Of a stretch of DNA of 64,000 bases, positions 1-64,000 are shown piece after piece. The stretch spans positions 9,796,001 through 9,860,000 of the forward strand of contig JAWMAR010000027.1 of the NCBI GenBank assembly GCA_036785375.1, written 5' to 3'. Origin of the DNA: Leucoraja ocellata. Taxonomy: Eukaryota. Position numbers and translations under genes: made by a program. Under the pieces are notes generated by a model. The model was not told the origin of the DNA and did not search any database. It worked only from the letters and a program-made list of their open reading frames with translations. Numbering within the stretch: position 1 is the first letter of the stretch; every line of letters starts with the position of its first letter.

Positions 1-525
1 GGTAGCCCCATTAGAGGAATAATTTGGAGGCTCTGGAGAGGGTACAGAAGAGGTTTACCAGGATGTTGCCTGAATTAGAAGATATTAGCTATAAGTAGAG
101 GTTGGACAAACTTAAATTGTTTCCTCTGGAGCGTAAAGTTGAGAGGAAGACCTATTGGAAGTTAAACAAATTATGGGAGCTATAGATAGAATCAACAGTC
201 AGAACCTTTTTTCTCAATGCAAAATAGCCAAATACAAGAGGGCACGGCTATGAGAAAGTTTAAAGGAAATATGCAGGGTAAGTTTTTTTTTCCACAGAGA
301 GGGGTGGGTGCCTGGAACATGCTGCTTGGAATAATGTTGGAAGGAAATAAAATAGTGGCATTTAAGAAGCTTATAGATACATGAATTTGCAAAGAATGGA
401 AGGGCAGGCAGAAGGATTAGTTTAAGCAGTCTTGAGATCAACACTGACATTGCAGACTTAAGGGCCTGTTCCTGTGCTATGAGTGTAGGAAGGAACTACA
501 GATGCTGGCCCTATGTTCTATGTAA
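1..525 (+). mobile_element. CR1-clade LINE 3' fragment (degenerate RT C-terminus and 3' tail)
   Basis: Translates to ALERVQKRFTRMLP near the start; ends in the aagggcctgttcctgtgct...ctatgttctatgt tail shared with other copies. Confidence 0.8.
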
Positions 526-1349
526 ATGCCAGCAAGTTTTTAATGGGACTATAAGCATTTCTCTGCTTAATCCCGGCCAATTTTGTGTTCCTGCATGAAG
601 GCAGAAAACCACAGGTCTCCAGAAGTTGGAAAATGTTCATTAAACAAATCTTTGCTAAAATGAAGGGATTTATTGAATTAAATTTTCACTTAACCTAAGT
701 TTTGTTCATGATATGAAGGGGCAGAGAACATAGTTGGAAACTATCTTTCAAACCCCAGTCAATGAAAACCAGTAACATTCAACATATGTTGATGGGGTTA
801 TTGGAATGAACTCGGTGAAATAAATAATCTATTTAAAATAACAGTGGGAAGGAGCCTCTTCAAGCACCTACACTCTTCCATCTGTTAATAATGATCATTG
901 GATGTGAATGGTCAGCTTGGACGTGTTAGTGCATCAAAACAAGTGTGGTTTGCCTTTTATTTACTGCATCCTTGTTGGGAAGAGAATGACCTCTTTCCTT
1001 TCCATCCATGGAAAATGGTACAATCTGTGAAAATAAACTGTTCAAAGCACCTCTACAGATACAAACTCTTGGACAACAAAGAGTTCTTTTGAAACATAAC
1101 CTATTTTTGTTTACTGAGGGACATGAGCAACAACTCTAAAGCCAGTAATTTCCAGACTGCACACTGATGCTGCATCCTCATGGAGTCTTACCCTGGTGAC
1201 AACACTCACCGGACATACTTTGGGTAAGACCATTACACCAATTCATTCAATTAGAGGTGAATGGCAGGTGGGGAATAAAGTCGGGTCATTTCAATATTTT
1301 ATCAATTGATTTCACTAAATATTATTTACTTTGTGAAGTTCATAAGCCC

Positions 1350-1490
1350 AAAGGTATATGGATAGGACAGGTTTGGAGGGATATGGACCAAGCGCAGCCA
1401 GATGGGACTCATGTAGCTGGGACATGTTGGCCGGTATGGGCAAGTTGGGCCGAAGGGCCTGCTTCCACACAGCATCACTCTATGACTCTT
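1350..1490 (+). mobile_element. CR1 LINE 3' tail
   Basis: atggataggacaggtttggagggatatgg...gggccgaagggcctg...ctctatgactct; near-identical to 10685-10822 and 37895-38020. Confidence 0.8.
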
Positions 1491-1559
1491 CCACACAGTA
1501 TCACTTAATCGGAGTTTTAGTTTACTTAATATTAGTATCACTTAATCGGAGTTTCACTT

Positions 1560-1712
1560 AATCGGAGAATTAGGCCATTTGGCCCATCAAGCCTACTCTG
1601 CCATTCAATCATGGCTGGTCTTTCTCTCTCAACCCCATTCTCCTGCCTTCACCCCATAACCTCTGGCACGTACTAATCAATAATCTATCAAGCTCTGCTT
1701 TAAAAAAAATCC
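1560..1712 (-). mobile_element. CR1 LINE 3' tail (second subfamily)
   Basis: Reverse complement of the aaggcaggagaatggggttgagag...cagccatgattgaatggc motif seen at 13240-13350. Confidence 0.7.
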
Positions 1713-2376
1713 ACAGAAGTGTTTTTATTTGCTTTAATTTTATTTTGTTCAATTTTAACTTTGTTCAATGTTTTTAAGGGTGCAGTAGCATAGCATTTAA
1801 GTTGCTGCTCTGTTATCCTGAGATCTGGAATGTAGGTCTAGAGATGTGGATTCAAATTCTTGGAGCAATTTGCCTTCGCACAGCCGATATTGCTCAGCAT
1901 CAGATTCACATCTGATGATGTCAGCCTGTTGCCAGCAGGGATTTATGCATTTACAGGCAGATATTGACTGCTCGGGAATGAGCTGTGACTTGCATTTCTT
2001 TCACTTGCACTTAAATAATGAGCTATACTTCAGCAAATTGCAAAGCAGGCCACTTGACAAGCTCCCAATGGGATATTAATTTCATGCCCACCATCTCCTC
2101 AGGACTTGTGTTTTCAGCTGAAGATCATCGTATCTCTCTGTTATGTGACATTAGTTTTTGGATGCTGTGCTCACTGCCCCTGTAGTAGTTTAAGGAGCAG
2201 TAGCTTCAGGTGATTAAGGGCACCAATGTTGTCACACAGGAAAGTCCTATGTCCTGCCTCCCTCCCTCCCAAATCACCCCAAACAAAACCCCCTGCCACC
2301 ACCAATTACAGCCCCTCCCCACTTCCCCCCTTTGATGTAATGACGAGTGTTCTTTAAACCTGACTTGCGTCCTGGC

Positions 2377-2470
2377 AGAAGATAGACCCAAAATGCTAGA
2401 GTAAGTCAGCGGGACATGCAGCATCTCTGGAGAGAAGGAAAGGGTGACGTTTCAGGTCGAGGCCTTTCTT
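2377..2470 (-). mobile_element. Short PLE-derived element (decayed hammerhead core)
   Basis: Reverse complement of the family consensus (...gaaacgtcaccc...ctccagagatgctg...cccgctgacttactc...). Confidence 0.75.
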
Positions 2471-4240
2471 GCACCCTGGCAGTCAGCGCAGCTATCGGAA
2501 ACTTGCAAGTAATGTTTACGCTTGTGCTTCAGGGTGAAAACTGCATTCTTTTTTTTTTAAACCAGCTTTTTCACCTTTTTTTTTACAGATCACCTGATTT
2601 GACAGAAGCATTATTGGTTTAGTGCTCTAAAAAAGGTTGAACCAGTTTCTGGGCACATTTACTATTGCTGCAAAGAAGCTTTTATCATAAGCTACACATT
2701 CAGGTTATGATGGGCTTGGTTTTGAAACATTTAGTGTAAGCAGGGGGGAATGATTTTGGTGAGATCTTGAACGTGGAAGGTAAAATTGTTTATGTATCCG
2801 TGGAAATCAAGCCGTGGAAAATTGGGTAAAAAGAGATTTATACATTTGCAGATGCATAAACATTAACCTCAAACTACACACTGTACCTAAAACCTGGATT
2901 AGCTTGGGTGGAATGTCATAAACAAGGGGCACATCTGTCTCTCAAGAAACTGAATGGAACGTGTTATTTTCTGTGAATAGCAACAAACTGATAAATGTGT
3001 CGACAATTGTCCTAATAAATGGCCCAAATTGTCAAAAATGCTGATTTAAGCAGCGCTATTTGCTAAACCGATAATTGAATAATGAAGTTTAATTGTAAGC
3101 CCAGTTAATGTAAGTGATTCATTTAGTCCAAATTACATTTATGATCCAGTAACTTGGAACTTTCTATGAGCATGGTTTGCAGTTTCAGGGCTCTGCAGAA
3201 TGTCTGCAGAATATGCAGTACGGTTTGATTTAGTTGCAAGGCCAAAAGATTACTCAAGGGCAGATGAAAATCCGAGATAATTTAATGAAATCCAATAAAC
3301 AGTTTAAAGTAGATAAAAACAGAGATGGCATACCCCGGATAGTATATTGGTTGGAATAATAATTGATTTAATAATCCAGAGTCTATATTGCTATTTCAAA
3401 AAAATCAGAATTCAAGAATTGAACTGCTGTTAACATTTAAATAATTGTAAAACCCAGCTAGTTCACTGATGTTATGTTTAGAAGGAATCCTTTCACCCCA
3501 TAGTAAAGGGTCAGGCAAATATGTGACTGGTTTTACACCAACTTGACTAGCCTTGATTTGCTCCTAAGGCATTTGGAGATTGCCAGGAAATGCAAGTTAT
3601 GGGCACATCCAGGGACTGGACTACAAGTCCTTTCAGCAGAGGGAGAGAAAAGAGGTTCTTGATGGACAAATCATGTATTTAAAGGATAACTTTATTCCTT
3701 CAGTTTAATAGAATTAACTGCTGTGAATATTATTTTACCTTTTCTTCATATTCAAGTGATTGATCAAATATTCTTTCCAGATATTATTTATCGCAGGAGA
3801 TGCATTTCAGTAGCAAAACTGAGGCTAAAGGTTAAGGCGATGCTCTTAAAGACCGTACAAAAAACACTCATGCAGTGTGGAGCATTTTAAATAGATCACT
3901 AGGTGGTTCCAAGATTGGTTCAAGCTTTTCAACAAGATCTCTGTGGAAAGTCCTACTGTCTGTTCACTGAAAGATTTGATGGTACAAATTTACTGAGCTA
4001 GTAAATGTCAGAATCTTTATTTTGTACTTTCCTGGGCCCTTTGCTGAGAACCTATTTTACTGGTTTCTGGAGCCTGGTGTTCAGCTGCAAGACAGACAGC
4101 ATCAGGCCTCTGTTGGTGTGAAGGCCAGGCCCCAACATCCTGCAACATCTGGCAAGAAAGGGGTGGAACTTGATCAATTCTGAACAGTTGTCAAAAGTTG
4201 TATTATTGTAAACTTTTAAATGTCTCTAACATTCAGAAAC

Positions 4241-4370
4241 AGCCTGAAGAACGTTCCCGACCCAAAAGGCCATCTATTGATTCACTGCATAGATGATGCC
4301 TAACCTACTGAGTTCCTCCAGCCATCTTGTATATTGCTCAAGGTTTCAGCATCTGCAGTTCTTTGTGTCA
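4241..4370 (+). mobile_element. Short PLE-derived element
   Basis: ctgaagaacgttcccgacccaaaa...gagttcctccagc...cagcatctgcagttc. Confidence 0.7.
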
Positions 4371-5390
4371 AAACATTATCTCACCCTGTTGCTACTTTTT
4401 CTCACCAGCTCTTAATGCTCATCTATCATGCTCGTATTTGCCTTTGTAAATAATGAAACATAAATGTCCTATTTTAATTCAGACAGTTTAATTAGTTAAT
4501 GTTAAGGGACACCTCGTACAGCAGATGATTTAATCATGAAGTCTTTAGTGCACATGTTATGGTTGTCTCATTCAACCTTTCACACTCTGCCACTGGGCAA
4601 TCAGAAGGCCAAGGACATTGGCACATGAATCACATTTCATATTCACTCTCCCGAGATGGTATCCTCATTCCAAAAATTCATACTTGTTTTCAGGCTGACA
4701 AAATTCACTTGTGAAGCAGGAGGAGTTGGGTGACAGACTGCTCCCAGATAGAAACTAATGACCTTTTAGTTAAGGGGGGGGGGGGGGGTTCAAAGAGTCA
4801 GCTGATCAAACTCCACAGTTCCTGGCTGAGCTTTGTCAAATATAATCTCGTGTATTCTTACATTTATTTCTCAATGATGAAACTCTTTTTTTCTTTAAAG
4901 ACTTTGGTTACCACCACCAGGATGCAGCTGAACAGAGTTGTAAATGTTTGTACACCCTTGGAATCCCTCCAGTATATATTAGGAAGTTAATTATATTGAT
5001 TCATACTGTGTTCCAAGAGAAGTAATTAAAGATCTAACTATCTAAGCAAATCTGTGTGGCTGTTGCCTTGGCGAGGTGACCATTGTTCATAAACAAAAGG
5101 TTTTCATGGGTGAATTCCATTTCCTCTGGACCCACCAAAGTTAAATTTCAGTCATCCCTATCTTCGTGTTGTATAAATATAATTCATGTGAAATACTATA
5201 GTTTACTGACACCTTTTATGTGAAGCATATTAGTCCTAAATGAGGCTCTTAGAAGTTAATCATTATTTTGTTTGAGATGAATAATTCATATTGACTTCAA
5301 AAAAACAGGAAGTAGCACACTGGGGAACCATATTTCCAAAATGTCTTAAATTGTAAAATGAGATATAGCTCATTTAAAATCTCAAGGGGT

Positions 5391-5687
5391 TTTGTTTAGT
5401 TTTGAGATATAGCATGGATACAGGCCATTCAGCCCTCCGAGTCGATGCTGACCATCGTTCACCCATGCACCAGTTCTATGTTAGAACACTTTTGTATCCT
5501 AAACACTAGGGGCAATTTACAGAATCAATTAACTTACAACCCCTTTGGAATGTGGGAGGAAACTGGAGCACCCAGAGAAAACTCATGCAGTCATAGGAAG
5601 AACGTACAAACTCCACACGGACAGCACCAAACCCGGGCCTTTAATGCTGTGAGGCAGCAGCTCGACCGCTGCGCGACTGTGCCGCCC
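5391..5687 (-). mobile_element. HE1-like tRNA-derived V-SINE
   Basis: Minus strand has a tRNA-like head (gggcggcacagtcgcgcagcggtcgag), the V-domain-like ttttctctgggtgctccagtttcctcccacattccaaag, and a CR1-like tail ending in aaactaaac. Confidence 0.8.
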
Positions 5688-6264
5688 TGTCTAAAGTGTT
5701 ATTGCAAAAAAATTAATTATTGATTATGCATTTAAGGTGAAAGGTCAGTGGCATTATCTGCTACAATTACTTTCTGAATTAAACAATGTCATATTTCCAT
5801 GAATAGGGTTTGCCCCCTAACTATTTGTGCGTAAGTTGCTGCTCTTTGCTGCACTCGCAGTGGAGGCGCTGAGCACTGGAACCACCTAAAAAGTCAGGTG
5901 AATTTCCCTGGTCTGTTCATGCAGATCCACAGCCCAATTAGGGAGTTGTTCTGGCGTCGAGCAGATTGCTGGGTGATGATTTGGAAGCTGTAATCTGATC
6001 TCAGGATGTAGATGATGATTCAAAATTCTTCTTGGAGTTCATTTTATCAGCTGATAGATCACTAACTGATTAGATTAGTAACTGAGTCTCCTGCAGGGTT
6101 TCTCCTCTTTGTTGTGAGTTGGTTTGTGGAAGATAAAATCAATTCAGTGAACGAAGAAACCTATGTCAAAAAGGAAACTTTCATCTAACTTTAATGTTAT
6201 AGCATGAATGTATACTGTTAACCAGCACAGGCTAAAGTTATATCTATATCTATATATATATATA

Positions 6265-6408
6265 TATATTGGTGAGACCAAGCGCAGGCTCGCTCAGTCT
6301 ACCTAAACCTACCTGATCTCCCAGTTGCTAAAAACTTTAACACCCCCTCCCTACAGCAATTTTGTGTCTAACTTCGGTTTAAACCAGCATCTGTAGTTTC
6401 TTCCTACA
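6265..6408 (+). mobile_element. Penelope-like element remnant: GIY-YIG endonuclease fragment fused to the short-element 3' end
   Basis: YIGETKRRL then, after a deletion and frameshift, RSVYLNLPDLPVAKNFNTPS, directly followed by ttttgtgtcta...aaaccagcatctgtagtttcttcctaca. Confidence 0.8.
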
Positions 6409-6930
6409 ACCGGCTGAAGTTTATTGAGCTGGGATAGATTCTTGTGTTCCATGTCAGAACAACGAGATGACACAAGAACACAACATCTCGGCTGAATACT
6501 ATCTCAATTCTTGCAATCATCTGACGTTGAATAACGAAATCGGATTTCCTCTATTTGCAATGATGGAAAAATAAATAATCCTGTTCTATAATAAGTGTTT
6601 CAGTTACATAATAGAGGAGATGTTGTGAATCATATATATGCTTTGGTTAAGGGAAATTTCATCTGAAAACTGTTACACCCAATAGGCAGTATGATGCTTG
6701 ACATTAATCTTAAGTGACAGTAATTAGAGATCTTGGTGGGAATGTAACAAATATCATAGTTATTGTCAATTGAAGAATATTAATGTTATTATTTAATGCT
6801 GCAATTGTAAAGCAATTTCTACCTCGATGAAGCACATATCTGAGAAGCATAAAATTGTACTGGAGACAGAAAAAATATCATGTAGAATAATAATTTAACT
6901 TGAAATGCTGAGTGAAATTTTGATTCAAAC

Positions 6931-7057
6931 ATGAAGAGGGGTCTTGACTCGACATATTACCCATTCCTTTTCTCCAGAGATGCTGCCTGACCTGCTGAGT
7001 TACTCCAGCCCATTGTGTCTGTCTTTGGTTTAAACCAGAATCAGTTCCTCCTTACAC
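6931..7057 (+). mobile_element. Short PLE-derived element
   Basis: Matches the family consensus, with a decayed core. Confidence 0.75.
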
Positions 7058-7768
7058 ATGAAATAGATCAATTTGGTAACAGATCAATTTGTGTCTGATA
7101 TTGGACAATTCTGTCACACCAACAGTGCCAGATATACAAAATGAATTATCATATTAGACAAAATTGGTTGTTGGTATAGGAGAAATAGATGTAAGAAAAG
7201 CAAATGGATGACAAGTCCAAAGGGAGAATTATCCTGCTCATTTGTTATGCCCTCGTGGTCTCTGTTAGAGACACTGACTAATGCATAATGGTATTGTGCT
7301 TTTATGTTTCATACTGCAGTAATAAGTATTCAATATTATTACTCAATTGCTGACTAGTGGTGTAGATGAGTATTTTAGTCACACATTGTAATACACAATC
7401 ATTTTATTTTGAGCTAGGACTAGGGAAACAAAAAAAATAAGGTCCAGCAATCTGGAGAAAGGTCTGAAAGCAGTAGATGCATCAGCTCGGAAAATGTGTC
7501 TGCAGTGAGATTGCCAATGGCATTGCTCAGAATAACATCTAGAACTGTTCATTCAATGAAGAACCAGCATTCACAGATGCTGAAGGCTACTCAGTAACAT
7601 ATTCACTGTAAAAGGCCAAACACTTTGCTGCTATTTTCACTCAACAATAACGTGTATTTTCTCAAATGTATTTCTTTTTAGTAAGTAGATGAACATAAGG
7701 TTGAAAAATGACGAAATAAATCTATAATGCTAGAAGAAATTATTGGTATTTATAAGAAGTCTATAGCG

Positions 7769-7901
7769 CAGTCTGAAAAAGGGTCACAACCCGAATTGTC
7801 ACCTATCCATGTTCTCCAGAGATGCTGTCTGACTTGCTGAGTTATTCCAGCACTTTGTGTCCTTTTGTGCATTGACCGGCCTCTGCAGTTCCTTGTTTCT
7901 A
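7769..7901 (+). mobile_element. Short PLE-derived element
   Basis: cagtctgaaaaagggtcacaacccgaattgtcacc...ctgcagttccttgtttcta. Confidence 0.75.
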
Positions 7902-8101
7902 AATCTGCAGTGCTCCCTGATTCTGGTAAGATAATAATGAATATTTTTGCAATCTATTCTAACTACTCTTGAGAAAAGAATGGACTATTTACAATGCTTT
8001 CATTTTAGTGTATATTTTCCAACATTGTACAAGATTCGTACAATGTGAACTACAAATCGTTTCTGTGTTACTGACAGCTTCCATTTTGGTTTTATCCACA
8101 G

Positions 8102-8205
8102 ATCCAGACGGTGGAAAAAGTGGAGCCTCAGCATCGAACACTTGTACATTGTCAGCCTTTAGTACGATAGTGCTATCTTTGTCAGCCAGATCAGCATTAT
8201 GGTGA
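8102..8205 (+). CDS. Terminal coding exon of a contactin (CNTN4/CNTN3 group), GPI-anchor signal
   Basis: Branch-like ctgac (~8071), pyrimidine tract and cag acceptor (ag 8100-8101). Phase-1 exon xPDGGKSGASASNTCTLSAFSTIVLSLSARSALW* closely resembles the recalled CNTN4 C-terminus ([28 protein letters not shown]). Confidence 0.85.
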
Positions 8206-9460
8206 AAACATACACTGACTTACCTGACATCCTTTAATCAGTCAAAGATCTAAAGACTTGTAATGAGTAAATCTACAAATTTTGCTATTGTGCATTTACT
8301 GACCCACCAATGTTATCTTTTCCTATAAATCTTTATGACTGTACATTTTGTCATTTCAAATTTATGTGGACAAACCAGTAATTACCAGTACAATTCATGC
8401 AACAGGTTAAATTAAGACATATGTTCTTTGCCTGAGGTTTTGTTTGGGTTTTTCAAATGCACTAAAGTCAACATCTGAAAAACATCAGACACTTGATGTT
8501 ACCAAAGCGTACAATCTAATGGTTTGCATATAATGTACAGATGGCTATATTTATACATGTGAAATGTTCAGTATTTTGAAATTATTATTTAGCACAATTT
8601 TTTTAAGTATCTTGGAATGTGTTGTTGGTTTTAACATTGTAATACAATTTTCAAATTTGTCACCTGTACCAGAAATCATTGTTGCCTGTATGAAAATAGG
8701 AGATTTAACCAGATAACATTGGTGCAGTATCTATACCTTAACTGACAAAGATTTCTCTGGAATATCCAGGCGCAGTCATAACAAATGAAAAATAAAATGT
8801 ATGTACTCACTTCCACATTTCACAACTATTGATGACTTCCTATGATTTGAAATGCATTATATTTTTGTTGCAGCAAGCCAACCTGGATTATCTAGTATAT
8901 TCTAATGTAGTAACAAGCAATGAAGTTTAATTAAAATATAATGACGAACAAGGCTAAAATTGATTGTTAGGTATGCATTGGTCAAGTGTAATATGCAGCA
9001 TATTTACAAAGTCTATAGCTGGGGGAGGGGGAGAAGTAAGACAACAGACGATAAAGGTGAAATAAATCAAATCTGTGATGTTGCATGTGAAGGTGCATTT
9101 ATTTTTCTGTTAAATTAATGTACATAAGTCTTACAGTGCATATTTGTAAATATACATCAGGAGCAACATAATTTTACAATAAGCTGTTACTAGATTAGCT
9201 GTAAAGGTGAGCTGGTCAGTTTGATTACCGGATTGAATCTAAATGGTTGTTATAGTCTTTTAAAAGTTTGATCTACTTTCAGAAAAATAATTGTTTACAA
9301 CTATGTTTTTTAAACTTCAAATCTGTTTTATATTTTTCATTTGTCTGTTATGACTGGCCACTGTTAATGTAGGCAGCAGTATTTACATTTAAATATTGTT
9401 TGCTTAATTCTGTAAATAGTAATTTGACAAAAATCCTTTGAAATAAATCTGCCTTGAAAC
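8206..9460 (+). other. Probable contactin 3' UTR
   Basis: Repeat-free AT-rich stretch after the stop codon, with several ATTTA motifs and AATAAA at ~8791, ~9061 and ~9442; true end unknown. Confidence 0.6.
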
Positions 9461-10429
9461 AGTTTTCCCCCATTATCATCCTCTTAATAATCCCCTAGAA
9501 TACTATTTTCTATCTGTCGTAAATAACAGTTTTTCACGATCCTATCTTTTTGCCAAAGGATCAAGACAAATATTAGAAGCCAAGTTTGGGAGATGTACAT
9601 TTATAGTTTAGGTACAGGTTCATATTTAGAATTAGGATTGTAATATAAATGGCATTGTATGAACAAGACTCAGTTTAAATATAATGTCCGCATAGGGCTA
9701 TAAATATGCACATATTTTGAACTCCCGTGGCAATGTTCACAGGTAATTTGGTTTCTGATCTTTGCCATGGCACCACTGAGGCCTAAATGTGAGACCAATT
9801 CATTCATCCCTGTCACACATTGGCTCAGACATTCCTATAAAAGTGACAGTGAAGCTAATGTACTCTCTGTAACTTGCACTACTTCAGCTGAGGAGGAGGA
9901 GGTACAGAGTTGAAGTGAAAAGTTACTGATCCAGTTACAAACATGCATCAGTAGCTCTGCTGAAATGGCGTGTTGCTGTCCGGCTCATCATTGAAATGCA
10001 TTGAACATTGTAAAATTGCTGCTTTTGTCGTAGTTGCAAATTAAACTTCAGAGAAATTTAAATCTTGTCCACTTTAATCTAAGTTCTCTTTTAATGACAA
10101 GATGTTAATTATTGCCAGACAACCCTCTGACTTTGAAAATCAACTGTTACAATTGTGGCCTCACTATTTCATGTTTGAATTCTTTGTAATTTTAAACACT
10201 CTTTACTTTGTCCCCTTTATGTCATATTGTTCCCCTTTCTTAATTCATGTTGTCTCTCTTTCAGTGTCTTTGCAATGAATTGGCCCATTTGAATATATTG
10301 TTCTTTTTCAGTACTTGTTCTGCTACTTTAACGCTTGTTCAATCTAATTGGATGAGGAGGTTCTTTGTGGCTTACTTTATTTACTTGCCATTTGTACCCA
10401 GTAACTTCACCAAAGATACTGATTGTGGA

Positions 10430-10822
10430 TATCCAGGGAATGGAGGGATATGGATTATGTGCAGGCAGATAAGAGTTGGCCATGGCATCATGTTTGGCAC
10501 AGGCATTGTTGGCCATCGGGTCTGTTCTTCAGCTGTATTGTTCTAGGTTCTATGTTCCATAAAAGGACCAGTGAAAGATCTTATTAAATTTCCTCCTTTA
10601 TAAATGTCTCTCCCGGTAAATTCATGGGGACATTGGAACTGACTTCTGACAAAAGTATTGCATATCTCACAGGAATTAAAAGATGTACATGGATAGGACA
10701 AGTTTGGAGGGATATGGACCAAGTGCAGGCAGGTGGGACTAGTGTAGCTGAGACATTTTGGCCAGTGTGGGCAAGTTGGGCCGAAGGGCCTGTTTCCACA
10801 CTGTATCACTCTATGACTCTAT
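10430..10822 (+). mobile_element. Two CR1 LINE 3' tails (10430-10560 and 10685-10822)
   Basis: ggaatggagggatatgg...ttctatgttc and ...gggccgaagggcctgtttccacactgtatcactctatgactctat. Confidence 0.75.
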
Positions 10823-12994
10823 GTAACACGTGTGAAAATTGACATTAGATTTTACATGCCTCATTTTCTAACATATTTAAGATGAAAGTAGTGTTTTTAA
10901 TGTTGCTTAAATTTCTCAGTCCTATTTTAAATTTTGCTTCAACCACGTTATTGATTTATGTTACCTACTGAAGAAGGTCTGACTATATTTAATTTTTCTT
11001 CCTCCCGACCTACACCAGCCTTTCAACAAGCCACTCAGCTGGTCTCAAAATGATCCATTCCCCTAATTTCCAATGTGTACCTTTGGTCCTTGCTTCGGTT
11101 GTCATTGGTGAAGAAGCACTGTGCGGGGAAGCTCTCACTTCACTGTTTATGTCCAATTGGCAAGATATTGATCATTTGGTAATCGGTTGTGGTAACAATT
11201 GGTCTAACCAATTGAATCTTTCATTGTAAACATATACTCTAATTACAACAGTGTGAACCCGCCACGGACCATATTAACACAGATAGTGCAACAGTTAGTT
11301 CATGATTTACATTTTAAAGGTATATCCTTTGTTAAGCGCTGTGGAAAAATAGCAGATCTCTAATTTGAATTATTTTTTCTTCACGTCACAGAATGTTCAT
11401 GTGTGTGATTTTTGCCTGAATATCAAAGTTTTGCAGGATTAATTGAAAATGTGTAACATAACGCATTCGTTCTCACATGTATAATAGCTCATGGAATCTT
11501 TATACTTGGAAATTGAGAGGAGCTTCTTTTGATACTGAAAAGTCAGCCACTATAACTTTGATGTGTTCAATAATTTTTTAACATAAAATCAAGAATGTTA
11601 TATACATGAAAAAATTCTGTTGCATATTCAAGAAGTCTCTAAGGTGTGTCTCTGGAACCTACAGACTAAGTCAACCTATAGAACAGTTGGTCACCTTAGA
11701 GAATCTTAAAGGAGTGATAAATGTAAAGTACAAATCATCCTTCCTCATCAATATTTCATATATTACATGACTTTCCTTTTTAAAGAAACAGTCTGATATC
11801 ATATATTTCAAATATTAATATAACCAAGCAATCATTTCATACACTGCTAATGTTACTTGAGTTGAGTAATAGATTGATCAGGCAGTGTAGGTCCATCACT
11901 CTCTCAGGACAACAATATTATTTTCACTTCTTGTCAAAAACTGCGTGTTGACTTCTCCTTAACAAAATCTCCTTTACGGAATACGTTGAGTACTGCAAGC
12001 TTCTCTTCTCATCCTCCAGCGACTTGGTTAAAATCAGGAAAGTTTCAAATTTTTATATGTTTTCCCTGGACCTGCATATTTCCGATCCCCCCCACATGCC
12101 CAACTCATCCCAGAGTACAATGTCTATCATGCCGGCTTCTCGCAGCTTGTATCATGATGCTGCCCCTGCCTTTACACTTTTCCCTTTCCAATTGAGTTGA
12201 ACGAGACTCTACCATGTTCTATTCATTGACATAACGTTCGTTCGTCGCGTTTTATTCCATTACTTTTCATGAGTTGTTCAAATTCAAATGATTTAAGCTG
12301 TGAACCATTATTGGCGAAGACTTATTCAGGAAGTCCATATGAGGCAAAGATAGATCTCAAGTCTTCATTTGTTCAATCTGTCACAGTGCACATTCTCATT
12401 GTTTTATTTCCTAGCTACTTAGAATAACTCGCAATTAATATTATACAATTCTGGGCTTCACATCCTCACTTTTGCAAACATTGCTCTTTAGTTCCTTGCT
12501 AGCAAGCATGCACCTCAGTCTTGTTGCAATTCATTGTCTGCCTCTCAGACTCTCCCAACTGATATGGTCATGCAGTGCTTAACAACTTTGTCACTTCTAA
12601 TCATTGTGGTTCTTCCACATACTATTCTTGTCACCAGTGTGAAGTATGAGGATTCAGTGGATTCCTAACCTTAAAGAGAATCCGTTTCTGAATGTGCAGA
12701 TTTACATGGGTAAGCATGGAAAGAGGATGTGTGGTTCAGCCCACAAACAGTGTCTAGAAGCCAGAGAGCAATGAGCAATATATGATGCCGTCCTCAATGT
12801 GGTCAACATCGTTAAAGCAATGGTCATTATTCACACCTGATATTGCACCAGGCCAACAAATGTTTTTGAGTTGCCACCACTAGAGTAAAGCTCAAGGGGC
12901 TGTGTAATTCTGCCCTTGTATAAGTAAAGACCTCTCCATTGCACATCATGCAAAGAAACATCACTGGGCCCTTGACCAACCGTGAAGCCAGGCC

Positions 12995-13350
12995 TTGAGG
13001 ATATCAGAGCAGTTGATGTGGTGAGAATTTTTCCAGTTGTTGGAGTGTCTAGGGCCAGAGGGGAGAGCCTCAGAATAAAATAAGGTATCTTTAGAATGAA
13101 GATGAGGAGAAATGTCTTTAGCCAGAGAATGGTGAATATGTGGAATTCATTTCCACAGACACCGTGGAGGCCGTCATTGGCCATTAGTAAACCGCAGATT
13201 GATAGTTCTTGATTAGTAAGGTGTCAAAGGTTACAGAGAGAAGGCAGGAGAATGGGGTTGAGAGGGATAAATAGATCAGCCATGCTTGAATGGGGTAGGT
13301 GACTCCATGGTCCGCATGGTCTAATTCTGCTCCTAGGTCTTATGGTCTTC
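12995..13350 (+). mobile_element. CR1 LINE 3' fragment
   Basis: Encodes degenerate SRARGESLRIK...FRMKMRRNVFSQRMVNMWNSFPQ, followed by the 3' tail. Confidence 0.8.
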
Positions 13351-15749
13351 TGGAGTGTCATGGATTTGAAGGAAGACTGGGAACCAATCATTAGGCAGTG
13401 AAATTGTGGCCAAATTCAGTAGAGAATTTGAGAGTGAGGATTGGCTGACAGGTGGGGTTCAATGGGCATGGATTGGTGAAGATGTGGGGGAATCAAAGGC
13501 TGGGGCAGGTCTGTAATCATTGAGGGATCTGATAGAAATGAGTCAATAGTCAGAGTAGTAGGTTGGATTAGGCTGGCAGATTGATTGCATGGAAGTGTTT
13601 TATAAGTCTCACAAACTTGCAGAGGTTGGGTTGTCACTATTTAGATGAGAAGGCCGAGAGCAGGGTAAATATATTGTTTGAAAGTACTTTGCTGAAGTGT
13701 GTCCCCATCACAGGACTCTGCAGAAGGGGAGCTGCTCAGACAAGCTCCTGTAGCTCATGCACTGTGGAGGATTGCTTCTGATGGAGCAGGCTACAAGCAG
13801 TGCAGCCACATGTATAGGAAGACAAAGTGTAGAAATCACATTACTCAGAGTAAACCTAAATTTACCATTACATTTTTTCACTCAAAATTAAACAAATATG
13901 ATGCTAACCAATCTAGTTTCTCCCCCCCCCCCCCCCCCCCTTATAATGACCTGGGTGAAGAGATGTGAATGTTGATATTAATTTATCCTAATAGATAGCT
14001 TAACCAATTTTGCTTTCCACATTCAATTAGCTAACAGCGAAATGTATATTTGATGCATTAATGGTTTTCTGCTTTTTGCCTGTGTGATCCTTGGGAGGTT
14101 GGATGCATCCAAGATACGTGACCACAATATGTAGTCATTTAATTGAAAACAGGACGTGTTATGATAATGATGTCAATGGAATTGGCTGTAACACATTCTG
14201 TAATTGGTTGGATGCCTTTATTGATCAACAATGCCACTGTTTTCCATGTTGCTAATCATTATTTATCTTTTTTCTTTATTGTGAGACTAGGAAATAATTA
14301 AAATATTGTCTGCTTCCTATTATGAAAGTCAAATATGAAGCTGGGTTTTCCATTATATTAGATGGACATTGCTATGCAGACTGCATTCCATCATTGTTTG
14401 CATCTTTTTACATTTGAACCAGAATTTCCCTGCATCTCCACAGGCAGAAACAATAATTATGTTTAAAGTTAAATACCTAAAAATGCAATAAAACAGCGAG
14501 GAGTTGTGCATGCTGTATGTGTTCTGAATGTTTATCATTTATAGCCAAACCCCACCCTCCCTAGTTAGGGCCATAAATTACGTAGGCTGTATTGTGATTT
14601 TCCGCAATGCATCATCGGTGCATTTATGAAGAAGCGAGAGTTGAAAAAGGAAAGTTATTGTATATTTACTTAACAGATAAATTCATTGAGAGTTAAATTT
14701 AAACAGTATCAGCTCCTCCATGCAAGAAGGTCTGAGATTCTTCATCAGTAAAGATTCAAGGATGTGCTTAAAAGCTCCATGATGAAATGTAACATCCACA
14801 CTGTCTCCCGGGAAAATGCTGAGCCATGAAAGTGGAGAAGGGGTATTTGGGATGGCGTTAAGAAGCTCAAGCCCATGAACTGGAGGCACATTGAAGTCTG
14901 TATAAGCAACGCATCAGCTCACAAACTGTCCACACACTCGCACCAGGTACCCAATGTCAAAGAGTCTGGGCTTCCCATATTGGTCTCAACACTTCAGAAC
15001 CAACCAAACCACTGTGAAAGTAAGTCATCCTCAATACTCAAAGACTGTCTGAAAAGAGGATGACAATGGGGAAAAACAATAAGTAGAATCTTACCTTGGT
15101 GGAGAGAGAGTATGGAACACCTATATGAAAACAATTGACTGGCTTTATACATGAAACATGGAAACATTGTGCACAGGTGGAGCACATAATATAGAAGAAT
15201 GTTGGTGTTTAATATAGAAGGGACGCTAAAATATTGCTACTTCTGGTGATGGTTTGGCGAGACTACACTGGGAGTCTTACACTTAGTTTTGATCTCTTTA
15301 TTCAAGGAAGGATGTGCCAAAATTGGAGACAATTTGGGAAGTGATTCCTGGGCTGAAGGGATTGTCTTATGCGGAAAGGGCAAGCTTTGGAATTTAGGGG
15401 AATGATAGGCAGGTCTCATTGAAGCATCCATGATTGTGAGATGAACTGGACAAGGCAGACAGTGAGAGAGCTGTGGGTGAATTGTGATTTACTGGAAGGG
15501 CAAGGGTTTGGCCACATAAGACAAAAATGTGGAGGAATTTCTTCCCTTCAAGCATCATGACTGCTAAGGATTCTTTATCAAAAGCAGTGGAGGCTGAGAT
15601 ACATATTTTAAAGGCTTAGGAAGATGAATGTTTTGACTATGAAAAAGTCACGAGTTATAAGTATTAAGCAGACAAGTGAAGTTAAGGAGAAAGAACAGAT
15701 CAGCCATCATGTTATTGAATAGCAGAGTAAAATCGGGTATCCAGTGGTC

Positions 15750-15974
15750 TACACCAAAGAGAAACACAAGTTGCTGGAGTAACTCAGCGGGATAGGCAGC
15801 ATCTCTGGATAGAAGAAATGGGTGATGTTTCGGGTCAAGACCCATTTTCAGACCGTCTTGATCCGAAATGTCACCCATTCCTTCTATCCAAAGATGCTGC
15901 CCGTCCCGCTGAGTTACTCCAGCATTTTGTGTCTATCTTCAGTTTAAACCAGCATCTGCAGTTCCTTCCTACAC
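15750..15974. mobile_element. Fold-back pair of short PLE-derived elements with 11-bp TSD
   Basis: Minus copy followed by plus copy; flanked by atccagtggtc (15739-15749 and 15975-15985). Confidence 0.85.
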
Positions 15975-17369
15975 ATCCAGTGGTCGACTCGTGTGCCGAT
16001 TTCTTATGTTGGCAATGTGTTGCCCTTGCCAGCACCAGAATAGCCAAGAAGGAAAGGAAAAAATACTCCCTTATATACAGCTAGAACTAGGAACAATGCT
16101 AAATTTCACATATGTGGAACTCTTCCTGGTCACATACTGTTCTGCATTATGATTTATTGGGTCTCTACCAGAAATTAAACAAACTCTGTTCACTCTTCTC
16201 TGTTCATTCTATATCTCCAATAATCTGCAAGTTCTGATTTTCACAGCACTCCAGCTTGTAAGTATCGTTGATCTCATGAAAATGAAAATGTTCTGCCCTT
16301 CAGTTTAGCCTTTAATTTATTTCTTTGTAGGGTTAAAATTGCACTGGGGAATGATAGTAAAATAACTTTAACTGAAACACAGACTTCAAATGGCAATTCA
16401 TTTTTATATGAAATCAATAAAAATGAACTTAAACCATTGCACCTGTTTTCTGAATTAAGCTGAAGCATAAAAAAAACTATTTTTGGAATGGTGAGTAAGA
16501 TCATCCATTATTACATTAAAAGGTCATTTAAAACAATGAACTGATAGATGATGAAATCAAATTGTACTTGGTATTACCATTATTAGAAAAACAATGTCCC
16601 TACTGAATTTTTTGTACGATGTAAGTGCTTTAATATTTGTTTTAATACGTCTCGCTAACCCTTTTTAATTTCCTGAGTTGAACCCAGATGTTTACCAAGA
16701 TTCGTCCTCAATGCAGAAATTTCCAATGTTTGAAAACACAACAAAACTAACACCTACTATTCAGGGTTATTTATTGCGAGTATTAGCACATAATTATTCT
16801 CAATTTTCATTCTTTTAGGAGCTGTTCAGTACTTATGTCAAATTTACAGCCCAGAAACAGACCATTCATTCCAAGCGGTGTATGCTCCACTACTTCCTTA
16901 TTTCGTCCATTCAGCGTGAGGTTCTATTCCATTTTTCCTGCTGTATTTTTCTTTTAAATAGAGAAATATTGTTAATTTAATCTACCAAGTCACGATGCCC
17001 CAATTTCCCACTCATTCTTTAGGTAATGGTGTTTCTGCTAACTCACTGTTAGATTTATTGATGACAAATTTATATGTTTATGGTAACCATTTTAGGGTCA
17101 CTTCACATCTGGAAAAGTAGTTCTATGAGTAATAACATTTTATTGCAGACTAGTTGAGGATATATATGAAATAAAAATCTTGAGCTGAAAGAAGTTGTGA
17201 ATGGCATCTTCTTTTCAATGACTTTAGTTTAACTTTGAATGCAACAATAATCATTCCCTGTTGCAATCTTGCAATACTGGGTCTGGAATTTCCTTTGTGG
17301 TTCTGCTCACTGCCAATGTCACTGGAAGTGCAGTGGGAATGCAGAGATAATTGGTAAGAATGTTACATT

Positions 17370-17520
17370 AAACATGGAAGCATCCATTAGATAGGCACAT
17401 GGATGTGCAGGGTATGGAGGGAAGATGGACCATGTGCATGCAGATGAGCTTAGTTTAACTTGGCATCGTGGTCAGCACAGACATTGTGGGCCAAAGGGTC
17501 TGTTCCTGTGCTTTATTTTG
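17370..17520 (+). mobile_element. CR1 LINE 3' tail
   Basis: ttagataggcacatggatgtgcagggtatggaggg...gggccaaagggtctgttcctgtgct. Confidence 0.7.
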
Positions 17521-19989
17521 CTACATGCCATGTTCTTAGTACTTTATATTTAAGAAGGACATTGCTGATCAAAACCCAACCAAAACAAAACGATTGGTAG
17601 AAAACAATGGCAAAGATTATATGTGCATTAATGCTTATTTTTAATGCATCTATCAGCAGTTCTTGATTGCATGTTTCCATAAAATAATGGAGTTCTTTTA
17701 ACTGGTCCAAATTCCACCACCCCAGCAATCAACATCCAAACAAGAATAACTGGACATCCATCTCATTACAATTGGTGGAATCTTGCAGTGCACACAATGG
17801 CATCTGCTTGTACTTCATTACTTAGGGTCATTGTCAGAATGTATTAATTGTACGTGTTGTGCTGTGGGATACTTCTGGGAATATAACTTAGAAGGTGCAG
17901 TGTTTGTTTGAGCATGGGCATGTCCTCCCTGTAGCCATATGTGTTCATATTGTGATCCGAATAGGGCAGGGGAGTCATGCGGTATTCCTGCTTTGCCACA
18001 ATGTAACATTGTCGCAGATAGACTGCAATATTCAGTCTGCCACTTAAAGTCCCAACATGTAAATATTGTAGTTTAAGTGTTCTGTCAAACAAATAAATCA
18101 CTACCTCTTTGGATATTTATATGCTGCGTCCCAATGCATTCAGGAAGACATTACATAGATTTGTCTTTCATATTTTAAACTAAAGCAGTCGAAAATGTTC
18201 ATTATAATTATTTACAACTTTTTAAAATGATCATTGATGATGTCAATCATTCTTCAAGTTCAGGTCCAGTAATCATGTTACCTCTTTGGACATTATCTAG
18301 TTTAGTTTGCCTTTCGTCTCAAAGGGCAAATACAGTCAATTACGCAGATGCATAAAAAGTGGTTAACCAATATAAACATGCCAAATGGTTAATTTTTAAA
18401 ACATAACAGATACTGATTAACACAAAATGTTAATCAGCAGGTCAGGCAGCATCCCATCACAGATACTGATTAACACAGGTTGTAGCAGCCCTTCAGAAGA
18501 AATCATACTCCCTTTTTGAACTGAAGAAGGACATCAAATCGTGACAATACGTTTCAATCAATTTTCATAAGAGGGTTGAATCATCACAACAGAAGAGGTT
18601 GATGTTGCAAATGAAGCAGAATAATGTATTTATCAAAGATTAATGATGTGGAATTATCCTCACTAAAATAGACACAGAATGGGAATATTGAAAATGCAAA
18701 TACTGAATAAAAGCCTGGAAATTGGATTTACAAATTATGCAAAAAAGTGGTTTTGCACTTATTCTAAGATGTAGTGACCTATTAAATTCCTGTACATTGT
18801 AAAATTGGACTGGGTGCTGTTTTTTTTTTTGCATTGCTTACATTTCTCAAGCGCCATTTACTCATGCAGTAGTGCCTTAATGTACATGATGCTCATTTCT
18901 GCCTTACCAACAAAAACGGAAGCCAACGTGTGCACACTGCGATTAGTTTTTCAAAACAAGCTAATCCTAGAGCAAGATATAAATTAAACATTTCTCAGTG
19001 GGACAATCTTACTGATTTATGAGCTTTTAATTTTCTCTATATTTCACATATCGCTGCTGTGTCTTATAGTAAAGGTAGTCAAAGCCTAGCCAGTTTTTTT
19101 TCTATTTCAACCAAATATGTTGTAAACTATAACTTAAGGTATTAACAATTTAAAAAAAACAAAGTAAATTTGGGTATTAAGACCTTCAACCCTCAAGCAT
19201 TTGCACCATAATTAATTTGCATACATTTTTGATTTTTTTTTGTTCAAAGATGTTTGTAGCATTATACAGGAAATGTTGTGATATTGCAAAAGTTACACTC
19301 CAAAAATAATCCTTGCACGATAAGATGATTGCATTATGCAAACAATCATGTCTGTGGGGAAAAGATGGTTAGGGGCTGGTTTTTGACTCAAAATAACAAG
19401 TTTCTTTCACTGGATTTTCAAAAACAAAGGTCTTTGTGATAGCTATTAGTTTATTTTTATTACTGCAAGCTGAAAATACTGAAGGCTATTTGTTATTTAA
19501 TAACTATCATTGCATAAGTAACAATAGAAGCAATTGTTTATCAATTCCAATGGCAATTGTGATTTTAAGAGACAATGGTGTCTGATTACTGCAGGGATGA
19601 TACATGGAAATAGTTTTTCCAAAGACTGTTTTTCTACTTTTCAATTTCCAAAGCAACTTAAGTAGTTTTATAGTTCCCAATCAATACCATGTTATAACCA
19701 TTTCAGCCCACCTAATATAAATAATGTTAATTAATCAAACACGTTATATAACATTTGTATATTCAAAATACTTGTTATACTTACTGCAGCTATGACCCTG
19801 CAATCTCTGCAAAGCCTTGTTGCTATTATCACAACCAGCAGATTAGATCTTAGGGATGGGGTGTGACAAGAAATACATTTAGACCATCTTCATGGTAATT
19901 TCCCTCACCTCCAAGACAGTCCTTTATGATGCTGCACTCCGAGTTCCTTCCCGTGCTCACTAGCACAAAGACATGTAGATGCAAAGTCT

Positions 19990-20113
19990 TTAAGAAAGAA
20001 CTGCAGATGCTGGAAAATTGAAGGTAGACAAAAATGCTGGAGAAACTCAGCGGGTGAGGCAGCATCTACGAAGCCAAGGAAATAGGCAACGTTTCGGGTC
20101 GAAACCCTTCTTC
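19990..20113 (-). mobile_element. Short PLE-derived element with near-intact hammerhead core and 13-bp TSD
   Basis: Minus strand reads ctgaagaagggtttcgacccgaaacgttgcc (first bases overlap the TSD); flanked by agatgcaaagtct (19977-19989 and 20114-20126). Confidence 0.85.
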
Positions 20114-20461
20114 AGATGCAAAGTCTGCAGGCAACTCCTTTTGGGACAAGCTTTCATGCAGCAAGTAGAAAGGAGACCAGCTTGTTGGTTTTAAAAAAAA
20201 TGATTTTCCCCTTTTCATAGGTTTATTTCAACTGCATGTTAGCATTAAATATAGTTCTAAAGAAGGGCGAACAATTTCAAAGCAGTAAGATTTTATTATT
20301 GTTTTTCACTAAAAGTTCCTTGAATTCCTGAGTAGTGGGGAAATTTGTTTTCAAAGTTTTGGAGGAAATTTTAACTCCTGCCAATAATGCAGGAAAATAT
20401 CTAATCTACTGACATCTACCTTTAACCAGATTATATTTGCAAATGGGAAACGCTGGAGCAA

Positions 20462-20922
20462 TCGGTTTATTATTGTAAAATGTATCAAGGCACTGTGAAA
20501 AACGTTGCATGCTATCCAGGCAGACCATACCATACATGAGTACAATGGGTCAAGCAAAAAGAGAAGGAAATGGTGTGAATAATATAGTGATACACCCACT
20601 GAGAAAATTCAGGTAAAAGAAAACTGCAAAGGCTGCAACAAGGTAGATTGAAAGATCAGCAATTCATCCTCAGCTTATGAAGGGCATATTCAAGAGTCTG
20701 ATAACCATGAGGAAAAAGCTGGTCTTGAATATGTGGGGCAGTGGTGTGAGTGCACCTTGATTATGTTGGCTGCATTCCTGAGGCAGCGTGAAGTAAGCAT
20801 GGAGTTGATGGGGTTAGGCTGGTTTGCATGATGGACTGCAAACCTCGACAACAAACTTCTGCAATTTCTTGACAAAACAGTCACCGTACCAAGCTGTGAT
20901 GCACCCAAAAGGGATGTGTTCT
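20462..20922 (-). mobile_element. Degenerate Rex1/Babar-like LINE 3' fragment
   Basis: Minus-strand ORF remnant SRCLRNAANIIK..H; ends with tttacaataataaacc. Confidence 0.5.
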
Positions 20923-20949
20923 TCCCAATAGTCTGAAGAAGGGTCTCGA

Positions 20950-21745
20950 CTGGTCGGTTTACTTACCTTTTATTTCTCAACGCGCTTTACTTTCGACTAC
21001 CCTCGATTTCCTTCGACTACCCTCGATTACCTACGAATAACATACCGGCCTACTATGACCTACCTCAACTAAACCTAAGAGTAAAAAAAGTGTCGATTTT
21101 TTCCATGGCGACCTTATTTTACTCGCGGGCATTTTTCAGCAAGTTGAAAAATATGCCACGACCTAGCTGAGGCCTCAAGTACACGGGGACTGCTCTTGAG
21201 CATGAAGGAGAGTTAAAGCCCTGCCCCACTTTCACGACTTAATTCAAAACCTCTGCCGAGTTTAAAGGACCTAAAAAAATAAATCAACATCGTGGTAATC
21301 TACGAACTCCTACAGCCTTCCACGACTATGTTCACAAACTCCTACGAATTCCTACGAGTATGTCTACGAATTCCCACGACTATTTCGATGTCCTTCTTAC
21401 GAGTAAAACGTTGCAATTTCTTTCATCCCGACCATTTTTTTTTACTCGTGGTCATTTTTTATCAGGCTGGAAATAACGTCCCGACTTACCTGATGTCCTG
21501 TGTACCTACGGCTGACTTAACGAGCCAGTACGATATATCTACTAAATCCTACGACCTCCTACGAACTCGTAACGAACATTCTGCGAGTTTGAATCAAAGG
21601 GAAAACTCGGGAGAATTTGTGAATAACTCATTCAAGTGGGACAGGCCCTTTACAAAGACCTCCTAGGATCTCGTGTCGACCATGCTGCGAGTATGAGTCG
21701 AGGGCAAACTCGCCTGAACTCGTGGATTAGGTCGCCGCAGTGGAC
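20950..21745. mobile_element. Truncated PIF/Harbinger-type MITE interrupted by a second MITE
   Basis: CpG-rich (ctcgac/ctacga) subterminal repeats; ends ...aggtcgccgcagtgg; split at TTA by the element at 21216-21649. Confidence 0.55.
21216..21649. mobile_element. PIF/Harbinger-type MITE
   Basis: TIRs aagccctgccccactt and aagtgggacaggccct (13/16 match); TTA target duplication at 21213-21215 and 21650-21652. Confidence 0.8.
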
Positions 21746-21952
21746 TTTTTTTGTTACAAAATTAATTTTACCCAGTTATTTGCAATAATATTTATACGTC
21801 AAGCTATAACAAAACGCCCACCACCATAATACAAAAAAAAGCCAAATATTCCTCACAACCAAGCATCAAATTACCATATTGCAATCCTGATCCAGGATCC
21901 ACTGGTCCCTGTGCCGTGACTCGTGGATGGCCTGCTTGGCCAGGCCCAGGGG
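21746..21952 (-). mobile_element. Tx1/L1-clade LINE 3' fragment
   Basis: Minus strand reads LGLAKQAIHESRHR..QW, ending in an A-rich tail. Confidence 0.45.
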
Positions 21953-22257
21953 CAAATGATGGGGAATGACTGAGGAAGGGCAGCGGAAATCAAAATGCCA
22001 CAGTATTATTAGCAGGTGTGAAATGTCATCAAAATGCATACCGTTTATTTAATTTAAGATGTTCCCTCCAGAAATGAATGGGGCTGCTAGTGTTGCAAAT
22101 CGCTATTCAGAAACCAATATTATTTTCAATCTAATTCTGTAATTTGGATGAAATTTGTGATGTTTATTCCACACTTTAAGAGTGTGTTATTGTCATGTGT
22201 CCCAAAAACGGGACAATGACATTCCCTTACTTGTAGCAGCATGACAGATAGGGTCGG

Positions 22258-22565
22258 GAGGAACTGCAGATGCGATTTATACTGAAGGCAAATATAAAAT
22301 GCTGGAGTAACTCAGCAGGTCAGGCAGCATCTGTGGAGAAAAGGAGTAGGTGGCGTTTCACGTCGGTACACTTCTTCAGAATGAAAGTATAGGTGTTTAA
22401 GAAGGAACTGCAGATGCTGGAAAATCGTAGGTAGACAAAAGTGCTGGAGAAACTCAGCGGGCGCAGCAGCATCTATGGAGCGAAGGAAATAGGCAACGTT
22501 TCCTATTTCCTTCTCTCAATAGACGCTGCTGCACCCGCTGAGTTTCTCCAGCACTTTTGTCCACC
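22258..22565. mobile_element. Minus short PLE element (22258-22380) plus fold-back pair (22396-22565) with 14-bp TSD
   Basis: TSD tgaaagtataggtg at 22382-22395 and 22566-22579; the inversion pivots just after aacgtt. Confidence 0.85.
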
Positions 22566-22779
22566 TGAAAGTATAGGTGGTGGAGGTAAACTGACGTCGC
22601 GTACTCAGTAGACGCTTTGCGATGTCTTGATTCGTGCAGAGTGAGAAGTTCAGTGGTTCACTTGCAGAAACTCTGCGAGTCCCTGCACCATTCAATCTAC
22701 TTCACACGTTGGAGCTGACCACTGGTATCATTAATTAATGCAATGTAACTTTACATGTCCCGCTGTACAAGCGGACCAG

Positions 22780-23278
22780 GGAAACAAAACGTCGGCGGTT
22801 CCATTCCACCTAAAAAATAAACTGCACAGAAAAGTCTGAACTAATTTCCGTGACAAATATGCTCTCGTCCCCCCCTCCCCTTGCACACAACAGCGTCCCA
22901 TGGCTGAAGGTTTGTTGATTGTTATTGATGGCAACACAAACCAGAGCAAATGTCCAACCGATTGCCCGAGGAGTGACCGGCTGCCGGCCGGCGGTTACCC
23001 AAACCCCTCTGCAAATGCAGGGTTTTTTTTAAATTGTTTTGATGGAAAGGAAGCGGGGCATTTGTTTTCAGTTTGCTCTCCTTGGATAATGGATACGGTA
23101 GGCGGTCCTTCGACACCCTTCTCAGGGACGTCTCAACGAGCGGCTAAATCAGTTTCGACCCAGCAGCCGGGTTTCCTGCCGATGAGTGGTGTGGGGAATA
23201 AACTAGCGGCTGGAGGCTGTGAAACTTTCCGCGCTGGTTAGCGCTTAGCGGTGGAGTGCAGGAGAGGGTCTTCTGAAA
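22780..23278 (+). promoter_or_regulatory. CpG-rich promoter/5' UTR of the PDZRN gene
   Basis: High CpG density continuing into exon 1, against a CpG-poor background; TSS not determinable. Confidence 0.6.
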
Positions 23279-23992
23279 ATGGGATTCGACTTGGAGCGTT
23301 TCAGCGAGGAAGTAGACCCCGACTTTAAATGCAACTTGTGCAACAAAGTGCTGGAGGACCCGCTCACAACCCCTTGCGGGCACGTCTTCTGCGCCGGCTG
23401 CCTTTTGCCCTGGGTGGTGCAGCGGGGCAACTGCCCGGTGAAATGCCGTCGTGTGGCCACCAAGGAGCTGAACCACGTCCTGCCCTTGAAAAACCTCATC
23501 CTGAAGCTGGAGATCCGCTGTGACAACCACGGGCGAGGTTGCGACAAGGTGGTGCGGCTGCAACACTTGGCAGAGCACACGGAGATGTGTGATTACTCGC
23601 CGGCCGTGTGCGGCCACAAGGGCTGCGGGGAGTCGCTCAACCTGAAGGACGTGGACGCGCACATGCGGGAGAGCTGCGAGCAGCGGCCGGTCGGCGTGTG
23701 TCGGCGCGGCTGCGGGCTGGTGCTGGTACACGGCGAGCAGCGGCGGGACTCGCACTGCTGTGTGCGGGCGCTGAGGGCTCAGGGCGGAGCGTTGCAGGGG
23801 CGCCTGGCCGGCCTGGAGCGGGAGCTCAAGCTGCAGCGGGACCGCTCTGGCAAGCGGCAGAAAGCGCTGCACTCGCAGCTGTCCGCGCTGCAGAACGAGG
23901 CGCAGGTGACAGCTCTCCGCTACCAGAAGAAATTCACCGAATACAGCGCCAGGATACGCTCGCTCACCAAAAACCTCCCTGCTCAATGCAAC
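23279..23992 (+). CDS. PDZRN3: PDZ domain-containing RING finger E3 ubiquitin ligase (PDZRN3/LNX3-like), exon 1: RING, TRAF-type zinc fingers, coiled coil
   Basis: MGFDLERF...[24 protein letters not shown]...C..C (C3HC4 RING) ...[15 protein letters not shown]; 238 codons, donor gtgagt at 23993, phase 0. Paralog choice rests on overall similarity and the upstream CNTN3/4-type contactin. Confidence 0.88.
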
Positions 23993-24030
23993 GTGAGTTA
24001 CTTCAATGTGTGTGTGTGTGTATGTATGTA

Positions 24031-24150
24031 TGTAGGAAGGAACTGCAGATGCTGGTTTAAATCGAAGGTAGACTCTAAATGCTAGGGACAGGCAGCATCT
24101 GTGGAGAGAAGGAATGGGTGACATTTCGGGTCGAGACCCTTCTTCAGACT
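24031..24150 (-). mobile_element. Short PLE-derived element in intron 1
   Basis: Minus strand reads gtctgaagaagggtctcgacccgaaatgtcaccc. Confidence 0.8.
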
Positions 24151-24225
24151 GTCTGTGTATGTGTGTGTGTGTGTGTCTGTGTGTGTCTTCCCACCTAATT
24201 TTGTCAGTGTTTCTGGGTGAGAGGC

Positions 24226-24305
24226 AGGGGTGGGGGTGGGGGGGAGGGGGATGGAGGGTGGGGGGGGGGGGATGGTGGAGGGTGTGGTGGGGGGTGGTGC
24301 GGGGC
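24226..24305 (+). repeat. G-run tract (G-quadruplex potential)
   Basis: Many runs of 3 or more G separated by short loops. Confidence 0.7.
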
Positions 24306-24812
24306 CTGACAGAATGGTGCGCGCGCCCTGGGCTCGTGTCCGTGCTGAAGGTGAACGCGTGGAATTGGGTGCGTGCTGTGGAGGGTCAGGCACAGACCAC
24401 GCAGTCAAACACATACATAAATAACATATAGATATACACTACACACGCACATACACAACACAGGTGCGCACAAAACACACAGCTAACTGTCAGTTATATA
24501 CTGTGTTTGTGTGTTGCGTATCTGCTGTGTAGTGTATGTTGTGTGTGTGCGCGCATGTCATGCACACACAAGACAAACACACATAACATGTAGCCACATA
24601 CAACACACACGCATATACAGACTTCCCCTCTCACATAAAAACTTTCATACAAAGTCAGAAACTTCACAAAGGGAGATTGCTCGGGAGTCTGCCTCATGCA
24701 CATGAACCAACACCGACTCCCTCGTTGGGTTACAAACGGGAACATGTATAATCACAGACCCTTTTAGCACTGAGTGACAAACTTCATCACGTCTCTCATA
24801 TCTTGCAGATAT

Positions 24813-25008
24813 CGAGACACGAGAGACTGCGGATGCTGGAATCATGAGTAAAACACAAAGCGCTGGAGTAGCTCAGCGGGACAGGCAGTATCTGAGGGGG
24901 AAATGGACAGATAACGAGACCTTTCTTCGGACCTCAACCGTCGTCTGTCCATTCCTCGCCCCCCGCCCCCGCCCCCCGAGTTCCTCCAACACTTTGTGTT
25001 TTGCTCAC
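24813..25008. mobile_element. Degenerate fold-back PLE-derived pair
   Basis: gagtaaaacacaaagcgctggag ... ctccaacactttgtgttttgctc inverted arms. Confidence 0.65.
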
Positions 25009-25228
25009 AAATACTTTCACACAGATCCAGATTCGAGGCTCTCTCTCGCCCCCTCTGTTTAACACACACGGATACAAATCCCCAGTCACAGGCAGAGTCT
25101 CAAGTTCCCACGCAGAAATAGCCAGTCTCTCTCTCCCTCATTTTTTACAGGGACACAGAGTTGTGGACAAACTAGACACATAGGCAGACACCAGGAATAA
25201 CAGGAGCCATTGACCCTTCTTGCTCAGG

Positions 25229-25245
25229 CACAACACACACACACA

Positions 25246-25289
<44 letters not shown>

Positions 25290-25472
25290 ACACATATACA
25301 TACATTCTCTCATACACACACATTGGCACAATGTCACACGGACTCTCATAAAAACACTCACGCACATCCCTCATGCACACTCACACTCTCTCACACACAC
25401 ACACACTCCTCTCTCTACAGGATCTTGCTCACACAATCACTCATACTCTCTCTCTCTCACACACACACACAC
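25229..25472 (+). repeat. Compound (CA)n/(CT)n microsatellite
   Basis: Directly visible dinucleotide runs. Confidence 0.9.
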
Positions 25473-25473
25473 G

Positions 25474-25501
25474 CTGAAGAAGGGTCTCGACCCGAAACGT
25501 C
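25474..25501 (+). ncRNA. Minimal type I hammerhead-like ribozyme core within a short PLE element (25473-25565)
   Basis: CUGAAGA + A + GGGU(CUCG)ACCC stem II + GAAA + CGUC (palindromic ACGU, GUC cleavage triplet). Confidence 0.65.
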
Positions 25502-26338
25502 GCCAATTTCTTCTCTCCATAGATGCTGCCTCGCCCGCCGAGTTTCTCCAGCATTTTGTGTCTCCACCTCTCTCACACACGCAGTCTCACACTCACACAA
25601 CGTTTCCATCACAACATGGACACTCTATATAGTCTCACACGGCCAGTAGCTCCGACAGACACAAAATAACTCAAACATTTAACAAATAGTTGATCTCCAT
25701 TTAATCTCCAATGGGACACACGGCACATAAATACACGGCTTACAAACATATTTCCTGAAAGACAACGAAAAGATTCGATGAAGGCACTTCCCACTGAGCC
25801 GCCCCACCGCAGTTCTGCTTCAGGTTATGCTACTGGGTTCGGAATATCTTGTGCTCTGAATCCTCCGTCTGTTTATGAAAGGAAGGCTGCAACCTCCAGT
25901 CCAATGTGAAGTGCCGCGCACCGCGCATTCACCTGTTCACGCCCGTGGTCCGGATAAATGAGTGATAGCTTTTAGTTTAAAGAGCAGTAATGGTCAACAT
26001 ACTGCCCATTTTAGGAGTTAGTTTACAAAACATCGCCCTGGAGGGAAAGGTTTGAACCGAAGTGTCCATTATGGGCATTTATGAGTTTAAAGGGGAACAG
26101 TATATTGAAGTGGTGGCTTTATTCTACAAGAGCAGACAAATTTCGCAGTCGCTGAATGCTTTCGATGCATAAGTTTGGTGTAAGTTCCCAGTACTGTTTT
26201 TGCTACAATGGTTATTTTTATGTACAGCAGTCGGCATGTTCCACTTTTGCCTTATTGCGTGCAGTCAGTCGCCAGCCGCTCACTGACAGCTGTTTAGAGC
26301 CTAGCCACCCAACACCTGTCATTTTATCTGCTTTTTAG

Positions 26339-26419
26339 GGCGGAGAGCCATTGACCATCATTATGCAGAGAGACGCGGGTTCCCTGGGATTTAATATTAT
26401 CGGCGGCAGACCTTGTTCG
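26339..26419 (+). CDS. PDZRN3: PDZRN3-like exon 2 (start of PDZ1)
   Basis: tttttag|[27 protein letters not shown]|gtatgt; 81 nt, phase 0-0; carries the PDZ carboxylate-binding loop SLGF. Confidence 0.9.
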
Positions 26420-27189
26420 GTATGTTTACATTCGGTTATTATCAGTGTGATTTGCGATCCTTTACCACTGCAATAATGTGCGCTGTTGCGTGTGCTGTCG
26501 TGATCTTCAGAGATCTTCAGTCAGATTTGCACAGTCTGGCCTCTCCAATGCCCCTTATGGAAGAACTGTGCATGGATTTTTAGTAGCGTCATAAAATATT
26601 TTCCACCAGCAAAGGAAGTGCATGGAAATATCTCTGGCAGTCCCTGCTGGTTTGACGTAGAGTCAAAAGGTTACAATACTTTGGATGTACTAGCGTTCAG
26701 TTGCAAGGTGACTGTCAAGTACTCCCATCGCCTCTTCAGCCCATCTATTCTCCTGCTGTCATGAAAAGAATGTCACATTAAACCAACCAGCAACTTACCT
26801 TTATATTGTGCCTGGAACACCGCATGAAGGTCCCAAAGGGTTTCATGGGAGAGCTATCAAGTAACAAATTAACTCTTCAGAGATGTTAGAGCAAGTTTGG
26901 AAACTGTTTATCAGAAGAATGAGTTTTATGGAACATGTTCACGGAGGTAGATATGTTTAGGAAGGGAATGCCCGAATACCAGATGACCTGACTGAAGTCA
27001 TGGTCACTAGGGTTGGTGTGATTAAATTTAGGGATGTTCAATAACAGAGGAGGCAGATATCTCTAATGGTTAAAGACTGGAGGAGATTATAGAGTTGGAA
27101 ATAATTGGTCTTAACGATGCACAGATATGTGGAGAAATAATTTAATTGCTTCATTTTGGTACATATGACAATAAAATGACTCTTGACTT

Positions 27190-27360
27190 AAAATGCTGGA
27201 GTAACTCAGCAGACCAGGCAACATCTCTGGAGAGAAGGAATGGGTGATATTTCAGGTCAAGACCTTTCTTCAGACCTGAGTTAGGACTTCTTCATCCCGC
27301 TGAGTTACTACAGTATTTTGTGTCTATCTTCGGTGTAAATCAGCATGTGTAGTTCCTACC
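27190..27360. mobile_element. Fold-back PLE-derived pair in intron 2
   Basis: Minus copy through cttcagac, then plus copy cccgctgagttact...gttcctac. Confidence 0.75.
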
Positions 27361-27839
27361 CAAGTATTGACTCTTGGCCCTCTTGACTCAGCCAAGACTT
27401 GGAGTTAACTCAGGTAGCTGCTTCAGATAGGGAGGAATATGTAGTTGTTGGCTTGGCTTGGGAACAGAGATTGTGATGGGGAATCATGATGCAGATTTCA
27501 GTCCTAATATTCAGTCAAAAGCAATGTTTGCTTTTCCAGTGCTGGATGGCAGGTAAACAGATTTTTTTAGAGGCAATGGAAGATCAAGAAAAGTAGTTGT
27601 GATGTTAAATTGTGGCTTAACACATTAAAGTGAAATAGGATTCTGACCTTTTTGAATGTCGCTGAGAGGAAGCAGGTAGAAATAGAGGAAATATAAAAGA
27701 AAAGTAGATCACCTTGATCATTACAAGTTGATGCCACCCTTCTTATTAATCTCATCAGTTTTGTTTGATGCTCTTTTGTTCTCTACACCAGAGAAACTAA
27801 ATTAATTTTTTTTTGCTTGGGATGCCATTTTCTCAACAG

Positions 27840-27947
27840 GAAAATCAAGAAGGCACGACATGCGAGGGGATTTTTGTGTCAAAAATAGTGGATAATGGAC
27901 CGGCAGACAAAGAAGATGGACTGCAAATCCACGACAGAATTCTCGAG
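27840..27947 (+). CDS. PDZRN3: PDZRN3-like exon 3 (PDZ1 core)
   Basis: caacag|[36 protein letters not shown]|gtagga; 108 nt, phase 0-0. Confidence 0.92.
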
Positions 27948-28349
27948 GTAGGATCAGCACTTCATGTCTCAATCATTGAATAAGAAGTTGATTAATTTAT
28001 GTCATGTGATTTCATCGTGATTTATCCCTCACACGAAATACTGCAAATTGAGGTGTAGATTTCTGGCAATATTTATTTCATCTCTCAGATAGTTGTGTGG
28101 GAGGAAGCTGGATTACAGTTTGTCTTTGTCCACCCGTAATTATATACTTCATGCCAAATCTCTGATGAATGTCCTTTGCAATAGATGAATTTCCCAGGCT
28201 TGTAACTGTGGTCTTTCTACATGGAAAGGTATTACACTCTTCTGGTATTCATATTCGTTTACTATTGTCACATATACTGAGATGCAGTAAAAAAACAATT
28301 TCTGTGCTGTACAAGCAAATCATACTATACACTGGTACATAATGTGATT

Positions 28350-28436
28350 AGAAAGTAAACTACAGGTGCTGGTTTATACCAAAGATGAACACAAAATGCT
28401 GGAGTAACTCTGGGTCAGGCAGTATCTCTGGAGATG
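28350..28436 (-). mobile_element. Short PLE-derived element (3' part)
   Basis: cacaaaatgctggagtaactc...ggcagtatctctggaga. Confidence 0.7.
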
Positions 28437-28859
28437 TTTTGAATCTGATGGTACATGCTTTTAAGTTTCTTGGGAGTTCTTGGTATACCCTTGTTCTCTT
28501 GAAGCTCAGAAAATTAATTTTATTTCACAGCCTTGTAGTGAGCAAAAAGAGGGAATCAGAAAACAAAACAGTATTTCATTGCAGATGCAAACTATGAAAC
28601 AAAACAGCGCAATGTCCTTGCAAACCCCCTGTGACTAGACTCGGCATCTTTGATTTAATGCTTTTGGAAGTTTGATCATTAATGTTTGCTGCCATGAATT
28701 ACAGTTACAGAGCTGCTTTGTTTTTATTGTGTTATAGTTCATGCAAGGCAACTTCATTTTATCTCAGTGGGAAATAACTAAATCCCAGAAGGTATTATAT
28801 ATGGAACAAAGGAAGGAGAAAACTGGGTGAACAGGTGAATGTGTGTGGGAGGAGAGCAC

Positions 28860-29240
28860 TAAGAGTGTAAGTGACCTGAAATTGGAAAATTCAGTCTGAA
28901 GAAGGATCTCGACCTGAAGCATCACCTAAACCCTTTCTCCAGAGATGCTGCCTGCCTGACTGAGTTATTCCAGCAGTTTGTGCCCACCTTCATTGGAAAA
29001 TCCAACATTCATTTAATTGGGGTAGATGCTACCCAAGCAGAATATATGGACTCTAGCAATGAAGAAGGCTGAGGGGACACGTCGGTGTGGGAAGGAGAGT
29101 TAAAATGGCATTTAACCAGAAGGTGGATGACTGGTACACTCACAGCACAGGTCCTCCACAAAACTTTCACCTACACTTTTCCAATGTAGACAAAGACACA
29201 TCACTAGCACTGAATTCATGAACCAAGAGGAAGAAGTGTA
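28860..29240 (-). mobile_element. Decayed PLE GIY-YIG C-terminus with a plus-strand short element inserted (28891-28992)
   Basis: Minus strand reads HFNSPSHTD...IFCLGS...MNVGFSN. Confidence 0.65.
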
Positions 29241-29284
29241 GAGAATGTCTGTTAAGGTTCCTTGGAAGGTGGTAGAGAGACTGG

Positions 29285-29475
29285 TGGGGTGTCTAGGAGC
29301 TGCAACCGCAAAGGCGCGGTCACCCCTGAGCTTATGCCTCGACCGCGGGATATTCAGCAACCCCAAGTCGGCCGATCTGAGGGAGGTGGTGTGGTGGGTG
29401 AGCAGACTTTTAATGTAGGTGGGGGCAAGCCCATTGAGGACTTTGTAGACATGAAGGAGGATCTTGAAATTTATT
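29285..29475 (-). mobile_element. L2-clade LINE RT C-terminal fragment
   Basis: LRSADLGLLNIPRSRHKLRGDRAFAVAAPR is typical of the L2 ORF2 end. Confidence 0.75.
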
Positions 29476-31749
29476 CGACAAAGAAAAACAAAGTTATCAG
29501 GCTTTTTATTTGATCACTACCCAGATGGCAATAACAATTTTGCAAATGTGGATTTTGAAATGATTTTGAAGGCTATTGAAAAATAAATGTATTGTCCTAT
29601 CGAAAGTGAATACTGACAGTTTTGCTGTCATTATATGTGCATATTCTGTGCTATTGATTTGTGAATCAGGAACAGCTGTATAGCAAAAAAGCAAAAGACA
29701 ATTAATATTTTTCCAACAAAAGCTCAACATTTTACTGCCTGACTGTCCCTTGATACTTTGATAGATTGTTGGTGGAACCTAACCTTGGTGCTCTACTTGA
29801 TGCTAAGTTTCATATCACACTTCTAACCTGCCACTCAAACTATGCATTCCATTATCGCTTCCACTGCATTTTAACCTTAATTTACATCTATTCCACCTAG
29901 TTCCTGTTGTATTTTTCTCACCATTTCTATTTAATGACCTTAAACATTGTAGTTTATTCAATGGATTGACTTCCTAGTTGGAATCTGTGTTATCCAACAG
30001 TTTCTTGATTCTGGAGTGTCTCGAAAAAAGAATTCATGTAGCACCTACAACTTTTTCTTTGAATAATATTCCTTTCTGTGATCAAAGAATCACGACACCT
30101 GTTTTTCTAGAGTTCCAAACAGTCCTATAAACAATCCTATAAATAGTCCATGCGCCCATTTTTGGTATGTTGACTGGATACCACACTTGCCCCGCACACT
30201 AAATTAGGTGTCATTATGTTGGGACATTTTTGCTTTGAGGAATCTGTCGCGTGGCTTTGGCACATTTGAAAAGGTTTGAAGCTGTCTGGTGAATTCGCAG
30301 ATAGAGGTTTTTTGCAGACCTGACAGATGCCATCAAATTGATGCAATGCCTGCTAGAAAGTTCACAGTAGCACGGTTAAAGATCTCCCTTCATTGCGGCT
30401 ACATGGGCTGTTAGTAAGACGAGTGAAAAAGAGGGAAAGTGGGGTGGGAGGGGATCAGTGAGGAAGGGTTGATTAGAGTGGGGTTTAAGGTTAAACAGCT
30501 CGTTGGCAGGTAACACAGTCCCCCATATAATGGACTATCCTGATTGAGTTCCTTTGCCCTGACTTGACTGCATCTTAGCAATGGAACCAGAGATCTTGAC
30601 ATATAATGTGATCTCTGCCAGTACTGCCTATGTACAAAATAATCGTGCTTGGAAATCATTATGGGGAGATTCAATCAAGCTGAAAAGTGGGAATGGTTTC
30701 ATTGCGGTATTATTCTTGATTTTCTGTGTGGGGTTCTCTTGTTTTACTATGAGTTAGTCACAGAGATTATGACCCTTTGTTACAATTTCTATCTGTTAGT
30801 TAGAAAGGCACATTAGTATCAATATCATATATGCACAAGACAATGAGCACATCTCTTTCAGTATGAATAATGCCAGGAAAGTCTTTGGTCTCTATTCTCA
30901 CCTTCAGAAGTGGGTGTAAATATTACAGACGTGCAAAATATACTTTGTGCATGGTTGATACTTAAAAATGACATAATTTATATTCTCAGATCAAATTTCT
31001 AATGTTTATATGGGTGTGTGTCAGTGGGGTGGTATTGCATGGTAGACAGGGGGTGGATGGTAAATAGTTCATAAGAATCATTTTTCCAAGTAATCATGAT
31101 TTAAATCAATGAGAGAGGGGTGGGAATGATTCATTTAGCTCCTTGAATCTGCTTTCCAATTCAGTCAGATCACATCTGAACTGTGAATGGACTGTTGCCT
31201 TTACCTCTGACCATTCTGGGTTAATCTATGGTTAACACAAATCTCTAAATCTCTCATTTAAAATTAATAATTGACTTGGCATGTACAGAAAAAAAGTCCC
31301 AAATATCTACCACCCCATCCTAACATCCCAACCAGAAGGGGTTGGCTTTAAGTATGTTCCCTGATCTAAGATTCCCCAGTTCATGGAAAAATGTTATAAT
31401 GTTTGATATTATTTCTGCCTATTAGGTTTAAGATGATTAATTATCCTCAGCACCATCTCGATTGTAGTTTGTGTAACCTCTCCTCACAATTTACCTTTTT
31501 GTCTGTCTATTCCTTTTCAGGGTACATTAGTATTATTAGTTGATATAATTGATGGTTGTTTAACCTAATTAACCTTCTTAATGAGATAATGATCTTTCAA
31601 TCAGCCCCAGATGACTGTTTAAATTATTCCACTTTAAACATGTGCAATTAAAGAAATTATTTGCTTTTTTAATTTTCTTCAAGTAATCTCTGCCTTTCTG
31701 GCAGAAATATATACGTGGAAGTACCCTTTTAAATCTGGTTAATCAAGAA

Positions 31750-32580
31750 ATCTGAGGGGAAAGATTTAAAAGGGAAGTGAGGTACAATTATTTTACACAG
31801 GATATTTGGAACAAGCTGCCAGAGGAAGTAGTTAAGGTGCAATAACATAATTTAAAAGACATTTGGACAGGTACACGGACAAGAAAGGTTTAGAGGGATA
31901 TGGGCCACATGTGGCAAATGGAATTGTAATCCAAATTGTTAACATAGAAGACAAGCAACAGTGAACTCAATACCAATCCATGCAGCAGACAACTGGTCAC
32001 AGCCTCCAGTTTGAATAACTATCCTCCACAACCACTATGTGACTCCTTGACTTCTTCCACTAAGCCAATTTTGTATCCATGGGGGTAGTTCACGCTGGGT
32101 CCCATGTGACCTCATATTCCAGTCTCTTAAGCATTGCTATTGCATATCTACCAGCCCTTCAGGAGTGGATAGTCGAACAAAAAGTAAAAAAAAAGTATGG
32201 GGTATTCTTTATTGAATAAGCAAATATTGTAGTGCCATGAGGTTACCAATTTGTTCTTGTGACCTGGCATAGCTTAGAAAGTGATGTATTTGAAGTATGT
32301 GAATATTGATGGATGTGAAGGAAGGACATGAAGAGGAATTTATTTAGTCGGAGGGGGTGACTCTGTAGAATTCATTGCCACAGATGGCTGTGTAGGCTAA
32401 GTCAATGGATATATTTGAGACATAGATAGATAGATTCTGGATTAGTACAGGTGTTGGGGGCTACGGGAAGAAGGCAGGAGAATTAAGTTGAGAGGAAGAG
32501 ATAGATCAGCCATAATTGGATGGTGGATTAGACTTGATGGGCCAAATGGCCTAATTCTACTCCTATCACTTATGAACTTA
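31750..32580 (+). mobile_element. Cluster of CR1 3' fragments (31750-31925 and 32330-32580)
   Basis: WNKLPEEVV / FKRHLDRY motifs and 3' tails. Confidence 0.7.
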
Positions 32581-33151
32581 TTCAAAGTTGTTAAAAGGAA
32601 TGTTATAAGATCCAACAAATTCCAACAGCAGCTTTATTCCCTGAAGCTTCTAAGTAGGGATACACTTACAGCATTTTTCTTCTCTTTCAATTCTCTTTGT
32701 CAAAGAAGGAGTGGTATGTGCTTTATAACCTGGTTGTACTGGCCTCTGAGAACTCCTAAGCATAAAACTAGAAGGCTATTATTGTAAATTTGCTTGGACC
32801 TTTAGTGGAAATCAACAATTCATTTCAAATTCATTCAGTTTATTTGGCAGTCGAGAGACTGAGCAATATCTCATTTATCCTCTGCTGCAGTTAAGTGGTT
32901 GTTCAAGGTTTAGAGACAAAACCTTGAACAGAAGAAAGCTTGCATTGTTTTTCTATGATGAAGCTGCGAAGTGCATCTTATCTGCATATTTCAGTTACTT
33001 CCCATTCTATGTTCGATGCTTGTCATTGTGCCGATGATATAGGGTGTAAAAATAATACAGACTACAAAATAATTAAGACACATGAGACTGTAGATGCTGG
33101 AAATATGAGCACAAAAAAAAAACTGCTGGAGGAACCTGATTAGCAACCTGA

Positions 33152-33330
33152 CTAAAGATGGGCACAAAGTGCTGGAGTAACTTAGCATGTCAGGTAGCAT
33201 CTCTGGAGAAAATGGATGGGTGACGTTTCGGGTCCTTTTCCTCCAAAGATGCTGCCTGACCCGCTGATGTTACTCCAGCACTTTGTGTCTATCTTTGGTA
33301 TTAACCAGCATCTGCAGTTCCTTGTTTCTA
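33152..33330. mobile_element. Fold-back PLE-derived pair
   Basis: Minus copy ending gtgacgtttcgggt, then a plus copy. Confidence 0.8.
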
Positions 33331-33400
33331 GGATTTGATTTGGTCAGGCAGCATCAGTAGAGGGAAAAGAATCTTGGCAGAATGGAATTTGACTGATCTC

Positions 33401-33615
33401 TTAGTTTAGTTTAGAGATACAGGTACAGCGTGGAAACAGGCCCTTCGGCCCACCTAGTGCATGCCGACCAGTGATCCCCGCACATTAACATTATCTTACT
33501 GACACTGGGGACAATTTACCTTTATACTAAGCCAATTAACTTACAAACCTGATCTCGAATCAAACCCGTGTCTCTGGCGCTGAAAGGCAGCAACTCTACT
33601 GCTGCGCAACTGTGC
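33401..33615 (-). mobile_element. HE1-like SINE, internally deleted
   Basis: (ttagt)n tail, ggaaacaggcccttcggcccac, tRNA-like head; V-domain missing. Confidence 0.75.
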
Positions 33616-34019
33616 AATGAGTGATTGTGATCTGATCCGTCCTATTATTGATCTGCATGATTTGATTAGCCTTTCCTTAAAAAGTGCCCAAGAGTTAATT
33701 GCAAACACACACCTGCAATGAACGAATGTTGAGTTAAACCCCTGCCTGTGGGAAAGTTGGAGGTGTTTCTAAGTACATAGATTTATGATTTAATCACTGT
33801 GACAGCTGTAGGAGTCTGGCAATGCCCATAAATACTAAGATGTAATTTATATAGTTAAAAATATGCTGTGCAGTTTGTAAGGGGATTAATCACATTCCGA
33901 CAGGATAGTATATTTTATGCCAAGCTCACTTTGCATCAGTAGGTTTCAGGGCATTTGAGTCCTCAAAAGACATGTTTTATTCTCCATTTTGTTTGGTGAC
34001 TTCAATTTATTAATATAAA

Positions 34020-35180
34020 AAAGTCATAGTTATACACGTTGGCCTACCATGCCCTTGATGACTCAAGTACCTGTTTATCTTTTTTTTGTAAACCAGCATC
34101 TGTAGTTCTTTGTTTCTACCTATTCTAATTAATTTTACCAGCACTTGGCAACAAAGCCTTGGTGATTCAAGTGCTTGTCCAATTGTTTCTTAACTATTCT
34201 GAGAGCATTTTCCACCACCACCATCTCGGGTAGCACATTCCAGATTGTAACCATCCTCTATAAGTCCTCACCTTAAATCTATGCTATCTCGTCTTATGGG
34301 AAAGGTTTCTTACAATCTACCCTATCTGTGCGGTAGAATTCTGGGCACCTCCACCGGGTCCCCAATCACCACCTTCTGCTTCAAGGAAAACAAACCCACT
34401 CTATCCAGTTTCTCCTTATAACTGAAAACTTCCTTCAGGCAACATAATTGGGAATCTCTTCTGCACCCCTTCTAATGCAATCATGTTCTTCCTACAGTGT
34501 GGTATGTGGAACTGCACCCAGTATTCCAGCTGCAGCCCAACCATTATTTTACAAAGTTGTACCAAGAATCTTTCAGCACTTGTAATTTATTATCTGGCTA
34601 ATAAAAACAAGCATGCCACATGTCTTTTTCATCACTCTATTCACCAGTGTAGTTTCCTTTAGGGATCATTGGACTTGAAAACCAAGGTTACTATGAGACA
34701 AGGAACTGCAGATGCTGGTGTACACACCCAAAAGGACACAAAGTTCTGGAGTGACTCAGCAGGCTACCTGACCAGATTACTATGTTCCTCAATACTCCCT
34801 CAGGCCCTACCATTCATTGTATGTATTCTACCCTTCCCCATTTCACTCCCAAAATATACATCAGAATTAGGTACAATGCTTAATACCAAGCCAGTTTTGG
34901 ATCCAACTTGCCAATTAGCATAGGACCCCATTGCCTTTAACTTTTTAGGAGAGCCTTCCATGTGAGATTTTGTCAAAGCCTCAATGCAGTCCAAGTAAAC
35001 CACATTAACTGCACTGTCATCTTCGATATATTTAGTTACCACTTCAAAAAAAATCAATTAAATTAATTAGGCAGGATCTCCTATGAAACATCTATTCTGA
35101 CTATCCCTAATCAATCCCTACCACTGCAAGTGCACGTTACTCCTGTCCTTTCAATATTTTTCCAATAGTTTTCCCAACAT
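34020..35180 (-). mobile_element. Old CR1 LINE RT fragment with nested short PLE pieces
   Basis: FFEVVTKYIEDDSAVNVVYLD (RT) and downstream RT C-terminal motifs. Confidence 0.75.
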
Positions 35181-35194
35181 GACATCAGACAAAC

Positions 35195-35290
35195 TGTCTG
35201 AAGAAGGGTCTCGACCTGAAAAGTCACCCATTCCTTCTCTCCAGTGATGCTGCCTGTCCTGCTGTTACTCCAGTATTTTGTGTCTATCTT
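35195..35290 (+). mobile_element. Short PLE-derived element
   Basis: gtctgaagaagggtctcgacctgaaaagtcaccc. Confidence 0.8.
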
Positions 35291-36199
35291 TAGATAAACT
35301 GACCTGGTTTCATTGTTATTGTTCTTAAAGTAAAGGTACCATCACCTGACACCCCTCACCTGCAGCCAGCAAATAATTAAATATCATACTTATTTGCCTG
35401 AAATGGACCCACAATCAATGATTAAAAATTGCAAATGCTTGAAATATTTAGCAGCAAGGATAGCATCTGTTGGGTGAGAAAACATATTTCTGTCTTAAAC
35501 ACAAATTCTCTTGGAAGTTCGATGAACTGACTGGTTCCTCCTCCTTGGGTTCTACCTGACTTAATGACTGTTTTCAACATGTTCTGCTTTTATTTTAATT
35601 TCAGCATCTGCATTTTTTTGTTTTGCTTTTTGACAACAATTAATTAAGCTTTTCAAAAATCAAGAATGTTTGTCTATTTTGTATTCAAGAGTGTAGAGAA
35701 CGTGCCCAATTTTAAGTCAAGGACAAAGAATAAAAATAACCCAGAGAGGTTAGTTTGTGTTAGTGGTGCACTCATCTGTTTTGATCAGAGTGCTGCTTTT
35801 TACTTTTGATTTGAACGCTCTCTTGTGCATGAAGAAACGAGCTGCAAGACCATGGCAAGTGATGTCATTTTACTTCTGCCTTTCTCATAAATATACTTCC
35901 TGGCTTTGGAAAACTGAAAGACTGAAAGGACCGTCCTGGAAATAAGACTTGACTAAGTGAATCAGCTCAAGCTGCTTCAGTTCCAGTCCCAATATGGTGA
36001 ATGGGCACAGGAGATTTACACAAAATATTACAGCTGTTCATTAAGATAAATAGAACTGTGTCTTTTTGTCACCTTTGTAGGTTGACAGCCCGTATTTGGT
36101 CGAGAAGAATATTGAGTACAAAACCAGTTAATAATCTATTATACATTAGTTCAAGGATTAATGAGGATATATAATATAGGTATTGATATTAGTAATCGC

Positions 36200-36920
36200 A
36201 TCATAGAGCTATACAGCATGGAAGCAGTACTTTGGAACAACTTGCCAGTGCTGACTACATTTCTATTCTATGCTAATTCCCTGTAGTTGTCCATTATTCA
36301 TGTAAACCTTTCCAATCCATACATCTGTCCAATTGTATTTTAAAAGTTATAATTATAACTGCATCTCCAGCTTTCTCCATAAGCTTGTTCTAGATTCAGA
36401 CTACCCTCCATGTGAACAAGCTGCCCTGAGGTCTCTCTTAAATCACTCTGCTCTCGCCATAACCCTGTGCCCTTTAGTTTTAGAATCATCTAATCTGGGG
36501 GGAAAAGCATTCACATTATCCATGATCCTCATGATTTTGTACACTCCGATAAGGCCACCCCTCAGTGTACTATGCTCCAAAGAAAAAAAATCCCATCCCA
36601 TTGTGATTTTCTTGATTAGTACATGTGTTGGAGGTTATGGGGAGAAGGCAGGAGAATGGGGTTTGGAGGGAGAGATGGATCAGCCATGATTGAATGGCGG
36701 AGTAGACTTGATTGGCCGAATGGCCTAATTCTGCTACTATCCCTTTTGACATCACCATCTAGCCTCTCCCAATAGCTCAAGCCTACCTCCGTTAACATTC
36801 TGCTGAATTTATTATGCTTCCTTTCCAAGATAATGATATCCTTTCAACGGCAAAGCGACCAGAACTGCCACTCTACTTCCAATGTTGGTGTCACCTGCAA
36901 ATTACCTAAGAGCTTTTACA
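36200..36920 (-). mobile_element. CR1 LINE 3' fragment with an opposite-strand CR1 tail nested at 36605-36745
   Basis: KFSRML..GLSYWERL motif; tail ctctatga. Confidence 0.7.
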
Positions 36921-37756
36921 ACTTTGTCATACAAATCATTAATGTAAACAAACAACAGCTTGTTCAAAAATCATATGTCAGATTCGTGGGACATGACTTT
37001 CAATGAACAAAGCCATGCTGTTTCTAATGCTGTTGATCATAATCCCCACCAACAACTTTCCCAGGCTCACCGGCCTGTAGAACACTGGCTTGTCCTTGTC
37101 AAGAATCTGGCGCAACAGGCACTGTAAGGCAGCAACTCTATTGCTGCGCTGCCATGTCTTTACCAAACCTTTTATTTAAATTGGTTGTCAGTGTTTTTAA
37201 AATCTTCACGAGACAGCCACAACCCTGATCTTACTCATTCTTGTCAACAGATCAGCTTCCATCATTGTCTAATTGGTACCCAGAGATCAGGTGGTCTCTT
37301 TAGTCCAGTCTTTTATATTAACTAAACTAGTGGACTCCAACTCTCAGTCGTGAACAGGAAGTTCCATTAAAAGTATTTATATTGATTTTGATGCTCAGAA
37401 ATTGTGTTTGCAGTTTAGCTGAAGGTTTCATCTGGTTTTGACATTGCCAGGGACCGAGCCATTCTCCTTATCCCCTAAAGGACTCGCCAAATTGTGAAAA
37501 GATGGAAAATACCGATAAAAGTTTATTCTTATCATTTAACCACTAACTTGGGCAAATGCCACTAAGCCACAGCTTTCCTTTGCTGTTAACTCAGCACATA
37601 TATTTTTCTGATGAATACAAATACCTTAATCGATTCCTAGTTGAAAGTCGATTGCTCGCCAATGAGAACCTTTTTATCGATCCAATGGATGCGTTTGCAG
37701 ACAAGTGCAGGTTTCAATTATCTCCATCAAAGTTGACTGTCAGAAAAATCATTCCC

Positions 37757-38020
37757 TTTAAGGTGAAGGGGAATAGATTTAATAGGAATCTGAGCGATTC
37801 AGATTTTCACACAAAGGGTGGTGGATGTATGGAACAAGCTGCCAGAGAGGTAGTTGAGGCAGGGACTATTCCAACATTTAAGAAGCAGTTAGACAGGTAC
37901 ATGGATAGGACAGGTTTGTACCAAATGCTAGCAGATGGGATTACTAGCTGGGACATGTTGGCCGGTGTGGACAAGTTGGGCCGAAGGGCCTGTTTCCACA
38001 CTATCATTCTATGACTCTAT
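37757..38020 (+). mobile_element. CR1 LINE 3' end
   Basis: FKVKGNRFNRNL...EVVEAGTIPTFKKQLDRYMDR followed by the tail. Confidence 0.85.
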
Positions 38021-40352
38021 TCAGTAGAATCGCTATCATCATGGATTATTTTTAATTGTATTATTTTTTGACTCTTTGAGGTAGAATAATATTGACACAC
38101 TCACTTTGTACAATTGTAAGTTAACATCAAAGTAGCAATTTCTGTGCTTATGACCATCCTAGTATATAGGAGACCTCCATTTACCAGCTGAAAACTTCTC
38201 GACTTGAGTTTCAAGAACAAATAACTTCAAGGAATTCTCCCACTTAGGATCAGGCTTCTGTTCTGCCGCAAAAGAAATGAAAGCAGCTGATGGAATTAAA
38301 CACTTGGTGATTGCGGTACTATTCTGAAGAGCACCATTTGGAATTTAGATTCAGCCCCTACTTGACCTTTAACAATGTAATTGACAGGTGTGATGCCAGA
38401 AGCTTCCAGAACAAAGTTTTAAGGAACATTTCAAAAACAGCTGCATGTGTTTAAGTTGATTGTGCACATGTAGTTAATTTCAAAACCTACGCTTTTCAGG
38501 CCATAGATGGTACAAACTTCACGTTTTGTATCGCATGCCATTTAATCATCTCCCTTTTCCTCTTTTTTATATTATAATTTGAAACGGTGTACAGTTAGTC
38601 CACGGAGACTCATAAAAACAATATGAAATAATATTACGCCTTCAGCATAAAATACAGTTCCTTCCATTTAAAGTCGTAATTTAGCAACCAAAAAAAATAA
38701 CCTATGAAAAAGATTTATAACAAATGCAAATTAACTACATTTCTTACATTTTACACTTTACTTTTCCTTGCAAAGCCCAGAAAATCAATTTGGCTCGAAG
38801 GACTGAATGGCCTACTCCTGCACCTATTTTCCTCTGGTTCTATGGTTCTATTTAGTTTATTACATCATGTCATAATACATGAATAATATATGAAAAGGTA
38901 TCCTTTGTTCTCTTTAACTTGGCCTTTACCATTGTTATCATAATTCAAGTTGAAGGTTAACTTCCATCTGGCTGTATGTACTTAAGTAGCAAAAAACTGG
39001 AACAGAGAGGGTACAGCCATCCCAGAGAATGAGACTTGGTGCCACAGAAAGCCCTTCGAAAGTTGATGCTGAAATACAATTCCACACTTTAAACTGAAAT
39101 GTGCATTTCACAATTTGTGAATGCCCACGTTCAAAATTGGACTCGGGTATCAGTGGCTCAGCAGCATCTTGCAGAACAAAGACCTGATTTAAAAATTACA
39201 AGTGAATTAAGAAATCATTCCTACAACACATTAGCTTACAGACCACTTCATCAAAGTTCTTATTGGAGCAGTGGGATTCAAACATCAACCGTTGTACAAT
39301 TTTACGACTTGTTTTCAGGAGGACAACACTTTAGAAGCGTTGAGTATTAAACTTTATATTGTGCTGTCTATAATGTCTGAGACTATCAGCACTACAAATG
39401 AAAAACATGTTCAACAATAAAGCAACACCCATTGCTCTACTGGCAACAGGAAATTATAATTTGCCAATGTTTGCTTGATTAAACTAAGCTTTCAGTGAAG
39501 CGATAAAGCATTGTAGAGTTTGCTGAAGCTGCCGTCCGGACAATATGCAGAGACCTTCTCAGAAATTACAATCCCAAATGAAGGTCTTGGGAAAGGTCTT
39601 CGCTGGTTTGTATCTTCGCACCAGTGCTCAAACCCAGTCATTAGAATTCAGGGAGAGTGTTTTCTGAATTTAATCATTGGTCAAAGTTTCTAAAAGATTG
39701 TTGTATTTGATACTCACTAATTGGTCAAGCAAAACGCTGATGTTTACAAAGAAAACACTTCATTCCTTTGATGAATGGTATTTGTTAAATATCAATGCAT
39801 TTTGATGTGCTTGTTATAGAAATAAGCATTATGTGTATACTTTCTTACATTTTCTTTGGGAATTGAGTCAGTTTACAATAATTTTGTGTCAGCTAATTCT
39901 ATATTCCCAGTTAAATCCTTGCAAATATTTGATACAAGATGGACATTCTCAAATGGGTGTAGCGATTCTCATCATAATCTTTGACAATAATTTGTTCATA
40001 AAGAGTATAATTTTTTTACCCAATCTGATCATCAGCTAAATAGATTCCTAACCTTTTTTTCCCCATTAAAATTAGATATTTACTGCAAAAAATACTGGAT
40101 TCTTCGTGTTAAAATATTTTTTTTAGTGGCATTGATCTTCACAAATTTATTTATCCAAAGAGGATTTTACTGATATTGGATTTTTTTGAAAAATGCAATG
40201 TTAAAACTTTGTCTTGTACAGCACGTACTTATTATGAGCAATAGCTCTTACAAACAACAGTGCAAGGTGCAGTAATGCATTAAAGTAGTATTACTGTGCA
40301 TACTTAGTTCTTAAAGGTATACATAAACCTACATGGACAAAGTATAGTAGAC

Positions 40353-40450
40353 GCCTGAAGAATGGTCTCGACCCAAAATATCACCTATTCTTTTTCTCCA
40401 GAGATGTTATCCGACTGCTGAGTTACTACAGCTTTTTTTGTCTGTCTTTG
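40353..40450 (+). mobile_element. Short PLE-derived element
   Basis: cctgaagaatggtctcgacccaaaatatcacc. Confidence 0.75.
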
Positions 40451-41831
40451 ACTAACATAACTATATTGCTTCCCCGTTTACTAGACAAAAGGGACTATAC
40501 AGCAGGACATAAAAAAGTTTGATTGGCTGAATAATAGGGTGTGGGCTGTGGTTTTGCGTATGGCGTGATAATGCCAGAAAATCTATATTGTCTATTTTGG
40601 TATCTTATTGCAATGGTGAGAGAATTCTAATTTGCTGGGGAATCAGTGTGACACTGCAGTTATTGTTTATTGTGAAAGCAATTAAGGTGAAAAATAGGTA
40701 GGTTATGTGTCAGGTATCAGGTGTGTGGTGAGGCCACATCCGGCGTATTGCAAGTATAGTATTAGTTACTTTGTTTAAGGAAGAATGTAAATGCATTGGA
40801 AACGGTTCAGAAGAGGTTTACTAAACGGATACCTGGAGCTGTGTATGTTGTCAAATGAGGATGACTTTAGCAGTTAACTCTTTCTCTCTTTTCTTAAATA
40901 GTCGAGTCATGTTTGCTCCCTCCACTCTGCAGGATCATTCCAGAATCTATGAAGTTTTGGAAGACGGTAACCATAACAACTCCTATCTCCATAGGCACCT
41001 CTTTCAAAACTCTGGAATGTGGATCATCAGGTCTTTGGATCTTTCTGTTTTCAGACTCATTTACTTCTCTTGATGTACTTTTTTTTTAACCAATATTGAT
41101 TTATTTTACCTTCTTATTTCCACTGGACCCCTGGTTCGCCAATATTCCAAATGTTATTTTGTGTTTTCTTCCAAGTAGACAAACGCAAAGCATTTGTTCA
41201 GTTCCTCTGCCATTTCTTTTCTCCCCGTTACAAGTTTTCCCATCTTTGTCTGTGCTACACCACATTTGCCTCGGTAGTCTCGTCGTCTTTATATATCTAT
41301 TTAAGTTCCGTCAGTCTGTTTTAGGCTTCTCACTGATGTATTCTTGTATTAAATTTCCCCATTAATTATCAATCTTTGTTGAATTCAAAATACTCCCAAT
41401 CCCCAGGTTTACTGGTTTCTCTGGCAACTTTATAAACCTTTTCCATAAAGTTATTATTCTCTAACTCCTGTAGATCACAGTTCGATAATTACAACAACTT
41501 TGCGCCTTAAAGTCTCTGTACTGTACACTGACAATGACAATTAAAATTGAATCTGAATCTGAATCTGAATCTAAAGGAATGTTGTTGCAAATCATGTATT
41601 ATTTGTTCAAATGGCCTTTTCCTGTTCCCTGTGTACATTTTAATTTCCCAGTCTTTCTTCCAGTCAATCTTACCACTTTACAATCACAGAAACTTTGTTC
41701 ATAGTTTGTGATCATATGTTAGTCATTCTTTCAGAGGCTCTTTTCTGATTAAATTATCAATTAATTCTTTCTCCTTGTACATATATATATATATACCTAG
41801 ATTCAGATTCAGATTATATACCTAGATATAT

Positions 41832-41963
41832 AAATCAGTCTGAAGAAGGGTTTAGGCCCGAAGCGTTGCCTATTTCCTTAGCTCCATAGATGCTGCCGCA
41901 CCCGCTGAGTTTCTCCAGCACTTTTGTCTACCTTCGATTTTCCAGCATCTGCAGTTACTTCTT
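41832..41963 (+). mobile_element. Short PLE-derived element (second subfamily)
   Basis: aaatcagtctgaagaagggtttaggcccgaagcgttgcctatttcc...ttttccagcatctgcagtt. Confidence 0.8.
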
Positions 41964-42465
41964 AGATAGCCTATTTCCTAGTCAGTAATGCAACAGTCAC
42001 CCTGCATTATAACTATTGATCAGAGACCTATGAATGGCTCTCACATGTTTTCTCTCTGCTGTTCCTTACCTCCAGTTCAACTTATTTCTCACAATCTGTC
42101 TTGCCAAGATTATTTTCAGCTCTAATACTAATGCCAGTCATATTAATAGTGCCACCCCACCTTATTTTCCTTTTTGCTTACCCATCTGAAGTGTTGAATA
42201 TCCAAGAATATTTATTTCTTGTCTTTGGCCAACTTGCAGTCTTGTTTTATAATGACATTTAGATTGTATCCACTTACATCTATTTCTGTCATTAATTCAT
42301 TCACCTTGTGGCAGATACAGCTTGCATGTAGATATAGTGCTTCCAAACTTGCATTTTAAATCTTTCTATGCACAGACTCAATTTGCTGCTTGCCTTTGTT
42401 TCCACTGCTTATTAATTTTGCTCTTTGCATTTTTTAGAATCAATCTCCGGCTTTGTTTCTTTCTC

Positions 42466-42565
42466 AAAGATGGACACAAAATGCTGGATTAACTCAGCGG
42501 GTCAAACAGCATCTCTGGAGAAAAGGAATAGGTGACATTTTGGGTCGAGACCCTTCGTCAGACTT
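42466..42565 (-). mobile_element. Short PLE-derived element
   Basis: Minus strand reads gtctgacgaagggtctcgacccaaaatgtcacc. Confidence 0.8.
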
Positions 42566-43210
42566 TCTCTTCTGATTCTCTTAAGTTCCCATATCCTTGT
42601 TAAGCTCTCCCCAAAACAAAGCCCTCCATGTAGGATTATTGGTCCAAATGCTGGTGAGATGCAACCCGCCGGACCTGTACAGGTACCACCTGAATCAGAA
42701 ACAGTCTCGCAGTCCAAAGGCCTGTCTCCTGGGTCACCTCTCCAGACATATCTTCATGGGCTTGTACCCCTGAAGAATGACTGGATCTTGGATTTCCTCT
42801 CTCCCCAAATGCTACTAACCTTTCAAAAAAATCATCCCTTAAATCAACGGACTTGGACCAGTGCATCCCCATTATTGCTGGTGTATACTCATAGCCTACA
42901 ACTATGATGGTCAGTTATTTTGGGTTCAACTTACACAATGAAGTAAGCATTACAAAAAAAATGTATTAGTCTCAGAAACACTGCTGCTGCAACGGATATA
43001 ATCTGCGTGTAATAGACTGCTTAGCACATAAATGTTTTGTCTGTCATAAGGAGCTGCCTGATTTATCCCCCAAGGCATAGTTTAGAAACTTAAACATAAA
43101 TACTTGAATTAGTTGGAGCTGCTGCATGGCTTTTTGATATGTGACAGCTTCAGCCGATTGCGACTGCGGCTGATCTTGGTGCTCAAGTGGAAGCTTCTGT
43201 GTTAATTATC

Positions 43211-43527
43211 TTTTGTTTAGTTTAGAATTACAGCGCGGAAACAGGACCTTCGGCCCACCGAGTCCGCACCGACCAGTGATCCCTGCACATTAACACTATC
43301 CTACACTAGGGACAGTTTTTACATTTATACCAAGCCAATTAACCTACAAACCTGTACATCTTTGGAGTGTGGGAGGAAACCGAAGTTCATGGAGAAAAAC
43401 CCACGCGGTCACTGGGAGAACGTACAAACTCCGGACAGACAACACCCGTAGTGAGGATGGAACCCGGGACTCTGGCGTTATAGGTGTTGTAAGACAGCGA
43501 CTCTAACGCTGCGCCACCGTGCCACCC
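43211..43527 (-). mobile_element. Full-length HE1-like V-SINE
   Basis: tRNA-like head with A/B-box-like motifs, central V-domain, CR1-derived tail and (ctaaa)n end. Confidence 0.85.
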
Positions 43528-44299
43528 TCTGATGCACCATATGGTACCCTCTAGTTAAACACTGCATTGCTAACACGTGGCTGCAAGAGGTTCAGTATAG
43601 TTTGTGGCAAACTATTTCACAATGATATCTGAATGGCTCTTTAATTTTCAGTTAAAGGCAATGTTAAAATTGGTGCCGGTGACTGTGGTGATCCTGCCTG
43701 GATTTCTGTATGCTCCGATAATTGTGTATTATGTAACTTGAATATCGCTTTACCTCCACAAGCAACTATCAACATGTTGGCAACCATTTCAGTGACAGTT
43801 GCCTACATTTCAAACCTGCGTTGAGTTCGGTATGAGGCCAGAGGGGAGCAACTTATTTCCTTGTTCAACATGCAGTAGATTAGCAAATCCTGCCCCTTTT
43901 GAGGTGAACCGCACATAAAATGGGTATTAGCAGCAAAGTGAAAACATGTGGGAGATGGGCACGATGGAAATGCAGAAGAATGGGTACTCATCTATGTGGT
44001 TTTGTATAGACTGAATATGCAAAATTGTTTGGTCTGTTCATCTGATTGCTTTTATTTTAAAGAATTTGTGCTCGAGGGCAGATGATTAGTATCAAAGCAA
44101 ATTCTCTATGGCATCTGTCAGTGGTGGAATTTGGACTTCTCTGTATTTATAATTACTGGTGGGACGTGTATCTCTGGAATCCTGCCACATATTGATAGAC
44201 CTTCACTGCTATTCAAGTTGACATGAAACCACATCGCTGACCTCCTGCAGTGTCTGGAATTAAAGGATTCCACATAGTTCCATGCGGCGGGCAGTCACA

Positions 44300-44434
44300 G
44301 AGAAACCCCACGCGGTCACTGGGAGAATGTACAAACTCCGTACAGACAACACCCGTAGTCAGGATCGAACCCGGGCCTCTGGCGCTATAGGCGTTGTAAG
44401 ACAGCAACTCTACCGCTGCGCCACCGTGCCACCC
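44300..44434 (-). mobile_element. 5' half of HE1-like SINE
   Basis: Near-identical to 43393-43527. Confidence 0.8.
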
Positions 44435-45302
44435 TCTGATGCACCATATCTTGCCGACCATGCACGGTAGGTAAGATGTCCAGCTTTGGAGAGTGTGTGA
44501 ATTGGAATCAAGCATACAAGTGTTGGATTATCTAAACAACTGCTGCCCTTGGCCTACATGGTGGCATCGGTTGAGGATTTACCTCATGTCATCAAGGAAG
44601 CCGCGAGGAAAGGTTATTTTTGTACATGACACAGACTATAGGTTTTGCATGATTAGTACTGGATTAGTGATGATCTCCATGATGTTGCTGAGATATTCTG
44701 GTCAATGATCAACATGTTGGATGCCAGGGGAAGTCATTAGATTGCTTCTTGTTCCTGATGGCCTTGTATCTGTGTGACACAGCTGTCACTTTACACTTAG
44801 TGCCACTATGCTGATTGGTAGCCAGGTTCTTCTGCATGTGGCAACAGACAGCTTCTTCATTTGAGCCTTGATTCAGTACAGTGGAAACAAATGTTGATCT
44901 AAACTGCAAAATCACATAATGTATCCTGACTAGATATTCAAAGAGAAGCCCACTTTGATATCACCTGTCATGATTCTCCTGCTTCTGCTCCTCTCCTTCC
45001 CTTCTTACTCATTCCTAACTTGCTTTATGATAAGGACGGACTGTGCCTTCATTAATGCAAGATCGGAGCAGACGAATAACTGTTCTGGGGTGTATTTCTA
45101 CATATTTCTGGGCACTCAAGGCAAAAACTCATGTTGTGAATTTAATGGCCATGTGCAAGTTGTTCCTCCTGACATTGTCTCTATAATAGAGTGTGCTCTT
45201 CAGCATTACCAGGAGCCCATGAAGCAGTGGATAAAGGGAATATTCCTTGTTCTCTGAGAACCATACCACAGTTTAAAATGTGTCAAAACACTATGAAATT
45301 CC

Positions 45303-45790
45303 TTAAACCCCTTTTTCACGGGGCGACTTGACGCAAGAGGTAACCAGAGTTTAACATCGTGGGAACCTCGTGCGATAACAGTACGGCATTCGTGGACCAC
45401 CGTGGCGCTAACGGCAGGTAATCGTGTAACTTGGGTACTCGGGAGAAAATTCAAGCAAGCTTGAATTTCTCCAAGAGTGACTTGTATACTTGTGGTTGAG
45501 CATTGCAACATTTTATGAACGTAGTGGCCAGTGCGATCTCCGTAGTAACTCTTGCGGTTACCGTGGGAACTCCTGCGAACGGTAAACCCGGAAGCTGGAC
45601 AGAGGGGACAGAAGGTGAGTAAAAAAGGTGTTCTCAATGTCGCCAATGGAACATGTGTCCATCAAGGACGTCCCACCTCATGTCATTGTTGGAGAATCTT
45701 TTTAACAGGAACACGCAGAGATGGCTCCCAGAAAAGCTCAAAGAAAGGGGGTAAAGCGTGTCAGAAAGGAGCAAATGGAGTTGGACAAAT
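45303..45790 (+). mobile_element. Probable DNA-transposon end (Harbinger-like), one terminus only
   Basis: Abrupt CpG-rich block starting after TTA; internal hairpin gagaaaattcaagc/gcttgaatttctc; no partner TIR found. Confidence 0.35.
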
Positions 45791-46660
45791 TTCACGAGTG
45801 TGAATGCATGTGTATTATTGATGACTTGACCCTTTTCCTGTTCTATGTAATTTTAGCATTGCTGCTCTGACATTTTATTTCCATAAAGGAATGTTTGACC
45901 TTGGAGAAACAATGCCTCCTTGTCAGCCCGGTCCTGTCGATGAACTTTACACATGAGAGGGGGAATTGGCTTACTTCCATAAAACGTCTGAAACTCCCTC
46001 AGTGTAAACCCCAACATATTAGAGTTGCATTGCTTCATGCGTCTCATTTCAAAATCTAATATGCATCCTGGATGTGAAATTGGCAGTGGTTTAGCCTCAT
46101 AATGGAAGATAATATTTGATGCTTACAAATAGGCGTTCTATTTAAAAATGATCAACAATTCCACAAGGGAAATGTGAAACAAAAACTGTTCATGACTCTG
46201 CTTTACTACAGTATTTCCAGACACTGATTAAAATCTTAAATGGGACTTGCACTGATCCCCAATAGAAGTTTTTTTTTGGCAAGAATTAGGATTGTTATTT
46301 GAGAAGCTTGTGATTAAGATTGTGGAGGCATGCTTTAGATGCTTGGCATAATCTGGAACCACACCCAATGTAACTCAACCAGACAAATACAAAAATATTG
46401 CTGATGTTGGGAATCCAAAGTAAAAACGGAAATGCTTGGTTCATGTTGCACCATAAGACATAATATTTACATTAAAATAGAGCACAGAAGTAGTAGAATT
46501 GAATCAGAACTGGGAGACAAGCTTTAACAGGCAGGGGGCTTCTCTCTGAAAAATGGAATTCTCATCTAATGAGGGCATTAGGATAATGAAAGTTATAATC
46601 GGATAAAGACATTTACCCCTCCAATCTTTCTCAGCCTGCAACACCTAAAGTTCTATGCTT

Positions 46661-47064
46661 GGGGAGGCACGGTGGCGCAGCAGTAGAGGTGCTGCCTCAC
46701 ATTGCCAGAGACCCAGGTTAGATCCTGACTATGGGTACTGTCTTGGAGTTTGCACGTTCTCCCTGTGACCGCGTGTATTTTCTCCGCATGCTCCCAGTTT
46801 CCTCCCACGTTCCAAAGCCTTGTAGGTTAATTGGCTTCTGTAAATTGTCCCTACTATGTAGGATGTGATAACATGGAATTAGTGTATGGGTGAATGATGG
46901 ACGGTTCAGGCTGAAGAAGGGTCTCGAACCAAAACGCCACCCATTCCTTCTCTCCAGAGATGCTGCCTTTCCCGCTGAGCTACTCTAGCATTTTGTGTCT
47001 GTCTATGATCGATGGTCAGAGTGTGCTCGTTGTCCGATGAGCCTGTTTGTATTTCTAAACTAAA
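46661..47064 (+). mobile_element. HE1-like V-SINE with a short PLE element inserted (46906-47005)
   Basis: ggcacggtggcgcagcagtagag head, V-domain, tctaaactaaa tail. Confidence 0.85.
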
Positions 47065-47269
47065 AGCTTCTCCAAAAATGGCCTTTACTTTTGATAACTA
47101 TGCCTCCTCTGCCAAGACAATGATTTCTGGAATTCTTTCCTTGAACCCTCTTGTCTTCTTTTAAGCTGTTCTTTAATACTTGACACTTTCATCCTTCTTT
47201 GGGTCATCTGTCCTAGTATCACTTTGTGTGCTACTTTTATTTATTAACACGAGCATGAAATGCCCTGAT

Positions 47270-47387
47270 GAAAGAACTGCAGATGCTGGAAAAATCAAAG
47301 TTAGATAAAGCTGGAGAAACTCAGCGGGTGAGGCAGCATCTATGAAGCGAAGGAATAGGCGAGTTTCTCCAGCTTTTCTGTCTACCT
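47270..47387. mobile_element. Fold-back PLE-derived pair with 15-bp TSD
   Basis: atgaaatgccctgat (47255-47269) and atgaaatgtcctgat (47388-47402). Confidence 0.8.
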
Positions 47388-49101
47388 ATGAAATGTCCTG
47401 ATATTTTTTTTATGATATATGGGTGATTATAAATTCAAGTTGTCGGTAGTGTTGATAGGTCCATCCGTCGGGGGTGGGTGAGGCCTGAATTAGGGGCAGG
47501 AAATAAGAGCGTTTCCAATAAATCCCATGAGGAATTTAGGAGTAATGCATTAAACCAGAGAATGTTTAGAATGTGGAATTTTCTGTCACAATGAATGGTT
47601 GAGGTTAATGTTAGAGATGCACAAGAGGGAGAGAGAAGTAAAAGGATATTAATAGGTTTAGATGAACAAGAGTGGGTGGGAGTTCAAATGAATCATACCA
47701 CTGCAAGATCCATGGGGTTGAATGGTTTATGCTGTGCCTACCTTTTAAGTATTATTTAGACGGCCCCCTATAACATAACACACCTGACAGTTGCATGGGC
47801 AAGTCTCTCTAATGCTGTTCTTCATTTAGTAACCTTAATTATGGGAAACTTGTGACTTTCTTCCCAGTTACCTGTGCAAATAATATCTTGACAGCTGTTT
47901 ATTGAAGAAAAACACTGACGGGGGATGGTGGAACAGAAGGGAGGAAATCCAAGATGGCTGTGCATTTTGCCTCCCACTTAGACTTCTTATTGCCTCAGTT
48001 TATTCAAACCAGCTGTTGACTATAAAATATAATCCTATGCACTGTTTGGCAGGTCTGTAGTCACACACACACACACTGGTATTATGCAAATATGTATAGC
48101 TTTGTTATAAATGAGTTCTGTGGTAAACCAATTTAGTCATTTTTTTAAATTCCATTCTGAGAAATACTATTTTTTTCATCAGTGGTGAATAATGTTTTAA
48201 TTTATTAGTGCTAATTTCAGCAATTTTTAAAACAAACTGCCCCTTCCTATGGATTTTCTCTTTCCCTAACATGTTAGACACTGAGATGTTATGATTGTTA
48301 TTCTGGAACAAAGGAAGTTAAGAGAAATTAGATAGAAATGTTCAAAGGATTTTAATATTGCAGAGGGAGTAATTGTTTCGCTTGGCTCGAGGGATAGTAA
48401 TTTGATAAGAAGGTTGAGATGACTGCCAAATAAAAACAAGAGGGCAACAATGAGAATAATTTTTAATAATGAGAATAAATTGTTTAAAAGGTTGTGAGAA
48501 TCAGATTGAATAATAACTTTAAAAAACTTTTATTATATACTTGATAAAGAAAAAAAGTACAGGCGTTGGATACAGGGCTGGAACTAATTGAATTTTGGTT
48601 TCAAAGATCCAGCTGTGTTGGTTTGGCACCTTCAGGACGGCATGATCCTCTGAAACTCTAACTCTGGGTGTTGGCCATCTATTCCTAGTGGATCGTGTCT
48701 GTGGAGTAATCCATCTTCTGATGATATATCAGATCTGAGATAGGTCTGAATCAAAGTTGTTAAGTTGCATGGTCATTTTTCAGACCATTCACTGCCAAAT
48801 ATGTAACGGTTCCAAAACAAGAAGTAAAGTTGAAGTTTAACCAACAGATGTCTCAATCTTATTATGAAGGTGCTTCCTTTAGATTATAATTCCATTGGCA
48901 AAGCATTTTTTGAAGATGGTGTTTATGTACCTTTTATTCATGAAGGGGCAGGTTGATAAATATATAAAGCACTTTAAAGTCCCTACTTACAAAGCTGAAC
49001 GATGGTACCTCCTATCCCTTGACCTTCCCACCACAAATGGCAATGGCAGTCTTGTTGTTGAGGCCTGATTTCATCTGTTTTCTCTTTCGATGGGAATTGT
49101 C

Positions 49102-49389
49102 TTAGTTTAGCTTGGAGACAGCGTTGAAATGGGCCCTTCGGCCCACCAAATCTACACCCCCCAGCGGTCACCCATACACTAGCTCTATCACACTCTAGGG
49201 ACAATTTATAGAAGCCAATTAACCTATAAACCTACACGTCTTTGAAGAGGGGAGGGGGGGAATCGGAGCACCTGGAAAAAACCCGTGCGGTCACCAGGAG
49301 AACATACAAACTCCGTACAGATAACACCTGTGATCAGGATCGGACCCGGGTCTATGGCCCTGTAATGCAGCAACTCTGCGCCACTGTAC
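49102..49389 (-). mobile_element. HE1-like V-SINE
   Basis: Same architecture as 43211-43527. Confidence 0.8.
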
Positions 49390-49852
49390 CATTCTTTACT
49401 TCACAGGCATGCATTGCTTTTCCAATTTTCACTACTAATTGATCAAGAGGCTACGATTAGATACTTTGCAAAGTGAGAGTTGCTCTTTCATTGGTAGGTA
49501 TACAAATGCTGGGATTGTTGTTGTATTAATTCTTGGGAGGTAGCCTTGCTGACAAGGTGACACTAGGAATGCGGCAGTTACAACTTTGTATTTGAGGATG
49601 ACTGGACCTGTGAGAACCACATGAACAAGCCCACAGAAATGCTTGTACTGCCTACAGAGTTGGACTCCATCTTGGAAACTTGGCCACAGGATTATTGCAT
49701 GCTGGGCCCTCTGATATATCCCGTCAATCTCAGTGCTCACTCCAGTCATGTGGGAAGCATTTTACTTTTGTTCTGGGCGACGATCTTTCAAACTTGAAAG
49801 AGACTTTGTATTTCAAAGTGCAGACTTCTAAAGAAGTCACTCTTGCTCTGAA

Positions 49853-50145
49853 AGCCTTCTTCCCTACAGCCATCCGGTTATTAAAACTACAACCTCCAAA
49901 TAGGCCCTGAACTACATAGATTTGGGGGCATTGATCTTTTTACAATAGATGTATGTATGTGTATAAACAGTATATGTATATATGTTTATATATACGTCTA
50001 TATTTATAGATGTTATATATATATATATATATATCACTTTTTTCATTTATCATATTGTTTGGAGAGTACTATGTTTATATGTTCCATTATGCTGCTGCAA
50101 GTATACATTCTGTCTGGCACATATGATATTAACACCGCTTGACTC
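49853..50145 (+). mobile_element. Rex1/Babar-like LINE 3' end with (TA)n tract
   Basis: FFPTAIRLL motif; tail ending cttgactct. Confidence 0.6.
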
Positions 50146-51577
50146 TTTGTTGAATATATTTAGCGAGTGCTCCTTCGTAACTACAAGAAAGCTGATTGTT
50201 TTGTGTTGCACTCTTTTATGGATTCCATCTTGAGGCCAGATAAATGAGTAAAGGTTGGTGGTTTAAGAGAGATAAGGTTGACCCTTTTAGTTTTCAGTGT
50301 TTTTAAGTTGCGGCTTTTTTGTAAGGGAATGGTGTCACGATTAAAACCAATGTGGTTGAAAATGTCACCGGAGATGAATTTTGGGTAATGCACTGTAATG
50401 TCACTGTTGTACCATTGGCAAGCTGCAGACTAGAAAAATATGTCAGGGCACATAAAGACCGAACAACACTTCCATGTTATACTAATGTCTGACACCAACA
50501 GAAATCTGGTTTTATAAATCATGGCTTAAACCAGTTCCACACATTTCTGGGAAAGTTATTCTTGATTTTCCCCCAGCATTTAGCTTTTGTGTGCAAACAA
50601 ACATTCATAGCTTTGCTAAGTTATTGAACTAAATGATACAGGGAAAATCTAAAATGTACATTAGTGTGCACTTTTTTGGTGTTCAAGGATAAAGGTCTGG
50701 GTCCATTGATGGTGATTTCTATGTGTTGCCATTAACTGGATGGAGACGAATAGGGGTTAGACTCTGAGGGATAAAATTTATTTGAGAGATCTTCCAAGTA
50801 AATAAGTGTACAGAAAGAGTTCAGCTGGTTAGAAATCACTCTGATGTTTATGGTATTGCTGACGGGCCATGATGAATCGTTATTTGCGAAAAGACAAATA
50901 TTAAAGATTTAGAAATGGAATTGCTGAGTTTTGAAACTTTTATCCACCGTTTACTAAAGGCTTGGATAAACAATGAATCAGTTTGTAGCTGGAAAAGGTA
51001 GCTATGAAAACATATGACAGAAATGAGGAGACCTATAGGTCTGGTTGCTTCAATGTTTCTTAAATTGATTCATGGCAGCCTGCAGGATTGGAATTTGGAT
51101 TTAAAAAACAAATTTTGCAGCATGCTCTTGCTCAAGATTGGCTCTTTCACTGACTTTAAGCAAAACAACATCAGTGAATCATAAGTGTCTCTGGACCATG
51201 CAGGAGCTATAGGAGGCCAGACTTCAGTCTCCAATCAATAAACACTGTCATGTGAAAAGAGCTTATGGCTTCCAGACTGGTTAGCTTGCATTAAAGTCAC
51301 TATTATTAGAATTCTACATCTTGTTTACCTACTATTTTGTCCCGGTTTCTGTTGGATATGCAAATATGAATTATTGCAACACTTGTGAAAATGTTCACGC
51401 AGTATGTTAATAATTAAAAACAGGATCTTGGTGTCAATAAATTACACAACTTTTCTTTATTACTGTATGACGAAATGTTACTTTCAGGTACTTTAACAAA
51501 AGTGAACTAAGAAAATACCTTATGAGTAAAAATTATTTTCTTCCCAAGGCAAGCCAAGATGAGTAAAACTGTTGGCT

Positions 51578-51698
51578 GAAGGTACACAAAAAAGCTGGAG
51601 AAACTCAGCGGGTGCAGCGGCATCTATGGAGCGAAGGAAATAGGCAACGTTTCGGGACGTTTTGTGTACCTTCGATTTTCCAGCATGTCCTTCTTAAA
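51578..51698. mobile_element. Fold-back PLE-derived pair
   Basis: Minus copy ending caacgtttcggg, then plus 3' end; imperfect flanking repeat aaaactg(tg)tt(g/a)gctg. Confidence 0.75.
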
Positions 51699-52685
51699 AA
51701 CTGTGTTAGCTGTTGAGTTACTGCAGCACTTTGTGTCTAAGACCGTGCATCACATTTATTTTCAAAAATCAAAGTAATAATAAGGTCTGTGCGGGTGTAC
51801 GCGCGTGTGTGTCGATGTTTGTCAGTGTAGACATGGATGTGAAGTAAAATGTATTATTCTGCCATATCATGATTTTGGTCATTTTTGGTTTTATGTGAGA
51901 TGGTATTATAATGGAGACCAGCTGTTGCTTCATTCAAAGTGCTGTCCCGATGGTGACGAGATAGCAAGTAACTAGAATCCAATTGTGACAAGTCAGAAAT
52001 TGTTGTCATGGGTGAGGAAATAGATGTAAGGTGGTGGTGTGTATAGTGTTAAGAATAACAGAAATTGCAACTAACATGCCGAGAAGATCCCCTGAACAAT
52101 TCACGGCAAGATAGCAAGACTAGTGGGTGAGAGAAGCACAGTTGGCTATTCAGATTCAGATTCAGATTCAGAAAACTTTATTATCTATCGTAACAGAAAA
52201 TCTTCTTTGACGTGGCTCAACATACAGACAGGACAATGTACTGATAAGCAGTCATACAGCATAGATTTCTGCGAGCACACACAGTGTGTATCAATCTTAA
52301 AAGCAAATATAAAGATTAAAAACAGCAAAAATAGACAAGATAAAAGTTGTGCTTGCTGAGAATGTGCTCATTTCAACCGGGGGGTGGACTTAATATTCGT
52401 TCAACATGGGTGCTCAAGGAATGAAATGTGTTCCATAAAGGGCAATTCACAGTACATTGTGCAACCAATTTTCAGTAATTAAAATTATTTTGTAGTTTTA
52501 ACTAGAACTGGCACAAACGCATACAATCATTATCTCCTTTGCAATTCAGAATCCAGCACTTCCCTTTCATCCACCTTCCCAATTCCATAAATACTGCTTC
52601 CATATAAATCCATTCCGACCCATTGCTCTAAACCCAGTTGTGTAATACCTAGCTATTCTTTTAAAGCTACAGACTGTATTTTCTC

Positions 52686-53000
52686 ATACATGAGCCGAGG
52701 AACAACCTGAGGAGCACCTTCAGCAACAGACTGGTTCCTCCAAGATGCAAGACACAGAACGCCACAGGAGATCCTTTTTCCCCAGTGGCTATCAAACTAC
52801 AACTCCCCCCCCCCCCCCCCTTCTGTTGTGGGGTAGACTGACTCCCCTTGCTCCCCTCCCCTCACCCTTCACCCCAATCTTTGCACACTCCAAATCCTGA
52901 ACTTTCCACTTGTCACTTTAATTTCATGTTTCATGTATCTTGTTGTGTTTTATGACTGTTGACAGACCAATTTCCCTCCTGGGATAAATGAAGTTCTATC
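52686..53000 (+). mobile_element. Rex1/Babar-like LINE 3' end
   Basis: RSTFSNRLVPPRCKT...RHRRSFFPVAIKL (frameshifted); tail aatttccctcctgggataaat. Confidence 0.7.
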
Positions 53001-53061
53001 ACAGGATACACGGCAGGATAGAATGTGAAGAAGGACACAAACAGCTGGAGTAACTCAGTAA

Positions 53062-54125
53062 TCATGGATCAGGGTTGATTCAAAATATATTAAACTGATG
53101 TATCCAAATTTACTCATGATGAAAAACTAAGGGACATGTAGGCTGTGAGGATGGAGGGAGGCTTCAGGGGAGACAAACAGGTGAAGCCAACAAACAAGGA
53201 TATTATTTCAGTCCCATATTGTGGAAAAACGTAAAGCCTTTCATTTTGGCAAAGCAAAAAGAAACGAGTTGTATTTTAAATGGTGAAAGGTTGAAAGCAT
53301 TTGCATTCACAAAGATTTTGGGTGTCTTTGGACATCTATCTCTGAAAGTTGACATGCCGATACTGTAAGATATTTGGAATATGTATGATGCCTTTTATTA
53401 CCACATGATTCATTACAAGATTAGAAACATCTATCTTCAATTCTAGGATCCTGGTGGGAATGCAACTGAAAAATGTTTATATGGTCTTATTACCCAATTA
53501 AAGATATGCATGCAATAAAAGGGAGAGGGTTCACCAGTTGGATTCCAGGCACAATGATTGTCATGTGAGAGGAGATGAAACAGACAGCCTGTATTTCTTG
53601 AGTTTGAAAAAATTGAGGGATAATATCTTTGAAATATATAATATGTTTCCAATATTGGAAAGGATAAAGTGATAATGATGTCGTCGTTTCCCCACTCCCC
53701 CCTTGCTGGGATGTACAGAACTCAGGACTCTGTTTCAAAATAATGAGCCAGCTATTCAAGAATAGGGATCAGCAGATAGTTCTTGACTTGAGAGGAGTGA
53801 ATATTTGGAATTCTCCACCAAAGAAGGCTGTGGAGGTTTAGTAACTGAGTTTATTCAAGGGAGGATCTATATGGTTTTAGATATGAAAGGAAGTGTCTGT
53901 GAGCTAAGAGATCAACATTGATCCTATTGAATGAAGGATAGACACTAAATGCTGGAGTAACTCAGTGGGTCAGGCAGCATCTCTGAATAGAATGAATGGG
54001 AGAAGCTGCTTGTCCCATTGAGTTACTCCAGCATTTTGTGTCTATCTTCAATTAAAACCAGTATCTGCGGTTTCTTCCTACACTATTGACTGAAGAGGCA
54101 GTTATTCTACTCCTCTTTCTTATGT
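53062..54125 (+). mobile_element. Degenerate CR1 RT/3' region containing a fold-back PLE pair (53937-54082, 13-bp TSD)
   Basis: CR1 motifs such as VNIWNSPP; TSD ctattgaatgaag / ctattgactgaag. Confidence 0.7.
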
Positions 54126-54211
54126 CACTGTTTTTACTGACAGTTGGACATTTAAAAAAATGTCAACATTGAAATAATATTTAAAATATGTTTTAATTAA
54201 TATAATATAAA

Positions 54212-54825
54212 ATATAACCATATAACCATATAACAATTACAGCACGGAAACAGGCCATCTCGACCCTTCTAGTCCGTGCCGAACACATAATCTCCCCTAG
54301 TCCCATATACCTGCGCTCAGACCATAACCCTCCATTCCCTTCCCATCCATATAACTATCCAATTTATTTTTAAATGATAAAAACGAACCTGCCTCCACCA
54401 CCTTCACTGGAAGCTCATTCCACACAGCTACCACTCTCTGAGTAAAGAAGTTCCCCCTCATGTTACCCCTAAACTTCAGTCCCTTAATTCTCATGTCATG
54501 TCCCCTTGTTTGAATCTTCCCTACTCTCAGTGGGAAAAGCTTTTCCACGTCAACTCTGTCTATCCCTCTCATCATTTTAAAAACCTCTATCAAGTCCCCC
54601 CTTAACCTTCTGCGCTCCAAAGAATAAAGCCCTAACTTGTTCAACCTTTCTCTGTAACTTAGTTGCTGAAACCCAGGCAACATTCTAGTAAATCTCCTCT
54701 GTACTGTCTCTATTTTGTTGACATCCTTCCTATAATTAGGCGACCAAAATTGTACACCATACTCCAGAATTGGCCTCACCAATGCCTTGTACAATTTTAA
54801 CATTATATCCCAACTTCTATACTCT
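54212..54825 (-). mobile_element. Young 5'-truncated CR1 LINE with intact 168-aa ORF2 C-terminus
   Basis: LYKALVRPILEYGVQFWSP...VQRRFTRMLPG...LERRRLRGDLIEVFK...FFTQRVVAVWNELP; (tggttata)n tail. Confidence 0.92.
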
Positions 54826-55011
54826 AATAATACAGAATACAGAATACAGAATATTATAATAAAATATTTAAAACTTACTTAAAATATTTAACTTAAAAAT
54901 TAACTACTGAGGTTAACTAAAACCACCTAAAACACCTTTGCAACCAAAGACAATGAATGGTAAATTAACTTAGAAATTGTAACTTTGTCTAATCTGGCAT
55001 AATGAGAGAAG

Positions 55012-55403
55012 GTAGAAACAAGGAACTGCTGATGCTGGTTTACAAAAAAAAAGACCCAAAGTGCTGGAATAACTCAGCAGGCCAGGCAGCATCTCTGTAG
55101 AAAAGGAATGGGTGACGTTTTGGGTTGAGATCCTTCTTCATCACTGTAGAACATGGATAGGTGACACTTCAGGTCGGGACCCTTCAGACATTTGAAAGAT
55201 AATTTTCCAACGTTATGCTGAGGATTCTTTGTGAAATTGCGCACAATTACAATTTCTCATGTTAATCAAGTTGTAGAGTGAAGAGTGAGGTTTGGCATTT
55301 CACATGTCTGAAGAAAGATCTCGACACCCAAAACAGCCTATTCCTTTTCTCCAGAGATGCTGTCTGACCCGCTGAGTTACTCAAGCTTTTTGTGTCTATC
55401 TTC
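55012..55403. mobile_element. Cluster of short PLE-derived elements (minus 55012-55190, plus 55306-55403)
   Basis: Family consensus in both orientations. Confidence 0.75.
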
Positions 55404-56176
55404 ACATGTAAATACATTAGGGGGATCCCACTTGGCATTGCATGTTTAGAAGCCAACTTTCATTTAGATGATTAAGTGCTGACATTTACTGTGTATAACT
55501 GAATATGAATGTACCTTTGAGAATTGTGCATTCCCAACAATATGCCAATCATGACAGTTAATTAAATAAAAGTTGTTTTATTGGCAGTTCCATCCTTGCT
55601 AATTGCCATGTGAAGTGCAATTCAAAATGCTAACGGAACCATTGGCTTCAGTTAATAAGATCCATTCCGCCCATAATCAGATCTGCAAGAATAAACCTTA
55701 AACTTGAGTTCATTTTGTTTTCCTGCCAATTAGCATTTGGTATCTGAAATTCAGAACTCTCGCTGCAGATCAGTGGAGCATCGGTGCTGTGTGTGTAAAC
55801 AACTGTGCGGGAAGAAATGCTCTGAGCAGCAGTCTGTGATGAGCAGGCCATGCATATAAACCCAAAATAAAATGTCCAGAGCAGGGCGTTACATCTCGAT
55901 TCTCCAAAATGGCAGGTATTAGTAAGCCATTTACAGTTAGTTACCAACAACTTCACCCCAACCCTCTGTCACCACCCCTGCCCCCTACACCTGCCATATC
56001 CAGGATCTTAACATATTTCGAATCTGCAGCATATGGAAGGGAAGGTTGCAGGCAAGAAATTGCAGGATGCTAAACTTCCAACCTTTCAGATGGGTTTTGA
56101 TTAGCCTGCAGCGTTCATTTCCCCCTACTGACGATGCCAATGTAGTGGATCTCAGGATCAATTCATCCCCAACTTC

Positions 56177-56500
56177 ATGGGGACAAGGGGTCACAGTTTA
56201 AGGATAAGGGGGAAATCTTTTAGGACCGAGATGAAGAAAAAAATTTTCACACAGAGAATGGTGAATCTCTGGAATTCTCTGCCACAGAAGGTAGTTGAGG
56301 CCAGTTCATTGGCTATATTTAAGAGAGAGTTAGATGTGGCCCTTGTGGTAAAAAGGGATCACGGGGTATGGAGTGAAGGCAGGTACAGGATACTGAGTTG
56401 GATGATCAGCCATGATCATATTGAATGGTGGTGCAGGCTCGAAGGGCCGAATGGCCTACTCCTGCACCTATTTTCTATGTTTCTATGTCTATGTTTCTAT
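56177..56500 (+). mobile_element. CR1 LINE 3' end
   Basis: TRGHSLRIRGKSFRTEM...FTQRMVNLWNSLPQKVVEA; (ttctatgt)n tail. Confidence 0.88.
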
Positions 56501-56832
56501 GTCATCCTTGCATTCCCTCTCTCTCCGTCCCTCATCCACCCTAATCGTCCGACTAGTCTCACTGTGGTCATGCTTAGTTTCACTGTGTCCAATCATCATC
56601 ACCTTCTCAGCCAACAGTGGACCATTGTGGACACCACCTTTAATTGATCATCTGGCTGGGTTTGATTTGTTATTTTCACACCTTTCATTCATTTGTTCTT
56701 TGTACATTTTCATATCTCGAACCAAAACATCATCTATCCCTTTTCTCCAGAGATGCTGCCTGGTCCGGTGAGTTACTCCAGCATTTTGTGTCTATCTTCG
56801 GTGTAAACCAGCATCTGCAGTTTCTTCCTACC
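56500..56832 (+). mobile_element. Longer PLE 3' terminal region
   Basis: Pyrimidine-rich upstream part running into the short-element consensus. Confidence 0.65.
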
Positions 56833-57290
56833 CAACTTGATAGAATTAACCATAGGATTGTAATGATCCAGGAAATCTAGCACACAGAAAATACAGCAGA
56901 AATTACATTCCACTGGCAAATTCGATACTTATGCAAAGATTTTGCTGAGAGCAAAATGAGTGTTTCAGGTGATGCTGTCATTGTCCCAAGGCAATTTACA
57001 GTGCATACAATGACTGTTGGATTTTCCTCTGTTCGGCGTTTAAAAACAAAGGCATCAAAATACCGGTGTCTAGAAGGGATTGGATTTTAAGGAACTACAA
57101 CATAATTTTGTTTTACGTTGTGAGCGGTAAGGATCTAGAGCAATAATGTAGTGAGACTTAATAGTAGCCTTTAGAAAGGAAGTGGATAATTATGGAAGGA
57201 TGGGATTAACAGGGCTGTGGAAAGTGGGAAAAGAATGAACTAGCTGGATGGCGCTGGCAGATGACAAGCCGAACGGCCTTCTGTCAGTCT

Positions 57291-57430
57291 TCTTCTTCTT
57301 GCGTATATGGTGTGCACAGCCTAAAGTTGTAGGACAACTTGTTCTATTTGATCTTATTTCATTGTGCACGCCAGGTTGATTGCATTCGTCGAAACAGGGC
57401 GAACCACGTGAAGGTTGCAATCTCCCAACT
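57291..57430 (-). mobile_element. Short structured retroelement with (GAA)n tail and 13-bp TSD
   Basis: cttctgtcagtct at 57278-57290 and 57431-57443. Confidence 0.75.
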
Positions 57431-58269
57431 CTTCTGTCAGTCTATGAAGGTTGGACCCTTTAGGGACCTGGACCAGTCCAGAGTGGAATTCACATTTATT
57501 ATGGCGTTTATTGATTGGCAGTATAAAATGGCCCTAAATAAATAATGGCAGCATTAGAGGTGAAAGCATTCAAGTTTTCTCAAAGCACAATTATTTAAGG
57601 AGAATATGATCAGTTCACCAACACCTCTCTTGTGCCTCTTTGAGTTGATGCTTTCTTTAAGAGAATCTGTCAATACAAACAGGACATTTTGGTACTTCTC
57701 CCTCTTGCTGCAAAAATAGATATAATATTTATGGTGTGTGGTGCTGGAAAGATTTCTTTTGAAGTGCAATCTATTAATGAATTGATAAATTAATTCACAC
57801 TTGTGCATCAGGAAGATAAAGTAATAAGTTGATTGTCAGATGTTGTGAAACGAAATATCTGACGGTCAAAAATGAAAGTCATAGTTCTCAGTAAAAACGG
57901 TTGATATCAAAGAGTAACAACTTTACTCTTTGCAACTGATCTTTAAAGTGACACTATTTCAAATAGGATTAAGCATATAACAAAACTGTGATGATCTCAG
58001 GACATGTCTGAGGTACAGATCAAAACCAAGCTTAAAAGTACAGGTCAGAGTTCATTCAACATGGCACTGAATAGCTATGTTAAATTTGAAAATCTCCGTT
58101 TTTCATCATAAATAATCACCTTCTTTGCCTTGAAATTCCCTTTGAAGTCATTTTCTGTTTCAAATTGCAACTGCAGTTCACAAAAGGAATATGTGATAGA
58201 TTTATCCTTAAAATGAGAAATGATCTGAGAATATTCAATGCTATCTATCCTTGTGTGCTAAATCATGTC

Positions 58270-58390
58270 CTTTAGTTTAGTTTAGAGATACAGTGGGGAA
58301 ACAGGCTCGTCAGCCCACCGAGTCGGCACCCACCAGCGATCCCCGCACACTATTCTACATATACTAGGAACAATTTTTACATTTATACCA
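58270..58390 (-). mobile_element. 3' part of HE1-like SINE
   Basis: (ttagt)n agagatacag...gggaaacagg. Confidence 0.75.
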
Positions 58391-58656
58391 AACAAACAAT
58401 CATTCAGTTGCATCATAGGCCGTATGACATAGTTGCCGAAATTTTCATTGCACACTGATGTTTTTATTAATATAAGAAATTAAAGCAGAACTGGGGCCAT
58501 TTGGCACCTTCCATTCTGCTCCATCAATCCTGGTTGAGGTTTGCTCTTAAAGCTACATTGCTTGATTCTCTTAATATCTCAACATCTATTGATCTGCATC
58601 ATAGAAACTCACCCACTGAATCTCCACAACCATCTTGGAAAGAGAATTCTAAAGAT

Positions 58657-58746
58657 TCACACAAAAAGTTGGAGTAACTCAGCGGAACAGGAAGCATCTC
58701 TGAAGAGAAGGAATGAGTGATGTTTCGGGTCGAGACTCTTCTTCAG
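58657..58746 (-). mobile_element. Short PLE-derived element inside a decayed CR1
   Basis: Minus strand reads cctgaagaagagtctcgacccgaaacatcac. Confidence 0.8.
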
Positions 58747-59136
58747 GCACTTCCCTTTGGGTGAAGAAGTTTCTTCCCATTCTATTTTGAAAGGCTAACG
58801 CCTTGGCTACAGAGGGTGACTCCTGTTCTTGCTGTCACACTGGGGCAACATCAACTTCATGCCCCAAAAGAATTTCAAAGGTCGCTGTTTGGTACCTGAT
58901 GCATTGTACATCTTTGAAATGATCTTTTGGCAGCATGCATCATTGCAAGGGAACATGCATGACCCCCTTGTCCTGGAAGCATTCACCATTATGTCTTCCC
59001 CACTACCTGATCCTAGCATTGACCTCAAAATCCCTCTTCCGTGCAGTTTATATTTGGCATCGCCATGGCAATGGTGTAGGGCAAGGATAGAGGGTGTAGT
59101 GATTCCCACAGCAATTTACTACCTGTGTGCCTCTTT

Positions 59137-60060
59137 GTTATGATGGTGAGGCCAAATACAAATTGGCAGAACAACATGAAGATTCCAGCATCTGTGGTCT
59201 CCTGTGTCTCCATCTCAAATTCTGCTTGGGTAGCTACTGTGACAATGGCATGAACTTTGCATTTTCCCGTTTCAGATAACTGATGCCCTTGGTGTGCTCT
59301 TCCACCCACACACTCAACCATCCACCTCAGTTTCTTCCCCCTTTTTTTCACCCTTCCCATTCCCTTCCCTCCCTCTCCCTCACCTAATACTTGCTGTTCA
59401 TCTTTCTCTCCCCCCCCATCATTCGGTTGTACCACAATCGCCTACCAGCCTCTGTCCCATCCCTCCCTTACGTTTGCTCTATACTGACAATCTTTACTGT
59501 TCCCTTTCAGTCCCGATGAAGGGTCTTGCCCCCAAAACGTTCACGGACATCTTTTTGCCTCAACAGATACTGCTTGGGCTTTTCTGTTCCAGATTCCAAC
59601 ATCTGCAGTCTCTTTTGTCTTCTATTTTCCACTTCCTCAATTGCTGGGCTCCCTTGATCAAGCACTGACCCCTGATCACTCTTTTCATCCCTCACCGCAA
59701 CATACATGTCTGATGCATCTTCCCTAAACTTCCCCAAACCTCTCTCTGTGCTCCCCCCCTCCCCCCTCCCCCTTTCCACCTATGTTACTTCCTCTGGATT
59801 CTGTCCTTGTGTCACACCTTTTGGCTTTTCATCTCTGGCCCACATTCTACAATCTGCCTATCGATCCCCCACTCCCTCACTTGGATCCACCTAACGTTAA
59901 CCTGCTCGACTCTGTCCTGGCCCTCCTCTCTTCCATCTATCTTTCCCCACCACAATCAGTCTGACGAAGGGTCCCAATGTGAAATATTAACTATCCATGT
60001 TCTCCAGAAATGCTGCCTGATCCATTGTGTTGATCCACCACTTATTTTTTTTATTTTTCA
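59137..60060 (+). mobile_element. PLE 3' end: GIY-YIG C-terminus followed by two terminal-repeat-like regions with decayed hammerhead motifs
   Basis: GEAKYKLAEQH..HLKFCLGSYCDNGMNFAFSRFR*; motifs cagtcccgatgaagggtcttgcccccaaaacgtt (~59508) and cagtctgacgaagggtccc (~59957). Confidence 0.7.
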
Positions 60061-61169
60061 ACACCTCCCAATACCTGCACAAACTATCTATCCTGTGTCA
60101 GAATGCTCACCGATGTAAAAGTAGCTGATGTACAAAGGGGCCATAGTGGTTGAAGTGCGCAAACATTTGTATTTGTTTAACATTACACTGAGGTAAACTA
60201 AAGTGAATGCATCGGGTTTCATATTTGTTGAGAAAAATGGTATAAGAACTTTAACAGTAATAAAATAGAAACATTTTTACAAAGTTTGATTTAAAAATAC
60301 ATTGACCTCCATTCTGCTCTTTGAAACAAGCCAACAAAATCCGTACCCAGATGTGTTCTGGCTTTTGGCCACCACAAAGTAAAACTACAACTTTATAAAA
60401 ACATATTCACAGTCTATTTCAATTCCATCATTCTAATCTGCCCTTCTGTTACTGTACTTATGAAAACGTTATCCATGTTGTGCCGATGCAATGACATAAC
60501 ACTCCAGGACTATTCTAACCCCTGTTTATCTTGGCAGATAAGTCTCAATAATATTGCGTCCCAGTTGCCAAATTTATGTTAAAGTATTATCAGACTCTAC
60601 AATAAACCTGCATCTTGAGCAATAATTGAATGAGTGGCTTAGTTCTTGTTTTAAAAAGTGTTTGCAGGTTTTGATATTTTATGTGGTGTCTTCCAGAAGA
60701 CAGGAAAGGATTAGAAGAAAATAATTCCACAGCCAAACCGAATGGCATCTGATACAATAACTAATTCTGGCAAAAACACGAGTCCAGGCTGATAATACAA
60801 ACATATTTTAATCACATTTAAACATTTCCAGATGCAATTAAAACCAGCATGGAGAACTGACAATGGGCCGGTGTATTAAAAACTTGATTGGATTCGATTA
60901 AATTACACTTAGTTGTAGGAAATTGTAAATCAAAGAGCAAGTTCTGCTGTTTGCCTAATGATTTGAGTTCTTCCAACTATAATCTAACATGTTGTTTCAT
61001 TCTAAAGAGACTGCTTGTATAGAAACAGAAAATAGGCAGAGGAGTAGGTTATTTGGCCCTGCCAGCATTGCCATTCAATATGATCATGGTTAATCATCCA
61101 AAATCAGCACCCTGGTCCTGCTTTCTCTCCATATCCCATGATTCTGTTAGCCCCAAGAACTAAATCTAA

Positions 61170-61671
61170 TGCCCCTGTCCCACTTGGGTAATGTTTTAGG
61201 CGACTAGGCTGTCACCACATGGTCGCCGGGGTGTCGCCTCTATAGTATCCTCAGTCACCCAAAGAATTGTAGCGTTTTTCTGGTCTCCGATTGATTTTGA
61301 AATATTCAAAACTTTTCGGCGACAGTTGGCTTCACGCCAATGAGCGCAGCCTGACGTAGGTGCTGTCGTAGGTTGTCGCCAGGGTAACAAAGGTTGGCGC
61401 CGGTGCTGACTTTGGTGAATTCCATTGGCGACTACCTACGTCAACCGGCGACAGGTACCGGCGGCTGAATTGTCTTACCTTGTGGAGATAGGTGGTCGTA
61501 GGTGGATGACTAATGGGTTGGCGGTAGCTTTCAATAGCTTGACGTCGACTAGGTGGTAGGTTGTAGACATTGTCGTTGACATTGTCATAGGGGGATCCAG
61601 TCGCCATTTTTTCGACGACCTGCTACGACTAAAACAGTCGCTGAAATAATCGCCTAAGTGGGACAGGCCCA
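61170..61671. mobile_element. PIF/Harbinger-type MITE inserted in a minus-strand CR1 tail (61017-61690)
   Basis: TIRs tgcccctgtcccactt and aagtgggacaggccca; TAA/TTA flanks; internal ggcgac/gtcgcc repeats. Confidence 0.8.
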
Positions 61672-62423
61672 TTACTCTCTTTTGAAAACTCTTTGTAATA
61701 AGGTAGAGGATTATTTCCCAACGTTATTTCGTATTTTCACAGTAAATCTTGGGGGGATAATTCCTGCGTTACCAGCTCTGACAATTGTTTTACAAAGTGT
61801 AAAAACTGCTCAAATTCATTGCAAATAAAATAATTCACTTTTCTGTACCTTTTCCCGATTTTCATCATCTTGTTTTTTTTTTGCATCTGCTGTCATCCCA
61901 AGTGAATTAATATATTTGGGTACCAATAAAAGTGGAATGAGCTTAAACTTTTTACTTCAGTGTTCAAGTAGGAGAATGGACATTTCAAAAATTTTTTAGT
62001 TGTGCTGACCAGCGGTTAAGACATATTTTGCAGCGATCGATCTAGCAATAAAATAAATAAAAAATCTTTGAAGAGACATGAATATTCTGAAATATAATGG
62101 ACCTGAAATTTTGAATGTTTTAATGTCATGGACTAGAATTTATATATTAGTACCATTGGCGTGAGAGCTTCTTGCTATGAAATAAAGAACTTATCACAGG
62201 TTGATTTTTCAGAACGAAGGGTGCGATTGTCAAATCAACTGGAAGTTTGGATGTACAAATCTAGATGTAAAACAGGCCTGTGTGCAACAAACAGCTTGGC
62301 TACCAGCAACAAACCCTGTGATACATACATCACTTATCCAAAGCTTCCATTCACAAAAACATCTCTCCACCCTCACCCTATAACCAAGCTATTCAATTGC
62401 CAATATACCCAGATCCATATGAA

Positions 62424-62537
62424 GTAAGGAACTGCAGATGCTAATTTAAACCAAATATAGACACAAATGCTGGAGTAACTCAGCGGGACAGCCAGCTTCC
62501 GTGGAGTGAAGGAATGGGTGATGTTTCAGGTTGTGAC
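62424..62537 (-). mobile_element. Short PLE-derived element
   Basis: aaggaactgcagatgct...gaaggaatgggtgatgtttcagg. Confidence 0.75.
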
Positions 62538-62559
62538 AGCAATTTGTGTCTGTGCCCAG

Positions 62560-63063
62560 TAGGGTTGCCAACTGTTCTGTATTAGTCGGGACATCACGTA
62601 TATTGGGCTAAGTTGGTTTGTCCCATATGGGATCGCCCTTGTCCTGTATTTGGCTGCTGCTGCTCGGGTCAAGGGGACTCGGGTTGGAGCGCCGCATCCG
62701 GCCCCGCTTCACCCAGCCCAACGTGGTGCAGCAGCAGCAGTGCCTCGCCCGTGCCCACGTCGGTCGGTAGTCTGGCCAGCTGGGCGACCATCGGCCCTTC
62801 GCTTATCGCCGACACCATCACCCGTCCTTCTCATGGCTGATCATCAGTTCATGAGTTGGACGGGTGCTGGTCTTTGCGCGCGACGTCGTGCCCGGACCAA
62901 AACTCCTCAGCTCGCCCACCGGCTAGGCTTTGTGTGCAGTCCAGCACCCGGGCCTACTCATCTTTCACCCAGCCACGGCTGAGTCTGTCAATGAATTGCC
63001 GTCGGGAATTTGTCCCTTATTTTGACCGTCCATTATTTGGGAGTGATAAAGTTGGCGACCCAA
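62560..63063. mobile_element. hAT-superfamily MITE
   Basis: TIRs tagggttgccaac and gttggcgacccaa; 8-bp TSD gtgcccag/atgcccag; subterminal gggaca/tgtccc. Confidence 0.8.
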
Positions 63064-63700
63064 ATGCCCAGGTCCATGGTCTTTAACCTTTTCAAAACAT
63101 ATCCAAGTGCGACCTTTGTAAAAAGGCATTCCTGAATACTTTTGGATCCCCATCAATATGTAATGTTGGTTAATATGGTTACATGTTCTTCAGTTTATTA
63201 CTTAAAATGTCTTAGTTGATTTGCAGATTACATTGTGTTGTGTCTTTGTGCAATATTAAAAATAATTTTAATGTTATAATACACCAGTTTGAAACGCCAG
63301 ATGTACAAAACTCTGAACTCTCTGGCACGCAAGTTCAACTCATTGGCAGCTTGGGGAGAAAAATTAGTCGGTGACTTAATACATTTTCAAGGTATTACAA
63401 AATGAGTGACCAAATTGAGCCAGGAATTTTCTTCACTGTGCTGACAAATTTAAATGAGTTAATTAAAAGTAATATTAGTGACAGTAAAAGTCAACAGTTC
63501 ACCAAAGTGATTTAAATTCTCCTGCTCAACTCCAAACATCTCTGTGTATCTGTGCATGGAAGATCTGGAGGAAAAATGGTGGACTTTCTGGACAGGTTTA
63601 AAATAGAGGAAGACATATGGGAAAATTGGCAGCTTGAACTAAATCAGTCTAAATTACTTAGGCTAAAGGAGAAATGTTGACAACTGCAGAGCCAACAATA

Positions 63701-64000
63701 TCATGAGAGACCCCTTCCACCCCTCCAGCTGCTACGGTCAGGCAAACGCCTCCGTTGCCATGCGGTGAGAACGGCGAGGTTGAGAAGGAGTTTCTTCCCA
63801 GAGGACATTCGGACTGTAAACGCCTATCTCACCAGGGACTAACTCTACTGAACGTTTTTCCTTCCATTATTTATTATGTAAAAGAATATGTGTGTTATGA
63901 TTGTGTTTATAGTTTGTTTGGTTGTTTGTCTTTTGCACAAAAGTACGTGAGCATTACCACTTTCATTTCACTGCACATCTCGTATGTGTATGTGACAAAT
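63701..64000 (+). mobile_element. Rex1/Babar-like LINE 3' end
   Basis: DPFHP..QLLRSGKRLRCHAVRTARLRRSFFPE; tail atgtgacaaat. Confidence 0.75.

Follow-up and report, generated by a model that had tools for sequence, protein, structure and literature searches.

The abundant 130-bp repeat of the skate Leucoraja ocellata is, with near certainty, the hammerhead-plus-tail segment of a 3,975-bp Penelope-like element. It was analysed in a 64,000-nucleotide stretch of genomic DNA (contig JAWMAR010000027.1, positions 9,796,001 to 9,860,000; hereafter the window) and in samples from the rest of the genome. We propose, with a probability of about 0.6, that the short copies of the repeat are run-off cDNAs primed within the 5' leader of a linear RNA, and that the long copies come from circular or multimeric RNA. 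The element class and the minimal hammerhead are already known, so the repeat itself is ordinary; the value of the family is that its many copies preserve a natural record of how Penelope-type elements integrate. Positions given with a sign are relative to the C of CUGA, which in the focal copy is at 20115 of the minus strand.

Among the 30 closest genome copies, six loci representing four events extend upstream into a common pyrimidine-rich stretch. Locus L020 goes on upstream into a frame with a GIY-YIG motif (Pfam GIY-YIG, E=1.7e-5, above the cut-off), and its GIY-YIG peptide has 157,312 first-pass candidates in the genome. In the endonuclease-bearing loci the hammerhead starts about 60-130 nt past the stop codon (28 of 30) and some part of the unit is present in 29 of 30; both counts were scored by eye, and four pairs of these loci are duplicates. 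Reverse transcriptase (RT) motifs are located upstream of GIY-YIG (RVT_1, E=4.8e-6, under the Pfam cut-off), and the presence of an RT and then a C-terminal GIY-YIG in one element is characteristic of Penelope-like (EN+) elements. The full-length locus L191 has the order repeat-ORF-repeat with a period of 3,975 bp, a first ATG at +164 and a target-site duplication (TSD) around the whole; its ORF is split into frames of 588 and 781 codons. A complete unit leads straight into the ORF in 11 of 25 young loci. Since the unit follows the 3' UTR and also directly precedes the ORF, it is both the 3' insertion end and the 5' leader of an autonomous element. The sequence-only reading had proposed a Penelope origin, and this stands, the unit being continuous with an element that has an RT and GIY-YIG.

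The linker between the RT and the endonuclease (EN) of L191 reads CGRRRCNTC and belongs to the CX2-5CxxC type, which is common to Neptune and Nematis (PMC8557442). This motif, together with vertebrates having Neptune and Poseidon only, suggests that the element is of the Neptune type. Partial-tandem pseudo-LTRs (pLTRs) and tandem copies are present, as seen from the period of L191 and from an array on contig C1, where three young-family matches 3,985 bp apart form full-length units placed head-to-tail (L311-L313, G000:C1:8664439-8672438). The N-terminal part of the ORF (L191:2861-4624) is long, contains Pro/Ala repeats that vary in number between copies, and had no match in a Pfam search. At L094:4836, L107:4038, L227 and L315, the unit or the UTR end is fused directly to internal ORF sequence, which may reflect self-insertion or template jumps.

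The features of the focal copy and of three other window copies are listed in Table 1. From 20115 the focal copy reads CTGAAGA-A-GGGT TTCG ACCC-GAAA-CG-TT, and its insertion starts at -1 to +2. The claimed perfect 13-bp TSD is an exact direct repeat, AGACTTTGCATCT on the minus strand, and the unit framed by it is a discrete insertion, as had been suggested. The repeat shares TCT with the 5' end of the element and about one A with its 3' end, and to that extent it represents microhomology. Target DNA occupies the place of the 5' strand of stem I, which this copy lacks. The leader segment AGAUGCUG is predicted to pair with the tail segment CAGCAUCU, the tail being understood as defined in PMC11167929 and PMC8557442. 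A second, 98% identical version of the focal insertion with at least 1.5 kb of its flank lies on this contig at a distance of 298 kb (L002, G000:C27:10114342-10114467), possibly as a segmental duplication or an uncollapsed haplotype; duplicated pairs of this kind are common among the loci retrieved from the genome.

Table 1. Positions of repeat features within the 64,000-nucleotide window
Feature	Position	Strand	Remark
Target-site duplication, 5' copy, 13 bp	20114..20126	-	Last 3 bases shared with the element start
Target-site duplication, 3' copy, 13 bp	19977..19989	-	
Short insertion of subfamily B: hammerhead, leader and tail of the Penelope-like element	19989..20116	-	
Hammerhead core CUGAAGA with an extra A ahead of stem II	20108..20115	-	From the sequence; architecture matches motifs described in PMC4209133
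Stem II, GGGU/UUCG/ACCC	20096..20107	-	Pairs retained in the consensuses of all five large subfamilies
GAAA, palindromic minimal stem III (AACGUU), UH	20088..20095	-	
Predicted cleavage	between 20088 and 20087	-	By hammerhead numbering
Stem I, 3' strand GCCUAU	20082..20087	-	Partner AUCAGU absent here, found in long copies
Leader to the first preferred 3' end (about +94)	20021..20081	-	
Penelope tail, about 33-34 nt, between the two preferred 3' ends (about +94 and +128 to +131)	19989..20020	-	
Head-to-head unit, subfamily A	15745..15974	.	From profile matches
Head-to-head unit	22393..22573	.	Read by eye from profile matches
Long-class copy, the only one in the window	59910..60044	+	Retains ~50 nt of pyrimidine-rich 3' UTR upstream of the hammerhead

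In the window, blastn detects 39 pieces, and a profile built from 13 window copies has 47 matches covering 6.7% of bases (42 when searched with the larger sample); the same profile search of the reversed window gave 0 matches. The earlier estimate of about 35 copies or fragments agrees with these counts, and all 13 starts given with it lie within 1 base of a CTGA-like start. The genome sample, 84 stretches of 10 kb picked by position on large contigs of the 3.44-Gb genome, contains 438 matches, or 521 per Mb, that cover 4.8% of bases. The extrapolated total is roughly 1.8 million pieces genome-wide, and the heavy amplification noted in the window extends to the genome. The label SINE-like did not hold: the consensus has no polymerase III A or B box, as judged by pattern, and a run of eight or more A follows 1 of 86 tails. 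In annotation, about 5% of the genome belongs under Penelope-like elements and not under SINEs. The window copies 24030-24155 and 25467-25564 are embedded in CA/AC microsatellites, in agreement with the simple-repeat preference reported for some Penelope-like elements (PMC8557442).

A larger sample of 984 kb was made up of the 84 stretches, 8 neighbouring stretches and the window. In it 272 copies reach the 5' edge of the hammerhead; 88 of them abut an inverted arm, 5 a direct copy and 179 neither. Clustering of 236 copies gave five large subfamilies that are 7-19% diverged from their own consensus, so of the earlier claim of at least two subfamilies the existence of several stands and the number changes. 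Every large subfamily has long, short and inverted copies (10/17/7, 11/36/28, 13/20/20, 4/21/13 and 2/19/6, respectively), and the sole cluster without long members consists of 4 copies that are 22% diverged. The idea of a separate non-autonomous family is not supported, on these grounds and because the unit is integral to an autonomous element, although short-only lineages may exist on a fine scale. The mismatch per copy is nearly equal in the core (0.095) and downstream (0.111), indicating neutral decay after insertion.

The motif has the features of a putative minimal type I hammerhead, namely the core bases, stem II, a palindromic stem III, and UH with H not G, all of which can be read directly from 20115 as previously described. 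None of 11 core positions differs among six cluster consensuses, vs 27 of 65 downstream positions, and the core is conserved above its downstream flank across subfamilies, a property on which the sequence-only reading had staked the assignment. Loop II occurs as UUCG, CUCG and CCCG, and H17 is U or C. The core with the 4-bp stem II is intact in 48 of 272 copies. In long copies stem I is formed by 2 bp, a 2x2 loop and 2 bp, as weak as had been supposed, and spans -6 to +33, so that the edge coincides with the 5' end of the ribozyme; most short copies, including the focal one, have lost part of it. In 40 long copies stems I and II are 86% paired and the stem changes are one-sided, as in the first pair of stem I with its U-A/U-G swap (19/18). 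Covariation in stems I and II of these 40 copies did not exceed that of shuffles (265-367 of 500 reach it), the subfamilies being too close for power. An Rfam scan returned no hammerhead family at E<=1, with 8 matches all to other families.

Minimal hammerheads are reviewed as cleaving as dimers (PMC6765202). Folding in silico disfavours such a dimer for the skate hammerhead (-3.1 vs -25.0 kcal/mol for the best co-fold), in line with the low or protein-assisted activity reported for such motifs (PMC4209133, PMC11167929). The focal copy folds better than its shuffles (z=-3.1). Since the z values of three other copies (-0.34, 0.27 and -0.15) give no such advantage, we claim no conserved stable fold.

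The 3' ends of the copies peak at two sites ~34 nt apart, which lie at +97 and +127 by the profile and at +93/94 and +126 to +132 in young copies. Head-to-head pairs number 99 vs 10 tail-to-tail pairs, and mixed end types were found in 48 of the 99 vs 28.8 expected (p=3.5e-5 on 61 classified pairs). Junctions are frequently on the palindromes TCAG.CTGA, stem II and AACGTT, as judged by eye. For example, the arms of the unit at 22393 end at the tail end and at the first end, are joined at the AACGTT palindrome and are framed by a 13-14-bp duplication. In the PAc element of the green anole, the tail lies between two sites at which the RT starts internally, and extension takes place on both target strands (PMC11167929). 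The paired mixed ends and the junctions on palindromes fit priming on both strands, which probably produces the head-to-head units by annealing at the hammerhead palindromes. TSDs of 9-17 bp occur at 22 of 145 solo copies (swapped-control mean 0.3), and TSDs are found at 29 of 98 inverted units (swapped control 0-1). Distant TSDs, considered as a sign of captured exons, lie beyond -25 in 2 of 116 cases, and this reading was dropped.

The 5' ends are clustered, as the sequence-only reading expected: 130 of the 179 non-inverted copies end near an edge just upstream of the core, and 49 go on into the 3' UTR, the threshold between the two classes being the 95th percentile of the null. On first passage the ends cluster at -5 to +2, most often at -2. 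The edge thus spans several bases: in a mixed-age sample 14 of 78 short copies retain the whole TCAGT and 18 of 78 are without even -1. A C-rich tract that ends in TCAGT is found at the edge in every large subfamily, and the short copies have no sign of a cap-derived extra G there. A candidate downstream promoter element matches 4 of 5 bases of the consensus, and is not claimed. In two alignments of RNA reads from organisms not known to be this species, the edge is marked by a drop in depth of about 25-fold or more and by peaks of loose ends at -3 and -2, the -3 peak being partly one transcript (agreement 0.48-0.58); no position where many molecules begin was seen in these reads. The step in depth mirrors copies within host transcripts, and the reads are therefore not informative on the RNA start. 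Starts are not over-represented at +28, where cleavage is predicted, with 8 of 112 solo starts in the bin +25 to +29 and 12 and 4 in the adjacent bins. The templates were therefore mostly uncleaved, which matches the report of uncleaved RNA as the main substrate (PMC11167929).

The frequency of stops at the edge differs between first and second passage. Copies of the youngest subfamily, which are 96-100% identical, were found by pattern (6,840 exact matches of a 30-mer) and taken in position order. Among 74 of their arms on first passage, 16 stop before the edge, 31 at -7 to +8, and 27 pass; two internal tandem units are excluded from this count and paired arms are taken as two events. The stop rate among arms reaching the edge is 31/58, or 30/57 without one duplicate. 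Copies in which the ORF start is joined to the leader were primed further downstream and therefore meet the edge a second time. This set, 54 rows merged by place and flank, was picked by identity to one young copy; six copies run off the retrieved DNA, two junctions come from one tandem, and in 8 of 19 checked no 3' end was found 4 kb downstream. Here 28 of 30 pass; of the other two, one ends at 0 and the other, with 87% identity, is doubtful. Nine further copies stop earlier. The contrast between 30/57 and at most 2/30 gives a Fisher p=1.5e-5. An edge at which copies often end when it is first met, and which is nearly transparent later, is unlikely to be an intrinsic block, and two template classes are favoured. 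Of the nine early second-passage stops, six fall at +83 to +94; eight stops lie at +83 to +126, and the four of them with a locatable 3' end have lengths that differ from the unit length by about +10, +4, -32 and about +45 nt.

We suggest the following mechanism. The linear RNA would begin at or near TCAGT, probably at a polymerase II start, and the two 3' ends would correspond to two internal RT start sites as in the anole element. The RT could prime at +94 or +130 of the leader and run off the presumed RNA 5' end after 95 or 130 nt, leaving short copies that would mostly be decaying dead ends in the genome. If a simple linear RNA ran from the edge through both repeats, full-length copies would be expected to begin at the edge. 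This is the case for no more than 2 of 30, and a second template class is therefore assumed. The long copies would need a template that lacks this end: a circle closed by ligation after both hammerheads have cleaved, or else a multimer produced by read-through. Retroviral minus-strand strong-stop DNA is likewise a short cDNA that is primed near the RNA 5' end and runs off that end. The likeness is an analogy only: in the skate the target would prime the cDNA, no tRNA, RNase H or integrase would be involved, and the short cDNA would integrate unchanged.

A more specific form of this mechanism is possible, although we hold it tentatively. It assumes two template pools. A linear RNA with its 5' end at the first ribozyme base, primed within its leader, would give strong-stop-like 95- and 130-bp insertions by the hundreds of thousands. 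Cleavage of the same RNA by a dimer of its 5' and 3' hammerheads, followed by closure, would make a 3,975-nt circle that gives long and more-than-unit copies. The circle fits the absent second-passage stop and the six ends at +83 to +94, to which the RT would come after roughly one full turn. An RT that returns to where it started on a circle would stop there, and we take these ends as a hint of the circle; protein occupying the following start site on a multimer would have the same effect. A circular intermediate was proposed in PMC4209133, and the hammerhead was reported to be dispensable for insertion in vitro (PMC11167929). If true, the two-pool reading would provide in vivo evidence for the proposed circular intermediate and for a role of the hammerhead. 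The contrast between the two passages predicts an RNA 5' end at -6 to -2 and a circle junction at +28.

The short unit might also spread non-autonomously, if promoter-bearing end fragments, or the short copies, gave rise to transcripts starting at the edge on which the protein of the element acted in trans, in the SINE fashion. The same fixed edge would result, second-passage copies would be expected to ignore it, and the ~65-fold excess of short over RT-bearing copies (130 vs 2 in 984 kb) would be explained; moreover, in-trans mobilisation by pLTRs has been reported (PMC3846280). We consider such spread unlikely, as no large short-only subfamily exists among the 236 clustered copies, the exception being the diverged four-member cluster. 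In addition, the CTTCGTAG variant of the focal copy also occurs in the long copy L225 (one of 10 exact matches), and many short copies are without TCAG, the presumed initiator. Somewhat less probable still is an early barrier with one template class, where a new and unstable RT drops off at a C-rich tract resembling a splice acceptor (pyrimidines, then CAG), for example because of proteins bound just upstream, and a committed RT passes. That barrier would have to produce a narrow stop window with its mode at -2 (9 of 31), and on second passage 28 of 30 copies extend through this very sequence. The TCAGT-terminated tract of all large subfamilies is in its favour, and truncation is commoner ahead of the edge, where 16 of 74 arms end at +10 to +60, than beyond it, where 9 of 27 end over the next 330 nt, as low early processivity would have it.

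Two other readings appear very improbable. One is that of a retrozyme, a small circular RNA which its own hammerhead both cuts and closes and which inserts singly or in tandem; the sequence-only reading had called the unit retrozyme-like. Non-LTR retrozymes are indeed short and non-coding, have a type I hammerhead and are related to pLTRs (PMC7229834; Li et al. 2026, preprint 10.64898/2026.07.22.740005). In the available parts of these sources they consist of head-to-tail units, each with a complete hammerhead, and PMC7229834 describes the hammerheads of the tandem repeats as canonical. The skate copies, by contrast, have a minimal hammerhead, are dispersed or head-to-head, are cut within stem I, with its 5' strand missing or cut in most short copies, and are continuous with an autonomous ORF. 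Only 5 of 272 copies in the sampled 984 kb have a direct neighbour, the spacers differ, no constant circle junction is seen, and starts are not enriched at the cleavage site. The other reading treats CAG|T as a 3' splice site and derives the short copies from spliced RNA. A polypyrimidine tract and CAG do lie immediately ahead of -1, and the Penelope intron of Drosophila virilis, which begins 46 bp after the start site, ends at helix I (PMC4209133); the start site of that element is therefore not at the ribozyme edge. In the skate, however, 14 of 21 short copies retain what would be the end of the intron, T at -5 following CAGT, and 139 single flanks have no common upstream exon. No GT..AG skip occurs among the 15 joints listed per RNA-read alignment, with 130 more joints existing.

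The skate family differs from described relatives in a few respects. Cervera and de la Pena (2014, PMC4209133) had already described dispersed minimal hammerheads that derive from truncated Penelope-like elements. The metazoan pLTR motifs of that work share CUGANGA/GAAA/UH, an extra base before stem II, G10.1-C11.1, a palindromic 15.2-16.2 and a short stem I with the skate motif, and are mostly single and dispersed, some on opposite strands, which was ascribed there to truncated elements. The skate motif differs in its 4-bp stem II and in its fixed 5' edge, which the available part of that paper does not describe; the density also differs, with ~520 matches per Mb in the skate vs ~4,000-9,000 motifs per coelacanth or Xenopus genome reported there by a stricter method.

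The Neptune- and Nematis-type EN+ elements (Craig et al. 2021, PMC8557442) resemble the skate element in having one ORF with an RT and then GIY-YIG, a CX2-5CxxC linker, a partial-tandem pLTR, an inverted 5'-truncated arm and a 30-40-bp tail on one end. In contrast to these elements as described in the accessible text, most skate insertions are only 95-130 bp long with a common 5' end. Penelope ORFs flanked by 34-bp repeats are also known (PMC2377424). The Poseidon element PAc of the green anole (Frangieh et al. 2024, PMC11167929) has two internal RT start sites downstream of the hammerhead, extends both target strands and uses uncleaved RNA, all as proposed for the skate. The ORF of PAc starts at stem II and its RT start sites are within the ORF, whereas the first ATG of the skate element is at +164, which places the corresponding sites in the 5' UTR; short fixed-edge copies are not described for PAc in the portion of the paper that was accessible. 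Nothing on fixed-edge short Penelope copies was found in the literature searched, which consisted of the main text of openly accessible papers; PMC5445492, on a fungal Copia, contains both the words "penelope" and "strong-stop".

Several coding stretches were observed beside the repeats. The window frames 54300-54878 (minus strand) and 56132-56644 (plus strand) are open and gave no match in a Pfam search; we presume that they are 3' fragments of CR1/HER1-type LINE reverse transcriptases. A frameshifted coding stretch at L088:3816-4726, which we take to be alpha-tubulin-like, is possibly a processed pseudogene. The open frame 23279-24082 (plus strand) of the window contains a RING finger (Pfam zf-C3HC4_2, E=1.1e-9) and a Sina/TRAF-type zinc finger, and has PDB matches to TRAF5/6 and LNX. 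It presumably resembles the first coding exon of a PDZRN3/4-type ligase, and the repeat copies downstream of it may therefore be intronic.
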